Origin: Nitrosopumilaceae archaeon
Lineage (GTDB): Archaea > Thermoproteota > Nitrososphaeria > Nitrososphaerales > Nitrosopumilaceae
Reading direction: 5' to 3'
Assembly: GCA_965207375.1 (NCBI GenBank)
Contig: OZ242274.1
Coordinates: 1,984,001 to 2,048,000, forward strand
Length of the DNA: 64,000 bases
The stretch's first letter is position 1. Each line of letters opens with the position of its first letter. Both the position numbers and the translations under genes were made by a program. Positions 1 to 64,000 of this stretch are shown in pieces. The notes below the pieces were generated by a model. That model ran no database searches. It was not told where the DNA came from and saw only the letters and a list, made by a program, of their open reading frames with translations.

Positions 1-2
1 CA

Positions 3-188
3 AAAATTAGCATATTTGGAGATGCTGCAATAGTTGCATTTGAGCTGATGCAAAAAGGAATGCTAGTAGACAACAAGGCATTCACAGGTGAACACATAAT
101 TATCAATGGACGGGCAACATTTGTTCTAGTAAAATATGACACTTGGAAAATAGTACACATTCATCTCTCAAAAACAGGTGACAGTTAG
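3..188 (+). CDS. NTF2/SnoaL-like protein, C-terminal part (truncated by window edge)
   Basis: Manual translation KISIFGDAAIVAFEL...GRATFVLVKYDTWKIVHIHLS* fits the GD.A...R.T.V....W.I.H.H.S end pattern of SnoaL/DUF4440 proteins. Confidence 0.7.
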   Translation, partial: KISIFGDAAIVAFELMQKGMLVDNKAFTGEHIIINGRATFVLVKYDTWKIVHIHLSKTGDS

Positions 189-189
189 A

Positions 190-990
190 TTATTTTTTTG
201 ATTTGGGTTCTTTGCAAAGTTTTTGATACATAGAATATGCCTCATCAACAGTTGCGTTGCCGTGAACAATTGCCTTTACGGCACGAATCATTGCAACCGG
301 ATAGTCAGACTGCCAGATGTTTCTACCCATGTCGACGCCTACTGCGCCTGCCTTTACTGCATTGTATGTTAGATTCATGGCATCGCGTTCCGGTATTTTT
401 TTGCCGCCTGCAACAATGACTGGAACCGGGCAAGAGTCCACAACCTTTTCAAAATGGTCACAGTGATACGTCTTGACAATGTGGGCACCTTGCTCTGCTG
501 CAATTCGGCAAGCCAAAGACAGGTATCTTGCATCCTTTCCTAGTTCTTTGCCTACTGCTGTCACAGCTAAAACAGGAGTGCCGTATCGTTCTGCCTCGTT
601 GACGAGTCTGCCTAAATTAACAATTGTCTGATTTTCATATTTTGAGCCTACAAATATAGACATTGCCAATGCACTAGCGTTGAGACGAATTGCGTCCTCC
701 ACATTTACAGTTATTTGCTCTTGGGACAAATCCTCTCCGATGATGCTTGCACCTCCGGATACACGCAGTACCATGGGTACAGAGGTATTTGGGTCAACAG
801 ATGTCCTTTGTATTCCCCTAGTCAGCATTAAAGAATCACAGTATTTTAACAGTGGAAGAATTGTTTTTTTTGTATTTTCTAATCTTTCGGTGGGGCCCAA
901 AAAGTATCCATGATCTACTGCCAACATCAATGCACGATTATCATGCGGTTTTATTATACCTGCAATTCTATTTTGCAATCCCCAGCTCAT
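190..990 (-). CDS. lsrF: LsrF-like DhnA-family class I aldolase/thiolase
   Basis: MSWGLQNR start, LAVDHGYFLGP, GAHIVKTY Schiff-base Lys, IVAGG and GVDMGRNIWQ motifs. Confidence 0.85.
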   Translation of the reverse strand: MSWGLQNRIAGIIKPHDNRALMLAVDHGYFLGPTERLENTKKTILPLLKYCDSLMLTRGIQRTSVDPNTSVPMVLRVSGGASIIGEDLSQEQITVNVEDAIRLNASALAMSIFVGSKYENQTIVNLGRLVNEAERYGTPVLAVTAVGKELGKDARYLSLACRIAAEQGAHIVKTYHCDHFEKVVDSCPVPVIVAGGKKIPERDAMNLTYNAVKAGAVGVDMGRNIWQSDYPVAMIRAVKAIVHGNATVDEAYSMYQKLCKEPKSKK

Positions 991-1150
991 TTGTCATCGA
1001 TTTTGACATGCCTTTCTTAAGCCTTTCTTATTGAGTTTCTGTCTTGTCTCAATTTGCCCCTAGTGCAAATTGCCAATGTGGTATATCCTAAATATGACAA
1101 ATCACACATGACACCACCACATGTTTGGTCTTTTAATCAGCAAAATAAAA

Positions 1151-1225
1151 CGGGCCCGACCGGATTCGAACCGGCGACCTAACGCTCCGCAAGCGTTCGC
1201 ACTATCCATGCTATGCAACGAGCCC
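1151..1225 (-). tRNA. tRNA-Arg(GCG)
   Basis: Reverse complement folds as a cloverleaf: GGGCTCG acceptor, AACGC-TTGCGGA-GCGTT anticodon arm, GGTTCGAATCC T arm. Confidence 0.95.
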
Positions 1226-1484
1226 AAAAAGGTTACAATCTTTAGGCTTAATGTGGATTGCGATTAAAATTCTAAACGTCTTTATGTTTGTTAAAAGACT
1301 TGGCTCAAATGTTACTGAAATACATGTTGTGATAATTTTGTGTGCACGTGCTCTGAATTTTTTGTATCATGTTTTGTATTGCCCTCTGTAAAATATGCAC
1401 ATATAGATTCATCCACATGTGTGTTTGCCAAAAATCATGCATGTTGAAACAATTTTAGACGGTATGGATAATTTTATCAGCAGA

Positions 1485-2216
1485 TCATGCTTCTTTTTGT
1501 GCCTTTGCTACAAAAACATAATTCATGATTAGGCCTGCAATGATGCCTCCAAGAATTGGGGCTGCCCAATATAACCAATGAAATTCCCAGAATCCTGAAA
1601 TGAGTGCAGGACCAAAGGTTCTTGCAGGATTTACAGATGCTCCAGTTAATGGAACACCTACCAAGTGAATTAAAAATGCCATTCCACCAATAGTAAAGCC
1701 GTGCCATCCAGGAGATGCCTTTTTGTGAACGGCAGTCATAAAAATTACTGTAACTAGGAAAAATGTCAAAATTGCTTCTACTGCAAATCCTGAGCTAACA
1801 CTGTTATTGAGAAGGTCACTAGGTCCGCCTTGAGTTGCAAAGTTTACCTTGGCACCAAGTTCTGGCAATATTACTTTAAGTGATGCAGCAGCTGCTACTG
1901 CACCAATTAACTGGAAAGCGATATACATCACGCCGTCGGTAATACCTATTTTACGTGTAATCATCATCGGAATTGTAACTGCAGGGTTGATGTGAGCACC
2001 TGAGACATGTCCAAATGCGTAGATCATCAATGCTATGATACCTCCATGGCCCAAAGAAATGAACAGGACAGATATGGTTGTTAATTCTTCACCAAAAGAT
2101 GCGATGGCCAAAATTACAGACAGTGGTCCAAAAAATACTAGAGCATAAGTTGAGATCGCCTCTGCAAGCCATGCTCTCGGATTAGTCATTATACGTTCAG
2201 CCAAAAAATGTTCCAT
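1485..2216 (-). CDS. MIP family channel (aquaporin); true start may be the downstream Met (MTNPRAW)
   Basis: Two NPA motifs (SGAHINPAVT, ASVNPARTFGP) and six hydrophobic segments. Confidence 0.95.
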   Translation of the reverse strand: MEHFLAERIMTNPRAWLAEAISTYALVFFGPLSVILAIASFGEELTTISVLFISLGHGGIIALMIYAFGHVSGAHINPAVTIPMMITRKIGITDGVMYIAFQLIGAVAAAASLKVILPELGAKVNFATQGGPSDLLNNSVSSGFAVEAILTFFLVTVIFMTAVHKKASPGWHGFTIGGMAFLIHLVGVPLTGASVNPARTFGPALISGFWEFHWLYWAAPILGGIIAGLIMNYVFVAKAQKEA

Positions 2217-2402
2217 TTAAAACATTCGAACTAGATATGCCTAAGAGACAGGGTTTGCCGATCACTTATTTTGATTCTAGGCACTGTTGACATAAACTCA
2301 CCATGTCGAATCTAGCCTCTTACTATACCATCAAGATTTTCTAAAATACTAGACAAGACAATATTAAAAAATAATTAATTAGGCATAATACAAACACAGA
2401 AT

Positions 2403-2864
2403 ATGATTAAAGAGGGTGCAAGTGTACCAAAATTTGTAGTAAAAGACGCACGTGGAAAAACCGTAAAATCTTCAGATTTTAAGGGCAAAAAGCATGTATT
2501 TTATTTTTATCCAAAAGATTTTACACCGGGATGCACTACAGAGGCAGATGAATTCTCAAGAGATTATCAGAAATTCATAAAGGCAGGTATTGAAATTGTC
2601 GGTATTAGTCCAGATGACGTAGATTCACACAAAAAATTCTGTGACAAGATGAATATCAAATATCCTCTTTTGGCAGACACTCAAAAAGAGATATCCAAGT
2701 CCTTTGGAGTATGGGGGCTAAAAAAATTCATGGGTAAAGAGTACATGGGAGTTGTACGAAGTACGTTTTTGGCAGATGAGAAAGGTAAAATCTTCAAAGT
2801 ATTTCCAAAGGTAAAGCCTGCAGGTCATGCCAAAGAGGTTCTAGAATCATTTGATATAAAATAA
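2403..2864 (+). CDS. bcp: Thioredoxin-dependent peroxiredoxin (BCP/PrxQ)
   Basis: YFYPKDFTPGCTTE motif, GIS.D, RSTFL. Confidence 0.93.
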   Translation: MIKEGASVPKFVVKDARGKTVKSSDFKGKKHVFYFYPKDFTPGCTTEADEFSRDYQKFIKAGIEIVGISPDDVDSHKKFCDKMNIKYPLLADTQKEISKSFGVWGLKKFMGKEYMGVVRSTFLADEKGKIFKVFPKVKPAGHAKEVLESFDIK

Positions 2865-2885
2865 GTAAAAAGAAGTTTTTGGGGG

Positions 2886-3893
2886 TTAGAAACCCTTTGG
2901 CAACGTACCCCTAGACTGTGGTTTTTCTTCTGCCGGTGATTCTTGTGGCTTGAAGCCTTTTGGTAAGGTTCCACGAGTTTGAGAGGTTTTAGCTTGTGCT
3001 TGTGCGGCTGCTTGTGCGGCTGCTGCGGCATCTGCTCTTTGTTGTTCTAATCTTGCAAGATAATTTTTTTCGTAATTTTCAAGCTGCTCTTGTTTGGATT
3101 TTTCATCACGGGTACTGGTTTCAACCTGTGGTGGTGGAGCCTGTTGTGATGTTTGTTCCATGCCTTTTGGCAAAGTTCCTTTTGGTTTTGGAGACTCTGC
3201 AGGTGGCGGAGCACTTTGTGTTTCTACTGCAACACCGTCAGCCTTCATATCGTATCCTGTGAATGTTTTCTCAGGTGGATGATATGCCAATCTTGCCCTT
3301 GTTGCAAAGTATTGGTTTGAGGGCTGCGTATAGCCTGCAACCGTAGCCTTTTGTGAGTGCCAGCTCGTTGTTGTAACTGTACCTACAGGAGCAGTTCTTC
3401 TAACAAAGTATCGGTTTGGTGCTGGAGTATATCCTGTTACCTTTGCACGATACTGGTGAAAATCAGTCATGGCTGCGTTTTGATACGCATGCTCTAATGC
3501 CTGATTGACAGTGGTCGGAGAAGTGTCTGCCTGTTCTGGAGCAGTTTGTTGAGGCGTAGGTGGCTCCATTCCCTTTGGCAGTGTTGGTTTTGGTTTGGCC
3601 TCTGCCGGTGGTGGAGTTGGTTTTGTCTCTGCTGGTTTTGTTCCCTTTGGCAGTGTTGGCTTTGGTTTGGCCTCTGCCGGTGGTGGAGTTGGTTTTGTCT
3701 CTGCTGGTTTTGTTCCCTTTGGCAGTGTTGGCTTTGGTTTGGCCTCTTCTGGCTTTGCAGGTTTCTGTGTTGGTTTTGGTGGTTGTTTTGATTCAATTTG
3801 TGCAGATAGATTTGATAATTTCTTTTCTAATGCTGCAATCTTATCTTCAAGATCTTTTTTAGTCTGGCGTGTGCTTGTCTTCTTAGTAGCCAT
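2886..3893 (-). CDS. Pro/Lys/Gln-rich low-complexity protein with N-terminal coiled coil and repeated TLPKG motif
   Basis: Long ORF, likely start MATKKTS at 3893; six TLPKG motifs; two internal GYT.P.N.YF repeats. Confidence 0.75.
   Translation of the reverse strand: MATKKTSTRQTKKDLEDKIAALEKKLSNLSAQIESKQPPKPTQKPAKPEEAKPKPTLPKGTKPAETKPTPPPAEAKPKPTLPKGTKPAETKPTPPPAEAKPKPTLPKGMEPPTPQQTAPEQADTSPTTVNQALEHAYQNAAMTDFHQYRAKVTGYTPAPNRYFVRRTAPVGTVTTTSWHSQKATVAGYTQPSNQYFATRARLAYHPPEKTFTGYDMKADGVAVETQSAPPPAESPKPKGTLPKGMEQTSQQAPPPQVETSTRDEKSKQEQLENYEKNYLARLEQQRADAAAAAQAAAQAQAKTSQTRGTLPKGFKPQESPAEEKPQSRGTLPKGF
3571..3747. repeat. 72-bp tandem repeat, ~2.5 copies (24-aa unit KPKPTLPKGTKPAETKPTPPPAEA)
   Basis: ccctttggcagtgttgg recurs at 3571, 3643 and 3715. 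Confidence 0.9.
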
Positions 3894-5182
3894 GTAAATT
3901 TTATACAATATACATAGTTTATTTACATTTTGATGAAGGAGGTACAAACTCTTGCCTATATTCTAGACACAGCATATGAATCGATGCGTAAATTTTGAAA
4001 AATTTGGACAAAAGCACATCTAATTAGATTTTAACGCGATCTACTCTCATATTGATCGTATATGCCAAAGATAAGAGATACGATCATATCAGATATTATA
4101 TGCGGCAAACAAAATATGTGATTTTTTTTTGTTTTGGCCAAGATGTTAGCATCATGTTCAGATTTGTGTCATTTTAGGAATTTCATGTCAAAAGTTACCA
4201 TAATTTCAAAACAACGCTAGTTGTCTTTAAACGACTGTCTAGATGTTGCAAGACTGTAATACAGTAAAGCAAAATTAATCTAAGATTTTTCAAAAAAACT
4301 AACAAGATTTTATGTGCCATATATTGTGGATAGGCCAAGTTATACAAATGTTGAGATTAATATGCAGGGTATAGTTGCAACGTCTGTTTGATTTTACAGA
4401 TTGTTTTTTGACATACTCTATCGTGTGGTGTGTTTTTAAATCAAATTAATAAAACAACTAGTGTTAAATTTTTGCCAATGAACATATTTTGGTATGAGTA
4501 CAAAATCCACATGGGCATGTATAGGATGTTTAGTTTTTATCTCTGAAATATCCTGCTAGTAATTTTAACTGCAATTACTTAATTTTACATTTTGTACATT
4601 TGATCATGTGATAGAATCTGGTTTTTTGGAGGATGTACTTTTGGATTTGTTCCTTGAAATTAATTTTCTTTTGCATGTCGTGTTTTTTATGACATGAAAA
4701 TTGAGCTTACAAAATATATCATCATAAAATGTTGTAACTTTTCTAAACACATGCAGGTATTGCAGTGTCATCCTGCAATATTTATTTCGTTTAACAGATA
4801 ACTGTTTTTAATTTAATTTATTTTTATGAATATTCTTGCTAAAATCACGTTACAGTTTGCTTGATCATAAGAGATATCCAAGTTACGTCTTGTTTGGATC
4901 ACTATGATTTGAAAAATTGATTTGTCTAGTTATCATCAGTTATAGGACATGGCATAACAACAAATTTAAAATTTACAAAATATATTTTATGTGCAATTTG
5001 ATCAATTCAAAATAAAATTTTGATTAGAAACTAAAAATTGAGTATTTTTGATTCAAAATTCGATTATACACAAGATCTAATCTCAACATTGCTAGACTAA
5101 AATTATATTGTAGTGAGTCAAGGTTGCCAAAACACGACTACAATATTGAGACAATTTGCAAGATAAGATAGTGTTGAATTTG

Positions 5183-5305
5183 TGGTCCCAAGCGAAGGAA
5201 TTGAACCTTCGACAACCCGGTTTCTGTATGCCTGATATGCTGTTTTACGGTCAGCCAGAGCCGACATCTACAGCCGGAAGCTCTACCAGGCTGAGCTAGC
5301 TTGGG
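5183..5305 (-). tRNA. tRNA-Tyr(GTA) with intron at 37/38 and encoded CCA
   Basis: Reverse complement: CCCAAGC acceptor (C1:G72), CCGG-CT-GTA, ~45-nt intron, GGTTCAATTCC, ends ACCA. Confidence 0.93.
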
Positions 5306-5406
5306 ACAGATTTTTGGATGTACCATTGTATTAAATAACTATCGCAGATTCATTTCCGATCTTTTTTCAAGAACTGTTAAATACTAAATTCAGGATCGAT
5401 GATCCT

Positions 5407-6015
5407 GTGGCCAAACAAGAATTAACCAATGGCTATGTATGTTATCCATATAATCATACTCACGACTCTATCGAATTAAAAGAGTCTTGGGAAAAGTCTC
5501 GCAATATTGAATCGATGTATTTTGTAACGGCTACATTTTCTGGCAATAGCAAACCGTACTTTACAAACAGTTCCAATCACTATCTTCTTGCCAGATTCAA
5601 AGATAGTAACATTTTATCTGATGACGTTTCAAATCATAAGCAAAAAGAGGAATCGTTTGTTTTTAGTATAGACGATGATCTTTTTGAGCGCGAGGTTGAT
5701 GGAACCATGAACTTTGTGTCAGTATATTATCTAGAATATGGAGAATCCGGAGATGATGTTTCTGAAATTGCAAATGTTGTGGCAAAAAGAGAAAAGATAG
5801 CAAGGGCAGGAGTAGGCCACATGGATCTTTACTGTACAGAATCACCAAAATTTACTTTTCCTTACAGTAACAGCATTGTTGTTTTAGAGGTATCTAGTGA
5901 GAAAAGTCATCAAAGTGTAAACAAATATTGTGAAAAAACTAGATCAGATGTAAATCGTAGAGGATACTCGTTAACTAATTTGGTCGGATTGTCAATTCTT
6001 GAAAAACTAAAATAA
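5407..6015 (+). CDS. Hypothetical protein
   Basis: 202-aa ORF with normal composition directly upstream of aIF5A. Confidence 0.7.
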   Translation: MAKQELTNGYVCYPYNHTHDSIELKESWEKSRNIESMYFVTATFSGNSKPYFTNSSNHYLLARFKDSNILSDDVSNHKQKEESFVFSIDDDLFEREVDGTMNFVSVYYLEYGESGDDVSEIANVVAKREKIARAGVGHMDLYCTESPKFTFPYSNSIVVLEVSSEKSHQSVNKYCEKTRSDVNRRGYSLTNLVGLSILEKLK

Positions 6016-6050
6016 AAAGGTTAAATATTCCACAAAAACCTGAGAACAAT

Positions 6051-6461
6051 ATGAGCAAGCCAATGGATTTAGGTTCTTTAAAAATAGGTTCTTACATCTT
6101 GCTGCCCGTAGGTGATCAAGCCACAGGAGAACCATGTAGAATTTCAGAATATGACACATCAAAACCCGGAAAGCATGGTGCTGCTAAAGCACGAATTGTA
6201 GGAGTCGGGGTGTTTGACAATCAGAAAAGACCACATGTTGGTCCGGTCAGTATGCAGGTACATGTACCACTAATCGACAAGAGGACCGGTCAGATCATCT
6301 CCATTATAGGTGAGACATATCAACTAATGGATTCTGAAACTTTTGAAACAGTTGATGTGTCACAAATAGATGATGAAATAAACGGAAAATTAGAAAACGG
6401 CCAAAATGTTGAATATTGGAAGGTAATGAATAGAACCAAAATCATGCGAATTAAAAACTAG
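6051..6461 (+). CDS. eif5a: Translation factor aIF5A
   Basis: Hypusine-site motif SKPGKHGAAK. Confidence 0.97.
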   Translation: MSKPMDLGSLKIGSYILLPVGDQATGEPCRISEYDTSKPGKHGAAKARIVGVGVFDNQKRPHVGPVSMQVHVPLIDKRTGQIISIIGETYQLMDSETFETVDVSQIDDEINGKLENGQNVEYWKVMNRTKIMRIKN

Positions 6462-6996
6462 TCATATTACCAATACGTTCTGTGTCAGCAAAATGCAATT
6501 ATGGCACTATCAAGTCAGCAAATTATCAATTTGAAGGTTCAGAGTTTAGAAAATAATCCAGTCATTTAATTATAGGATACGGCACATAGGCATATAGTTC
6601 TACATCAAATATGCCAATAACACAGGTTTAGTAAAAGACTGCAGTCAGGTTACAGTCTATCTTTTTTTGACACGCAAAATATGATATCTTCCAAGGATGC
6701 AGGATTCAAGAAATACAAGACACTACAGTAAGCTGACACAAAAACAGAGACTAGACAAAAGATGCTTGCTGCAAATGTATACTGTATTTGATTCTATACG
6801 TAGTTTGAGTGCTTTTTGTACGAGTGTCACCATCATGTTCAGAATTTAAGATTTTATCAAAAACAGAACTGCATCTAGTTTGGCAGAAAACTTGTGCTAC
6901 ATATGAAAAACACAATACGATACAGACGTGACGATCTTGTAAATTTTCTATCACTTGTACAATAGAGTAATTAATCAGGGCAAAATTCGATAATTA

Positions 6997-7722
6997 ATGC
7001 AAAGAGAAAAATTTCCCGAAGCTCAGGTTTTTGATATTAATCAAAAGGAGTTGAAAAATCCAATAATATTTGCAGGATTTGTGGGTGCAGGACTAGTAGG
7101 CCCATTAGCAGTAGGTCAAATAATTAAGGAATTAGAAATGGAGGAAATAGGATACATGAGATCAAAATATCTTCCACCATCAACCGTATTTTTACGAGGC
7201 CGGTTGAGACATCCGTTTCGATTTTATTCAAATAAGGAAGGTACAATATGCGCAGTAATTTGCGAGATTACACTAAGAATGAAAGGACTATACACGATAG
7301 TTGCAGAGATATTAGACTGGGCAAAATCAAAAGGATCAAACGAAATAATAATTTTAGACGGAGTTGCAAGTGATGAGCACGACGATAAAGCATACTGTGC
7401 AGCAGAAGAGGATCTGTGTAGAGTAATGGCAGACAAGGACATAAGCTTGATTCCACAAGGATTTATCACAGGAATTCCAGGAGGAATTCTAAATGAGTGT
7501 CTGGTAAGAGATATTCAAGGTATAACATTGCTAGTCAAAGCAAATAAAGAACAAACGGATCCAATTGCAGCAATTACGCTAATTAAAGCAGTAAACAGAT
7601 TGTACGAAACAAACATCAACGTAGATGATCTCAAAAAAGAGGAAGAGAAAATCGAAGAATTTCAGGAATTGTCTCAAAAATACACAGAGCATAGAGAAGA
7701 GTTATCAGGAATGTACATGTAA
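6997..7722 (+). CDS. PAC2-family proteasome assembly chaperone
   Basis: AGFVGAGLVG, HPFRFY, GFITGIPGGIL motifs and a C-terminal MYM HbYX-like tail. Confidence 0.88.
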   Translation: MQREKFPEAQVFDINQKELKNPIIFAGFVGAGLVGPLAVGQIIKELEMEEIGYMRSKYLPPSTVFLRGRLRHPFRFYSNKEGTICAVICEITLRMKGLYTIVAEILDWAKSKGSNEIIILDGVASDEHDDKAYCAAEEDLCRVMADKDISLIPQGFITGIPGGILNECLVRDIQGITLLVKANKEQTDPIAAITLIKAVNRLYETNINVDDLKKEEEKIEEFQELSQKYTEHREELSGMYM

Positions 7723-7759
7723 GCAAATTCTTTTATGGTTACTAGAGGGTTTTGAGTCA

Positions 7760-8776
7760 ATGGTTCTATCATACAAAAAAGCAGGAGTAGACATTTCAAA
7801 AATTAAAAAAAGTCAGGCATCAATAGGCAAACTGATAAGATCTACACACAAACTACAGAAACTAGCAAGGATAGAACATGGATTCGGACATTATGCAGGA
7901 ATCATAAAGGTTGCAGGAAAAATGTCAATTGCGACACATACAGACGGGGTGGGCACCAAGGTCCTAATTGCAAATGCCATGAAAAAATACGATACCATTG
8001 GAATAGATTGTGTAGCAATGAATGTAAATGACATTATATGTATTGGTGCAACTCCGATTGCTTTTGTAGATTATATTGCAGCCAACAAAAACGATGAGGT
8101 AATTTTTAGACAAATCGTAAAAGGTTTGGTTGCAGGAGCAAAAAAATCCAAAATGCCAATTGTTGGAGGAGAAACTGCAATTATGCCGGATCTAATTGCA
8201 GGCAAAGGGTTTTCATTTGATCTGGCAGGAATGGTTACAGGTTATGTAAATAAGGAGATGATCTTGGGAGACAAAATAAAACCAGGAGACGCAATAATTG
8301 GCGTAAAAAGTACTGGAATTCACTCCAACGGCTATTCACTGGCAAGAAAGGCACTAAAAAAATACTCTATAAAAGACAATGTCCGAGGAGTCGGAAACAT
8401 AGGCTCTGCACTGCTCAAACCAACTCAGATCTATACACAGCCAGTATTAGAAATAATTGATAAATGCAGTGTCAACGGATTGGCCCACATAACAGGTGGA
8501 GCATTTACCAAACTGTTGAGATTAAAAAATATAGGATATGAGATAGATGTCTTACCAAAAATGCCCCCAATAATGAAGCTAATTGCAGACCAAGGAGTAA
8601 AAGACGAGGAGATGTACAAGACGTTTAATATGGGAGTGGGATTTTGTGTTGTTGCCTCAAAGGAGCAAATAGACAGGATTCAGTCCATATTCAAAAGGTA
8701 TAAAATCCAGAGTCAGCAGATTGGCAGAATTGTTGCAAGGAAAGGAGTCACAGTAAACTCTAAAAAAATCGCATAA
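7760..8776 (+). CDS. purM: Phosphoribosylformylglycinamidine cyclo-ligase (AIR synthase)
   Basis: SYKKAGVD, TDGVGTK, GGETA, GIHSNGYS, AHITGG, TFNMGVG; start set at ATG 7760. Confidence 0.97.
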   Translation: MVLSYKKAGVDISKIKKSQASIGKLIRSTHKLQKLARIEHGFGHYAGIIKVAGKMSIATHTDGVGTKVLIANAMKKYDTIGIDCVAMNVNDIICIGATPIAFVDYIAANKNDEVIFRQIVKGLVAGAKKSKMPIVGGETAIMPDLIAGKGFSFDLAGMVTGYVNKEMILGDKIKPGDAIIGVKSTGIHSNGYSLARKALKKYSIKDNVRGVGNIGSALLKPTQIYTQPVLEIIDKCSVNGLAHITGGAFTKLLRLKNIGYEIDVLPKMPPIMKLIADQGVKDEEMYKTFNMGVGFCVVASKEQIDRIQSIFKRYKIQSQQIGRIVARKGVTVNSKKIA

Positions 8777-8850
8777 TGTACAATACAAGGTTGATTTTTT
8801 ACAAATAATCCATCCTTATATTGCCCAATTCATGACCAAAATATGGAAAA

Positions 8851-10143
8851 ATGGCAGCAGAAGCACACTTTATTCAGATTATCATAGGCGTGGGAATACT
8901 CTTGTTTGCAGCCAAAATAATGGCAGAGATATTTCTTAGATTAAAACTTCCAATTGTCCTAGGCGAATTACTAGCAGGTATGATTATTGGTCCGTTTGCA
9001 TTGGGATCATTTCTGATTTGGGACGGAGAGCACATTTTGCATATAGGACCAGAAATTAAGACGCTAGGAGAGATAGGCGCAATAGTCATTTTATTTATGG
9101 CAGGCCTTGAGATGACACCCAAGGAATTCCTAAAGGGTGGAAAGGCTTCGTTTACTGTTGGAACACTAGGTGTAGTGATCCCATTTTTTGCAGGTTTGAT
9201 GGTGTTCCAATTTTTTGGATACGATGCACTTCAATCTATGATGATTGCAACTGCGCTTACTGCAACAAGTATTGCAATTTCAATTCAAGTGCTAAGTGAA
9301 TTTGGAAAAATAAAAACGCCAGAGGCCAGATTGATTATCGGTGCAGCAGTAGTAGATGATATTTTAGCCATTGCGGTGCTGTCAGTTGTTTCATCAATTG
9401 CAGCAGATGGTCAGGGGGTAGAAAACATAGACATAACAGAGGTTACAATTACAATTCTCAAGGTACTTGGATTCTTTGCCGTAATGTTAGTTGCAGCAGT
9501 ATTTTTGGTGCCAAAATTTGTAACACCAAAGCTGTGGAAGGCAAAGGGAAGTGTGGAAGGCATTGCGACTGCGGTTTTTTTTGGGGCAGCAGCATTGGCA
9601 GGCTCCATCGGGCTATCGCCAATCGTCGGCGCCTTTGCGGTGGGAATGGCACTGTCAACTACCAAAGTGTTTGAAAAGGTCGAAAATTATATTGAAAAGG
9701 TAGGCCTCATATTTGCACCCCTATTCTTTGCAATAATAGGAGCTCAAGTGGACTTTACCAGCGTAGACTTGAATGTTTTGATGTTGAGTGGAGTCGTAAT
9801 AGTCATAGCAGTGGTAACAAAATTATTTGGTTGTGGACTTCCTGCTGCCTTGTTTCTCAAAAATAAAAGACAGGGAATGCGTGTTGGAATAGGTATGATC
9901 TCCAGAGGAGAGGTCGGATTAATTGTTGCAGGTGTGGGGGTTTCATTGAGCATATTAAACTCAGAGGTATACTCTACAATTGTCCTAATGGTGGCAGTCA
10001 CAACAATAATCACGCCAATTTGGTTAAAAATGGAATACCGAAAAGAGTTGCAGAAACAAGGAGACGGACTGCCAGCTACACGTCAAGACCCAGATGAGGA
10101 AGACGGTTCAACAGGTGACAAGGTCACGCATCAAACGAGATAG
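8851..10143 (+). CDS. CPA2-family cation/proton antiporter
   Basis: LFMAGLE, TATS, GAAVVDD, RGEVGL motifs; many TM segments. Confidence 0.93.
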   Translation: MAAEAHFIQIIIGVGILLFAAKIMAEIFLRLKLPIVLGELLAGMIIGPFALGSFLIWDGEHILHIGPEIKTLGEIGAIVILFMAGLEMTPKEFLKGGKASFTVGTLGVVIPFFAGLMVFQFFGYDALQSMMIATALTATSIAISIQVLSEFGKIKTPEARLIIGAAVVDDILAIAVLSVVSSIAADGQGVENIDITEVTITILKVLGFFAVMLVAAVFLVPKFVTPKLWKAKGSVEGIATAVFFGAAALAGSIGLSPIVGAFAVGMALSTTKVFEKVENYIEKVGLIFAPLFFAIIGAQVDFTSVDLNVLMLSGVVIVIAVVTKLFGCGLPAALFLKNKRQGMRVGIGMISRGEVGLIVAGVGVSLSILNSEVYSTIVLMVAVTTIITPIWLKMEYRKELQKQGDGLPATRQDPDEEDGSTGDKVTHQTR

Positions 10144-10257
10144 TCCAATATACGTATAAGATCAAGTTTTACCATCAAAATAACATAGTAATTTCATAAA
10201 ATACTGCCAAACTAGGAGCAAAGCCACTATTGCAAGTCTGATATACACATGAGCCGA

Positions 10258-10692
10258 TCACAGATGCAGTTCAAATGATACTGCGTGTTTTGTAAAACCC
10301 ACATGTGTATAAAATTCATGGGACTGTTTTCTATTCATGCCAGACTCTAGTCTTATTCTATAGCATTTGTCTTTTGCAAGTTCTATACATGCACAGATTA
10401 GCTTGCCTCCAATACCTTGTTTTTGATATTTTTCAGACACTACCAGCTCAGGAATGTACAGTTCGGTTTTTGTATGATTAAGGCGCCTAAGATACATAAT
10501 CGATACCATTCCAAGTAAAATATCACCACGTGTGGCAACTAAAATATCAGAGTCAGCAGAGATTATACAGTCAAGTACCATTTGAGAAAATTGGTCTACA
10601 TTATTATCTGGTTTTGGACGTCCCAGATAGTATAACAGATCTAGTATTGCATGTATGTCGTTTTTTGAGGCCTTGCGTATTATACACTCCAC
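10258..10692 (-). CDS. GNAT family N-acetyltransferase
   Basis: IRKA...D, LVVSEKYQKQGIGGKL (motif A), HEFY..VGF; probable GTG start at 10692. Confidence 0.88.
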   Translation of the reverse strand: MECIIRKASKNDIHAILDLLYYLGRPKPDNNVDQFSQMVLDCIISADSDILVATRGDILLGMVSIMYLRRLNHTKTELYIPELVVSEKYQKQGIGGKLICACIELAKDKCYRIRLESGMNRKQSHEFYTHVGFTKHAVSFELHL

Positions 10693-10803
10693 AATGTAAG
10701 AATACAGTTTGGATAAAAATAGTTTTAAAAATTTGGTAACTATTAACGTCATACCTAGATTTTGCTCTATTTTTTGAAATTTCATGCCTAAAATACCATA
10801 AAT

Positions 10804-11166
10804 TCAAAATAACGTTAACAGATACGAATCATCTATACCCAGATTCTGCATCGGCATATCAAGCAGTCAGTATCCCAACATGTCGCGCCGAACACAATAG
10901 TAAATGTTTGAGAATTTCTTTGCAACACTTTCGTATATTTCCAGTCTTTTGGCAATTTCCCAAAATATCTTTTCAAACTTTTGTGTCACCTCCTTACCTG
11001 TAAGTTCTGTAGTCATTTCTATCTTTTTTATGATACTATCATACATCTCATCTGTGTCAGAAGGAATTTGTGGTTCATCTACCATGTATCTACCTGTATC
11101 AGTTATGGTAACCTTTGCATCTCCAATATCATACTGTTCTAGTATCGTAACATCAGATGATTTCAT
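10804..11166 (-). pseudogene. N-terminal fragment of a VirB11/FlaI/TadA-type secretion ATPase
   Basis: YYCVRRDMLGY*LLDMPMQNLGIDD resembles the YY..RD..GYG.ID..M.D..IEDI motif; in-frame TGA at 10867-10869; no ATPase domain follows. Confidence 0.7.
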
Positions 11167-11319
11167 ATCTGCACGCAAGAGTCTATAGTCCAATGATATC
11201 ACAGAAATATTTTGTATAAAAGGAACAAGTTTCTGGTTTTTGAAATGTCAGCTTGGTTTGTGCTATACAAGATACATTGACCTACAGTAAATTCTATTTC
11301 TTGTTACAATACATTTTGC

Positions 11320-12814
11320 GTACTTGTTCACCTATTTTTGAGCATTTTTGGCCCTAAATGTACCGAACCAGCTCTACTAGATAATCCTGTCCCAGATTCT
11401 TCCAGGTAGTAACACACGTATACAGATTGCCTCTACGCTCCATACTTTTTTCAGATCTGAGACATCCACGTATTCTCCTGCACACGACATACTCACGCAG
11501 GCTCTGCTCTGCAAGATTGCTTGTAGATGGTATACGAGGGTCTATGACAAACCGGAACATGTCAGGTATGGCCCGTGACAGTTTTGCTACAAATTTACCC
11601 ACAATTTCATCATTGGCATACCTTTTGACAAGGTTACGTGTTCTTTTTTCCAATTGTACAGCATATGATTCTCTGTAATCAGGTGGTTTGTCTAGGACAT
11701 GTTTGCCGTCATGGTATATTTTCTGTAGGCATTGTAGTGTATTTTTTGCAATTTTAGAATCTGGATTCTTTTGTGATATTGTTTTGATTTCACGTATTAG
11801 GTGCGCGTTACATCTCTGGATGATATATCTGCGGTATGGAGGCCATCCGTCACAGGTTATGATTATATCTTGTGAGTCACCTATTATTTCCTTGAGTACG
11901 TTTGCTCCCCTGCTGGGATTAATTATATAGAAATTCTCACTTGTAATTGGATTATGAAACGTCCACAACCATATAGTCTTTCCATGCAGTCGCTCTGATG
12001 TCTCATCTGCTATCAGAATCTCGGCTTCCTGTATCTTTTCTTTTATCTCATTTGCAGGCACAAATAACGCATCAGAGACTGTATCTATGATGTTTTGAAT
12101 ACCTCCTTCAGATATTTCGATTCCACGTCTTTTCATGGCCTCCTTGTTCATACGTACCGGCATGTGATGTATGTGGTTATCCATTATCTCCTTTATCACT
12201 TCATTTCCAAACTGACCTTTTTTTGGAATGTCAACCTCGGGTGTAATGTCAGTAGCTCCACAGCAGTTGCAATGATACCCATGAATCTTGTGCTTGCAAG
12301 TATGTGGAGGAGGAGTTTTTACAATATCAGTTATTATCCTGATTTTGGTGTCTGTATGGTGTATGTCTTGAGAACCACACTTGGTACACGTGTCTAATTT
12401 GTGCTCTTTTTCTTCATCTACTTTGACCTTGCGGGCTACACCTGTGCGACCAGGTTGTCCTCCCTGTTTTTTTCCAGTAGATTTTTTGTTCTCTGCACGT
12501 ATTTTGCGGTCCTGCTTGCGTGTAATGGAATCCTTAGATGGAGGAGTATTGGAATTGTCATGATAGTTGTCACGTTTGGTAAGCTCTTGAATTTTTTTAT
12601 CTTTTTGTAGTAGGAGGTCATCTTTTTGTAATATGATTTTTTGTAAACTTGATACTAGAGATTCAAGAAGAAGGACTTTTCGGTGTTCCTTTTTGTATGC
12701 ACTTTTCCAGTTGATGGTACTCATTATACAACTTGTGAGTCAGAATGATTTAGATCTGATGGTGATCAAAATTTGAACAAATGGTGAAATTGTAGACACC
12801 ACGTGAACAAGTAC
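11320..12814 (-). mobile_element. IS66-family element (single-ORF, ISBst12-like), 1495 bp
   Basis: Perfect 12-bp IRs GTACTTGTTCAC (11320-11331) / GTGAACAAGTAC (12803-12814); 8-bp TSD CATTTTGC at 11312-11319 and 12815-12822. Confidence 0.95.
11354..12724 (-). CDS. IS66 family DDE transposase
   Basis: Coiled coil, NSNTPPSKD, GGQPG, CxxC...CxxC, ADET, CDGW, QRCNAHLIR, SNLAEQSLR. Confidence 0.95.
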   Translation of the reverse strand: MSTINWKSAYKKEHRKVLLLESLVSSLQKIILQKDDLLLQKDKKIQELTKRDNYHDNSNTPPSKDSITRKQDRKIRAENKKSTGKKQGGQPGRTGVARKVKVDEEKEHKLDTCTKCGSQDIHHTDTKIRIITDIVKTPPPHTCKHKIHGYHCNCCGATDITPEVDIPKKGQFGNEVIKEIMDNHIHHMPVRMNKEAMKRRGIEISEGGIQNIIDTVSDALFVPANEIKEKIQEAEILIADETSERLHGKTIWLWTFHNPITSENFYIINPSRGANVLKEIIGDSQDIIITCDGWPPYRRYIIQRCNAHLIREIKTISQKNPDSKIAKNTLQCLQKIYHDGKHVLDKPPDYRESYAVQLEKRTRNLVKRYANDEIVGKFVAKLSRAIPDMFRFVIDPRIPSTSNLAEQSLREYVVCRRIRGCLRSEKSMERRGNLYTCVTTWKNLGQDYLVELVRYI

Positions 12815-12874
12815 CATTTTGCAATCCATAATTATTTCAAGATATAAATTATAGATACACGTAACATTACACAC

Positions 12875-12975
12875 GGTAGGTTTACCTAGCTAGGTAAGGT
12901 GTCGCCCTGAAGCGGTTGCCTCAGAGAGGCGATTGTGTCACGAGCACATCGTGGGTTCGAATCCCACACCTACCG
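12875..12975 (+). tRNA. Intron-containing class II tRNA: Ser-type body, anticodon GAA after 37/38 splicing (identity uncertain)
   Basis: GGTAGGT/ACCTACC acceptor, G73, ACCT/AGGT D stem, TCGCC/GGCGA stem, BHB intron 12913-12926, 18-nt variable region, GTGGG-TTCGAAT-CCCAC. Confidence 0.88.
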
Positions 12976-13291
12976 CTAGAATCTATAACTATATTAATTT
13001 TCAAGACTATATCACGCCTGAAACCATGACACGAAAATACACGTAACAGATCGACTTTCTGAAGTTACTTTGATTTTTAGATGATCCATGAAACTAGACA
13101 GTTAATGCTAAAGAATCGAAAGTGGGAATATTACATATTTTGTAAGTGTTAATGTCATGACTAGGTTTTGACCATTTACAATCAAATTTTTGGCAACATG
13201 ATCTAAATGAGGTCAAATAGCCAAACCATACGTTGACAGATTACAAAAAACTCTAAAGACAAACTAACTAAATCTAAAATTCAAACAGATA

Positions 13292-13720
13292 ATGGAGGTA
13301 CAAGATAACATGTTGCAAAAAAAGATGTCATAATACAAAAAAAGAATGACACAGAAATAAATCTAAAAAATACAGTAAGATAACTAGAAAATGATGTACA
13401 CAATTTAAAAACTATTGTCACTGATCTTAATAAAAAACTCCAATTTTATGATAATACACATACTGTATAATCACGCAAGATGTCAGAAAAGAAGAGAGTT
13501 GAGAATAAAACTGAGAATAAAAACAAGAAAACGACAGGTAAATGAGGAGCACCAAAAGGACACGAAGGTGCAACAAGCCAAAACCTACAAAATTCAAACA
13601 ACACACGCCAGCAAAATGTCCAGAGTATGGTTATGAAGATCTTGAAATTAACGAAACACAGATACGCGACATTACAGACGTACCACAACCAGTACTGCAA
13701 CAGTCTGAAACAACACGTAG
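13292..13720 (+). pseudogene. Degenerate IS66 transposase 5' fragment
   Basis: Frameshifted pieces KLQFYDNTHT, KKTTGK*GAPKGHEG, KCPEYG...IRDITDVPQP parallel the N-terminus of the intact IS66 transposase (NYHDNSNT, KKSTGKKQGGQPG, CTKCG...IRIITDI). Confidence 0.75.
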
Positions 13721-14012
13721 TAATCACAAAAAAGATTGGAATCATAAATTCCATTATTATGGCGTCGTCATGTCTGACTACACGGGTTTGCGTTCCATTC
13801 TTTGTTAAAATCACTATACACACCGATACAACAAATCTCTTTAAATTCTCGAATCTTGAAATGTATGTAATTTCGACTGCTAGTAGCAATGAAATGTATG
13901 CTCCCAATGGTTATCAGGTGTTCACGATGTTAACATTTACAATTTTTTTGAGAACAGATAACTATTCAACATAACGACTTAAGACCACGTACGATATCGT
14001 GTTTTTTATTAT

Positions 14013-14032
14013 CAAAAAAAAAAGAAAAAAAA
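14013..14032 (-). terminator. Poly-T archaeal terminator candidate for the Liv operon
   Basis: Long A-run on + (T-run on -) about 25 nt past the stop of 14058..15386. Confidence 0.45.
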
Positions 14033-14057
14033 TTCCAGTTGCATTTACGCTGTAGAC

Positions 14058-15386
14058 CTAGGAATCAAATTCCAGTTGGCCTGTTTCTGCAACATACTTG
14101 CCTAGACTTATCCAGTTAGAGCCATCAACTGACCATATCTCATAATCAGATATTGCCAAGTCACCAAACTCGTTGAAGATAACCTTGCCTATTGAACCTG
14201 TATGCTCTGCTGCAATATCTGGCAGTGCACTTTTCAGGACATCAGTCTCAATAGAGTCGGTAGATTCAATTGTCTTGCCTAGCACCCAAAGTGAGTCATA
14301 TGCAGAATATGCATAGTTTGAAGGTGCAGAGCCTTTTACAGATTCAAAATGAGCTTTTACGTGCTCGTATGTTTCGTTGTCTGATGCAGCAAACTGTGTT
14401 GTAATCAGATTTACATCATTTGCAAAACCTATAGCTAATGGATCATTAGTTATTGCATCGTCATTTGAGGATGCATCAGAGCCAAACCATTGGACTGTAC
14501 GTAACAATTCAGAGCTCCCGGCGAAGTTCATCAGATGAACAGCTTCTGAGAAGCTAATCATCAAAATTGCAATATTATCGATGTTGTATCCTTCGTTCAT
14601 GTACTGTTGTACCTTGGCATCAATCAAATCCACCTCATTTGAAAATGTTGTACCCTCAGGCGAGTATCGGATTCCTTCATCTACGACAATGCCTAACATT
14701 TCTGCATTATCCCTAGATGAGGCATACAAGCCATCACCCCACACGTCTGCTCTGTACACAGCTATGACAACTTGTATGTCATGATATTGTAACAGCTCAG
14801 CTATTACTACTCCTTGTTGTGTGTCATCAGGTACAAGTCGAAATATGGTGTCATCTATTGCAAGCTTGGGGCTTGTGCTAGATGGACTCAACAATATGAT
14901 TCCATTAGAATCTGCATATGGTTTGATGTTTCTTAGCTCAGAGCTTGACTGAGTGCCCAAAATAAAGTTTACACCTTTTGAGTTTAGCGATTGAATTTTT
15001 TCAAGTGCCACTACAGGGTCAGTCTGCGTGTCCTCTATTATGAGGTTTACACTCCAGCCTGCATCCTTGTCTTGGAGATACTTGTTAAAATCTTCTGCGG
15101 CAAGCTCTACTGCAATATTACTGTCATGTCCATGACTTGCAATATCACCAGTTGCAGGAAGCATAACACCGACATTTACGATGTCAGGCAAAGACATTGA
15201 TTCAGACATCATGTCAGTGTCAGACATTTGGTTTTCCATGTCAGTGTCAGACATTTGGTTTTCCATGTCAGTGTCAGACATTTGGTTTTCCATCATGTCA
15301 GGTGAGTCCTGAAATAGCGATACGGCAGCTATGGCGCCACCAGCTATAATTACAGCTGCAATTATCAAAACGATAGACGTTTTCAT
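14058..15386 (-). CDS. Branched-chain amino acid (Liv-type) ABC transporter substrate-binding protein
   Basis: N-terminal anchor, VGVMLPATG, EDTQTDP, LSPSSTSP, FRLVPDD, YAYSAYD, FNEFGD. Confidence 0.9.
   Translation of the reverse strand: MKTSIVLIIAAVIIAGGAIAAVSLFQDSPDMMENQMSDTDMENQMSDTDMENQMSDTDMMSESMSLPDIVNVGVMLPATGDIASHGHDSNIAVELAAEDFNKYLQDKDAGWSVNLIIEDTQTDPVVALEKIQSLNSKGVNFILGTQSSSELRNIKPYADSNGIILLSPSSTSPKLAIDDTIFRLVPDDTQQGVVIAELLQYHDIQVVIAVYRADVWGDGLYASSRDNAEMLGIVVDEGIRYSPEGTTFSNEVDLIDAKVQQYMNEGYNIDNIAILMISFSEAVHLMNFAGSSELLRTVQWFGSDASSNDDAITNDPLAIGFANDVNLITTQFAASDNETYEHVKAHFESVKGSAPSNYAYSAYDSLWVLGKTIESTDSIETDVLKSALPDIAAEHTGSIGKVIFNEFGDLAISDYEIWSVDGSNWISLGKYVAETGQLEFDS
15210..15290. repeat. 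27-bp tandem repeat x3 (MENQMSDTD)
   Basis: catgtcagtgtcagacatttggttttc at 15210, 15237 and 15264. Confidence 0.93.
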
Positions 15387-15412
15387 TAGATGGAAGAAAT
15401 TACACCTATACT

Positions 15413-16417
15413 TTAAGTATTGTCATATTTTGTGATTTTTTGTGGTATTAGTCCATGTGGCCTAAATATCAACACGACAATCATTATTGCTCCCAATAGC
15501 AAATAATCAAGCCAAATTATATCAAACGGCAGGTATCCATCAAAGGCATCATTATAGTAGATTATCAGTTTTCTTATGCCAATAAAGAGCAAGGTTCCTA
15601 CAAGGACACCGCGGTTATTTGCCATACCGCCTACTATTACCATCACAAATGGCAGAAACGTCCAGTTGAGACGGTTGTATCCAAGTGCCACTACTCCTTC
15701 TACATATCCGGCGTACAGAAGGCCTCCAATTGCGGCAATGGCACCTGCTACCATCATTGTCTTTATTTTTATGCGAATGATGTCCTTGCCAAGGCTTGCC
15801 AAGGCCGTTTCGTCATCACGTACGCCACACAATAGTCGCTTTACAGGCGAGTTTGTCAAGCGCGATACCAAGAAAAACACCACGCCTGCAATACCTAGCA
15901 GTATAAGACTAGATGCCAGAAATCTGTATTCATCAGGAACTATGACAAAGTCCGGTATTGCCATCCCCAAAGTTCCACCGACTAGACCCTCATAGTTTGT
16001 GCCAATAATGCGTATCATCTCACCAAAGGCAAGCAACACTATTGCAAGATAGTCACCTCGCAGTCTGATAGCAGGATATGAGGATACCGCACCAAGGGCT
16101 GCCCCTGTTGCCATGGCAACTAGAATAGTTACTCCAAATACGGCTACTGCGGTACCTGGCTCAGATGCAATGTGTGTGTTGATGGCAGATACTAGGGCAA
16201 AGTTATCATGTATAGGATCAAGACTGCTATCCAGTATTATACCATACAAAAACATTGGAACTATGGCCATCACAAATGCACCTGCACCTACAGCAAGTAC
16301 CTTTCCAAAGTTTGGAACACCAGCAAATCCAAACTCTAGGTTTAAGCTAAGGTTGATGATCAAATATATGGAAAATATTGCAATTAGATCTGCAATAAAA
16401 ATAAGCTCAGCTGCCAC
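15413..16417 (-). CDS. livM: Branched-chain amino acid ABC permease (LivM-like)
   Basis: SLNLEFGFAG.PNFG, RLRGDYLAI, VIVGG, FRPHGL. Confidence 0.85.
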   Translation of the reverse strand: MAAELIFIADLIAIFSIYLIINLSLNLEFGFAGVPNFGKVLAVGAGAFVMAIVPMFLYGIILDSSLDPIHDNFALVSAINTHIASEPGTAVAVFGVTILVAMATGAALGAVSSYPAIRLRGDYLAIVLLAFGEMIRIIGTNYEGLVGGTLGMAIPDFVIVPDEYRFLASSLILLGIAGVVFFLVSRLTNSPVKRLLCGVRDDETALASLGKDIIRIKIKTMMVAGAIAAIGGLLYAGYVEGVVALGYNRLNWTFLPFVMVIVGGMANNRGVLVGTLLFIGIRKLIIYYNDAFDGYLPFDIIWLDYLLLGAIMIVVLIFRPHGLIPQKITKYDNT

Positions 16418-17318
16418 GTACCTTCGCTCCTAACTTGTACACCAAATGTATCAGACCCTGTGGCGAGATCATCAACGTCACAATAATGAATAAAAATGGA
16501 ATGAGTAACTTGTATGGAATAATCCAATATCCAAGCGTTTGTGCAAGTACGTTTGTACCCAAAATTTCAGCCATGCCAACTATAATTCCTCCTAGTATTG
16601 CACCCCATATGTTGCCAAATCCCCCAACAATACTGCCTGCAAATACGGTAGGTAAAATTAGCGCTGCAAGACTTGGATCTCCTTGAAACCAGACAGACAT
16701 CAGTACGCCTGCTATTCCACCCAAGCCCCCACTTACAAACCACGACACACAAAATACCCTACCAGTATTGATGCCAAAGACTTGGGCTAAAGCAGCATTC
16801 TCAATTGATGCCCTCATAGATACGCCAAATTTTGTATGGTATAATAACCAGTACAATATTGCAGAGATGCCAATTACTGCAATCAATGATGTTACAAGCA
16901 CTCCAGGATATCCAAATACAGTATAGTCAAAACTGCGCAGCGTAAAGTCACGTGCCGTAACTTGGTATCCTTGCTGTATGGTATCTGCCAATATGTTAAT
17001 TACACCTATCATGAAAATATCAAAGGCAAGTGTTGCAATGATTAGCACCAAATATGAACTGCGCTTTTTCTGCAATATTCGGATTATACCATAGTACAAA
17101 AACAGGGCAGTGGCACCAGATACTAAAAATGCCAAAGGCAGTGCAGAATACGGTGTCAGTCCCCAAACCTTGGTAGCTATAAACGCCATGTACATTCCAA
17201 GTATTGCAAAACTAGTATGTGCAAAATTTGGTACACCTGTTACCTTGTATGTCAGTGTGAGACCGATACACAAAACGGCCATGACACATGCATAAATGAT
17301 GGCATCTGCTAAAATCAT
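16407..17318 (-). CDS. livH: Branched-chain amino acid ABC permease (LivH-like)
   Basis: GLTLTY...NFAH, TKFGVSMRA, IVGGFG, PQGL. Confidence 0.85.
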   Translation of the reverse strand: MILADAIIYACVMAVLCIGLTLTYKVTGVPNFAHTSFAILGMYMAFIATKVWGLTPYSALPLAFLVSGATALFLYYGIIRILQKKRSSYLVLIIATLAFDIFMIGVINILADTIQQGYQVTARDFTLRSFDYTVFGYPGVLVTSLIAVIGISAILYWLLYHTKFGVSMRASIENAALAQVFGINTGRVFCVSWFVSGGLGGIAGVLMSVWFQGDPSLAALILPTVFAGSIVGGFGNIWGAILGGIIVGMAEILGTNVLAQTLGYWIIPYKLLIPFLFIIVTLMISPQGLIHLVYKLGAKVRGS

Positions 17319-18007
17319 GGGCCCAAACCTAGGTATTTTTGTCCAAGAGATTCATCATCTAACAGCTGTTGTGGGTCTCCTGCATACTGGATGGTACCAG
17401 ATGACACAAGAATGCAGTAATCTGCTATACCAAGCGCTGCCTTTACGTTTTGTTCTACTATTACTGTACAGTTTTGCAGATCGTGTTGTATCTGAGTTAT
17501 TTTGTCTAGTATCATTTTTGCATTTTTAGGCGACAGGGCAGCAGTTGGTTCATCATACAGACACACCTGTGGTTTTTTTTGGATCATCATGGCCATTGCA
17601 AGTAGTTGTCGCTGTCCACCTGAGAGCTTTGATGCCTTTGTGGTACTATATGACTCTAACATTTCAAACATGTTAAACGTATATTCTAAATCAGGCTTTT
17701 CAGGATGCGCTGCCATGATCAAATTCTCATGTACGCTTAGCTCTGAAAACACGTTATGAGTTTGAGCCATGTAAGATATGCCAAGTTTTGATAGTTTGTG
17801 AGTAGATATTCCGGTTATATCGGTATTGTCGTACAATATTGTACCAGAATACACATCACACAGATTCACAATTGAGCGCAGAATAGTTGATTTGCCTGAA
17901 CCGTTAGCACCAATTATTGTTGTAATGTTTTTGCCTACCTCCAAGTCTACCCCGTGTAAAATCTGATGCTTGTCGTATCCACTGTATAGAGATTTTACAG
18001 ATATCAT
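17315..18007 (-). CDS. livF: ABC ATP-binding protein (LivF-like)
   Basis: GANGSGKS, LSGGQRQ, DEPTAALSP, VEQN. Confidence 0.87.
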   Translation of the reverse strand: MISVKSLYSGYDKHQILHGVDLEVGKNITTIIGANGSGKSTILRSIVNLCDVYSGTILYDNTDITGISTHKLSKLGISYMAQTHNVFSELSVHENLIMAAHPEKPDLEYTFNMFEMLESYSTTKASKLSGGQRQLLAMAMMIQKKPQVCLYDEPTAALSPKNAKMILDKITQIQHDLQNCTVIVEQNVKAALGIADYCILVSSGTIQYAGDPQQLLDDESLGQKYLGLGP

Positions 18008-18009
18008 GA

Positions 18010-18747
18010 TTACTTCAAATATGACGATATAACTATGGGGTTTTGCATTATTTTTTCCGGCGTGTCTTGCGCTATAATTTTGCCCTCACTCATAACATAC
18101 ACATAATCTGCATATTGCAGTGCAATGTCTAGTCTGTGTTCTATGACACAAAATGTAATGTGTTGTGTGAGGCAAATATCGGTAATTTTTTCAAATATCT
18201 GATGTGCAAGATTTGGTGCAATTCCTGCTATTGGCTCATCTAAGAGTACGGTACTACAGTCAGCCATTAGTGTTTTTCCAAGCTCTAACAACTTTATCTG
18301 TCCGCCTGATAACTCGTATGCCAGATTATACTTTAGATGTGTAATGCTTAAGGTATCAAGGATTTCGTGTGCCCGTTTTAGGTTCTTTGTTTGCACTTTT
18401 TTGTATCGTCCCATTAGTGCGGTTAAAAAAGAGTATCCAGGATTCTCTGCTGCCAACAGCAAATTATCTAGTACCGACAGACTGCTAAAGAGTCGGGGTT
18501 TCTGAAATGTTCTCATCATGCCTGATTTGAATCTCTTGTGCATCGGATACTTTGTGATATCAGTGTCGTTTAGTGTAATGCTGCCTGCATCTATGTCGTA
18601 GAGTCCAGATGCGGCATTGATAAGAGTGGTCTTGCCTGAGCCGTTTGCGCCAATCAGGAGGTTTATCTTGGATTTTTGTAGAGATAATGTTGCTCCATCA
18701 AGTGCTGCCACCCCGCCAAAATGTTTGTGTATGTTTTGAGCATGCAT
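18010..18747 (-). CDS. livG: ABC ATP-binding protein (LivG-like)
   Basis: FGGVAAL, GANGSGKT, RTFQ, LSGGQ, DEPIAG, IEH. Confidence 0.87.
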   Translation of the reverse strand: MHAQNIHKHFGGVAALDGATLSLQKSKINLLIGANGSGKTTLINAASGLYDIDAGSITLNDTDITKYPMHKRFKSGMMRTFQKPRLFSSLSVLDNLLLAAENPGYSFLTALMGRYKKVQTKNLKRAHEILDTLSITHLKYNLAYELSGGQIKLLELGKTLMADCSTVLLDEPIAGIAPNLAHQIFEKITDICLTQHITFCVIEHRLDIALQYADYVYVMSEGKIIAQDTPEKIMQNPIVISSYLK

Positions 18748-18874
18748 TATGATGTGTTGATTGCCAGATGTTTAATAGTATTTTTATAAAGTATGCTTTT
18801 AGCCAAGTGGCAATGCAGATCAAGAACATCATAATTGCAGAATAGTTCAGAAATCAGACAGGTGTATGTACGGT

Positions 18875-19741
18875 TCAGGGTTTTTTGGCAATTATCAGAT
18901 CAACTTTGTACCTGATCTCGGTGCGCGTGTTAATTTTCAGATTCCAAGGAATAAAGCTTGGATTTTTGGTTTTTGAAATAATTTTTAGATTCATATCACA
19001 TAGATGATTTCTCAATGTTTGTGCATTCAAAGGATGCCTTACAGAAAGTGAACCGCGTCTGTCATCATAGGGGGTAGACAAGAGTAAAAATCCCTTGAAT
19101 TGCCTGTACAAAATAGAAAGAAAAATTTTAGGCTCCACAATGTCTAACAGATTCAAAGATATTACGGTATCAAATTTTAGATTGCCAAATGGATGATTCA
19201 GTGAATCAGATACAAAAAAATCAGCAGTTACATGAAACTTTTGTTTTGCATGCAAAAGTGCAGCAAAGGATTGATCAATTCCAAATGCTACATCAGTATG
19301 TCTTGAGATGTGTTTTGTTACAAGTCCATTGGAGCAGCCATGTTCTAAAACCATGCCTGTAGAGATTTTGGATGCTTTATTTTTTATAACAGAGTAAAAT
19401 TTTGTGTTTTTGCTATTAAGATATACATTTGCCCAATGCTGTTCATGACCGCTTTTATCTGCAGCAGATTTTGCATGCAATAAAGCTTTTTTTATAAAAG
19501 ATTTTAGTTTTAAATTTTTGGATTTGTGATACATCATATTGCCGTGTAATTTTCGTGCCTTCAAATAAGAATCAAAGGTATTCCAAAGTATGGGAATTTT
19601 CATAACAATTGGAAACACCAATGAACAATCATGACAGCGTAAAAACCCTTCATGGATTTCTTTATCTTCTTCTAAAATTTCCAATTCCAATTTACCGTTG
19701 CACCCCACACAGAAAAGAAAATCCAAGCTAAATTGATGCAT
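18875..19741 (-). CDS. Trm112-like Zn domain fused to class I SAM methyltransferase
   Basis: N-terminal C..C...EG.L.C..C...FPI...IP; VLEHGCSNG, GID, PF...FD. Confidence 0.8.
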   Translation of the reverse strand: MHQFSLDFLFCVGCNGKLELEILEEDKEIHEGFLRCHDCSLVFPIVMKIPILWNTFDSYLKARKLHGNMMYHKSKNLKLKSFIKKALLHAKSAADKSGHEQHWANVYLNSKNTKFYSVIKNKASKISTGMVLEHGCSNGLVTKHISRHTDVAFGIDQSFAALLHAKQKFHVTADFFVSDSLNHPFGNLKFDTVISLNLLDIVEPKIFLSILYRQFKGFLLLSTPYDDRRGSLSVRHPLNAQTLRNHLCDMNLKIISKTKNPSFIPWNLKINTRTEIRYKVDLIIAKKP

Positions 19742-19821
19742 GTAAATAAGGAAAATTTGAGTTTAATACATATTTTTGATTCAAGATAATATTAAATGGT
19801 GTTTTAAATCCAATTTGGAAC

Positions 19822-21009
19822 ATGGGAGAGTTTAAGGAATTTGCAGAGGCCCTATTTGGACAGTTATCTGTGGAATTAAACGAAGAAAAAGAGATTGCAG
19901 AGCTAGCAGCAAGGGCAAGAGAGGACCTAGGAGAAATTCAATTCAGAAAACTTGAAGATATTGCAAATGAGGTTTTACCTGCCTACAAAGAAAAGATAAA
20001 AGAATTCACAGGCATAGAAATTGCCGACAATATAAAAATTAAATTCCCAGAATTAGAAGAATTAAAAAGAATCAAAGGGGATAAGGTCTTTGCAGATGGA
20101 GCATCAAGACAATTCGTTACAGAACTGTTTGAGGCAGTAGCAAAAGAAGACTATCACAAAATAGCAGAGATGATGGAAAAAGACACTGCCAAATATCTGG
20201 TATATTCTACTTATGCAATTCAGTACATATCAAAAATTACCACCACATACGGAGATTATCTAGATTCGGTGATTTATTTGAATAAATTTATTCTGTCAAG
20301 ATATCCTCAAATTATCTTGCACAAACAGGGCAAACCGTATGAATCTAAATTCGATGACGTAAACTCTGGATATCTAGGTGCTGTAAAGATGACAGTATTA
20401 GAAGAGTTGATACATTCTACACAGAAAAATTTGCATCAAATCAACATAGAGGCAGCATCAAAGGTAAATAAAATCAACGAGGAATTAGCAGGCACAATTC
20501 TTGCATTAGATACACACACAATAAACAAGCTTACAGAATACTGTCAGCTGCAGGCAGTACCAGACGATTTCCCATTTGCAAAAAAGGCAAATTTGTTTTT
20601 CTTTTTGAATCCAGATCATTTCCTAATTGAGCAAATAGGACCTGATGTAATGACATTTACACATGTAGAAATTGATCCAAAAATTGCAGAATCTATTCCT
20701 ACTCTACTAGATATTTACAAAAGATGGTTGATTCCAATTCAACAACATCACGCAGCCTTTACAGTAATGGAGGGAATGGCAGCATTTGCAATTGAAGGCA
20801 TTTTAAAAGATGATCCAGATTTTCAGAACTATCTTACAACGTTTATGGGAACCGACATCTCTGCATATCAGGTAAGAAAAGGCATAGGCAAGGACTTTAT
20901 CAAGGCAGTCTATAAAAAGTACAAAAAAGACACATTCAAAAAAATCATCAAAGAGCCTCCCTCTACTAGGGATTTGAAGAATCCGCAGGCATATCTAGAA
21001 AATCACTAG
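19822..21009 (+). CDS. Conserved hypothetical protein, possible zincin-like fold
   Basis: EELIHSTQ (degenerate HEXXH), MEGMA, Y..G..F pattern. Confidence 0.7.
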   Translation: MGEFKEFAEALFGQLSVELNEEKEIAELAARAREDLGEIQFRKLEDIANEVLPAYKEKIKEFTGIEIADNIKIKFPELEELKRIKGDKVFADGASRQFVTELFEAVAKEDYHKIAEMMEKDTAKYLVYSTYAIQYISKITTTYGDYLDSVIYLNKFILSRYPQIILHKQGKPYESKFDDVNSGYLGAVKMTVLEELIHSTQKNLHQINIEAASKVNKINEELAGTILALDTHTINKLTEYCQLQAVPDDFPFAKKANLFFFLNPDHFLIEQIGPDVMTFTHVEIDPKIAESIPTLLDIYKRWLIPIQQHHAAFTVMEGMAAFAIEGILKDDPDFQNYLTTFMGTDISAYQVRKGIGKDFIKAVYKKYKKDTFKKIIKEPPSTRDLKNPQAYLENH

Positions 21010-21020
21010 GAAGTCAAATT

Positions 21021-21836
21021 TTGAATGAGCAAAAAATAGCACACTGGCTTGAGATTTCAAACGATTCTAGACTCAGCCTAGTGGAAAAATGCCTCAACCT
21101 TGCAAAGTTAGTTGAATATCAGGATTTAGACATAACAAAGTATGCAAAGAAGATCAAGGAGATAGGGGATGCACTGCATGAAACCATCAACGAAATAAAA
21201 AACCCGACGTATCTAATTTCAATGCTAAATGAACATCTCTTTGATAATTTTGGACTAGTAGGGGATGAGGACGATTACTATAACCCCAAGAATAATTTCC
21301 TCAATGAAGTAATTGACAAAAAATCAGGATTGCCAATTACAGTATCAATAATCTATGTTGAAATTGCAAAATACATAGGACTTGACATGCAGCTAGTTGG
21401 ATTTCCAAGTCACGTCCTAGTAAAATACAAAGATGAGTTAGTGTTAGATCCGTTTTATGGTGGAAGGGTGGTACAAGTAGAAGACATGCAACAAATTCTT
21501 GATATGAATTTTGAAGGGACCTTAGAATTTTCTCCCGAATTTTTAACTGCAATATCGACTAGGCAGATACTGGTTCGCATTATTAGAAATCTAAAAAATT
21601 CATACATGCAATCATATGCTTTTGAAAAGGCACTGCTTTGTGTAGACCTAGCAATGACGCTAGAAAAGGATGTGGCAATAGACATCAGAGACAGGGGCAT
21701 AATTGAGGAAAGATTATCTCATTATGATTTGGCATTAGAACATCTAAAACAGTACCTAGAGGCTAGTCCTAATGCAGAGGATGCAGATTTTGTTTTGGGT
21801 TTGATACAAAATATTAGAGAAAAGATCAATCAATGA
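21021..21836 (+). CDS. SirB1-like transglutaminase-core plus TPR protein
   Basis: YYNPKNNFLNEV...GLPI, GFPSH, DPF, RNLK, RDRG motifs. Confidence 0.88.
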   Translation: MNEQKIAHWLEISNDSRLSLVEKCLNLAKLVEYQDLDITKYAKKIKEIGDALHETINEIKNPTYLISMLNEHLFDNFGLVGDEDDYYNPKNNFLNEVIDKKSGLPITVSIIYVEIAKYIGLDMQLVGFPSHVLVKYKDELVLDPFYGGRVVQVEDMQQILDMNFEGTLEFSPEFLTAISTRQILVRIIRNLKNSYMQSYAFEKALLCVDLAMTLEKDVAIDIRDRGIIEERLSHYDLALEHLKQYLEASPNAEDADFVLGLIQNIREKINQ

Positions 21837-21999
21837 TGGAACTAATATCTTGGCCCTTTTTGATCATGTCAATCTCATGACGTGCAATTTTATTTCTCAT
21901 TGCCTTTTTGAATATGTTTACCTCTTCGCGAAGTAAAGCAACCTCATCTTCTAGCTTGGCCACTCTTTCATAAATGGTCTCAGCATCGTCTGAACTCAT
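21826..21999 (-). CDS. Small coiled-coil hypothetical protein (57 aa, below ORF-track cutoff)
   Basis: Manual translation MSSDDAETIYERVAKLEDEVALLREEVNIFKKAMRNKIARHEIDMIKKGQDISSIID*. Confidence 0.7.
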   Translation of the reverse strand: MSSDDAETIYERVAKLEDEVALLREEVNIFKKAMRNKIARHEIDMIKKGQDISSIID

Positions 22000-22505
22000 G
22001 TTGAAGTAGTAAAGAAATTATCTTAAAAAGCTAACCATTGGCAAAAAGCCCCCTAGACATCAGGGCTCAAATTGACGATTAGGCGTACATGATGCGCAAA
22101 ATTTGTGTTTTGTGCAGTATTTGGGGGCACAATCTAGGTTTTGATATAATCAGGTACATGGGTATTGTAGGGCTTTTGGATATTTTGCTCAAAAATTTTT
22201 CCCAATAACTTAGTCAAAATAGATTGGCACATGCTTGGGTCATAGATTTTGCAGGTATGAAATTTTTACATGTGTTCAAAAATTAGGTACAGAATTTATC
22301 ATAATTTTCCTAGTTTAGGCAGGTTGTGCTACTGTTAGTAGTTTTGTTATTTTAGTTAAAGCACCTGAGCTAAATTTTGAATTTCCTTGTTGTGTCAATC
22401 TACCACAGACAATTCGGAGAAAATTATGTCCTGCTTGCCACTAGCACTTAATTCAGAAGAACTGAAAATATTAAAACTTAATATAATTTCAAATGTATTG
22501 TATGG

Positions 22506-22572
22506 TATAGTCGTGTATGACTCTTTGGGGCGATCTGGGATCGCGCCCAAAGCAAATGGATGCACGCCTAGC
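22506..22572 (+). ncRNA. Putative structured RNA downstream of and convergent with the DUF3800-like gene
   Basis: Nested stems CGTGTAT/ATGCACG, CTTTGGG/CCCAAAG, GCGATC/GATCGC; TATA-like TTAATATA at 22478-22485. Confidence 0.55.
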
Positions 22573-22578
22573 ATTTCA

Positions 22579-23130
22579 TTATTCTTGAATGTTTTTTCTA
22601 CAATCTATTTCAACTATGCCCTTTTGTTCTAGTCCTCGATTATTGGCCCACGTAACAATATCTGATAAAATATACGAATTTCATTTATAGGCATATGTAA
22701 TTCCGTTGTCCTTTAGAAAATCTACACAATCAGAATCACATTCAAAGACAATGTCTGATATGATGTTATTGTGGGAATAAGCAAAGGCCTCTATGTTTTT
22801 ACGTATTTCGTGAAATAGTACACGATTGTATGTTTGGAAATTTTTTTTGCTTTTGGACTGTTTTTTATTTTTACTCTTTTTATTTTTAAATTTTGCAATT
22901 ATATCATCGCGATCTATTCTAATGCAGAATCCGGTTATCTTCTTGCCGTCAAATTTCAAGGCAGATGTGATGTTACTACGGTTTGTATTGTTTTTAGATA
23001 TTTGATTGAAATTCAATCTCTTTGCAACAGAATTGATTTTTTCAGGTGTTCCAATAACAATGCCCATGAATCGATAATTACCCTGATCCGGATTGTCTGA
23101 TACATCTATTCCTGCAACAAGTGATACCAT
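22579..23130 (-). pseudogene. DUF3800-like (RNase H fold) protein with in-frame TGA
   Basis: AGIDVS.N first strand, FECD.D, and past TGA (22681-22683) the frame continues NSYILSDIVTWANN to TAA at 22579. Confidence 0.62.
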
Positions 23131-23271
23131 GGTACATCAATCATGTTTTTCGCTTAACATTGCCACAAACACATCAATATCTTTATCGTTAAAATCTTTT
23201 TTTCATCTCGTTTAGTATAATTTTTTGTAACTAATCGATTTTATAAAGTGCCATACAACATCTTCTCACAC

Positions 23272-23574
23272 CTACAAATCAACAATTAATGAATAAATAA
23301 AATCACCATATTCGTCATCTGAGAAATTCACAGTTTCAAACTTTTTTTTATCAATTGCAATTTTAAGAGATTCCAAGTGATAACACCACTCCTTTCCGTG
23401 TAATCTAGAAAAGTAAAATCCAGCACAGGAACAAAACTCCAAATCAACATCTACCCAATATTCCCCACCTGCTCCAACAACGGTCCAGATGCGACGATTG
23501 CTAGGTTCAAAAACATGTAACTTTACACGTCTGTTTTCAACGGCGTCTGTGATTTTCTCAGAGTGGTCCCTCAC
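23272..23574 (-). CDS. SWIM zinc-finger protein
   Basis: FCSCAGF...WCYH (CxC...CxH), WTVVG..GEY. Confidence 0.85.
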   Translation of the reverse strand: MRDHSEKITDAVENRRVKLHVFEPSNRRIWTVVGAGGEYWVDVDLEFCSCAGFYFSRLHGKEWCYHLESLKIAIDKKKFETVNFSDDEYGDFIYSLIVDL

Positions 23575-23605
23575 AACAGATTAATCACCTCTCCAAATTA
23601 TATTC

Positions 23606-24358
23606 TTGATGGTCACAAGCAGGATTGTTCCCTCAAAGCCTGCATTGCTAGTACAGGATGAAAAAAAATACCTAGTTGTGTCAGACTTGCACATTGGATT
23701 TGAATCAAAACTTGCAGCAAACAATGTCTTTATCGGAAAAAACTCCACAGTACAGGAGACAATTTCAGAAATCACAGACATTATAAAACAGCAAAAACCG
23801 GATTCGCTGATGCTTTTAGGAGACATAAAGTCAAGCATAAAATCAATCACAAATGCAGAATGGAGTGATGTTCCAATATTTTTTGAGGAGATGAAAAAAA
23901 TGCTAGAGGTGATTTTAATTCCTGGAAATCACGATTCAAACATACAGAAATTAATCCCAGAGGACATCACACTAATCAGCCCGTCAGGACTCGTACTAGA
24001 CAACGCACTGTTTACCCACGGACACACGATACCGTCTGAGAATTTTTCACATGTAGAAAAAATCATAATGGGCCACATACATCCGGTATTTTTTGATGAC
24101 GAATCCGTACTAAATGGACAAAGAGTGTGGATCTCATTAAAATCACAAAAGGAGGATATCTTTCCATCAGCCAAAGGTCAGCTTGAAATTTTGCTAGTAC
24201 CCTCATTTAACAAATATCTTTACGCAACACACAAACAAAAATACAAAAAATCAATCTCCCCAATAATACAAAAAATCAAAAAGGTACAGTCTGCAAAAAT
24301 TGTGACACTAGATGGCTCCATTATAGGAGATGAAAACATACTAGAGAAGATAATCTAG
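23606..24358 (+). CDS. Calcineurin-like metallophosphoesterase
   Basis: SDLHIG, LGD, GNHD, THGH, GHIHP. Confidence 0.92.
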   Translation: MMVTSRIVPSKPALLVQDEKKYLVVSDLHIGFESKLAANNVFIGKNSTVQETISEITDIIKQQKPDSLMLLGDIKSSIKSITNAEWSDVPIFFEEMKKMLEVILIPGNHDSNIQKLIPEDITLISPSGLVLDNALFTHGHTIPSENFSHVEKIIMGHIHPVFFDDESVLNGQRVWISLKSQKEDIFPSAKGQLEILLVPSFNKYLYATHKQKYKKSISPIIQKIKKVQSAKIVTLDGSIIGDENILEKII

Positions 24359-27300
24359 TTGTAATCAAAGTATGGCTCTAGTGGTTTTTTGGTGGTTTCG
24401 TTGTTTTGCAGCCACTCTAGCGTCTTTACAAAGGACTCTGCTAGCTCCAGTGTGGTCAGTACCGGAATGCCCAGCTCCAGTGACTTTCTTCGTATTTGAA
24501 ACTCATCCTCAAGCATTCCTACATATTTTTCAAGTGTGGCAGTACTTGGAATATTGATAATAAAATCAATCTTGCGCTCGTGTAACAGGTCAGCAATATT
24601 GGGCTTTCTTTGGGGCTCGCTGATTTTGTGTACTACCTGAATTTGCCCTATCTTTTCCTCAAAGAACTCAGCAGTATGCTCAGTTGCAAGTATTTTAAAT
24701 CCAAGGCTTTTAAGCAGGGCAATTGTATGAAGCAGCTTTTCCTTGTTTTGACCTCCCCCAACAGTTACTAGGGCAGTTCCCTTTGATGGTAGGTTGTATC
24801 CAACAGATGTCAGTCCCTTTGATAATGCATCATAAAAGCTAGAGCCAAAGCAGGCAGCCTCTCCTGTGGACTGCATTTCAACTCCTAAAACAATGTCTGC
24901 ACCATCAAGCTGCATAAAGGAGAATTGTGGTACCTTGATTCCATATGTGTGAATTTTTTTCCAAGCATCATCTGCAATTGAGGGCAACGCATTTCCCAAA
25001 ATTGCCTTTGATGCCAAATTAATCAGGTTGGTGCGTACAAGTTTTGAGACAAATGGCATAGAGCGAGATGCCCTAATGTTTAGTTCTATGACATACACCT
25101 GATTATCATGTACCAAAAATTGCAGGTTAAAAGGCCCCCGAATGTTAAAGGTGGTTGCTATCTTTTTTGTATAATCAGTTACCGTTTCTAGGATTTTGTT
25201 ATTTAATCTCCAAGGCGGAATACACATCATGGCGTCCCCCGAATGCACACCTGCACTGTCAATATGCTCCACAATGGCGCCAATTACAACATTTTCTCCG
25301 TCGCATACCCCATCTACATCTAACTCTAGTGAGTTTAGCATGAACTTTGAAATTACAACCGGATGATCCGGTGAAAGCATGGTTGCGTTTTGAACGTATG
25401 TTTTGAGTTCATCTTGTGACCAAACCACCTTCATTGCAGCTCCGCTGAGCACGTATGACGGTCGTACAATTACAGGATATCCCACATTTTGTGCAAAGGA
25501 TTTTGCTTCAGCCGTAGTTGAAAACGCCTGCCAGGGAGGCTGTTTGATGTGAAGTTTATCAAGCTCACCGCTGAAAATGGAGCGGTTTTCTGCGCGGTCG
25601 ATATCGCATGCAGAGGTTCCCAAGATACAAACTCCAGAGTCTGCAAGTTTTGGAGTAAGATTGTTGGCAGTTTGTCCTCCTACACACGTAACTACGCCTT
25701 TGGAATCCTCAAATTCTGCAATATCTAAGATTCGCTCATGTGTCAGCTCCTCAAAATATAGTCTGCTGCAGATATCATAATCAGTAGATACTGTTTCAGG
25801 ATTGCAGTTTACCACAGATACGTTTTTTTCTCCGTTTTCCTGCAAGCCCCAGACCATGTTGACTGTGCCCCAGTCAAATTCAACGCTGCTTCCGATACGA
25901 TACGGTCCTGCACCTAAGACCAAAATGCCTTTTTGTTCATCGGTAATTGTAACGTCGTTGTGGCTTCCGCCATAAGTCATGTATAGATAGTTAGTCTTTG
26001 CAGGCCATTCGGCTGCCAGCGTATCAATCTGCTTTACCACAGGAACAATGCCGTGTTTTTTTCTGATTGCTCGAATTTGATCTGCCTCTTTTTTGGTGGC
26101 CCTTGCAATCTGCTTGTCAGAAAAGCCCATCTTCTTGGATTGAGCAAGCAGTTCTGGTATAAGCTCCTTTTGGGAAAGTGACTTTGCAATATACACGATG
26201 TTTTTTATTTTTTCAATAAACCAGGGATCAATTGAGGATAGATTGTGGATTTTCTCAACATCTAGTCCCATGGATAGTGCGATAGATACGTAATACAGGA
26301 TTTGATCGTCCATCTTTGATAGGTGGTTTTCTATCTCTTCTTCGGTGTAGGTTTTAGTATCAAAGCGATTTAAAACTAGGCCGTCGTTTCCTATATCCAA
26401 CATGCGAATTGCCTTTTGCAGTGATTCCTCAAAACTTCTACCTATGGCCATGACCTCGCCTACAGATTTCATGGTCGGGCCAAGTTTGCGGTTGACTAGT
26501 TCAAATTTTCCAAAATCCCATCGCGGATGCTTACATACGATATAATCCAAAGATGGTTCAAAGCATGCAGTTGTGGATTTTGTGATGCGGTTTTCAAGCT
26601 CGGCCAAAGTGTAACCTAGGCCAATTTTTGCAGACATGTATGCCAAAGGGTATCCTGTGGCCTTGCTGGCAAGAGCAGATGAGCGTGAAAGTCTTGGGTT
26701 AATTTCGATTGCCACATATCTTGCAGAGTCAGGATCTAATGCATATTGAATATTACATTCTCCAACGATACCAACATGTTTAGTGGCGCGCAGTGCAGCA
26801 GAACGCAACATGTGATACTCGTAGTTGTCAATTGTTTGCGACGGTGCAACCACTATATTGTCACCTGTGTGTGCCTTCATTGAAAGGACATTTTCCATGT
26901 TGCACACAATTACGTTGTTTCCTGCATAATCCTGCATTACCTCATACTCGATTTGTTTCCAGTGTCCGATATATTCCTCAATTAGGACCTGGCCTACAAG
27001 TGATGCATTAATTCCACGCTCAATTATCTCGTGTAGCTCTATTTCATTGTGAGCCACACCTCCTCCCTTTCCACCTAGAGTATATGCGACCCGTATGATT
27101 ACAGGATATCCTAGCTCCTCAGTTGCTTTTTTTGCATCCTCAAAGTTTCCAACGGTGCGGCTTTTGAGAACAGGAACGTTACATTGAATCATTGAGTCCT
27201 TGAACAATTGTCTGTCTTCGGTTCTTTTGATTCCAGGAATCTGTGTACCCAAGACTCGAATTCCGTATTTTGATAAAATGCCCGATTCGTCTAGTTTGAC

Positions 27301-27597
27301 GCCACAATTTAGGGCAGTCTGACCTCCATAGGCCAACATGATTGCATCGGGACGTTCAGATTCGATTATGGATTCAACATACTTTGGGGTGACAGGCAAC
27401 AAATAGACCTGGTCTGCAAATCTGGTATCGGTCTGGATGGTGGCAACATTTGGATTAATCAGGATGCTTTTTAGGCCGTCTTCATGAATTGCCTTGAGAC
27501 ACTGGCTACCAGAATAATCAAACTCGCCTGCCTCCCCGATTTTGATTGCCCCACTTCCCAGAACTAGGATTTTGTTTAGGTCCTCGTGTTTTGGCAA
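24355..27597 (-). CDS. carB: Carbamoyl-phosphate synthase large subunit
   Basis: GSGAIKIGEAGEFDYSG, NPRLSRSSALASKATG, duplicated ATP-grasp halves, MGS domain. Confidence 0.98.
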   Translation of the reverse strand: MPKHEDLNKILVLGSGAIKIGEAGEFDYSGSQCLKAIHEDGLKSILINPNVATIQTDTRFADQVYLLPVTPKYVESIIESERPDAIMLAYGGQTALNCGVKLDESGILSKYGIRVLGTQIPGIKRTEDRQLFKDSMIQCNVPVLKSRTVGNFEDAKKATEELGYPVIIRVAYTLGGKGGGVAHNEIELHEIIERGINASLVGQVLIEEYIGHWKQIEYEVMQDYAGNNVIVCNMENVLSMKAHTGDNIVVAPSQTIDNYEYHMLRSAALRATKHVGIVGECNIQYALDPDSARYVAIEINPRLSRSSALASKATGYPLAYMSAKIGLGYTLAELENRITKSTTACFEPSLDYIVCKHPRWDFGKFELVNRKLGPTMKSVGEVMAIGRSFEESLQKAIRMLDIGNDGLVLNRFDTKTYTEEEIENHLSKMDDQILYYVSIALSMGLDVEKIHNLSSIDPWFIEKIKNIVYIAKSLSQKELIPELLAQSKKMGFSDKQIARATKKEADQIRAIRKKHGIVPVVKQIDTLAAEWPAKTNYLYMTYGGSHNDVTITDEQKGILVLGAGPYRIGSSVEFDWGTVNMVWGLQENGEKNVSVVNCNPETVSTDYDICSRLYFEELTHERILDIAEFEDSKGVVTCVGGQTANNLTPKLADSGVCILGTSACDIDRAENRSIFSGELDKLHIKQPPWQAFSTTAEAKSFAQNVGYPVIVRPSYVLSGAAMKVVWSQDELKTYVQNATMLSPDHPVVISKFMLNSLELDVDGVCDGENVVIGAIVEHIDSAGVHSGDAMMCIPPWRLNNKILETVTDYTKKIATTFNIRGPFNLQFLVHDNQVYVIELNIRASRSMPFVSKLVRTNLINLASKAILGNALPSIADDAWKKIHTYGIKVPQFSFMQLDGADIVLGVEMQSTGEAACFGSSFYDALSKGLTSVGYNLPSKGTALVTVGGGQNKEKLLHTIALLKSLGFKILATEHTAEFFEEKIGQIQVVHKISEPQRKPNIADLLHERKIDFIINIPSTATLEKYVGMLEDEFQIRRKSLELGIPVLTTLELAESFVKTLEWLQNNETTKKPLEPYFDYN

Positions 27598-27598
27598 T

Positions 27599-28741
27599 CT
27601 AGTTTTGCTCCATGAGTTTTTTTAATCTATCAAAAATAAATTTACAGTCATAAGGTCCAGGAGAGGCTTCGGGATGAAACTGCACGGCGATAGTTTTTTG
27701 GCTCTTGTGCTTTATGCCTTCAACTGTCTTATCATCTGCATTTGTAAACCACAAATCAAATTCGGAATCGCAAAGTGAGTCCGGATCTATGCAATAGCCA
27801 TGATTCTGACTTGTAACATATACCTGGTCATTTTCCAAATCTATACACGGTTTGTTTTGACCTCGGTGGCCATATTTGAGCTTGTATGTTTTGGCATTTC
27901 CTGCAAGGCCTATAATTTGTGCGCCAAGACATATTCCCAAGGTAGGTATGTTTTTTGCCATAAGTGTCTTGGCAGTTTGAATCGTATCTGGACAGTGCTC
28001 AGGGTCGCCTGGACCATTGCTAATTACGACTCCTTTTGGATTATACGACAGAATCTTCTCAGCAGAAGTATTCCATGGAACTTTGATTACCTTGTATCCC
28101 AGCTCCCTTATGTTTCGTAAAATGGCATTTTTTGCACCAGTGTCTACCACAACAACGGATTCAGAGTCGCTGCCAAACTCTTGGATTGTTTTAGTTGATA
28201 CCGTATCCATAAACCGTTCAGAATTGTAATGCTTTGCATTTGCAAGCAGTTGTTTTATTGGTGTTTCATCAATTGGATCATCAGATACTGCAAGTGCTCC
28301 CATCATTACACCCTTGGTGCACAGTTTTTTTGTTAGTGCACGGGTATCAATTCCAGATATTCCAGGTATTTTTTCATTGTATAGCCATTCATCTAGTGTA
28401 AGTGAGAGATTCCAATGACTTGCAGTAAGTGATAGTTCGTGTACTATTAAACCACGGATTTGAATTCTGTCAGACTCTAGTGTTTCAGATATTCCATCAG
28501 AATCTTTTTTTGTAGGATCAGGCACCCCGTAATTTCCAACCAACGGATAGGTCAGTGTAAGTATTTGGCCGCTGTATGACGGATCAGTCAACGTCTCGGG
28601 ATATCCCACCATCCCAGTATTGAACACAACCTCACCTGAAACGATAGTAGGATAGCCAAAGCCCATTCCTTCAACAACGGTGCCGTCATCGAAGATCAGC
28701 TTTGCAAACTTGTTTGCATGGTTGGATTTTTTTGTAGTTAT
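27599..28741 (-). CDS. carA: Carbamoyl-phosphate synthase small subunit (5' end extended to a putative ATA start)
   Basis: GEVVFNTGMVGY, SNGPGDP, GICLG, QFHPE; frame open upstream of 28666 through KLIFDDGTVVEG. Confidence 0.95.
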   Translation of the reverse strand: MTTKKSNHANKFAKLIFDDGTVVEGMGFGYPTIVSGEVVFNTGMVGYPETLTDPSYSGQILTLTYPLVGNYGVPDPTKKDSDGISETLESDRIQIRGLIVHELSLTASHWNLSLTLDEWLYNEKIPGISGIDTRALTKKLCTKGVMMGALAVSDDPIDETPIKQLLANAKHYNSERFMDTVSTKTIQEFGSDSESVVVVDTGAKNAILRNIRELGYKVIKVPWNTSAEKILSYNPKGVVISNGPGDPEHCPDTIQTAKTLMAKNIPTLGICLGAQIIGLAGNAKTYKLKYGHRGQNKPCIDLENDQVYVTSQNHGYCIDPDSLCDSEFDLWFTNADDKTVEGIKHKSQKTIAVQFHPEASPGPYDCKFIFDRLKKLMEQN

Positions 28742-29265
28742 TGTGACCCTCGTGAACTGCTTTTGATTTGTGATTTAAATTTTATGAGTCTTGATCGCTG
28801 ATCGGGGAGGGTCTAGCGTAATTATACACAGTATGCCAATTATTTCAGATCTAAAAAGAATGAAGAGGTCAGATATAGGCATGAATTTGTTGGAGTTCTT
28901 TTGTTTAATAGGCCTAGTAAAATTTTCTAGATCGCATCTTGGTATAAGAGTCAGACCTAAAATTTCTCAGACAATAACACAACCTACCTAAACTAGTGAA
29001 AAGTGTGATAAATTTTGTGCTTAAAATTTGGATTACGCTACTAGCTACCAAAATGCAAAGAGAATAATAGTAGCAGGGTAAGAATTTGGGCCACATTTCG
29101 CTTAGCTGACAAAAGTTATAGAATTATAATCAAGGCATACATCGATATATTTGGAGACGATTTCAAAGCATGCAATCCAGAAAACTTTCAACAGTTAACG
29201 CAGAAGAGCAGTTATCTCAAGTACTATCACGTGTTTGAATTATAATCACTGAAATTAATACAAGT

Positions 29266-30459
29266 CTAGAGTGCCCTGAACTGGTCACTCCATTTGTGAT
29301 ATGCTCTAATCATGTCTAATGAGACGCTTGGCTTTCTTTCTGCCATAATGCTTCTAAAATTGGCCATAGATATTGGCTCTGGTTGTGGTGGCTCCTCACC
29401 GTCTACTGGTTCATGATAATCAGGGGAGCTAAACAGTTGGTGTACTGCATGCAGCTGCGCACTTTGACATACATCCTTGATGTCACTTGCGCTGTATCCG
29501 TCAAACAGCTTTGCAAGTTCCATAGAGTTTACAGCGTGATCTTTGCATAATGGATCAGTATACAGATCAAATAGATTCTCTCGTGCCTCTTGGTTTGGCA
29601 GATTAACATAGATTCTCTTTTGAAATCTTCTCAAAAATGGAGAATCCAGACTCCAAGGTTTGTTTGTAGCACCTATGACGTATAATTTCAGATCCTTTCC
29701 TTTGTCGTTGATGCCGTCCATCTCAGTTAGAAACTGGTTTTTGGTGCGAACCTCTCCTCCGACCTCGCTGTTTCTTGAACCTAGTAAAGAGTCGACCTCA
29801 TCAACAAATAGAATCACAGGTTTGTTTTCTTTTTCGGCATACCCTCTTGCCATGCCAAATATTTTAGAGACATTTTTTTCTGCCTCGCCTAGCCATTTAC
29901 TCATCATAGATGCAGCATCTACATTGATAAAGTATCCATCAATTTCACTTGCAGTGGCTGCTGCAAGAATTGTTTTTCCACAGCCTGGCGGGCCGTACAG
30001 GAGCATTCCACGAGGCCATCCTAGTGGGAAAAGATCAGCCCGTTTAGTAGGATATACAATCGATTCACGTAATGCATTTTTTGCATCATCTAGTCCAATA
30101 ACTTCGGTCCAGCTAATATCAGGTTTTTCTTTTAGTATTAAATCTTCAAAATCGTTGTTTGCCTCCTGCTGGCCTAGAGATTTTTTTTGCTCCGCAGGAG
30201 AGGCGTTTGGATCAACTACAGGATCTGCACCATGTGCCTCCTGCAATGCCTTTATCCTATTATGATACGAATTTGTTCTTTCCTTGTAAATTGGGTTTAA
30301 TTTGCTTGCAGGGTACAGACGCATCAGTTTTACTAGTGTGTCAATTGCCTTTTGATAATTGGTAATTGCCATGCCTCGGGCACCTTGTGAATCGAATTTT
30401 ATTGCATCAGAGGCATACTTGCTTGCACTATTTTCTAATTCTTGTGGAGCCATACTCAT
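29266..30459 (-). CDS. cdvC: Vps4/CdvC AAA ATPase with N-terminal MIT domain
   Basis: MIT-like N-terminus, GPPGCGKT, MSKWLGEAEK, FVDEVDS, GATNKPW, RRFQKRIY. Confidence 0.9.
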   Translation of the reverse strand: MSMAPQELENSASKYASDAIKFDSQGARGMAITNYQKAIDTLVKLMRLYPASKLNPIYKERTNSYHNRIKALQEAHGADPVVDPNASPAEQKKSLGQQEANNDFEDLILKEKPDISWTEVIGLDDAKNALRESIVYPTKRADLFPLGWPRGMLLYGPPGCGKTILAAATASEIDGYFINVDAASMMSKWLGEAEKNVSKIFGMARGYAEKENKPVILFVDEVDSLLGSRNSEVGGEVRTKNQFLTEMDGINDKGKDLKLYVIGATNKPWSLDSPFLRRFQKRIYVNLPNQEARENLFDLYTDPLCKDHAVNSMELAKLFDGYSASDIKDVCQSAQLHAVHQLFSSPDYHEPVDGEEPPQPEPISMANFRSIMAERKPSVSLDMIRAYHKWSDQFRAL

Positions 30460-30538
30460 TTAGATTACCTAGGTTTTACTATAGATCTTTGTTGGTATGC
30501 TACGGTGTAAACCAGTATAACAAAAATGGTTAAATTAT

Positions 30539-30934
30539 TTACACTTGGTTTGGACGATTTTGTGGTTTGTGGGGCATGTCAAAATCCACCTTTGCAGCAA
30601 CTCGTGCCTGAATGGCCCGGATATGAGAGATTGACTCTTCAGCAGACAGTACTAGCTCCTCAATGTCGTCGTCTATATCCTCAATAGAGCGAGCCGATGA
30701 ATTTATCATATTTACAAATTCTTTGAGCAGTTCATGAAAGTCTTTTTTGTCCTCGTATTTGGTGAGAAGATAATCTGCCAGGTGCAAGATTTCGCTTAGA
30801 TCCTGTAGTTGTTCAGGAGTTAGGCGGTCAATTTTGGGATGATCAGAATTTATTTTCTTTTCAATTTTAGAGGAGAGCAATCTTACCTTTTCTAGGTCTT
30901 TTTTAAAATTACGTTTGGGGGACAAAATAGTCAA
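30539..30934 (-). CDS. Helical hypothetical protein in the cdv cluster
   Basis: 131-aa ORF overlapping the upstream gene by 4 bp. Confidence 0.65.
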   Translation of the reverse strand: MTILSPKRNFKKDLEKVRLLSSKIEKKINSDHPKIDRLTPEQLQDLSEILHLADYLLTKYEDKKDFHELLKEFVNMINSSARSIEDIDDDIEELVLSAEESISHIRAIQARVAAKVDFDMPHKPQNRPNQV

Positions 30935-31482
30935 ACATTGCTGTTTCTTGGGGTTTGTAAATTAGGGTATTGCTTGCTAATTTTAGAGTCAGCCATCAAC
31001 TTTGCTTCATCTAAGATCAGGCAGGATTCAATGTTTGAGATACCAAAATCACAGGTGGCACTAGTAAGAATGGCAGAATCTGTCACAATACTTCCCAGAG
31101 TAGTAGATAATTCACACAGTTGCTGACTGCAGTCTGGCATCAGCTCAAATAGGCTTGAGCTAAGAGTTCGTATGGCAGGAATTGTAGGCGCAAGTGCTGA
31201 TGGAATGTTACACAGTTCACAAATGTCTGATATTTTTTTATGAATTTGCTCCAAAGATGCCACGGTTTGGTGTATTAGTCGCTCTTGATCTAGGTACTTG
31301 TCTGAAATCAAGTCATCTGCATGTGTCGAATTGATTTTTTTTAAATCAAGACCCTTTAATTCTAATTGTGAGACAATTTTATCAATTAATACTATACAAA
31401 ACCCCAGTCTGGGCCGCAATGTTCCTGCATGAGATATTGGGTTTTGAGAAATTACGGTAATCTGAAAAGATTGCTTTGGCAT
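30931..31482 (-). CDS. Divergent ESCRT-III/CdvB paralog
   Basis: LEQI...I...LAP.I..IR.L.S.L..LMP....L.EL...L and ILDEA..MA..KI...YP.L pattern of CdvB/Snf7 cores; next to cdvC. Confidence 0.65.
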   Translation of the reverse strand: MPKQSFQITVISQNPISHAGTLRPRLGFCIVLIDKIVSQLELKGLDLKKINSTHADDLISDKYLDQERLIHQTVASLEQIHKKISDICELCNIPSALAPTIPAIRTLSSSLFELMPDCSQQLCELSTTLGSIVTDSAILTSATCDFGISNIESCLILDEAKLMADSKISKQYPNLQTPRNSNV

Positions 31483-31863
31483 GAAAAATAATTCAAAATT
31501 TTGTATTTGAGTTTCATGTATTACAGGTTATAGTAACCACAGTAACAAGATGGTGTAGTTACATTTTGGATTTTTTTGATAATCTATCGAATCAGGATAT
31601 GCAACAGGCAGATATCTACAATCAATATCTTTGTTCTCACACAAAAACGATAGCCCACAGACAGCAAAATACAATATTTTGAATGAAATAAAGTTGTACA
31701 AAATCACATCTACAAACTTTCAAAGAGATAAACATCAGAACAGACTAGTCTAGGCAATCATGTGCAATATCCATAAAAAATGACAGAGTTAGAAAAAAAT
31801 CACATTTTCAAAACAGGCAGGGTGTAAATTCGATGAATTTTGTTTTTAATATGATCACATATG

Positions 31864-31962
31864 CAGCTAAACAAAATGTGGGCAAAATAGGCCAAAATCT
31901 ACCCCAAAATGCAGAAAGCAATAGGGACAGGTTAAGAATTTGGGCTACATTTGGCTTAGCTG
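31864..31962. repeat. ~99-bp palindromic MITE/REP-like element; related copies at 32898-32987 and 29048-29109
   Basis: Imperfect IRs CAGCTAAACAAAATGTGGGCAAAAT / ATTTGGGCTACATTTGGCTTAGCTG; core aaaataggccaaaatctaccccaaaatgca is identical in the 32898 copy. Confidence 0.75.
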
Positions 31963-32171
31963 TGTAAATTGTCAGAGTTTTATTCTAAAGAATCCATGAA
32001 AATAATCTACAAATGCCTGGACATATGATTCTATAGCATATTGTAAGGCGTTGTAAACCTGTTAGTGTTTATGTAAAAACTAGAGTCGAAATTAAGAATA
32101 CAAGAAATGTATTTGAAAACATTTCCAAAATACAAGACAAATTAGAAATAGAAGATATCAAAGTAAATAAT

Positions 32172-32384
32172 ATGGAAAAGGATCAATACAGGGTAATAAC
32201 CGGCGGTAATTTCAAGCCCGGTTCCTTGAAACACAAGGTCTTTGAGGCACACAAACAAATGTATCTACATTACTTTCCAGGCCATGATGTTGAGAAACTA
32301 ATTGAACGCTTGGAACACAATTATGGTACAGAAAAAGAGTATAAAATACTGCACATAATGTTTCCTTCCGGCAGGGTCGAATAA
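32172..32384 (+). CDS. Small hypothetical protein (frame open ~40 codons further upstream without ATG)
   Basis: 70-aa ORF of protein-like composition. Confidence 0.45.
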   Translation: MEKDQYRVITGGNFKPGSLKHKVFEAHKQMYLHYFPGHDVEKLIERLEHNYGTEKEYKILHIMFPSGRVE

Positions 32385-32538
32385 GTAAATTTTCACCCCA
32401 AATTTGGGCATTTTGGAGCTTGAATACTAAACATAATTGTACTACCAATGATACATAGAAACAAATCTGTGACCCTTTCAGTCATTCTTGGCATGGTCTA
32501 GGTCTTGGACTTACCTGCGCTGCCGGAGACAGACTGTA

Positions 32539-32781
32539 CTATGTCTTCCAAGAGCAGTCAGACCTGTTTGCAACTTTTAGGGGCGTATCAAGTCTGCCAT
32601 TCCATCCAAAAGAGCATTGATTGCAAAACCATTTGTCTTGAAATGATGACACAATGCAACCACCCAAAATAGTTCTCCCCTCCTCTAGCTCCCGGTCTAG
32701 TTTCTCTGAAGGAATTGGCAAGCCGTAGAGTATCTTTGCAACAGAATTGCTGCCACATTTGGGACACTTGCGTCTGGCCAT
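32539..32781 (-). CDS. Small zinc-ribbon protein
   Basis: CPKCG...ILYGLP...LGGC...WFCNQC pattern. Confidence 0.75.
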   Translation of the reverse strand: MARRKCPKCGSNSVAKILYGLPIPSEKLDRELEEGRTILGGCIVSSFQDKWFCNQCSFGWNGRLDTPLKVANRSDCSWKT

Positions 32782-33086
32782 GTGTATAGTTTCAATATTT
32801 TATAAAATATAATGCTTGAGAACAAAATACAGAACTTGATTCAGAAAGGTTTGCAATTGTCACAAATTACCAGAACTGATAACTTTACGACTCGATGAAA
32901 TGTGGGTAAAATAGGCCAAAATCTACCCCAAAATGCAAAGAAACAACAGGACTGGAATAAGAATTTGAGCCATATTTTGCTTAGCTGATATGACTGTAAT
33001 TGGTCCAAAAATCACGAGTTTTTTTGAGTAATTGTGTAAAGGATTTTAGCTCTTGATTTTACCTAAGCAAAGGGTAATGGTATTGT

Positions 33087-34241
33087 ATGGTCAAAGAGCA
33101 GGCATTAACGGTTAGTTTGGAAGAATTTGGCCTAAGCAAATATGAGGCCAAGGCATACGTTACATTGATTGCAAATGGTACAATTTCGGCTAGCGAACTT
33201 GCATATTATGCTGAAATTCCAAGAACAAAGGCATATCCGATACTTCTCAAATTAGAAAAGAAAAAACTAGCCATACTCTCAAAGAGCAAGCCAATAATGT
33301 GTACCGGCGTTGCCCCAGAAGATGCATTTGACAGAATAATTCATGAACAAATAGACCGAGTCAATGCCATGAATTCGCTAGTCTCCAATCTAAAGCAGGT
33401 CAGTGAGGAAAGTAAAAAATCACGCGGGTTGGAGGAAAAAAGATACTTTCACATTTCTGCAAACAACGTGCTAGATCAGCTAAAACAAATGATCGATGGT
33501 GCAAAAAAATCCATACACATAACAATGGATCAGTGGGGATTGGGCCTAGTCTCAGAATGCATGGAGCAGATAATTGGGGTTGCAAGAAGGGATTTGGAAA
33601 TTAAAATCATCATTCCATCAAACCAGATAGGCTCAGAGATTTACAAGAAGATACCTGACGGGGTAAAGATCAAGGGTGGAGAAAATGGACAGAACTGTTT
33701 TATTTTTGATCAGACAGAGTTGCTATTCATAGACAGCGATAATGGAAAGGCTGCGACATTTTCATCAACTGATGTTTTGGGCTCAAATCAGATTAAATTG
33801 TTTAATCAAATATGGAAATCAGGTCTAAAAACAGAATCGGTTGCAGATATGAGCAAGTCAGAATCTCAAGAGATATACAAAATAATTAAAACAGTAGAGG
33901 AACACGGTCTAAGCCACATCCTAAATTCAACATACGTTGCAAAAAACAAAGAATCAGGCATGCTAGAACTGTTGGAAAAAAACGGAGTCAACCTCAAAGC
34001 AAAATCACTTGATGATATCATAGAGATTGTAGACTCTGTACTACATATAATGTGCTCAGGACATGCAAGCTTTGATGTCAAAAACAAAAACATCTCAATC
34101 GAGTCAAAAGTAAACAGCGGTCATTCATTGCCATGGGCCAACATAGTTGAGGGATATTTACAAAATCAGGGTTACAAGACGCGCCTAGTTTATCAAAATG
34201 GTCAAAAAGGCGAAAAGGTTCATATCAAAATTCAGCAATAG
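33087..34241 (+). CDS. TrmB family transcriptional regulator
   Basis: LEEFGLSKYEAKAY..L, IPRTKAY..L..L wHTH followed by an effector domain. Confidence 0.92.
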   Translation: MVKEQALTVSLEEFGLSKYEAKAYVTLIANGTISASELAYYAEIPRTKAYPILLKLEKKKLAILSKSKPIMCTGVAPEDAFDRIIHEQIDRVNAMNSLVSNLKQVSEESKKSRGLEEKRYFHISANNVLDQLKQMIDGAKKSIHITMDQWGLGLVSECMEQIIGVARRDLEIKIIIPSNQIGSEIYKKIPDGVKIKGGENGQNCFIFDQTELLFIDSDNGKAATFSSTDVLGSNQIKLFNQIWKSGLKTESVADMSKSESQEIYKIIKTVEEHGLSHILNSTYVAKNKESGMLELLEKNGVNLKAKSLDDIIEIVDSVLHIMCSGHASFDVKNKNISIESKVNSGHSLPWANIVEGYLQNQGYKTRLVYQNGQKGEKVHIKIQQ

Positions 34242-34277
34242 CAAAAACTAAAAACTAGGATTTCAAGTGTTGCATTT

Positions 34278-34730
34278 ATGTATGAAGAAAAAATCAAGGA
34301 GTTAGGAATTACACTGCCAGAGCCTCCAAATCCTGCAGGCTCCTACATACCAGCAGTTAGAACAGGAAATTTAGTTTTTTTATCAGGTCAAATTCCGCTA
34401 TATAACGGAAAGATTGCATTTGCAGGAAAGGTCACAGATGACAATATAGAGGATGCAAAAAAATCCGCCAAAATTTGTGCCATCAATCTTTTGGCTCAGT
34501 TAAAGGCAAATCTGGGTAGCTTGGATAAAATCAAAAGAATTGTAAAGATTTCAGGATTTGTAAACTCTGATCCAGAATTTTACCAGCACCCAAAGGTAAT
34601 CAATGCAGCATCAGATTTTTTATTTGAAATATTTGAAGAAAATGCAAGGCATTGCAGAGTAGCAATAGGAGTCTCGAGTCTGCCATTGAACTCTATGACA
34701 GAGATTGATGCAATAGTGGAAGTAAATTAG
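34278..34730 (+). CDS. RidA/YjgF family protein
   Basis: P.GSYIPAV..GNL.F.SGQIP, GFVNS, HCRVAIGV.SLP, EID. Confidence 0.93.
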   Translation: MYEEKIKELGITLPEPPNPAGSYIPAVRTGNLVFLSGQIPLYNGKIAFAGKVTDDNIEDAKKSAKICAINLLAQLKANLGSLDKIKRIVKISGFVNSDPEFYQHPKVINAASDFLFEIFEENARHCRVAIGVSSLPLNSMTEIDAIVEVN

Positions 34731-35005
34731 AAAGATACGGCAGGTCTGACTAAATCGATAACAGATTGTATAATCAAAGACATACGAGACAAAATCGAGG
34801 ATAGATTAAAACCCAAGATTTTATTAAATTAACAAAAGAGACCGTACAAAATCAGGTCGTAAATTTTTCAAGTATGAAATTGTCAGGTATGTTCAAAAAC
34901 TAGGCATAGAATCAGAGGCGGCCTGAGTATGTGCTTCGAACCAAACACCATCTCAGACGTTCTTGAGGTTATAGTATGTCATCTTGAAATAAAAAATGTG
35001 GCGGA

Positions 35006-35251
35006 TTAGCGCCTTTCAAGCTGGGACACGCGATCCTCTAACTCAATAATGCGTTCCTGCAAGGCGGTAATGTCTACACGGTACCTTGAGGAATCACAGT
35101 CAAAGCCGTTGTGACCGTGCGCACATTCCTCAGAATATCGGGGCGTAGATTGATTATCGCCCTCGTTTACATCTAACCCGCCGTATGCAGATATTGTGCC
35201 CATGGCAAATAGTGCAATAATGCCTGCAAGTACGGGGTATCTCTTATTCAT
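35006..35251 (-). CDS. Small secreted protein with Cys pair and C-terminal coiled coil
   Basis: Signal peptide ending SAYG; LQERIIELEDRVSQLE heptads. Confidence 0.65.
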   Translation of the reverse strand: MNKRYPVLAGIIALFAMGTISAYGGLDVNEGDNQSTPRYSEECAHGHNGFDCDSSRYRVDITALQERIIELEDRVSQLERR

Positions 35252-35355
35252 GTCATAGATAGAATTTAGTATTATTTATTATTTCTTATATTATGGAAAT
35301 AATAGACTATTTCTAAAATAATACGATTTATAACACATAATGACAAAGATGTACA

Positions 35356-35967
35356 GTGAACACGTTAGACAAAGTTGTAGCCAAGGGAGTCATGATGGTA
35401 CTAGAGGAGGATCTCGGCAGTGTTACATACAAAAAAATCGAAAAAGAGATACAGGACATGTATGGCATGTCGGTTCTAGAGGCAGTAGGTGACTTTGCAA
35501 AACTCGACCTGGTAATGAGAAAGTTTTTTGGAAGATACGCATCAAACATAGAATCTAAAATATTCAAAAAAGTTCTAACAGTAGACAAGAACACAAAAAA
35601 CAGATCTACAATCACCATCAGGAATCCCATAGTAGCAAAGTCAGTATTTGAGGCATATGGCGATCCTGCAAAAAAGGTGATTCTTGACATGCTGCTTGAT
35701 GAATCAAAATCAATACCAGATACCATAACAGAATCCGGACTTGCAAAGGCATCTACATATAATCGAATCAAGGAATTGATTAAGGACGGTCTGATCACAA
35801 TGAATGGATTTGCAAATGCAAGTGACGGAAGAAAGGTAAATCAATATACTGCCACCTTCAACAAGACGATATTCAACATAGATCAAAAATCAATTTCAGT
35901 TAATGCCACCATAGAATCAAAATTTCTAAGGGACAGTTACGTATACAACTCGATTCATACGGTGTAA
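35356..35967 (+). CDS. Winged-HTH transcriptional regulator
   Basis: YGDP.K..IL, ASTYNRIKELI..GL, DGRKV..Y wHTH features. Confidence 0.8.
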   Translation: MNTLDKVVAKGVMMVLEEDLGSVTYKKIEKEIQDMYGMSVLEAVGDFAKLDLVMRKFFGRYASNIESKIFKKVLTVDKNTKNRSTITIRNPIVAKSVFEAYGDPAKKVILDMLLDESKSIPDTITESGLAKASTYNRIKELIKDGLITMNGFANASDGRKVNQYTATFNKTIFNIDQKSISVNATIESKFLRDSYVYNSIHTV

Positions 35968-35972
35968 TCGTT

Positions 35973-36731
35973 GTGTTTCAGATACCATCCAACAAAATAA
36001 AAAGAACAAGTGTAATTCCGATAATAATTTTTGCAATAATTGCTACAGCCTATTTTATAGGAGTCACATTAGAACATGCAGATGTGCCGCTGTTCATAAG
36101 GACTGCCATTGTTGCAGGTCCGATAGCAGTTTCAGTGTCTTGTGTTTTAATTGCAAAAAGATATGACAATTCTAAGATATTTGGAAAATCATATTTGCTT
36201 TTGGGGATAGGATATCTGTTCACGTTTGTAGGAGAAGGGATATTTTTTTATCACGTGGACAATCTTGGCCTTTTGGATTATGTCATACTAGGCGATGCAT
36301 TTATTCTTGCAAGCTATCCGTTTATGATGGCCCATATCGCTATCAACATAAAGTATTTTGCTGAAAAGTTAGAGGCATGGCAGTGGATGCTGTTTGCAGG
36401 TGTGTTTGCAGTTATACTTTCAGTCTATTCAGTATCATTGCTAAATTCGGACAATATGGATGATTTTTTGTATTATCTGGTATTTGTTTCTGCATCATCG
36501 ATAGTGCTTGGACTAGCTGCTGTGGCATTTACAATGTTTCGGCAAACGGTGCTTTCTTCTGCATGGTTTGTATTACTGATAGGAATTACGCTAGGAACCA
36601 TGGGCGATGTCATGTACAATCACGCATCCACACTAGGAACATACGGTTTTGAAGACTTTTCTAACATCTTGTGGATTACCTCTACCATGATTATGATATA
36701 TGCGCTGTATGAGCATCGCAAAAATATGTAA
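35973..36731 (+). CDS. 7-TM sensor-like membrane protein co-transcribed with the regulator
   Basis: About seven hydrophobic segments; GE/GD..Y and SYPF motifs typical of kinase N-terminal sensor domains; no kinase domain. Confidence 0.7.
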   Translation: MFQIPSNKIKRTSVIPIIIFAIIATAYFIGVTLEHADVPLFIRTAIVAGPIAVSVSCVLIAKRYDNSKIFGKSYLLLGIGYLFTFVGEGIFFYHVDNLGLLDYVILGDAFILASYPFMMAHIAINIKYFAEKLEAWQWMLFAGVFAVILSVYSVSLLNSDNMDDFLYYLVFVSASSIVLGLAAVAFTMFRQTVLSSAWFVLLIGITLGTMGDVMYNHASTLGTYGFEDFSNILWITSTMIMIYALYEHRKNM

Positions 36732-36902
36732 TTCAAACCAGTGATTTTTGCATCCAAATTAGATATGGCATTTGATCTGTTGCAAACAAGTACAATGATT
36801 CTTCAGCGTTAACTGTTGATAAAAAGTCAATATGCAAATTTTCTCCGGATTGCTCCTGCCTAGATTACCGCCTGCACAAGAGCAATCACACATTAGCCAG
36901 GG

Positions 36903-36946
36903 GTCGATCCACCACTAGAACTGCGCCGGGGTGGTTATCATGTGTT
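36903..36946 (-). ncRNA. Putative structured RNA motif, copy 1 (copy 2 at 51735-51775)
   Basis: High identity between two distant intergenic copies with a conserved hairpin. Confidence 0.4.
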
Positions 36947-37105
36947 CATAATGATTGAAAAATTAGGTATAAGGTGAACAAGTACAAAGAAAGTGTTACC
37001 TACCTTCAATACCTGTCAATTGTACGATTTTAGGCAATAATATCACATATTTTTGGACAACTGTACATTATTGTTATACAATAATTTAATTATCTATATC
37101 GTTTC

Positions 37106-38574
37106 ATGATATCTGTGAAAGCATTATCTCTAGTTTTCATGGCATCTGCCGCGTGTAGATGCTACATTAGGAACCCCCCCCCCGCACATTACACTGTATA
37201 GTTTTCATGGCATCTGCCGCAGGATTGATATTATTATTTACACCAGACTTTGCAGAGGCCCATTCTCCAACTGATGATGACTTTTTATGCAAAAGTGATA
37301 AATGGATAACCGTTTTTGGAGCACAAGTGTACTTCTCGCAGAATTTGTTTATTGTCGAATGAGGGCAAAGAGGCCAACTTGGTGTTTACACCGACTCTGA
37401 TGGTATAACCTACACATGTATTAACTATTTTAACCTGTTTACAGAAAGTCGTAACCCTACAGACGTAGATTATAGCCCCAATACACACACATACTCTATA
37501 CCACCCGGCCAAAATTACCATGACGGAATAGAAAGAATTGACATTTTCCATCATAATGGCACTCTAAAAGAATCTATTCTATATGAGGCAAAAAGCATTC
37601 TAGGTGTTTCAGATGAAGATGATCCGAATAGTAACCCAAATCAAGGCGTGTTTATGAAACTAGAACATCATGAAGATGGCACACTAAAAGAAATAATCAA
37701 TCTTGAGGATGGTGAATCTACAAGTGAAATAAAATTCAAAGAGGGCGGCAATATTGCAACTGAAGTTATCAAACGTGACTTGAAGGCAGAAAACACCACA
37801 AGGACAGATGAAAACGGTAATTTCCTATTACCTCAAAATAAAACTACATGGCATGATAACGGAATCCAAAAGAGTTATTATGAAATATTTCCAGACGGTA
37901 AAGATTTGACTATAACATGGAATGAACATGGAACTATGACACAGTATTTTAAAACATACCACAATGATAATACATATGTCACACTAGAAGCCAGCAGGGC
38001 AAATTTCATCAGCGCTCAAAATATTGCAGATATTTCAAAACCTGCACTTGTGGCTATTGTACGTGATGCCTTAAGAGAGAATCATCTAGTAGATATAGAG
38101 ATTAGGAAAGCCATCATACTACAAAACATTAAATCTTTTCTAAAAAATCAACTTCTAAATTTGGATAATGTAGAGACTCGCAATATAAACGAGGTAAACA
38201 CTGTAATTGGAAATGGCATACATGGTGCGATTGTTGTTACAGAAGCGGACAATAATCGTGGCAAAAACTATGTTGCAAGACTTGCAGACGGTTTTGTAAG
38301 TGCAGGAATTGCAAATCTTGACTCTACCGGATTTGTGCATCTGGCGACGTATTATGACTACACAGCCATTGACGGATGGACTCGCACAGATCAACAACTG
38401 TACGCCATGCATTTTCAGACCGGAATACACCCTGACGGCTCTGCAAATAATGATTCATGTTCTTCTGAAAATAGAGCAAGAATAACATGTACTGATGATA
38501 TGAGGGCAGAATATTTTGAATTTCTAGAGCGTCAGATTCCAAGAACAGGCGGCAGCACTCATGATACTGCATAG
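37106..38574 (+). pseudogene. Secreted protein interrupted by a 68-bp insertion and an in-frame TGA; contains MORN-like HxNG.LK repeats
   Basis: Removing 68 bp gives signal peptide MISVKALSLVFMASAAGLILLFTPDFAEA in frame with ORF 37648..38574; TGA at 37360-37362. Confidence 0.65.
37131..37220. repeat. 22-bp direct repeat flanking a 46-bp insert with a C10 tract
   Basis: TAGTTTTCATGGCATCTGCCGC at 37131-37152 and 37199-37220. Confidence 0.92.
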
Positions 38575-38811
38575 TAATTTGAAAAAAGAATGGAACCCAA
38601 ATTCCTGAAAAAAAGAGCCTGCATGCCCATATCTTGGGCCAAATTGGACAGGAATGTGCCTGCTTAGTTGCATTTTTGTCATATTTGGTAACGTATGGGA
38701 TCAATGAAATTAGAACTTGCGATACAAAAGATTGACGTGCCTAGAAGCAATTATGATACAACAGCTAAAGGCACATCAAGATACACTTGATAATGCCATA
38801 TTTAACTGCCC

Positions 38812-39921
38812 ATGTTGGGAGGACGATATTTTATGAAGCCATCCTCAGGGATAAAGAGAGGAATAGAGTTTCTCAAAGGTACCACTACGTCTGAGATGGA
38901 ACATCGCCTAAAGGCAGAGCACTCAGGCAAGTCGCGTGAGCGGCTACAGGCAGCACTGCTGCGCAGACAGGGCCTAGATCTAGAATCTATACGTAAAATT
39001 CTAGGACGAGGTAAGGGCAGCATCTCAAGATGGCTCAACAGGATGCAAAAAGAAGGACCTGATGCGATACTTGACGGCAAGAGTACCGGAAGACCCTGCA
39101 AGCTCTCAAAGGTACAACAGGAGGCAGTCAGAATATCTCTTGCCCAGGATCCAATGTGCAGCGGTTTTGAGCGCTCAAACTGGACTGCTAGACTGCTTGG
39201 AGTACACATTGAGAACAATTATGGTACACAATACAGTGCATCAGGAGCTCTTGCACTTGCGTATGGCATGGGTTATTCCATCAGAGTGCCTAGATCCGTA
39301 CCATACAATACACCTGACAAGGAGACAATTGACAAATACGTGTCAAACACCATACAAGCAATTACGTCACATGCATCTGCTGATTATGCCATATGTTGTT
39401 TGGATGCTGTAGGATTTGCCGACTCGCCGTTTTCTGCTCGTGGGATTCGTCCCATAGGTGGACATGAAACTGTAAAGTCTAACTTTAAGACTGCTACCAC
39501 AAAGGCAATAGGCGCACTCGGTCAAGACGGACTAGTCTTGGATTTTTATGACGACGTTGGATCTGATAGTGTCATAGATTTACTTGAACAGATACGTAAA
39601 AAGCATGGCAGAGTCTTTGTGATATGTGATAATGCAAGTGGCCACAAATCCAAAAAGATCAAAGAGTATTTGGAAAAGGCATGCGGCGATGTTGTCCTGT
39701 GGTACCTTCCACCGTACACCCCACAGCACAATCCAATAGAGATGATGTGGCGTGAGATCAAACGGGCCATTGCAGGAAGATACTTTGGCAGCTTTGAAAA
39801 AATGCATGATACCATAAAACAACTCATAAAATCAGGCGAGGTGGCAACTGTAAAGCTGTTCAAATACATGCTTGATGCAATAGATCAGGCCAAAAACGTC
39901 CTTCAGACATCTGTAATCTGA
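38812..39921 (+). mobile_element. IS630 family transposase (element ends not resolved)
   Basis: HTH region (RWLNR..KEG, GRP.KL, WTA), DNASGHKS, YLPPYTPQHNPIE..W..IK. Confidence 0.93.
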
Positions 39922-40146
39922 AAAACATATCAGGATTTCAAGGGTTGTCTTTTCAGGGTAACCTAAGCTCAAAACTGCACCAATATACCAAAACATGCCA
40001 CAACATGTTTGATTTTATGAATTTGCCCATATTCTGTCATGATTTTGCGTTTTACCTGTGGCTGAAATCTAATAGCACAGGCTACAGCCAGAAAGCGTTC
40101 CATTCTTTTTTGCGATTACTATGCATCTGCAAAATATGACCGTAAC

Positions 40147-40770
40147 TTGAGTAACGAGATAACACCAGAGCCATTAATTGCTGTACCAGGTTATGTAGAT
40201 ACGTCTTTACTCAAGGAAGTACAATATACAAAATCTCTATTAGAACACGGTAAATCAATATCAAATGGCCCTAATGATGTTGAGACCTGGAATAAGGTAC
40301 TAGCAGCATTTGGACATTTGGATCAAGGCAAAATGACAGCAGCTGAAGCCCAAGTCAATGCTGATACATACGGAGGCCCATTATGGTCAAGAATTGCAGC
40401 AGCAATTAGCGAGTTAGAGGCAGATGTACCTGCAGGCATTAACGCAGAACCAACAGAACAGCAGCCTATACCAGATTCAATACCAGATTCAATACCAGAT
40501 ACAATACAAGATATACAAATTGAGCCTGAACCTGAACCAACGCCTGCAATAGACCCAGAACTAATTGAGGATGTAAAGTACATGGCATCTATGACACATC
40601 ACGGTCATGATCACGTTGACAGATGGAATAAGGTACTAGCAGCATTGGGGGTGATACAACATGATAATCCAATTACAGCTGCCGAGGCTGAAGCAAATTC
40701 AAAGAAATATTCTAGTCCACTATGGCCAAAGATTGCAGAGATTTTGAAGCAATTAGAGAATGCCAGCTAA
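40147..40770 (+). CDS. Protein made of two His/Trp repeat domains (HG..HVDRWN.VL...TAAEA...PLW) joined by a Pro-rich linker
   Basis: Second domain is near-identical to the three repeats in 51932..54283; no signal peptide, so possibly 5'-truncated. Confidence 0.75.
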   Translation: MSNEITPEPLIAVPGYVDTSLLKEVQYTKSLLEHGKSISNGPNDVETWNKVLAAFGHLDQGKMTAAEAQVNADTYGGPLWSRIAAAISELEADVPAGINAEPTEQQPIPDSIPDSIPDTIQDIQIEPEPEPTPAIDPELIEDVKYMASMTHHGHDHVDRWNKVLAALGVIQHDNPITAAEAEANSKKYSSPLWPKIAEILKQLENAS

Positions 40771-40927
40771 AGGAACAAACAATCAATAAAATTTTGAAAT
40801 CAAGGTTTACGTAAAACATACCACATGTCAAACTGTATCACATGACGTTAACAATTACAATTATTTTCTAGTGTCAAAGATTTCCAATTTGGATGTTTTT
40901 TTAAATATTTTTCAGGTAATTTCCTGT

Positions 40928-41125
40928 ATGACTCAAACCTGTAAAGGAATATGTGAGCGATTCAAATTTGATTTGTTGTCTAGCAGTCTGCGATACAAGA
41001 TTGGGCAGAAATGGTGTTCTCTGTGTGCGCTGTTTTTTCTTACAGAGGATGTGATGTGTCCATGTTGTAAAACACGATTAAGATCAAGGCCTAGATGCAA
41101 AAAGGAAAATGTGTCAAGATTGTAA
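40928..41125 (+). CDS. Small Cys-rich zinc-finger protein
   Basis: CKGIC...RY..GQKWCSLC...CPCC..RLR; probable ATG at 40928. Confidence 0.7.
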   Translation: MTQTCKGICERFKFDLLSSSLRYKIGQKWCSLCALFFLTEDVMCPCCKTRLRSRPRCKKENVSRL

Positions 41126-41596
41126 GTCACGTATTTTGATTCTTGATTGATATAGTTTGTAGGCAGTTATCCCGTTAAAGCCAAAAATTATCAACAGTCC
41201 AACATACGCCAAAGGTTGGCTGTACTGTATCAGTACAGCCGAAATTCCTGTTCCAAACACGCCAGGTAGTAATGAAAGAACATACAGCCACCAGCCACAG
41301 CACCCCAATGGCACCAGAGAAAAAAACGAGAAAAACGAGGTCGTAGCAGTGCTGCTAGAATTGACACCAAAGTATTTGCGTTTTGCATTTAGGCGGCACC
41401 CCAAGGCCTTGCTTTTTTCAGAAAGGTAGACCTGTATGCCGATTCCTACACCCATTCCTATAATTACAACGGAATTAAGCTCAAATGCTGCGCTGATTGC
41501 ATATTGGGCAGGCAGTGCAGGAGTTGTTGCGACCACTATTCCCAGATAAATTACAACAGTAACAGTACCCACAATGACAGATTTTAAAAGAGTCAC
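41114..41596 (-). CDS. Membrane protein with GCC motif
   Basis: Four hydrophobic segments, LGCCGWW; overlaps the DUF3179 gene by 4 bp. Confidence 0.7.
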   Translation of the reverse strand: MTLLKSVIVGTVTVVIYLGIVVATTPALPAQYAISAAFELNSVVIIGMGVGIGIQVYLSEKSKALGCRLNAKRKYFGVNSSSTATTSFFSFFSLVPLGCCGWWLYVLSLLPGVFGTGISAVLIQYSQPLAYVGLLIIFGFNGITAYKLYQSRIKIRDLQS

Positions 41597-42690
41597 GGAG
41601 AATACACCTCAGTGTATGGATGAAATGCAACCCATTCAAACCAAAAGCCTGGACTAAAGGCAAGACGAGATAGATGATGGCCCTCTAGCTTGCCAGAGAC
41701 TGCCTTGCCGTCATAATTCCATGCAGAGTCGGTTTGAATATCAACTAAAACATCATTGTCATATCTAAAGTCCAGAGTCTGATTGCCAAGATTTCGCTCA
41801 AAGGCACGGCTGTTTTCATTGTATTTTGAAATCAGCAAGACAGGAACATTAGAGATTTCATCATTTATGGCCATTATGGATTCTACATCATTTTGTTTGT
41901 ATGCCTTGAATTTATCATTGATGTGAAATCCCAAGATTATTTCCTTAGGATGCATTCTATCATCATCATTTTCAACAGGAAATATTACGCGTGAATCAGT
42001 ATAATAGTTGCCATAGGGATCAACCCCATACGAACGTAGATGACCCGTATCAGTAGTAAGGACTAGAGTGTCAGGATAAAGTACCTTCCAATCACCCCAG
42101 CTCATAACATCAAATGGTACTATCCTGAGTTGCTGCCCCGTTAATTCTCCCTTGATGGCAGTGCCTAGTGCCTGGCTCCAATAGGTTCCAGTCAATCTGT
42201 CATACATTACCAAATTACTATTGTATAATTTTCCCGAAGTTCCAAACTCTACCTCTACTCCGTCCAAAACCCTTTCAAAAACTTGGTTGGTAAAACACAG
42301 AGGGCAATAAGTAACAGATACAGGCAAACCTCCCACCACGTCATTTACAATCTCATGCCAGACTAAAATAAACAGAGGATATGCCCGAATATCACCATCA
42401 ATGTTTAGTCCAATTACCAAATCAGAGTCAGACACAAAGTCTGCATCTAGAGCAGTTGAGAATTTTGGATCATCAATTGATGGAATGCCATCAGGTGGGG
42501 GACCTCCTCCTACAATCTTGTTTAAAGGTACAAGATGTTTTTGGCCATTTGTGACTAGTATTTTCATTTCAGTGTCAGAAGATGTAGTAATTGTTTCAGA
42601 TGTGTTTTGTGTATCAAGGCCATATACAAAAAATACAGTGATTCCAACAACTAAAGTACCCGCTATTAAACCAATTATTTTTGAATTCAA
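41593..42690 (-). CDS. DUF3179 domain protein, membrane anchored
   Basis: GGPPPDGIPSID.P, RAYP..IL.WHEIVND, YCPLC, FGTSGKLYNSNLVMYDR, FWFEW.AFHP. Confidence 0.9.
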   Translation of the reverse strand: MNSKIIGLIAGTLVVGITVFFVYGLDTQNTSETITTSSDTEMKILVTNGQKHLVPLNKIVGGGPPPDGIPSIDDPKFSTALDADFVSDSDLVIGLNIDGDIRAYPLFILVWHEIVNDVVGGLPVSVTYCPLCFTNQVFERVLDGVEVEFGTSGKLYNSNLVMYDRLTGTYWSQALGTAIKGELTGQQLRIVPFDVMSWGDWKVLYPDTLVLTTDTGHLRSYGVDPYGNYYTDSRVIFPVENDDDRMHPKEIILGFHINDKFKAYKQNDVESIMAINDEISNVPVLLISKYNENSRAFERNLGNQTLDFRYDNDVLVDIQTDSAWNYDGKAVSGKLEGHHLSRLAFSPGFWFEWVAFHPYTEVYSP

Positions 42691-42810
42691 ATTTGAATAA
42701 AATAATATTCCAAAATATTAAAGAATTATTCCAAGTATTTTGGCAACATAGATAGCACACAAGTATCACAGATTAAGTTGGCAAGCATAAACTCTTGATG
42801 TTTTGCCGTT

Positions 42811-45771
42811 TTATGGTACAGTAAAGAAATCAGTAACTACCAAGTCATGGTACTCAAGTTGTGCTACATGGACCCCAGAATCAAATGGAATCGACAGTGA
42901 TTCGTTAAACATTCCATCTGGACTGTCCTTGAGGGCAACAGACTCTACAAGAGTTCCTTGCTGGTTGTAAATGTCCACAAACAGGTCCTCACGAAATTCA
43001 ATTGTTTTTTGTACTGCACCTGAAATCAACAAAACATCATTATCATAGTTGGCCTCTATGACTGCAGAAGGATTCCTAGTGGGCAGATAGCGCTCAATTA
43101 AGCGCTCCAAATCAGCCAATCCATCGCTTACAACATTGACATTTCTATTTATCAGACCTGATTTTATTTCAGATATTGTAGATATAAAGAGGGGATTAGA
43201 TTCATAATTGCCGCTGCCAAATGTTTCCATAAAGTTTTGCAGTTCCTCGAATTGGCGTGCAAACTCTACTGAATCAAGATCTGCACTGCGTGACTGGTAA
43301 ATTTCTGTGTCGGCAATATGGGCAATCTGTGATGCCCGAGCGTCTTGATATTGCAACATTACAGTATAAAGACCCGGAGCAGTGGGGGCAATCCACTGTG
43401 TAAAGAAATCACCCTGACGGGTATCAGTAAATTCTAAGAAACTGTGTTTGTCACCACCGATGTCGTAAATTGTAACATAAAGATTCTCACGCCTATCGTG
43501 TACTGATTTGTCAACTGCACCCTGTAATGTCCAAATGTCGCGTTCTGAGTCATATGATATGTCAAATATGATTTTTGGATTTTTCAATGGTAGATGGTCT
43601 GCTAGATATTTGCCTATCTCCTTGATTTTTTTGTCTGCATCTATGAAATTTCCATATTCGATTAATTCGTATGCATCATCTACCAGAGAATTATAACCCT
43701 GTGCATGTTGTGCAAAGTCAGAATTGTAAAATGCAGAAACTGCCTCCGAATACACCTCAAGCTGCTCCCTGTACTTTATCCTCTGTAGCTCATCCAAAGA
43801 GTATCCCGTATCAGAACCATTAGGATCATCAGCATATGCTCCTGAAACAGTCTTCCATTCTGAAAATAGTTCTCGAACCAGCGAATCTGCAGAATCTAGA
43901 TCGTTTTGCATGACTAGGTGACGAACCCTGTCTAATCTCTGATTTACAGAATCTGTAAAGTCGACAAATCCTGGCAGGAATTTGTTCTTTCTTAGACTCA
44001 ATTCGGCAAGATTTTCTATGGATTTTGCACGTTGCAAGATATCACTTGCCTTTGCCTCATAGGATTTGCTTGCATTGCTTTGAAGATCATTGCGAATTGA
44101 AGGCGCGATTTGACTAGCCCATGTAAGTAACACCTCTACCCTGTCAATTTTAGAAAAAGTCTGTATCCCATCTTTGATTTGCTCAGCAGAGTGAATTGCC
44201 CTCAAGGCCTGATTAATCAGGATCAAATTTTTGTAATCTGCTTGTATCTCGGCCTTTTGTTTTAACTGTTCATATTCAAATTTTAAAGAATCTAGGGGGT
44301 TTCTCTTGTCTCTTAATTCTGTAATACTGTTATCAAATGCAGTAACTATATCTAAAATATCATCAAGTGAATCTGCATTTTTGACATTTGCAAGTAAAGA
44401 TTTCCAATTGTCTACATATGTGGTATCAATGCCAATAGTTTGAGCAATCTCAACTGATTTTGATATTCTAGAGGATATATCTGAAACGTTTTTCATACTT
44501 GCAATTTCAGATTCGGATGCAAGTATGTCATCAACTGAAGTAGCAAGTTCTAAACGCAATACAAGAGAATCCCATTTAGGTTTTAAGATATTTGCCAGAT
44601 CAGAATTTTCCTGTTTATCAGAAGAGATGAATCTATCAACGCCGTTTAGATTGTGTAAAAGTAATGCTGCTGCATGCAACTTGCCAACTGTGTTACCTTG
44701 TGCAAGCAAGTCAGAGATATTTTCGTTAGTACGTAACGAGTCACGTGTCGAATTCCAATCAGAACTTACCAGCCTGTACAACGGAGTATCCTTTCTAGAT
44801 ACAACATCAAGATATCTTGATTTTGAAAGTATGTCTACTAGGTCAGAAATATCATCAGAATGCAAAGGAGCTGTGCCTCTAGACAGGATAAATGCAATCT
44901 CTTCTTTTACTTGGGAGCTCATTACAGTGTCGGTTTTTTTCATTAAATTAAGCAAGGTATCTTCAAGTTCAGAAAACGACAGTTGTCTTGTAGTTTTGAT
45001 CGGATCAATGTTTTTTAGATCTTCAAATGCATCATTGATGATAGTTACTGCCTTGTTTGTATTTCCAATCTCATAATGAAATATTGCAGAATAAATCAGG
45101 CCGTTAATTTGTTTGGACATATCACTGTTGATTTGTCCAGAATCTAGTAGGCTTTTAGTAGAATCAATTGCAGAGGAGATTATAGGTCTAAACATTGGAT
45201 TTACATCAAAGATAGAATCATCAACGATAAATTGCGCCCATAGATCCACATAAAGTGACTCCAAATCAGGCAGGCTTGTAGCAGAAGCTAGTCGTGAGGA
45301 ATACTCGTCAAGGTTCAGACTTGATCTGTTTTGAATGGATTGAATTTTTGCGCCAGCCAAAGCAGATGCAGTATCAAACATGGTAGAATTGTCAAGAGAT
45401 GCAAAGGTTTGTCCAGATACTGTAAAGAGGGAACTTTTGGCGTGATCACCGTAGAACAGTCTTAAATTATAATTACCTTCAATGCCACAGATATTTCCAG
45501 ACAACGGAGTGGGATCTGTAATAAAGACACCGTTAGAAAGCGGGGTAATTTGCTGGATTTGGCACAGATCACCACGAGGATTTGAAATCTGCATTATCAA
45601 AAACGCATCAGGAGTCACATTTGCTACTTGTCCAAATACAAAAAGTATCTGTCCTTTTTGATACGTACCCAAGTTATCCAAAATTGTGATTCGATCAGGA
45701 CTTTGAGAAAATGCATGTGCAGGAACAAGTAAAATTACAAACAATACCATAACTACAAACAATCTGACCAT
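42811..45771 (-). CDS. Large secreted/surface hypothetical protein
   Basis: Signal peptide (AHAFS); beta-rich terminal domains around a long helical middle. Confidence 0.8.
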   Translation of the reverse strand: MVRLFVVMVLFVILLVPAHAFSQSPDRITILDNLGTYQKGQILFVFGQVANVTPDAFLIMQISNPRGDLCQIQQITPLSNGVFITDPTPLSGNICGIEGNYNLRLFYGDHAKSSLFTVSGQTFASLDNSTMFDTASALAGAKIQSIQNRSSLNLDEYSSRLASATSLPDLESLYVDLWAQFIVDDSIFDVNPMFRPIISSAIDSTKSLLDSGQINSDMSKQINGLIYSAIFHYEIGNTNKAVTIINDAFEDLKNIDPIKTTRQLSFSELEDTLLNLMKKTDTVMSSQVKEEIAFILSRGTAPLHSDDISDLVDILSKSRYLDVVSRKDTPLYRLVSSDWNSTRDSLRTNENISDLLAQGNTVGKLHAAALLLHNLNGVDRFISSDKQENSDLANILKPKWDSLVLRLELATSVDDILASESEIASMKNVSDISSRISKSVEIAQTIGIDTTYVDNWKSLLANVKNADSLDDILDIVTAFDNSITELRDKRNPLDSLKFEYEQLKQKAEIQADYKNLILINQALRAIHSAEQIKDGIQTFSKIDRVEVLLTWASQIAPSIRNDLQSNASKSYEAKASDILQRAKSIENLAELSLRKNKFLPGFVDFTDSVNQRLDRVRHLVMQNDLDSADSLVRELFSEWKTVSGAYADDPNGSDTGYSLDELQRIKYREQLEVYSEAVSAFYNSDFAQHAQGYNSLVDDAYELIEYGNFIDADKKIKEIGKYLADHLPLKNPKIIFDISYDSERDIWTLQGAVDKSVHDRRENLYVTIYDIGGDKHSFLEFTDTRQGDFFTQWIAPTAPGLYTVMLQYQDARASQIAHIADTEIYQSRSADLDSVEFARQFEELQNFMETFGSGNYESNPLFISTISEIKSGLINRNVNVVSDGLADLERLIERYLPTRNPSAVIEANYDNDVLLISGAVQKTIEFREDLFVDIYNQQGTLVESVALKDSPDGMFNESLSIPFDSGVHVAQLEYHDLVVTDFFTVP

Positions 45772-45902
45772 AGAAAATCATGAACAAAGTATCTTACTTA
45801 AAACTTCGGCACTAAAAATTGTCTGATTTGCAAAGTCATCACGGAAATTCTAAATCATATATAATGATCACATTGAAATTGAGTTGAAAAGCTGGTAAAT
45901 GT

Positions 45903-46532
45903 ATGGATTCAGTTGAAAAAAATTTTGACAGATGGGCGCACAATGGAAGAGCAGAGCTTATGGAAAGAGAGCACGGCAGGCCTGTAAAAAAATTTTTAGA
46001 AAAGGCAGATTTTGGAAAGTCGTTTACGTTTTTAGATATTGGATGTGGAAACGGATGGGTCGTAAGGGCCGTTGCCAGCTTTAATAATTGCAAAAAAGCC
46101 ACAGGCATAGATAAAAGTAAAAAAATGATCAAAAACGCCGCTCAAAAAAGAAACTCTACAAAAGAGGATTATATCACAGCAGATATAGAAGAATGGAACA
46201 CTGCAAAAAGATTTGATCGTATTTTTTCAATGGAGACAATATACTATACAAAATCTCCACAAAAAGCATTAAAAAATATTTTCAAACTGCTAAAGCCAGG
46301 AGGGATGTTTTTTTGTGGAACAGACTTTTATGCAGAGAACAAGGCAACTGCAAACTGGTCTGAAAAAATGAATCTCAACATGCACCTGTTATCAAAAAAA
46401 CAATGGAAGTCTTTGTTTGAGGATACAAGATTTGAAACCAAAACCATGATGATCAAAGACAAGACAGATCGTAAAAAATGGAAGCAAGAGCTTGGAACAT
46501 TATTTATCATAGGCACAAAACCGTCAAGATAA
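45903..46532 (+). CDS. Class I SAM-dependent methyltransferase
   Basis: FLDIGCGNG, GIDKS, FD..FS.E, LLKPGG. Confidence 0.92.
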   Translation: MDSVEKNFDRWAHNGRAELMEREHGRPVKKFLEKADFGKSFTFLDIGCGNGWVVRAVASFNNCKKATGIDKSKKMIKNAAQKRNSTKEDYITADIEEWNTAKRFDRIFSMETIYYTKSPQKALKNIFKLLKPGGMFFCGTDFYAENKATANWSEKMNLNMHLLSKKQWKSLFEDTRFETKTMMIKDKTDRKKWKQELGTLFIIGTKPSR

Positions 46533-46561
46533 TTTCAAATAGACGGAACATGTAAAGAAAC

Positions 46562-46854
46562 ATCAAGCGAGCTGGAGCACGACACGCTGCTACGGCAGAG
46601 GAAACTCCTCCCTCCCTACAGGAAATGTGATCTGGAGATAGATAATCAGAGATGGTTGGAAACAGAACAGAAAAACAATCCCTGCCGAAATTACAGTGAT
46701 GGTGAAAAACCTGAGATGTTCGGCGAAGGAATGAAAGAGCTGGCCCACATGGAGCAAGGCCAAATAGAACCTTACGTGCCTGTACCGGGTTCAGGTAGGC
46801 TGCAAAGCTAAATATCGTGAAAACAAAAGGAGGGTTACTCCCAGCACGCTTGAT
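46562..46854 (+). ncRNA. rnpB: Archaeal RNase P RNA
   Basis: P1 ATCAAGCG/CGCTTGAT; P4 halves GAGGAAACTCC and AACAAAAGGAGGGTTA; GGAGCAAGGCCAAATAG. Confidence 0.92.
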
Positions 46855-46982
46855 ACATTACGATAATGTATCTGTTAACGTTGTTTTGAATTTATGGTTT
46901 AGATATGAAGTTACTTTGAAAAGATAGAATAAAAATTCAGGGCAGACGTTGACACTTGATAACTAGAGGTATAATGAAAATT

Positions 46983-48353
46983 TTAAAATGATTGAACGTG
47001 TTCTTTGCATACAGATGAAATGCATAAACAGTCTGCATCGCACAAACAAGAACTTTGCATCTGGCAGTCACACTCGTTTCCCATATCAGCTGATGCTGCA
47101 CATCCACATGCTGCCTCAGATACAGGAGCCGTAGGAGGACTCGTCTGAGTTTGCTGGTTTGCAGCATCATCATAAACATTGCGTGTCTGCTGGTATGATA
47201 AATCGTCTCGCAGTTGTGCTTCACCGCGGTTGGTCTTGTAGCCGCCAGAGCTTGCACTTGTTGAATAGCCTACTAGTCTTGACGGGTCAATTCCGGACTG
47301 TCCCTGACCACTTGTCTTCTTTGTCTGTCTGCTGCTATACACAAAAAATGCGACACCGCCAACTGCTGCCATTCCTGCCATGCCATACATGATAGTTACT
47401 GAAAAGTCGCCAGTATTTGGAGTAGTATAATTATCAGGAGGAGTTGACCGTACGCCAAGAATTTCAATTCCATCTAGGACATCTAATTGTGAGAATCCAA
47501 TTACATGCACATTTGCGTTATCTGCAGATTGTACCGTTCTAATTTCATATGTTTTATCAGCGGCAAATGTTGCATCAAATTCTCTTTCAATTTGAATGCC
47601 TTCCCTGAGGCTACTCTCACCCATTGTATAACTTGAAATTACAAATCCAGATATTTCATCACTTAGGCCAAATTGGGAAGCATCGACATTGATTCCGGTA
47701 GGATCAAACAAAAAGTGCCAGTTTGTCAATGGTTGATCTCTGATAAAGTCAGCATTTATGAGATTTACCTTGAGCAAATCTTCTGCCTCTGAGCCTTCAA
47801 TTAATGATGCAAGTGCCGGATCTTGTGACGCTATAGCAGAAAATGGATAATTTATCTCAACGCCATCTATTTCAATTGGATCCTGAATGCTAAGAGCTCT
47901 CCAACCCATGTCAATTAATGCAGGATTTTGTCCATCACTTGCACGAATAGTATATGCACCTATATCACCTGTGATCAATACCTGATAGTCTACTGCAGCA
48001 CTTAGTGGATTCCCCCTGAAATTGGCAAAATATTCAACATTGAGATTCGAAACGCTTGCCTGACTGCCATCTGCCCAAATGTTTTGGTTTAATGCGTCAG
48101 CTACTGCCTGGGAATCAAGAGTTTCTGGAGCAGCACTAGCAGATACAGACCAACTAGTACCACGTAGTGAATCTGCCACTTGTCCACCTTCCAAATATTC
48201 AATGAAAATTGTTTTTTGATATCTGATTTTAAATTCTGATGATTTCTCGTCTGGATTGATACTAGTTTCTAATTGTGCTGCATTTGCAGTAGAAATAGTA
48301 CCAAAAACAAGAATTGAGGCAACTAAAACTGAGAGTAAAATGACTCTTTGCAC
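46983..48353 (-). CDS. Surface/membrane protein with C-terminal TM anchor and Cys-rich tail
   Basis: GTG at 48353 gives a signal peptide (STANA) and removes the overlap with cofD; TM YGMAGMAAVGGVAFF; nine Cys in the last ~42 aa. Confidence 0.8.
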   Translation of the reverse strand: MQRVILLSVLVASILVFGTISTANAAQLETSINPDEKSSEFKIRYQKTIFIEYLEGGQVADSLRGTSWSVSASAAPETLDSQAVADALNQNIWADGSQASVSNLNVEYFANFRGNPLSAAVDYQVLITGDIGAYTIRASDGQNPALIDMGWRALSIQDPIEIDGVEINYPFSAIASQDPALASLIEGSEAEDLLKVNLINADFIRDQPLTNWHFLFDPTGINVDASQFGLSDEISGFVISSYTMGESSLREGIQIEREFDATFAADKTYEIRTVQSADNANVHVIGFSQLDVLDGIEILGVRSTPPDNYTTPNTGDFSVTIMYGMAGMAAVGGVAFFVYSSRQTKKTSGQGQSGIDPSRLVGYSTSASSGGYKTNRGEAQLRDDLSYQQTRNVYDDAANQQTQTSPPTAPVSEAACGCAASADMGNECDCQMQSSCLCDADCLCISSVCKEHVQSF

Positions 48354-48465
48354 GCAAATTTTGATAAATATCTTACATATTAAACTTATCTTCAAAACCC
48401 AAGGATCGATCAGATTTTGAAAAAGTAATATTGAGCGATATAGCCCAATAATGTGTTCTAGAGAA

Positions 48466-49386
48466 ATGATTACAGTACTTTCAGGCGGCACAGGCTCAGT
48501 AAAACTAGTCAGAGGGTTTGCCGCACAGGATAGCAATGTAAACGTAATAAGTAACGTAGGCGACAATTATTGGCTTTACGGCATGTATGTGTGTCCAGAT
48601 ATCGATACTGTGATTTACGGCTTGGCAGATCTTTTAGACCAAGACAAGGGATGGGGAATCAAAAAAGACACCTTTAACTTTTTGAGACAGATGGAGGTAT
48701 TTGGAGAAGAGGCATGGTTCAGAATAGGAGACCGAGATGCTGCAACACACCTGATTAGAACCAATATGCTAAAAAACGGAAAAAACCTAAGCGACATTAC
48801 AAAATGGATGTGTAAGAAATTTGCAATTAATACAAAGATCATACCAGTTACTGACAATACAATTGAAACTCGAATAACTACAAACAAGGGAGAGTTACAC
48901 CTTCAAGAGTATTGGGTAAAATACAGAGGGATGGATAAAGTTGAAGGCATACAGTATATAGGAGCTGACAAGGCAAGGCCTAATCCAGAGGCAGTCAATG
49001 CCATTCAAGATTCCCAGCTAGTAGTTTTAGCTCCGGGCAATCCATTGACAAGCATTGGACCCATGCTACAAATTAAAGGGATAAGAAAGGAATTATCAAA
49101 ACGAAAAAAGAAGGTGGTTGCAGTTAGTCCGCTAATCGGAGACAAGGCAATCAGCGGTCCTGCAGCAAAATACATGCAGGCAGCAGGCATAGAAGCAAAT
49201 GCATACGGTGTAGCAAAAATGTATTCTGATGTTTGTTCAAACATAATTATTGATTCAAAGGACAAGGCACTTTCAAAAAAGATCCAAAACCTTGACATGA
49301 AGGTGTTTGAGACAAAAATTACAATGAAGACAAAACAGGCAGAGGACGTACTTGCCTCGTTCATTCTAAAACAAGTTCACGTTTAA
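48466..49386 (+). CDS. cofD: 2-phospho-L-lactate transferase (F420 biosynthesis)
   Basis: LSGGTG, NVGD, CPDIDTV.Y, WFRIGDRD.ATH, HLQEYWV, SGPA. Confidence 0.95.
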   Translation: MITVLSGGTGSVKLVRGFAAQDSNVNVISNVGDNYWLYGMYVCPDIDTVIYGLADLLDQDKGWGIKKDTFNFLRQMEVFGEEAWFRIGDRDAATHLIRTNMLKNGKNLSDITKWMCKKFAINTKIIPVTDNTIETRITTNKGELHLQEYWVKYRGMDKVEGIQYIGADKARPNPEAVNAIQDSQLVVLAPGNPLTSIGPMLQIKGIRKELSKRKKKVVAVSPLIGDKAISGPAAKYMQAAGIEANAYGVAKMYSDVCSNIIIDSKDKALSKKIQNLDMKVFETKITMKTKQAEDVLASFILKQVHV

Positions 49387-49387
49387 T

Positions 49388-50029
49388 TTGTTAAAAACGG
49401 CTGTAATCATACCAGTAAAGACATTTTCTAGGGCAAAATCACGCCTAGATTTGCCAAGTAACATCAAAGGCATGCTGTGTAAGATGATGTTTGAAGAGTT
49501 GTTGCACACAGTTGCAACTAGTGTGCAAATTGCAGACATTATAATTGTGACAAAGGATAAAACAGCAATTAGCATATCAGAAAAATTCAATGCTGCAATA
49601 ATACATGATGAAAAAGAGGAAGGTGTCAATCAAGCAGTGGCACTAGCAGACGATTATGTTAAAAAAAACAACATCGGGGCAACCATAGTACTGCCACAAG
49701 ACATCCCGTTTATAAAAACACAAGATATTGATTTTTTATTAAAAATTCAAATTCCTCCCAATTTCGTTACAATCGTGCCATCAAGAAAATTTGATGGGAC
49801 AAATGCGTTACTTAGAATGCCGCATGACATAATGGAGACATCATATGATCAGGACAGTTACCGTGCCCACATAAATACTGCAAAAAAACATACGCGTAAT
49901 TCATCTATATTATTTGTCAGGAGGATGATGACAGATATTGATGATACTGAGGACATAAAATATGCTTTGGAGCAAAATGAAAAGCCTTGGTTTTGTGATA
50001 AGATCAGGGCGCTTTTGAATCAGGAATAG
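49388..50029 (+). CDS. cofC: 2-phospho-L-lactate guanylyltransferase
   Basis: IPVK...AKSRL, DIP, DGTNAL, DIDD..D; adjacent to cofD. Confidence 0.93.
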   Translation: MLKTAVIIPVKTFSRAKSRLDLPSNIKGMLCKMMFEELLHTVATSVQIADIIIVTKDKTAISISEKFNAAIIHDEKEEGVNQAVALADDYVKKNNIGATIVLPQDIPFIKTQDIDFLLKIQIPPNFVTIVPSRKFDGTNALLRMPHDIMETSYDQDSYRAHINTAKKHTRNSSILFVRRMMTDIDDTEDIKYALEQNEKPWFCDKIRALLNQE

Positions 50030-50164
50030 TCAGAATCTTACAGGTATGCTAACATTTGATAGTTTCATGTCCTCCCCCTGCGGCGGCAGTTCAAGCTTTT
50101 GGCAAGACTCAGTTTTGTCTGATTCAGGTGAAGGTGGTAACCTAGATGAATTTTCAAAATACAT
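50030..50164 (-). CDS. Possible 44-aa peptide
   Basis: Manual translation MYFENSSRLPPSPESDKTESCQKLELPPQGEDMKLSNVSIPVRF*; fills the intergenic gap. Confidence 0.3.
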   Translation of the reverse strand: MYFENSSRLPPSPESDKTESCQKLELPPQGEDMKLSNVSIPVRF

Positions 50165-50195
50165 AGGGCAATGAATTTGTCTGGGAAAAATGACA

Positions 50196-51188
50196 TTATG
50201 ATATTTGTAGTTTGTTTGTCTGTTTTGATATAAGATAGTTAGTTATCATAAAGGCCAATGATACAGCACCAGATACCAAAAAGAGCAGTTCCAGTGTGCC
50301 CAACAACGAATGAGAAAATGCATCCTCAACGGAAATATCATGAAGATGGGACACAAAATACACATATGAAAAGATAAAGTAGTTTGTAGCCCAATGCAAA
50401 AGAATGGCTGCAAGCAGTCCATGACGATAGTATACCCACCCCAAGATTATGCCTGACAGAGTTGCCTGTGCGAATTTGCCTCCGCTCCAAGATTCTCCTA
50501 AAAATACATGGGCAATACCAAATAAAATACCAACTAAAACAACAAGGATGAAAACACGGCGCAGATCAGGGACATCTAAATTCAAAAACGGATGCCAAAG
50601 TGACTTTAAGAAACTAGTCCAAGAGGCTCTACGATAAAACATTGCAAACAGTGGTAGTCCTATTAGCAGTACGCGAAATCCAATCTCTTCAGTCAAAGGA
50701 GCCAAACTAGCTGAGAAAAATTGAATTAAATCATTATTAAATTCAGGAGGAGTAGTATGTATTTCAAATTCTTGCTGAACAAAATCGATTGCTGCAGATA
50801 ATAAAACCAAAATTGCAAACCATTTGATCACAGAAACCAGATAATTTGATGAATCATCTGCTCCAAATGTCAGAATTGGTGTTAGTGCTTTAATGAAATT
50901 ATCTTTGGGACCAAACATTGCAATCGCAAATAAAATTGCAAAAATTGCCCAAATGACAACAAATGCATCACCTAAATCTAACTGAATTGGTAGATATTGT
51001 GAAAAAGATTTGAAAATAGTATCTACATATTCTAGTGGATATTGATGAGTTATTTCATTTCCAATATCGGAATTAAAAACAACGTATGCACCAATAGGAA
51101 ATGAAATTAGCATCATGCCAAAAATAATGGACAATAGTGCAGAATATGGAATTCCAAGACCCTGAAGTACTTTGTTAGTTTCTTGCAA
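50196..51188 (-). CDS. CPBP (Abi/CAAX protease-like) intramembrane metalloprotease
   Basis: EEIGFR, FGIAH, H..N motifs in TM segments. Confidence 0.92.
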   Translation of the reverse strand: MQETNKVLQGLGIPYSALLSIIFGMMLISFPIGAYVVFNSDIGNEITHQYPLEYVDTIFKSFSQYLPIQLDLGDAFVVIWAIFAILFAIAMFGPKDNFIKALTPILTFGADDSSNYLVSVIKWFAILVLLSAAIDFVQQEFEIHTTPPEFNNDLIQFFSASLAPLTEEIGFRVLLIGLPLFAMFYRRASWTSFLKSLWHPFLNLDVPDLRRVFILVVLVGILFGIAHVFLGESWSGGKFAQATLSGIILGWVYYRHGLLAAILLHWATNYFIFSYVYFVSHLHDISVEDAFSHSLLGTLELLFLVSGAVSLAFMITNYLISKQTNKLQIS

Positions 51189-51195
51189 TTTGTGT

Positions 51196-51504
51196 CTAGT
51201 GTAACTCTATAGTAGACTCTGAAAATCCTAAATCAACAAGGGTGTCCTTAATGGTGTCCCGGTGATCACCTTGCAAGAAAATGTAGCCTTCTTTGGCAGT
51301 ACCTCCACACGCATACTTGTTTTTCAAATCTTTTGCCACACGTTCCAAATCATTGAGTTTAGGATCAAGTCCTTCGATCATTGTACCCTTTTTTTTAAAA
51401 CGCCTAGTCTCCAAACGTATGATAATCTTAACGCTGTCTTTGGCCAAATCGCCGCATGCACACAGATCTTCAGGAAGGCCACAAGTATTACAAATAACTG
51501 CCAT
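51196..51504 (-). CDS. Translation initiation factor aIF1 (SUI1)
   Basis: C..CGLP.DLC.C, ACGGT, LQGDHR. Confidence 0.95.
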   Translation of the reverse strand: MAVICNTCGLPEDLCACGDLAKDSVKIIIRLETRRFKKKGTMIEGLDPKLNDLERVAKDLKNKYACGGTAKEGYIFLQGDHRDTIKDTLVDLGFSESTIELH

Positions 51505-51734
51505 TCGTTCGTTACAATTCATTATAACATACTATTAACCTTTTAGAATTGCCATGGCTGTGTTTTGTCCAAAAAGTGGTTTCATGGCTGTGAGGTAATG
51601 GTCAAAAATCTACCCATCTATCTAGGCAAAATCACGCACAATAGGTACCAGGATATAGGCGCATAGCCCAATTACACAGCAGCTCGGATTGTACCACTCA
51701 TGATCAAGGGTGCATAGCCCACACCTGTGCAAGA

Positions 51735-51775
51735 GTCGATCCACTAGTACGGCGCCTGGGTGGTTATCATGTGTT
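51735..51775 (-). ncRNA. Putative structured RNA motif, copy 2
   Basis: gtcgatccactagtacggcgcctgggtggttatcatgtgtt matches 36903-36946. Confidence 0.4.
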
Positions 51776-51931
51776 AATTAATCAATTAGATCAACTTGAA
51801 TTTTATGACAGTGAATTGAGTTAGCCGATCATTGTCTAATCTGTGAATTTTCACCACTTACAAGTTAGAGTCAATTTGCAGGCAAAAACATCATTAATTT
51901 GAAATCAAATGATTTCACAGTACTAGTTAGA

Positions 51932-54283
<2,352 letters not shown>

Positions 54284-54448
54284 TTTCCTAACTTTATGGG
54301 ATTATCAACATATATGTAAGTGTTAAACCATGCCTAGAATTTTACTCTATTCTTTAAAAACAACACAAATTTGTGCCTAAAATCAGGACATCTTTTGCTT
54401 TACAATCTAGTGCCAAATACTAATTTTGGGCAAAAATTAACAAAATAC

Positions 54449-54754
54449 ATGGATGAACTTACAAAAAAGGCAGCAGACATGCTGCTACAAGGTGCAACAC
54501 TAGTAAGCGAGCCATGTCCATATTGTAAGGGAGTACGGGTGATCAAAGATGGCAATGCATTATGTGTCAGTTGTGGAAGGAGACCACAAAAGGAAAGAAT
54601 CGAGCCAAAAACGGTTCTGCAGACACTAGAAGAGAAATTAAAAACATTGTCAGAGGAATTGGAGGTAGAAAAGGATCATCAAAGACAACAAGACATTATA
54701 AAATCAATTGATTCCCTTGTAAGTACAATAACGAATTTAAAAAAACATCAATAA
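54449..54754 (+). CDS. Auto_anti-p27 (Sjogren/scleroderma autoantigen 1-like) zinc-ribbon protein
   Basis: ADMLLQGATL...CPYC...CVSC followed by a coiled coil. Confidence 0.85.
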   Translation: MDELTKKAADMLLQGATLVSEPCPYCKGVRVIKDGNALCVSCGRRPQKERIEPKTVLQTLEEKLKTLSEELEVEKDHQRQQDIIKSIDSLVSTITNLKKHQ

Positions 54755-54790
54755 GGTTTTTAAGTAAATATTAGATTTGAGTGTATAATC

Positions 54791-54955
54791 ATGGCAGAAA
54801 AAAAAGGCGCACCATTACCAGCATCAAGTGCAGGACTATTGCGTTTCTTTGAGGATGAAACCAAGGGCTTTAAAATTGATCCAAGAATTGTTGTCAGTAT
54901 GCCGATTGGATTAATCGCTATTTCATGGGCATTAGATGTATTGTTGATAAAGTGA
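54791..54955 (+). CDS. secG: Preprotein translocase subunit Sec61beta (54 aa)
   Basis: Manual translation with SSAGLLRFFEDE..G.KIDP followed by a TM segment. Confidence 0.92.
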   Translation: MAEKKGAPLPASSAGLLRFFEDETKGFKIDPRIVVSMPIGLIAISWALDVLLIK

Positions 54956-54962
54956 CATCACA

Positions 54963-56699
54963 ATGGATGGTTCAGCAAATAACGTATCTGGAATTCACAA
55001 ACGTTATACGTTAACATTATTCAATCCTTCGTCACACTATCAGTCACTTGTTTTTTCAATTGGAATAGTTGCAGCAATAACTGCAGTATCTGTATTTAGC
55101 TACGAGTTCACAGATGACTATATTACAAGAATCATCATGGTAATTCCTGTACTATTAGTTACGCAGATAATCGATTCTAGATTGTTCAAAAATAAAGAAT
55201 ATTCAAAGTCATTACACATGTCGCTGTTTGGAAATTTAATTTGGCTCATAACATCGGCTACGGCAGTTTTGGCAGCACACGTATTAGACAAGCCAGAGAT
55301 TGCTGCAATGCACTTTATTATCGGAATGTTTCTCTTTGTCAGCTTTAGAATAGGGATTTTTACAACAATACTAGGAGTTAGTTTGCCAAAGGCGTGGCTT
55401 ATTTGCTTCATACAGCCTCTAGCAATTTTGCTGACATTGTTGCCGCCAAATATGTGGAATGCATTAATTGATCCCATATCGTTGGCATTTGGAGCAGTTT
55501 TTATCGTAGTTGCATCTGTCTGGTCCAAAATGACTGACGATGCAGGAAAGCCGGGGGTCCAAAGCACTCATGAATTAATTCAGGTGTATCTGTCATCACA
55601 GGGAGAAAGCAACAAGGAGATAGAATCAATTATAGAGGAGCGTTCAAATCAATCTACAATCAAAACGCATCAAATTCGACTTGCAAATGAAAAAGATACA
55701 GATTTGAGACTGGTACTACCAGATATACATCCGGGCCCCTTTCACCCAATAGGCGGAAGCAACATATCATATAGAATTTATGAGACTCTGGACTCGTCGG
55801 CAATGGTACTGCACAGCATCTCTGATCATTCGCTGAACTTGCCATCACAGGCACAGGTGGAAAAATATCTAAAAGATCTTCAAACCACCTCCACCATTGA
55901 TCAAGGCATGACATGTACGGAACCCGTAATAGTACAGATCAACAAGGCAAGGGTGACAGGACTGTTGTTTGATAAAAAACCAATTCTGTTTTTGTCACTG
56001 TCTCCGGTCGGAATGGAGGATCTTCCAAGTTATATAAAAACTGAAATTGAGCAATTTGCAGAGAATCGAAACTTTGAGCAGGTGTTGACAGTTGATTGTC
56101 ACAACGCCATGGGAGCAGAAATATTAAAAACGGATTCAGAGGACATGCTAAAGGCTGCAAAATCCTGTTTGGATACACTGATTACAAAGGAAAAGTACCC
56201 CATAGAGTTTGGATATGCAAATTCCAAAAAATTAAACCTATATACGGTAGATCTGGCAAATGGTGGTCTGGGAATTTTGTGCCTGAAAATTAATGATTCA
56301 AAATATTTTCTTGGGTGGGCAGATGCAAACAATATGGAAAACGGAGTAAGAGAGAAAATCGTTGATGCCTTCAAAGAGCACGGCTATCAGATGTTGGAAA
56401 TATTCACATCAGATACGCACTTTTCACAGGTAAAGGTTCGCAACAAAAACGGATACTATCAATTTGGAATAATTTCAAAGCCAGCAGAGATAGCCAACTG
56501 GTATCTAAAAATTGCAATGGATGCAGAGTCAAATATCAGTCCCGGAAAATTTGAGATATTGCAAAATGTGTCTAAAATTAAAATCATGGGGCCTAAAATA
56601 TTTGAAGATTTTAAAATTGCAATGGATAATTCGCTAAGAATTACAAAGTTTTTTGCAAGTGGTGGATTTGGATTATTTATAATCAGTCTGTTTCTATAG
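54963..56699 (+). CDS. DUF2070 family membrane protein
   Basis: N-terminal TMs, HPGPF..IGGSN, DCHN, DANN, TSDTH. Confidence 0.88.
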   Translation: MDGSANNVSGIHKRYTLTLFNPSSHYQSLVFSIGIVAAITAVSVFSYEFTDDYITRIIMVIPVLLVTQIIDSRLFKNKEYSKSLHMSLFGNLIWLITSATAVLAAHVLDKPEIAAMHFIIGMFLFVSFRIGIFTTILGVSLPKAWLICFIQPLAILLTLLPPNMWNALIDPISLAFGAVFIVVASVWSKMTDDAGKPGVQSTHELIQVYLSSQGESNKEIESIIEERSNQSTIKTHQIRLANEKDTDLRLVLPDIHPGPFHPIGGSNISYRIYETLDSSAMVLHSISDHSLNLPSQAQVEKYLKDLQTTSTIDQGMTCTEPVIVQINKARVTGLLFDKKPILFLSLSPVGMEDLPSYIKTEIEQFAENRNFEQVLTVDCHNAMGAEILKTDSEDMLKAAKSCLDTLITKEKYPIEFGYANSKKLNLYTVDLANGGLGILCLKINDSKYFLGWADANNMENGVREKIVDAFKEHGYQMLEIFTSDTHFSQVKVRNKNGYYQFGIISKPAEIANWYLKIAMDAESNISPGKFEILQNVSKIKIMGPKIFEDFKIAMDNSLRITKFFASGGFGLFIISLFL

Positions 56700-57315
56700 T
56701 TTTAAGATCATCTAGATTCCCGTAAAACTCGTCTACAAAGGAGGAAAATTGCAATATTGGAACAATTGGTACCCTGTCAATAAAGTCAATCTTGTCCTGA
56801 TAGAGTGTTACTATTACCGGAACTGCAATAGAATGCTCAGTTTTTGCCACGTATAGTTTTGTTCTTTCTACTTGATTTTCTACTGCTTTACGTAAGGCAG
56901 ATGCGTCGTATCGCTTCCAATGTTTGCAGTCAATAAGCATCGCCACACCGTAATTGATCCCAATCACATCAATTTCCTTGCGGGGTTTTGTTAAAATCAG
57001 GTTCTTTATAGTTGCAAATCCCTTTGAATCCAATATTTTTGCAGTCAATGCTTCAAATGACTTCCAATCAAGGTAAACAGAGACATCATCAATTAATGCA
57101 CCCTTTTCAATTAGCATCAAGGCAGCAGACAACCTATCAGATTCATCAAACATGTACTGCTCATTTACAAGGGTGCCAATATTGTTTTCAACAAAGGCAT
57201 CAAGTACAAACGTCGAATCAGATGATTTCATATCTGTAACGTTGCAAAAATCCAACACAGAAACACCTCCAGGAATTACACCCTCTAGTCCTTTTACCAT
57301 CAAGGCAAGATTCAC
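56683..57315 (-). CDS. PD-(D/E)xK Mrr-like endonuclease domain protein
   Basis: WKSFE....IL...GF, EIDV, IDCKHW. Confidence 0.8.
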   Translation of the reverse strand: MNLALMVKGLEGVIPGGVSVLDFCNVTDMKSSDSTFVLDAFVENNIGTLVNEQYMFDESDRLSAALMLIEKGALIDDVSVYLDWKSFEALTAKILDSKGFATIKNLILTKPRKEIDVIGINYGVAMLIDCKHWKRYDASALRKAVENQVERTKLYVAKTEHSIAVPVIVTLYQDKIDFIDRVPIVPILQFSSFVDEFYGNLDDLKTIETD

Positions 57316-57393
57316 GGTGAGTGATCATTTTGTCATGATTTTAAGTGTTTTAAAAAAAGACGTTTAATTATATCTGTAATCACAAATTACAGT

Positions 57394-59844
57394 ATGAAAA
57401 TTTTATTGTATGGTATAATTCCCGTATTGTTGATTTTGTCTGGTTCTGCAAATGCAACAGGCGGTACAAATGTAGACACTATACAATTCATACAGTATTT
57501 GGATGAAAACACGGCCCTAGAGGAGGTTAGAAACGGAAATTTAGACATGTACTATTACAGAATTGCATCAGATAGAATAGAGGGCACAGAATCAAAAAAA
57601 GGCCTAAAGATATACGAATCAACGGGTGGCTCATACAGCATGCTGGTAAATCCGGCAGAATCAGAAAAGTTCAATCCATTTTCAATCAAGGAGGTAAGAT
57701 TTGCACTAAACTATCTCATAGACAGAAAACTAATAGTAAATGAATTGATGGGCGGATACGGAGTCTCTATGATTTCAAATTATGGTCCGTTTGATTCTGA
57801 ATATCTTACAATTCTAAATGAATTAGAACAGTTTCAATTCAAATACAATCCCAAATTAGCATCCAAGATAATTTCAGACGCATTGACTGCCCATGATGCA
57901 CAAAAAATAGACGGCAAATGGCACCACAAAGAAATTCCCGTACAAGTTACAATATTTATCAGAAGTGATGACCCAGTTAGGAAATCAATCGGTGAGATAT
58001 TTGCATCAGAATTAGAACAAATAGGCTTTGAGGTAAAAAAGGACTTTGGAGACCTAAACAAGGCCTTTGTAATAGTGTACGGCTCAAATCCGGCAGACAT
58101 AAAGTGGAATCTATACACAGAAGGATGGGGCGGAAGATCTGCATTTGTAAGGTACGACTCTACAGGATTGGCTCAAATGTATTCTCCATGGTTTTCAAAC
58201 ATGCCAGGATTCAACGATCCGTCATATTGGAATTATAAAAATGACAGGCTTGATGAGCTGACCCAAAAAATCTATACCGGCGATTTTGCTTCAGCAGAAC
58301 AAAGAAATAAACTAATACAAAACGCAACTGTCGAGGCAGTAAATGAGTCGGTGCGGATTTTTCTGGCAAGTAAGATTGATCAGTATGTCGTAAATGAAAA
58401 CGTAAAAGGCGTGATAAATGATTTTGGGGCAGGGGTTCCAACTAGATTCACACCAATCAATGCACGTGGAGACGACACAACACTGACAATAGGCGTAAAG
58501 CAGATCTATCAGGGAGCATGGAATCCGGTAAGGGGTCTAACTGACAGCTACAGCACACATATTTGGAATACACTATACGACCCAGGAGTCTTCAAGCATC
58601 CATTTACAGGAAATACAATTCCAATCAGGGCCCAATGGGAGATACAGACCAATGGAGGAGATGAAAAAATCATGGTGCCTGATGATGCAATAATATGGGA
58701 TCCAAAGCAACAGTCATGGGTCAATGTCACAGATACAGAGGCTACAAGCAAGGTTGTTTTTGATTTAGAGTTTAGCAACTGGCACAACGGCATACCAATG
58801 GATATCTACGATGTCATGTATTCGGTATACTTTGCACTAGAATGGGGCACTGCCCTAGATGAAAATGATAAAACATTTGATACAGAGTACACGCCACAGG
58901 CAGCCCAGATGATCTCAACGCTGGTTGCAATAAGGCCTATAGGAGATACCCAAATCGAGGTATATGTAGACTATTGGCATTTTGATGAGGCAGAAATTGC
59001 AGCATGGGCAGAGGTGTGGAGCAGTATGCCATGGGAAATCTATACAGCTATGGAAAAATCGGTGCTAGATGGCAAGGTATCATTTTCAAGATCGGGGGCA
59101 GTAAGCAAGAATGTGAATTGGTTGTCATTATTAGTGCCCAATGATTCTACAACAATCAAAAACAATCTGCTAGAATTCAAAGAGAACAAAGTCATTCCCA
59201 ATTCATTAAAACAGTTTGGAATAGAAAATCAATACGTGCAAAAAAGATATGATGCCTCCATTGGGTGGATTGATGAAAAAAATCACGCCGTAATTAGCAA
59301 CGGTCCGTTTTATTTGCAAGCATATTATCCAGAATCTAGAACCATATCAATAGCATCCTTTGATGATACATCATACCCCTTCCAAAAGGGGCATTGGTCA
59401 AAGTATGAAAGAGTCGACTTTCCTCAAATTACAAAGATGCAAATCCCTGCAATTATACAAACAGACAAACTAAATTTAGAAATTGAGACCAAAAGTACAT
59501 CAGAATTAAAATATTTTATCAGCAACTCTGATGGAATTGTCAACTCACAACAGATCAAAATAAAGGAAGACAAGGCAAACATTGACATTTCTGATACTGA
59601 AAATCTCAAAGGTGTAAACAACATCAAGATATTTGCAATTTCAGATACGGTTTTGAGACCGGATTTTTATTCTGCAAGCTTTATTGTCTCAGATGAGACC
59701 ATACAGGAAGCAAACCATACAGATACGGTAAACGCACCACAGCAAAACGACAATCAGACCTTTGTCATAATAATACTTGCAGGTATAATACTAGGATTGG
59801 CAGTATATCTTAAACTACGAGCCCGTACTCAGATGCAACGGTGA
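57394..59844 (+). CDS. Family 5 (peptide/nickel) ABC substrate-binding protein with C-terminal anchor
   Basis: FNPFS..EVRFALN..IDR, WHNG, SNGPFYL, C-terminal TM. Confidence 0.88.
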   Translation: MKILLYGIIPVLLILSGSANATGGTNVDTIQFIQYLDENTALEEVRNGNLDMYYYRIASDRIEGTESKKGLKIYESTGGSYSMLVNPAESEKFNPFSIKEVRFALNYLIDRKLIVNELMGGYGVSMISNYGPFDSEYLTILNELEQFQFKYNPKLASKIISDALTAHDAQKIDGKWHHKEIPVQVTIFIRSDDPVRKSIGEIFASELEQIGFEVKKDFGDLNKAFVIVYGSNPADIKWNLYTEGWGGRSAFVRYDSTGLAQMYSPWFSNMPGFNDPSYWNYKNDRLDELTQKIYTGDFASAEQRNKLIQNATVEAVNESVRIFLASKIDQYVVNENVKGVINDFGAGVPTRFTPINARGDDTTLTIGVKQIYQGAWNPVRGLTDSYSTHIWNTLYDPGVFKHPFTGNTIPIRAQWEIQTNGGDEKIMVPDDAIIWDPKQQSWVNVTDTEATSKVVFDLEFSNWHNGIPMDIYDVMYSVYFALEWGTALDENDKTFDTEYTPQAAQMISTLVAIRPIGDTQIEVYVDYWHFDEAEIAAWAEVWSSMPWEIYTAMEKSVLDGKVSFSRSGAVSKNVNWLSLLVPNDSTTIKNNLLEFKENKVIPNSLKQFGIENQYVQKRYDASIGWIDEKNHAVISNGPFYLQAYYPESRTISIASFDDTSYPFQKGHWSKYERVDFPQITKMQIPAIIQTDKLNLEIETKSTSELKYFISNSDGIVNSQQIKIKEDKANIDISDTENLKGVNNIKIFAISDTVLRPDFYSASFIVSDETIQEANHTDTVNAPQQNDNQTFVIIILAGIILGLAVYLKLRARTQMQR

Positions 59845-60304
59845 TAATGTCAGCCTCGTCACGTATCATACAATAATCCTCTAAAAGATTTTGATTTAGT
59901 TCGTAAAATGTATGGCCCCACTTGAACTTGTCTAGTAATTTCAGAGCATCATCTTTGTGTCCCAAGATGTACAGTGCGCCTGAAATTGCCTCAACTGTAG
60001 TTAGTTTGTTTAATTTTGAATAATTGACCGGATTTCCTGCAAGCATCGGAGGCAGCTTGCGCAAGATGCCAGTAAATTTTTTGGAAAAGGTGTCTGCTGC
60101 TAAATTCCATGAACAGTCAATGGCAGTAACAGAAGAGGCAAGGGAGGAATCTGATGGAGTCAGAAACTCTGATGCAAAAGGATCTAGTATCAGGGATTTT
60201 TTAGAGGTTTTTTTTACGCCTCGTGCCAGACCGAATTTGACTAGTTTTGCAGCAGTACATTTGTTTGGATCATCTTGTTTGAGCATCAAGATGTTAACCT
60301 TCAT
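59810..60304 (-). CDS. tsr3: 16S rRNA aminocarboxypropyltransferase Tsr3 (DUF367)
   Basis: DDPNKCTA.KL, DCSW, RKLP.L.AGNPVNY, KFKWG..F..LN. Confidence 0.92.
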   Translation of the reverse strand: MKVNILMLKQDDPNKCTAAKLVKFGLARGVKKTSKKSLILDPFASEFLTPSDSSLASSVTAIDCSWNLAADTFSKKFTGILRKLPPMLAGNPVNYSKLNKLTTVEAISGALYILGHKDDALKLLDKFKWGHTFYELNQNLLEDYCMIRDEADIITVASEYGLVV

Positions 60305-60461
60305 GTACAAAAGGATCAAAACCGTACATTATTAGCCTATACCAAGCATCTTATTTTATCATCATCAGGTACAACACTGAAATCAAATTATTTCGATATT
60401 TTGCAAGGCAGACAGGATTAGATTTTTGGTCTAGATAAAATGCAGTTGGAGCAGTGTATTA

Positions 60462-63400
60462 CTAGGAAAGTGGAACGTATGTAATTTTATAATAGAATCT
60501 TGATGGCTGTTGATCTTTTATAATTGAGACCGCAAATGGCTCTAGAGGCAGGCTGCCATCATTTGCAGCAGGCAAAATTGCAAATTTTTCAAATACGACA
60601 TCAGGACCGCTGTAACGAACCTTATAGTCAGCTTGACCAAAAGACACTACCGAATAGATGGCATCAGAAGAACGTGTAGAATTAGATATCAGACAATCAT
60701 CGGACTGACCTATAACACAGACACCATCAGTGGACGTTATTTGCAAGTTGACCTGAGATTCTGCTCCCCTAACAGTCAAAAGAGAGCCAGAAAATGCTCT
60801 CGGAGTTAACGGGTGGCCCTCTGAAAATTTTGGTTCAGGAGCTATCAAAATGTTAGATTCTACAATACGGCTTACCTTGTCAGTAATTCTGCTTGGAGCA
60901 GGTGGGTCCTCAACTAGAAATGTAATTGATACGGTGTCAAATCCGGCATCAACTGTTATCTCATAAGAACCAAGACTGTTTGATTCTGGAATTTTATAAT
61001 CAAAGGTAAAGCTGACGGTAGGATCAGGTTGAATGGAGGTAACAGGGCCTGCGTGCTGACCGCAATAAAATGCACCACATGTGATAGAGTTTTCAGACTG
61101 TTTGATTATACTGACATCAAATGTCTCAACATAGACAATCTTGCTAGGCTGCCCATGAAGTTTTAGGGTATCTCCTGGATAGTATTTTTCTTTGTCAAGG
61201 GTCAAAATTAGTTCCAAGTCAGCACCTGTGCCAAGGACAAATCCGCTAGATACTCCAAACTGAGCGTTAGCAGTCTCACCAGAATAAGACGCCCTAACAT
61301 TGTATGTGCCCTCTAGGAAAACAGATATTGGCAGCTCAAATGAGCTTGTGTAAAAGCCACCATTATCAGGAAATACATTTGCCTCATAGATTACACCATA
61401 GGGGGAAACACCAGATAATACTTTGATGTTTACCAAATCCGGAATTAAACCTGCAGAGCTTTGAGATTTTTCCAAAACATTGCCTCGTACAATTAACGTA
61501 TCACCTAACTGATACAGAGAACGATCTGTAAAAACCGCAAGTGGAGATACATCAAGTGAGTAATTTTGAGGATCTTTTGATATCTTGAAAAATACATTTG
61601 CGTTATTTCCTCCAATTTCTACATTTAGCCGATATACTCCAATGTTGCTTTTGGAGACGGCCCTGTCGTTTTCTGATCCAGAAGAGGTTTCAGATATTGG
61701 AGTGTCCCAACTCCAAGAGAAAAACCCACCATCAATTGTGGTGCCGAATTTATCAGTGTCACCATCTGGCTTGTAAAGCGTAAGGGATACTGCTTGACTG
61801 TCGCTAGTCTGTGCGCCGAATTTTCCAAACAGGTTCAAGGTTTCTCCGAATCCGTAGATTTCCTTATCTATAGACACAATAATTTCAGAGCTTCCCAAGT
61901 TGATTGGATCAGTTACAATAAAAACAGTAGTGTCTTGCAAATTGCCATACTTTGCATGTATCGCATATGCACCTTCAGGGAAAAGTGAGCGTATGGCCTC
62001 AGCATCTACCATAAAGTTGCCAGCAGGATCAGGAATTGCAGTAAATCTTAGATCAACTGGGGCGCCTGCGCGAGTATTTTCATCAGCCGAGGTGCCTGCA
62101 GAAGCCAAAGAGTTGCCAGCAGTGTTTGTAATTGTGATCTCAACTGGTACAGTTACAAAGGTGCTTGCAATTATCTGATTCCGAATAGAACCGCTGATAC
62201 GTACAACCTCACCTATTTCATAGACTGCCTTGTCAGTAACTACAAAAAATGGATCCGTTGGAGAAACAAAGTTTGAAGAATCCTCAACTATGGCAAATTT
62301 TGTGCTAAAGGTGCCTATTTTGCCACTAACAGTCACCCTGTACTCTCCAAAGCTTTCAAAGTTTTCAGGAATGGCAATTTCATGACTAAATGTACTGTCA
62401 CCTTCAAGTTTTACATTGTCTAGTATTTTCAGACCCGTTCCGCCGCTAGTACTCAAAGCAAGATTTGAGGATTTTAAAATTTCAAGTGAAAGGTAAGGGA
62501 CCCAGTGATCATTTGAGCGTCCAGAAATCACAATTATCTCTCCAGGCTCATATGCTGGCTTGTCAGTTTTTAGAGAAACAGGAGTGTTTTCCTTGACGTC
62601 TGCTGTTACATCAAATGTGTGTTGGGCAGTTTGAGTAGAGTATTGTCCCAGTATGCGATATTGCCCATATGCAGGAGAGGTCGTATCTACAAACAGATCA
62701 GTCATAAAAAATACACGTCCAGAGGAATTGCCAAATTCTTTTGGTATGGTTACATCGGAGCTTGGAAACAAGGTGCCCTGTGCAATTTTGTCACCTGCCG
62801 AATCCTCTACGGTAAACTTTAGACCCTCAAAAGGAACCTCTTGCGTAGTAGATGCATAGATTGTAACTGTATCACCTGGCATGTATGAGATTTCATCAGT
62901 AGTAATGTGTAAAGTATGACTTTGTTTTTTAGTAGCTTCAACTATTTGGTGGCCTACTGAAAACTGCACAGTATCGGCCGTATCGCCATACTGAGCTGTA
63001 ACATTATAGATTCCCTCGCTTATACCAAGTACATTTTGCAATCCAATGCTTGTTGAGAATTCAAGATCCAGATTTGGATACAGTGTTATTATATCAGAAT
63101 AGTTTGGTCCAGAGATTGTAATTATGATTTGAACAGGTGCAAAGGTTGGTTTTTCAACAAATAATGCCTCAGATACATTACCATACAAAACAGCAGACTC
63201 TCCAAATACGTATTGTGATTTGTCTGAATTAATTGATACTGAAACTTTTGTAGATTCAGACTGGGTTTCTAGCTTTCCGTTTGTAGAACCTGGAGAAGAG
63301 GTTTCAAATGTCCAGTCAGAATCACTGTCGCTGCCTACTGCGTCATAGATGCGCTGCCATGAGGAAAAGTCATTGTCACTGTCTGTCACAGATGGAGTCT

Positions 63401-63761
63401 TATCGACCAAAGTGCCGTTTGAATTCCAAAGTTGTACAGAATCAGAAATATCAGTAAACCATATTGGCCTATAAGAAAATGTTAAAAATTGCTCTGATTT
63501 TATTTCGGTTCCTGCCGGAATAACAAGCGTCTTTGTTAAAACTGTTGGAACAATCTCCCATCCTCCAATATCAACGGTTTCAGATGTGGGATTGTAGAGT
63601 TCAATCCATTCAGAGATTGTTTTAGAGTCATCGCCTGGAGGATTGGTCTCAATTTCATTAATTACAACATGATTGGCAACTGATGCAGTCTGGGCATATG
63701 CATGGCTGCCGCTAAAAAGCACTAGCGAGAGGGCCAATAATAGCATGATTTGGATTTTCAT
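60462..63761 (-). CDS. Secreted lamin-tail-domain protein with repeated MG2/Ig-like modules
   Basis: VVINEIE.NP, EWIELYN...VDIGGW, SPG..N; about seven TDK..Y..G(D/E) repeats. Confidence 0.88.
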   Translation of the reverse strand: MKIQIMLLLALSLVLFSGSHAYAQTASVANHVVINEIETNPPGDDSKTISEWIELYNPTSETVDIGGWEIVPTVLTKTLVIPAGTEIKSEQFLTFSYRPIWFTDISDSVQLWNSNGTLVDKTPSVTDSDNDFSSWQRIYDAVGSDSDSDWTFETSSPGSTNGKLETQSESTKVSVSINSDKSQYVFGESAVLYGNVSEALFVEKPTFAPVQIIITISGPNYSDIITLYPNLDLEFSTSIGLQNVLGISEGIYNVTAQYGDTADTVQFSVGHQIVEATKKQSHTLHITTDEISYMPGDTVTIYASTTQEVPFEGLKFTVEDSAGDKIAQGTLFPSSDVTIPKEFGNSSGRVFFMTDLFVDTTSPAYGQYRILGQYSTQTAQHTFDVTADVKENTPVSLKTDKPAYEPGEIIVISGRSNDHWVPYLSLEILKSSNLALSTSGGTGLKILDNVKLEGDSTFSHEIAIPENFESFGEYRVTVSGKIGTFSTKFAIVEDSSNFVSPTDPFFVVTDKAVYEIGEVVRISGSIRNQIIASTFVTVPVEITITNTAGNSLASAGTSADENTRAGAPVDLRFTAIPDPAGNFMVDAEAIRSLFPEGAYAIHAKYGNLQDTTVFIVTDPINLGSSEIIVSIDKEIYGFGETLNLFGKFGAQTSDSQAVSLTLYKPDGDTDKFGTTIDGGFFSWSWDTPISETSSGSENDRAVSKSNIGVYRLNVEIGGNNANVFFKISKDPQNYSLDVSPLAVFTDRSLYQLGDTLIVRGNVLEKSQSSAGLIPDLVNIKVLSGVSPYGVIYEANVFPDNGGFYTSSFELPISVFLEGTYNVRASYSGETANAQFGVSSGFVLGTGADLELILTLDKEKYYPGDTLKLHGQPSKIVYVETFDVSIIKQSENSITCGAFYCGQHAGPVTSIQPDPTVSFTFDYKIPESNSLGSYEITVDAGFDTVSITFLVEDPPAPSRITDKVSRIVESNILIAPEPKFSEGHPLTPRAFSGSLLTVRGAESQVNLQITSTDGVCVIGQSDDCLISNSTRSSDAIYSVVSFGQADYKVRYSGPDVVFEKFAILPAANDGSLPLEPFAVSIIKDQQPSRFYYKITYVPLS

Positions 63762-64000
63762 ATCTTACACTGTCATATTATGGTAAAAAAACAATGCTTT
63801 TAGAATGAGATTGTGTAAAAGTTGAGCTAATTGTTAAAGTCAGATATTTTACGAGTATGTCATTTTTCCTTCTAGTATCAAAATTGACACATGTACCCAT
63901 ATTCTGCGCATGTAGGCATTTCTATTTTAGAGCAGGGGTAATCCGGTCACACATATAGGCTACAAAATTATTACTAAACAAGGAATATCTCATGCACAGC

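What the first reader, a model, noticed from the sequence alone, without database searches (positions are those of the whole stretch)
12875..12975. tRNA with a serine-type class II body but a phenylalanine (GAA) anticodon
Seen: a well-paired cloverleaf with a textbook bulge-helix-bulge (CTGA/TCAG central helix, AGC and AGA bulges) placing a 14-nt intron at 37/38 (12913-12926). Splicing gives the loop CT-GAA-GA. The body has a long variable arm (TGTGT/GCACA stem), discriminator G73 and an ACCTAGCTAGGTAAGGT D arm. Established: SerRS recognises the long variable arm and ignores the anticodon, and archaeal tRNA-Ser has G73; tRNA-Phe is normally class I with A73. The intron pairs with the anticodon's A35, which argues against a single sequencing error. 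Inference: this could be a dedicated Ser-for-Phe mistranslating or alternative-decoding tRNA, an anticodon-edited tRNA, or a tRNA with a non-ribosomal role. I found no BHB that would remove the variable arm or yield a GGA anticodon.
Basis: partly seen in the sequence, partly recalled or inferred. Interest (0 to 1): 0.85.

Follow-up and report, generated by a model that had tools for sequence, protein, structure and literature searches.

The report
Transposon-linked long-arm tRNA reading phenylalanine codons
This is a real, well-folded extra tRNA gene whose body looks like a serine/leucine tRNA but whose anticodon reads phenylalanine codons, and it belongs to a small family of such mismatched tRNAs that travel with a transposon in marine ammonia-oxidising archaea.

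Summary
Window 12875-12975 (+) is a tRNA gene (Rfam tRNA 43.8 bits, cut-off 29). It has a textbook bulge-helix-bulge intron (12913-12926), anticodon GAA, a 5-bp variable arm and G73. The genome also has a normal class I tRNA-Phe(GAA) with A73 and four tRNA-Ser genes, so this gene is an extra.

New here: it is one of a family. I parsed 16 homologues from 13 Nitrosopumilaceae genomes. BLAST found matches in 12 of 400 other family genomes. Compensatory changes keep the cloverleaf and the variable arm (14 of 26 pairs; 0 of 500 shuffles reach this). The anticodon varies: GAA, GAT, TAT, CAG.

The gene sits in a fixed slot just upstream of the promoter of an IS6-like transposase. Sister elements hold a C/D-box-like small RNA in that slot. 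In this window the transposase is gone and other insertion sequences crowd the site.

Which amino acid it carries cannot be told from sequence: the D arm and G73 are serine-like, the T arm is leucine-like. No RNA data were available.

Best reading: a mobile-element-borne class II tRNA with mismatched anticodon, an archaeal counterpart of bacterial allo-tRNAs and nematode nev-tRNAs. Whether it mistranslates is open.

The parts
12875..12975 (+). Intron-containing class II tRNA gene, anticodon GAA, discriminator G
   Evidence: Rfam tRNA 43.8 bits; ARAGORN with introns allowed; all 21 stem pairs form
12875..12912 (+). 5' exon: acceptor 5' strand, D arm 12884-12900, anticodon stem 5' strand 12902-12906, loop positions 32-37
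12909..12911 (+). Anticodon GAA; G34 and A35 pair with the intron in the central helix of the splicing motif
12913..12926 (+). 14-nt intron at 37/38 inside a canonical bulge-helix-bulge motif
   Evidence: Top of 110 candidate motifs. The same intron is in L059 and L060. It resembles a duplicate of the 3' anticodon-stem strand plus the start of the variable arm (alignment A2)
12927..12975 (+). 3' exon: position 38, anticodon stem 3' strand 12928-12932, variable arm, T arm 12951-12967, acceptor 3' strand 12968-12974, G73
12934..12948 (+). Variable arm: 5-bp stem (one G-U pair) with loop CACGA
   Evidence: The homologous helix keeps pairing through changes on both sides in 3 of 5 pairs across 10 relatives
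12842..12849 (+). A/T-rich box (ATATAAAT) 26-33 nt upstream of the tRNA; putative archaeal TATA box
   Evidence: A similar A/T-rich box lies at about -30 in homologues (sequences printed). That this is a promoter is inferred
12990..13028 (+). Relic of the promoter and start of the transposase that follows this tRNA in relatives: TATATTAATTTT box at 12990-13001, then ATG at 13026 opening a frame that stops after 6 codons
   Evidence: Homology with relatives runs 20-45 nt past the tRNA 3' end. The intact gene follows in L059, L088 and L109
11306..12820 (-). IS66-family insertion sequence (transposase ORF 11354-12724), inserted about 55 nt upstream of the tRNA
   Evidence: Pfam DDE_Tnp_IS66; NCBIfam IS66 215 bits against a cut-off of 180; nine further copies at about 99% over about 1.5 kb, and the paralogous locus lacks it
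10828..11283 (-). Left part of the duplicated module, with a 111-aa ORF (10867-11202) of no known family
   Evidence: 81.5% DNA identity and 81% protein identity with C1:1369762-1370218, which sits directly beside a truncated copy of the tRNA; no Pfam hit
13034..13906 (.). Block of dispersed repeats downstream: 13034-13095 with 17 listed copies, 13136-13718 with 13 listed matches (9 spanning about 560-580 nt), and others
   Evidence: blastn of the region against the genome

Best explanation
This is a structurally intact accessory tRNA gene. It is not the cell's tRNA-Phe and not one of its tRNA-Ser genes. It belongs to a family of class II (long variable arm) tRNA genes scattered among Nitrosopumilaceae genomes. 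These genes occupy a fixed slot directly upstream of the promoter of an IS6-like transposase, inside a repeated mobile unit.

Shown: the fold, the canonical splicing motif, the family, the compensatory changes, the varying anticodon (GAA, GAT, TAT, CAG), the link to the transposase, and the presence of normal tRNA-Phe and tRNA-Ile in the same genomes.

Inferred: the gene is transcribed from its own A/T-rich box, and the splicing endonuclease removes the 14-nt intron. Because the two synthetases that accept long-arm tRNAs (SerRS, LeuRS) do not read the anticodon, the tRNA is charged according to its body. With G73 and a serine-type D arm that most likely means serine; leucine is less likely. 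It would then compete weakly with the normal tRNA-Phe at UUU and UUC.

In this genome the copy is a remnant of its element. The transposase is lost, an IS66 lies 55 nt upstream and repeats lie downstream, but the tRNA itself is undamaged.
For: Real tRNA with a canonical intron.

An extra gene: a canonical tRNA-Phe with A73 and four tRNA-Ser genes are in G000. A canonical tRNA-Phe is in 5 of 5 other genomes tested, 4 of which carry the family. A canonical tRNA-Ile(GAT) is in 5 of 5 genomes that carry GAT members.

Family: an exact 18-mer scan of species genomes gave 4 stretches, 3 of them homologues. BLAST in 400 other family genomes gave 8 hits with this gene and 10 with a GAT member, 12 genomes in union.

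Selection on the fold: 323 of 336 stem cells pair across 16 members. On 10 intron-less members 97.7% pair and 14 of 26 pairs change on both sides, against 5.1 +/- 1.5 in shuffles (0 of 500 reach it) and 1-3 in slid controls. The variable-arm helix is included.

Anticodons: GAA 5 (plus one 6-nt loop), GAT 8, TAT 1, CAG 1. G73 in 14 of 16.

Transposon link: the tRNA is followed at 41-50 nt by an IS6-like transposase (NCBIfam IS6 120.6 bits, cut-off 125; Pfam DDE_Tnp_IS240 and SWIM). It is full length in L059, L088 and L109, with remnants in L089, L090 and L092. Of the 10 transposase loci whose upstream region I read, 2 hold a class II tRNA in the slot, 7 hold C/D-box-like sequence by eye, and 1 (L112) shows neither. 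One of the 7 scores 33 bits, E 0.0015, on Rfam snoPyro_CD, below that model's cut-off of 45. Two identical 2560-bp copies with about 58-nt inverted ends enclose that slot. In one genome a tRNA-bearing copy and an sRNA-bearing copy share an 89% identical 500-nt block upstream of the slot as well as the transposase.

Serine-like features: G73, and the D arm has the length of native tRNA-Ser. PMC9976931 (passages) states that replacing A73 by G73 switches leucine identity to serine in several contexts.

Only one SerRS and one set of class Ia synthetases were found, so no dedicated extra enzyme.
Against: There is no evidence of expression, splicing or charging; no RNA run was available.

In this window the transposase is missing and the site is full of other mobile DNA. 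A paralogue 625 kb away is truncated after the 5' half.

Several family members are damaged. G004 has a 6-nt loop, L081 a broken anticodon stem, L102 pairs only 2 of 5 in the anticodon stem, L061 only 2 of 5 in the T stem, and L082 and L090 are partial.

Serine identity is uncertain. Pair 30-40 is C-G here, and the T arm and the U before position 48 are as in native tRNA-Leu. One homologue has A73.

Five of the eight GAT members have G37, where decoders of A-starting codons normally have A37 (recalled). Three (two with G37, one with A37) have C33. This speaks against optimised decoding.

The inverted repeat around the tRNA plus transposase in L118 is at a rearranged end with a nested IS630-like element, so no tRNA-bearing copy has cleanly defined ends.
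Confidence: 0.55

Rival explanations
1. Decaying relic. The gene is leftover transposon cargo with no present function in this genome. Its intact fold only reflects recent origin.
For: The transposase is lost, an IS66 lies at -55 and repeats lie downstream. The paralogous copy is truncated, and a second 3' fragment exists at C1:1372445-1372514. The same-genus homologue G004 has a 6-nt anticodon loop. Several relatives are damaged. The usual T-run directly after the 3' end seen in relatives is replaced here.
Against: All 21 stem pairs and the whole splicing motif are intact. A relative from another study keeps the full gene with GAA; one of its differences turns a G-C pair into G-U. Across the family the stems are kept by compensatory changes, which neutral decay does not give.
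Confidence: 0.2
2. Not a translator. The tRNA-shaped RNA serves the transposon itself. It could be a strong terminator or insulator in front of the transposase promoter, a processing signal, or a regulator. It would be interchangeable with the C/D-box-like RNA found in the same slot.
For: The same slot holds either a tRNA or a C/D-box-like RNA. A T-run and then the transposase promoter box follow directly. G37 in GAT members and C33 in some. [quoted passage not shown]
Against: Features needed only for translation are kept in most members: a 7-nt loop in 15 of 16 after splicing, U33 in 13 of 16, G18G19, the T loop, and a splicing motif at the canonical position. A35 is invariant in 16 of 16, but with so few independent changes this is weak.
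Confidence: 0.15
3. Spare cognate tRNA. PheRS reads the anticodon and charges it with phenylalanine despite the long arm, and the GAT members are charged by IleRS. The family would then simply add decoding capacity for very common A/T-rich codons.
For: The spliced loop CTGAAGA is identical to the loop of the genome's own tRNA-Phe. All family anticodons have A35, which the synthetases for hydrophobic amino acids read (recalled, general knowledge). L059 has A73.
Against: G73 in 14 of 16, where native Phe has A73. A long variable arm is not known in any archaeal tRNA-Phe or tRNA-Ile (recalled). G37 sits in GAT members.
Confidence: 0.08
4. The variable arm is a second intron, and the mature product is an ordinary class I tRNA-Phe.
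For: Introns in the variable region with proper bulge-helix-bulge motifs do exist in this order, in tRNA genes with TCG or CCG anticodons in another family.
Against: No bulge-helix-bulge candidate removes the arm and leaves a T stem. The arm is a continuous helix kept by compensatory changes in relatives. G73 is present, and a normal tRNA-Phe exists.
Confidence: 0.02

Closest known systems
[quoted passage not shown]
   Same: Class II tRNAs whose anticodon belongs to neither Ser nor Leu, including an Ile anticodon (UAU). They exist alongside the normal tRNA set. Charging followed the body (leucine), not the anticodon.
   Different: They are eukaryotic and, per the 2014 review's table, not listed for Archaea or Bacteria. 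They derive from tRNA-Leu. No link to a transposase is described. The main anticodons are CCC and UAU rather than GAA and GAT.
Bacterial allo-tRNAs (PMC5389517, abstract and passages)
   Same: Serine-identity tRNAs with a long arm and non-serine anticodons. UAU is the most abundant group. Some lie beside toxin-antitoxin or transposon genes. Some insert Ser at Leu codons in E. coli and are toxic, while many UAU members were inactive.
   Different: Allo-tRNAs have an 8/4 or 9/3 acceptor/T-stem layout, whereas this family is 7/5. They are bacterial and have no intron. No fixed slot upstream of a transposase is described.
tRNA-Ser(CAG) of CUG-clade yeasts and serine tRNA anticodon variants (PMC2246281, PMC6041473, PMC6827378: abstract starts in the search listings only; a human tRNA-Ser(AAA) variant is recalled)
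   Same: A serine body with an anticodon for a hydrophobic amino acid. This works because SerRS ignores the anticodon.
   Different: Those are chromosomal genes that reassign or blur one codon in a whole lineage. Here the gene is sporadic (12 of 400 genomes), tied to a mobile element, and varies in anticodon.
Archaeal intron-containing tRNA genes (canonical bulge-helix-bulge at 37/38)
   Same: A 4-bp central helix flanked by two 3-nt bulges, cut at 37/38. Other tRNAs of this genome carry such introns (Tyr, Met, Ser-GGA).
   Different: Nothing differs in the motif itself. Only the tRNA that carries it is unusual.

Membership tests
tRNA (Rfam RF00005) | Score at or above the curated gathering score (29 bits) over the full model | tested here: met
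   43.8 bits, model positions 1-71 of 71
Class II tRNA | [quoted passage not shown] | tested here: met
   5-bp stem at 12934-12938 / 12944-12948. The helix covaries in relatives, 3 of 5 pairs
Archaeal bulge-helix-bulge intron | 4-bp central helix flanked by two 3-nt bulges on opposite strands, with cuts that give a 7-nt anticodon loop | tested here: met
   Top of 110 candidates, cuts after 12912 and 12926
Archaeal bulge-helix-bulge intron | Actually removed by the splicing endonuclease | not testable with these tools
   No RNA run listed
tRNA-Phe | Anticodon GAA | tested here: met
   12909-12911; the loop is the same as in the native tRNA-Phe
tRNA-Phe | Class I body (short variable loop) and A73, as in this genome's own tRNA-Phe | tested here: not met
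   Long arm and G73. The native gene at C1:1921024-1921100 has a short variable region and A73-CCA
tRNA-Ser (archaeal) | Long variable arm plus G73 | tested here: met
   the four native tRNA-Ser all end in G73
tRNA-Ser (archaeal) | G30-C40 pair (named for archaeal SerRS in PMC9976931, passage) | tested here: not met
   C30-G40 here. All four native tRNA-Ser have G30-C40 by my reading of the sequences
tRNA-Ser (archaeal) | A serine anticodon (NGA or GCU) | tested here: not met
   GAA
tRNA-Ser (archaeal) | Charged by SerRS | not testable with these tools
   Needs an aminoacylation assay
tRNA-Leu (archaeal) | A73 (PMC9976931, passage) | tested here: not met
   G73 here and in 14 of 16 family members; A73 only in L059
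tRNA-Leu (archaeal) | Variable-arm loop with A47c-G47d and U47h at the base (Haloferax rule, PMC9976931 passage) | tested here: inconclusive
   A U lies between the arm and C48 as in native tRNA-Leu, but the loop CACGA has no AG step. Native loops read TTAG. The rule comes from another archaeal phylum
allo-tRNA | 8/4 or 9/3 acceptor/T-stem layout | tested here: not met
   7/5 in all 16 members
Cargo of the IS6-like element | Lies between the element's ends, next to its transposase | tested here: inconclusive
   In this window the transposase is absent; only its promoter box and a 6-codon relic remain. In relatives the tRNA abuts the transposase and lies inside a repeated unit. Clean ends were shown only for an sRNA-bearing copy

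The most novel reading that the evidence does not exclude
An IS6-like transposon lineage of Nitrosopumilaceae has a dedicated small-RNA slot in front of its transposase. It fills the slot either with a C/D-box guide RNA or with a class II tRNA whose anticodon reads Phe, Ile or Leu codons. The tRNA is active: it is charged with serine (or leucine) regardless of anticodon, so the transposon brings its host a dose of proteome-wide misreading of the commonest hydrophobic codons. This would be the first mobile, naturally mistranslating tRNA in Archaea.
Probability: 0.2. Interest if true: 0.85.

Novelty: new variant of a known kind. Interest (0 to 1): 0.66.

Why it matters
Long-arm tRNAs whose anticodon disagrees with their body are known from nematodes and from some bacteria. 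The 2014 review table I read lists none for Archaea (PMC4033280, passages). My searches and the passages read in the thaumarchaeal mobile-element survey (PMC6563490) turned up no description of this family.

If these tRNAs are charged and used, abundant marine ammonia oxidisers would carry a transposon-borne source of Phe/Ile/Leu misreading. That bears on how far the genetic code is enforced in nature and on what mobile elements can do to their hosts.

Even if they are not used in translation, a transposon that keeps a small-RNA gene in a fixed slot ahead of its transposase is an unexplained design worth testing. The family also gives a clean example of a tRNA intron that looks born by a local duplication.

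Tried and rejected
Variable arm as a second intron, or another cut giving GGA: rejected.

Sequencing error: rejected.

Expression: no RNA holder listed; the runs laid were contigs only.

Viral origin: the pattern scan of viral contigs found 0. blastn against phage and plasmid records found no match.

Metagenome scan with the 18-mer: 12 stretches, none tRNA-like by ARAGORN.

Pattern search for intron-less class II tRNAs with loop CTGAAGA in 400 other genomes of the order: 42 of 401 genomes matched, G000 included. Of the 30 loci I read, only this genome's own C1:1677242 is such a tRNA. About 16 were tRNA genes with TCG or CCG anticodons and an insert in the variable region; the rest were chance or coding sequence. 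The other 14 listed matches were seen only as matched strings.

A BLAST search for homologues of the second class II GAA tRNA in 60 relatives found only T-arm matches.

The 111-aa ORF beside the tRNA has no Pfam family and occurs next to no other family member.

Inverted-end search: no clear ends around the tRNA plus transposase in L059/L103 or L109. The end motif of genome G393 is not found in other genomes' loci or in the window.

Flanks of the odd class I GAA tRNA-like genes: no informative Pfam hit.

Sequence identity to native Ser against native Leu does not separate them for this gene.

A dedicated extra synthetase: not found with PF02403 and PF00133. Other synthetase families were not searched.

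Supplementary files of papers were not opened; the supplementary tables of PMC6563490 and PMC5389517 may list tRNA genes or loci that bear on the novelty claim.
Full report
1. THE OBSERVATION

- Acceptor stem GGTAGGT/ACCTACC pairs 7 of 7.
- D stem ACCT/AGGT closes a 9-nt loop that carries G18G19.
- Anticodon stem is TCGCC/GGCGA.
- The variable-arm stem TGTGT/GCACA has 5 bp.
- T stem GTGGG/CCCAC closes loop TTCGAAT.
- The discriminator is G (parse).

Default ARAGORN and the whole-window Rfam run at gathering thresholds missed the gene. On 12800-13050 the Rfam tRNA model scores 43.8 bits (cut-off 29, E 2e-08). The whole-genome search gives the same score.

I enumerated every pair of cut sites in 12860-12990 that gives a 4-bp central helix; there were 110 candidates. 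It cuts after 12912 and 12926, with central helix CTGA/TCAG, bulges AGC and AGA, a 6-bp outer helix and a 2-bp inner helix. Splicing gives loop CTGAAGA, anticodon GAA. No candidate removes the variable arm while leaving a T stem, and none gives GGA.

Contigs of three public runs from two studies carry 12816-13033 without a difference, although these may include the source of the assembly. A run from a third study carries a relative with 5 differences over 12866-13005, none listed in the anticodon.

2. AN EXTRA GENE, NOT THE CELL'S tRNA-Phe OR tRNA-Ser

The window is G000:C1:1984001-2048000, in a 4.3-Mb genome of 4 contigs. ARAGORN with introns predicts 68 tRNA genes. Rfam gives 64 matches at E <= 0.01.
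- A canonical class I tRNA-Phe(GAA) with A73 and an encoded CCA lies at C1:1921024-1921100.
- tRNA-Ser genes with GGA, TGA, GCT and CGA anticodons are all present on C1, each ending in G73.
- The native tRNA-Leu genes end in A73.
- Only one SerRS gene (C1:891095-891412 region) and four class Ia synthetase genes were found, so there is no sign of a dedicated extra enzyme.

3. THE GENE BELONGS TO A FAMILY

BLAST of the 101 nt against 60 relatives gave one full-length homologue, in same-genus genome G004, plus many T-arm-only matches of 18-31 nt. It also gave two partial copies in the genome itself. One is a 5' half at C1:1370295-1370337. The other is a 3' part at C1:1372445-1372514 on the other strand.

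An exact 18-mer scan of one genome per prokaryote species found four stretches. Three are homologues: two records titled Nitrosopumilus sp. and one titled Thaumarchaeota archaeon.

BLAST against 400 other genomes of the family found matches in 8 with this gene as query and in 10 with a GAT member as query. The union is 12 of 400. Only the two best candidates per genome were scored, so copy numbers are lower bounds. Ten of the 12 are genomes of 1.9-3.2 Mb, at the large end for this family; the other two are 1.2 and 1.4 Mb.

I parsed 16 members into cloverleaf segments.
- Anticodons: GAA in 5 (this gene, L059 and L060 with the same 14-nt intron; L100 and L096 without); a 6-nt loop CTGAAA in G004; GAT in 8 (one with a 16-nt insert in a looser motif); TAT in 1; CAG in 1.
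- The genome's own 3' fragment would read GAG.
- The discriminator is G in 14 of 16, A in L059 and T in the damaged L102.
- Across all 16 members, 323 of 336 stem cells pair, and 11 of 21 pairs show a change on both sides.

On a MAFFT alignment of the 10 intact intron-less members (A3) the named structure fares as follows:
- 97.7% of cells pair.
- 14 of 26 pairs change on both sides, against 5.1 +/- 1.5 in 500 shuffles (0 reach the observed value).
- Slid controls give 1-3.
- The acceptor, D, anticodon and variable-arm helices all show compensatory pairs; the T stem never varies.

The sequences are related, so the shuffle count overstates significance, but the slid controls do not share that weakness. 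The fold, including the long arm, is under selection.

Genomes with family members also keep the ordinary tRNAs. A canonical tRNA-Phe was found in 5 of 5 genomes tested, 4 of which carry the family. A canonical tRNA-Ile(GAT) was found in 5 of 5.

4. CONTEXT: A SLOT IN FRONT OF AN IS6-LIKE TRANSPOSASE

Homology between family loci from different genomes usually runs from about 10 nt upstream of the tRNA to 20-45 nt beyond its 3' end, and then stops. So the gene sits in different neighbourhoods.

The shared downstream piece is a T-run, an A/T box (TATATTAATTTT or close to it), GAGGTG, and then ATGAA (sequences). In L059 that ATG, 41 nt after the tRNA, opens a 383-aa protein.
- Pfam finds a SWIM zinc finger and a DDE_Tnp_IS240 domain.
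- Its best NCBIfam match is IS6 family transposase at 120.6 bits, just under the cut-off of 125.

With that protein as query, a full-length homologue follows the tRNA in L088, and remnants follow it in L089, L090 and L092. Another copy follows a CAG member in L109. No match was found with this query at the other family loci.

The transposase family is abundant in four of the five genomes searched (11-28 matches each). I read the upstream region of 10 transposase loci. Each shows an A/T-rich box ahead of the start codon, and most show the GAGGTG step.
- 2 have a class II tRNA in the slot.
- 7 have sequence that by eye carries C, D', C' and D boxes (box motifs recalled).
- 1 (L112) shows neither.

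The clearest C/D-box-like example (L104) matches Rfam snoPyro_CD end to end at 33 bits, E 0.0015, below that model's cut-off of 45.

Two identical 2560-bp copies in genome G393 with about 58-nt inverted ends enclose the transposase, the slot and about 1.1 kb more. There the small-RNA gene is inside the element.

In genome G415 the tRNA-bearing copy (L103) and an sRNA-bearing copy (L111) share the transposase and also a 500-nt block at 89% identity on the far side of the slot. In L059 that side holds a divergently oriented N6_N4 DNA methylase, and L060 has a methylase-HNH gene in the same place.

In L118 a perfect 20-nt inverted repeat brackets the transposase and the tRNA. That end is rearranged and a nested IS630-like gene pair lies inside, so I do not count it as clean ends.

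Taken together, the tRNA is best read as an internal part of a mobile unit, not as its insertion target. Clean ends for a tRNA-bearing copy remain to be shown.

5. THE LOCUS IN THIS WINDOW

An IS66-family element occupies 11306-12820. Nine further copies at about 99% identity over about 1.5 kb lie elsewhere in the genome. It splits a module that is continuous at the paralogous locus C1:1369762-1370337. That module is a 111-aa ORF of no known family followed by the tRNA.

The A/T box 26-33 nt upstream of the tRNA lies inside the retained part. Downstream, the promoter box of the transposase is kept (12990-13001), but the frame from ATG 13026 stops after 6 codons. Dispersed repeats follow.

So this copy is a stranded remnant of its element, with an undamaged tRNA.

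6. WHAT IT MOST LIKELY DOES

From passages of PMC9976931:
- Leucine identity rests on A73 in all domains and, in Haloferax, on specific variable-arm nucleotides.
- Replacing A73 by G73 switches leucine to serine identity in several contexts.
- For archaeal SerRS, G73 and then G30-C40 are strong elements.
- Neither system reads the anticodon.

This gene has G73, and its D arm has exactly the build of the native tRNA-Ser (17 nt from position 10 to 25, one nucleotide after G18G19). The native tRNA-Leu have 19 nt and three nucleotides.

Against serine: pair 30-40 is C-G, and the T arm and the U before C48 are as in native tRNA-Leu. Identity of the two halves to native Ser and Leu overlaps (5' part 0.59-0.67 against 0.52-0.63; 3' part 0.64-0.80 against 0.76-0.84).

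I therefore put serine charging first, leucine second, charging by PheRS third, and no charging as a real possibility.

The anticodons seen (GAA, GAT, TAT, CAG, GAG) are linked by single steps at positions 34 and 36, with A35 fixed. The GAG fragment with G37 has the same 34-37 (GAGG) as the native tRNA-Leu(GAG) loop. This suggests descent from a leucine-type anticodon arm. With so few independent changes the constancy of A35 is weak evidence.

G37 in five of the eight GAT members and C33 in three members are not what an optimised decoder would have (expectation recalled).

7. COMPARISON WITH WHAT IS KNOWN

The closest known cases are two.
- Nematode nev-tRNAs are class II tRNAs with Gly or Ile anticodons. 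They are charged with leucine and weakly expressed (PMC3333845 abstract; PMC4033280 passages).
- Bacterial allo-tRNAs have serine identity with many anticodons, UAU being the most abundant. Some are active and toxic in E. coli. Some are inactive and sit beside toxin-antitoxin or transposon genes (PMC5389517 passages).

This family works like them in design but is a member of neither. It is archaeal, it has the standard 7/5 layout (not 8/4 or 9/3), some members carry a canonical archaeal intron, and it sits in a fixed slot before an IS6-like transposase.

I found no description of it in four literature searches or in the passages read from the survey of thaumarchaeal mobile elements (PMC6563490). 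Supplementary files were not seen.

8. VERDICT

The gene is one member of a mobile family with varying anticodon, and its amino-acid identity and use are untested.

Novelty: a new variant of a known kind. Interest: 0.66.

Noticed in passing
G000:C1:1677242-1677325 (+), outside the window (L001:8243-8326): A second class II tRNA with loop CTGAAGA (anticodon GAA), G73 and no intron. Its 5' part is 0.81 identical to native tRNA-Ser and it scores 55.7 bits on Rfam tRNA. No close homologue was found in 60 relatives. An insertion sequence starts about 120 nt downstream.
   Followed up: partly
L001:8164-8205 (G000:C1, about 40 nt upstream of the second class II tRNA): A short hairpin-flanked element repeats two internal segments of that tRNA in swapped order: first the 3' anticodon-stem strand with the start of the variable arm, then the 5' anticodon-stem strand with the loop. 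Unexplained.
   Followed up: no
G000:C1:234286, 1341225, 1355322, 1407365, 1444064, 1974998 (all outside the window): Six class I tRNA-like paralogues share a T arm and flanks of up to 2.7 kb. Five are called GAA and one AAG. Several have mismatched or odd anticodon arms, and Rfam scores are 39-63 bits. Neighbouring large ORFs have no Pfam family. Counting C1:823190 as well, the genome has 9 genes called tRNA-Phe(gaa).
   Followed up: partly
Loci L104, L105, L106, L108, L111, L114, L115-L117 (relatives' genomes): C/D-box-like small RNA genes lie directly upstream of the promoter of IS6-like transposases, in the slot that holds the tRNA in other copies. The best Rfam hit is snoPyro_CD at 33 bits, below its cut-off of 45. 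Their guide targets were not examined.
   Followed up: partly
window 12907-12932 compared with L084, L089 and others (alignment A2): The 14-nt intron plus the 3' anticodon-stem strand aligns with the 3' anticodon-stem strand plus variable arm of intron-less relatives. It looks as if the intron arose by a local duplication.
   Followed up: no
Loci L031, L032, L034-L044, L046 (another family of the same order): tRNA genes with TCG or CCG anticodons carry a bulge-helix-bulge-type insert in the variable region, with the same CTGA/TCAG central helix. In the genus where they are commonest, 13 of 55 genomes matched the pattern.
   Followed up: no
window 11306-12820 and genome-wide: The genome is very rich in insertion sequences. 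Ten near-identical IS66 copies (this one included), nine full-length copies of another IS6-like element and many short dispersed repeats were seen. At 4.3 Mb it is two to three times the size of most relatives listed.
   Followed up: partly
window 1151-1225 (-), 5186-5305 (-), 46567-46849 (+): Ordinary RNA genes in the window: tRNA-Arg(GCG); a tRNA called Tyr(GTA) by ARAGORN with a 46-49-nt intron; and archaeal RNase P RNA at 186 bits.
   Followed up: no
G000:C3:493064-494328 and C4:791282-807196: Clusters of tRNA genes sit on the smaller contigs: three Thr plus Gln on C3, and five Arg on C4. A bacterial-looking tRNA-Ser(TGA) lies at C4:187578. These may mark mobile or foreign DNA.
   Followed up: no
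L091 (G675:C1:1696503-1699590): Four copies of the class II tRNA family lie within 2.6 kb. They share upstream and downstream flanks that differ from the transposase-linked motif. Two are intact GAT members and two are damaged.
   Followed up: no
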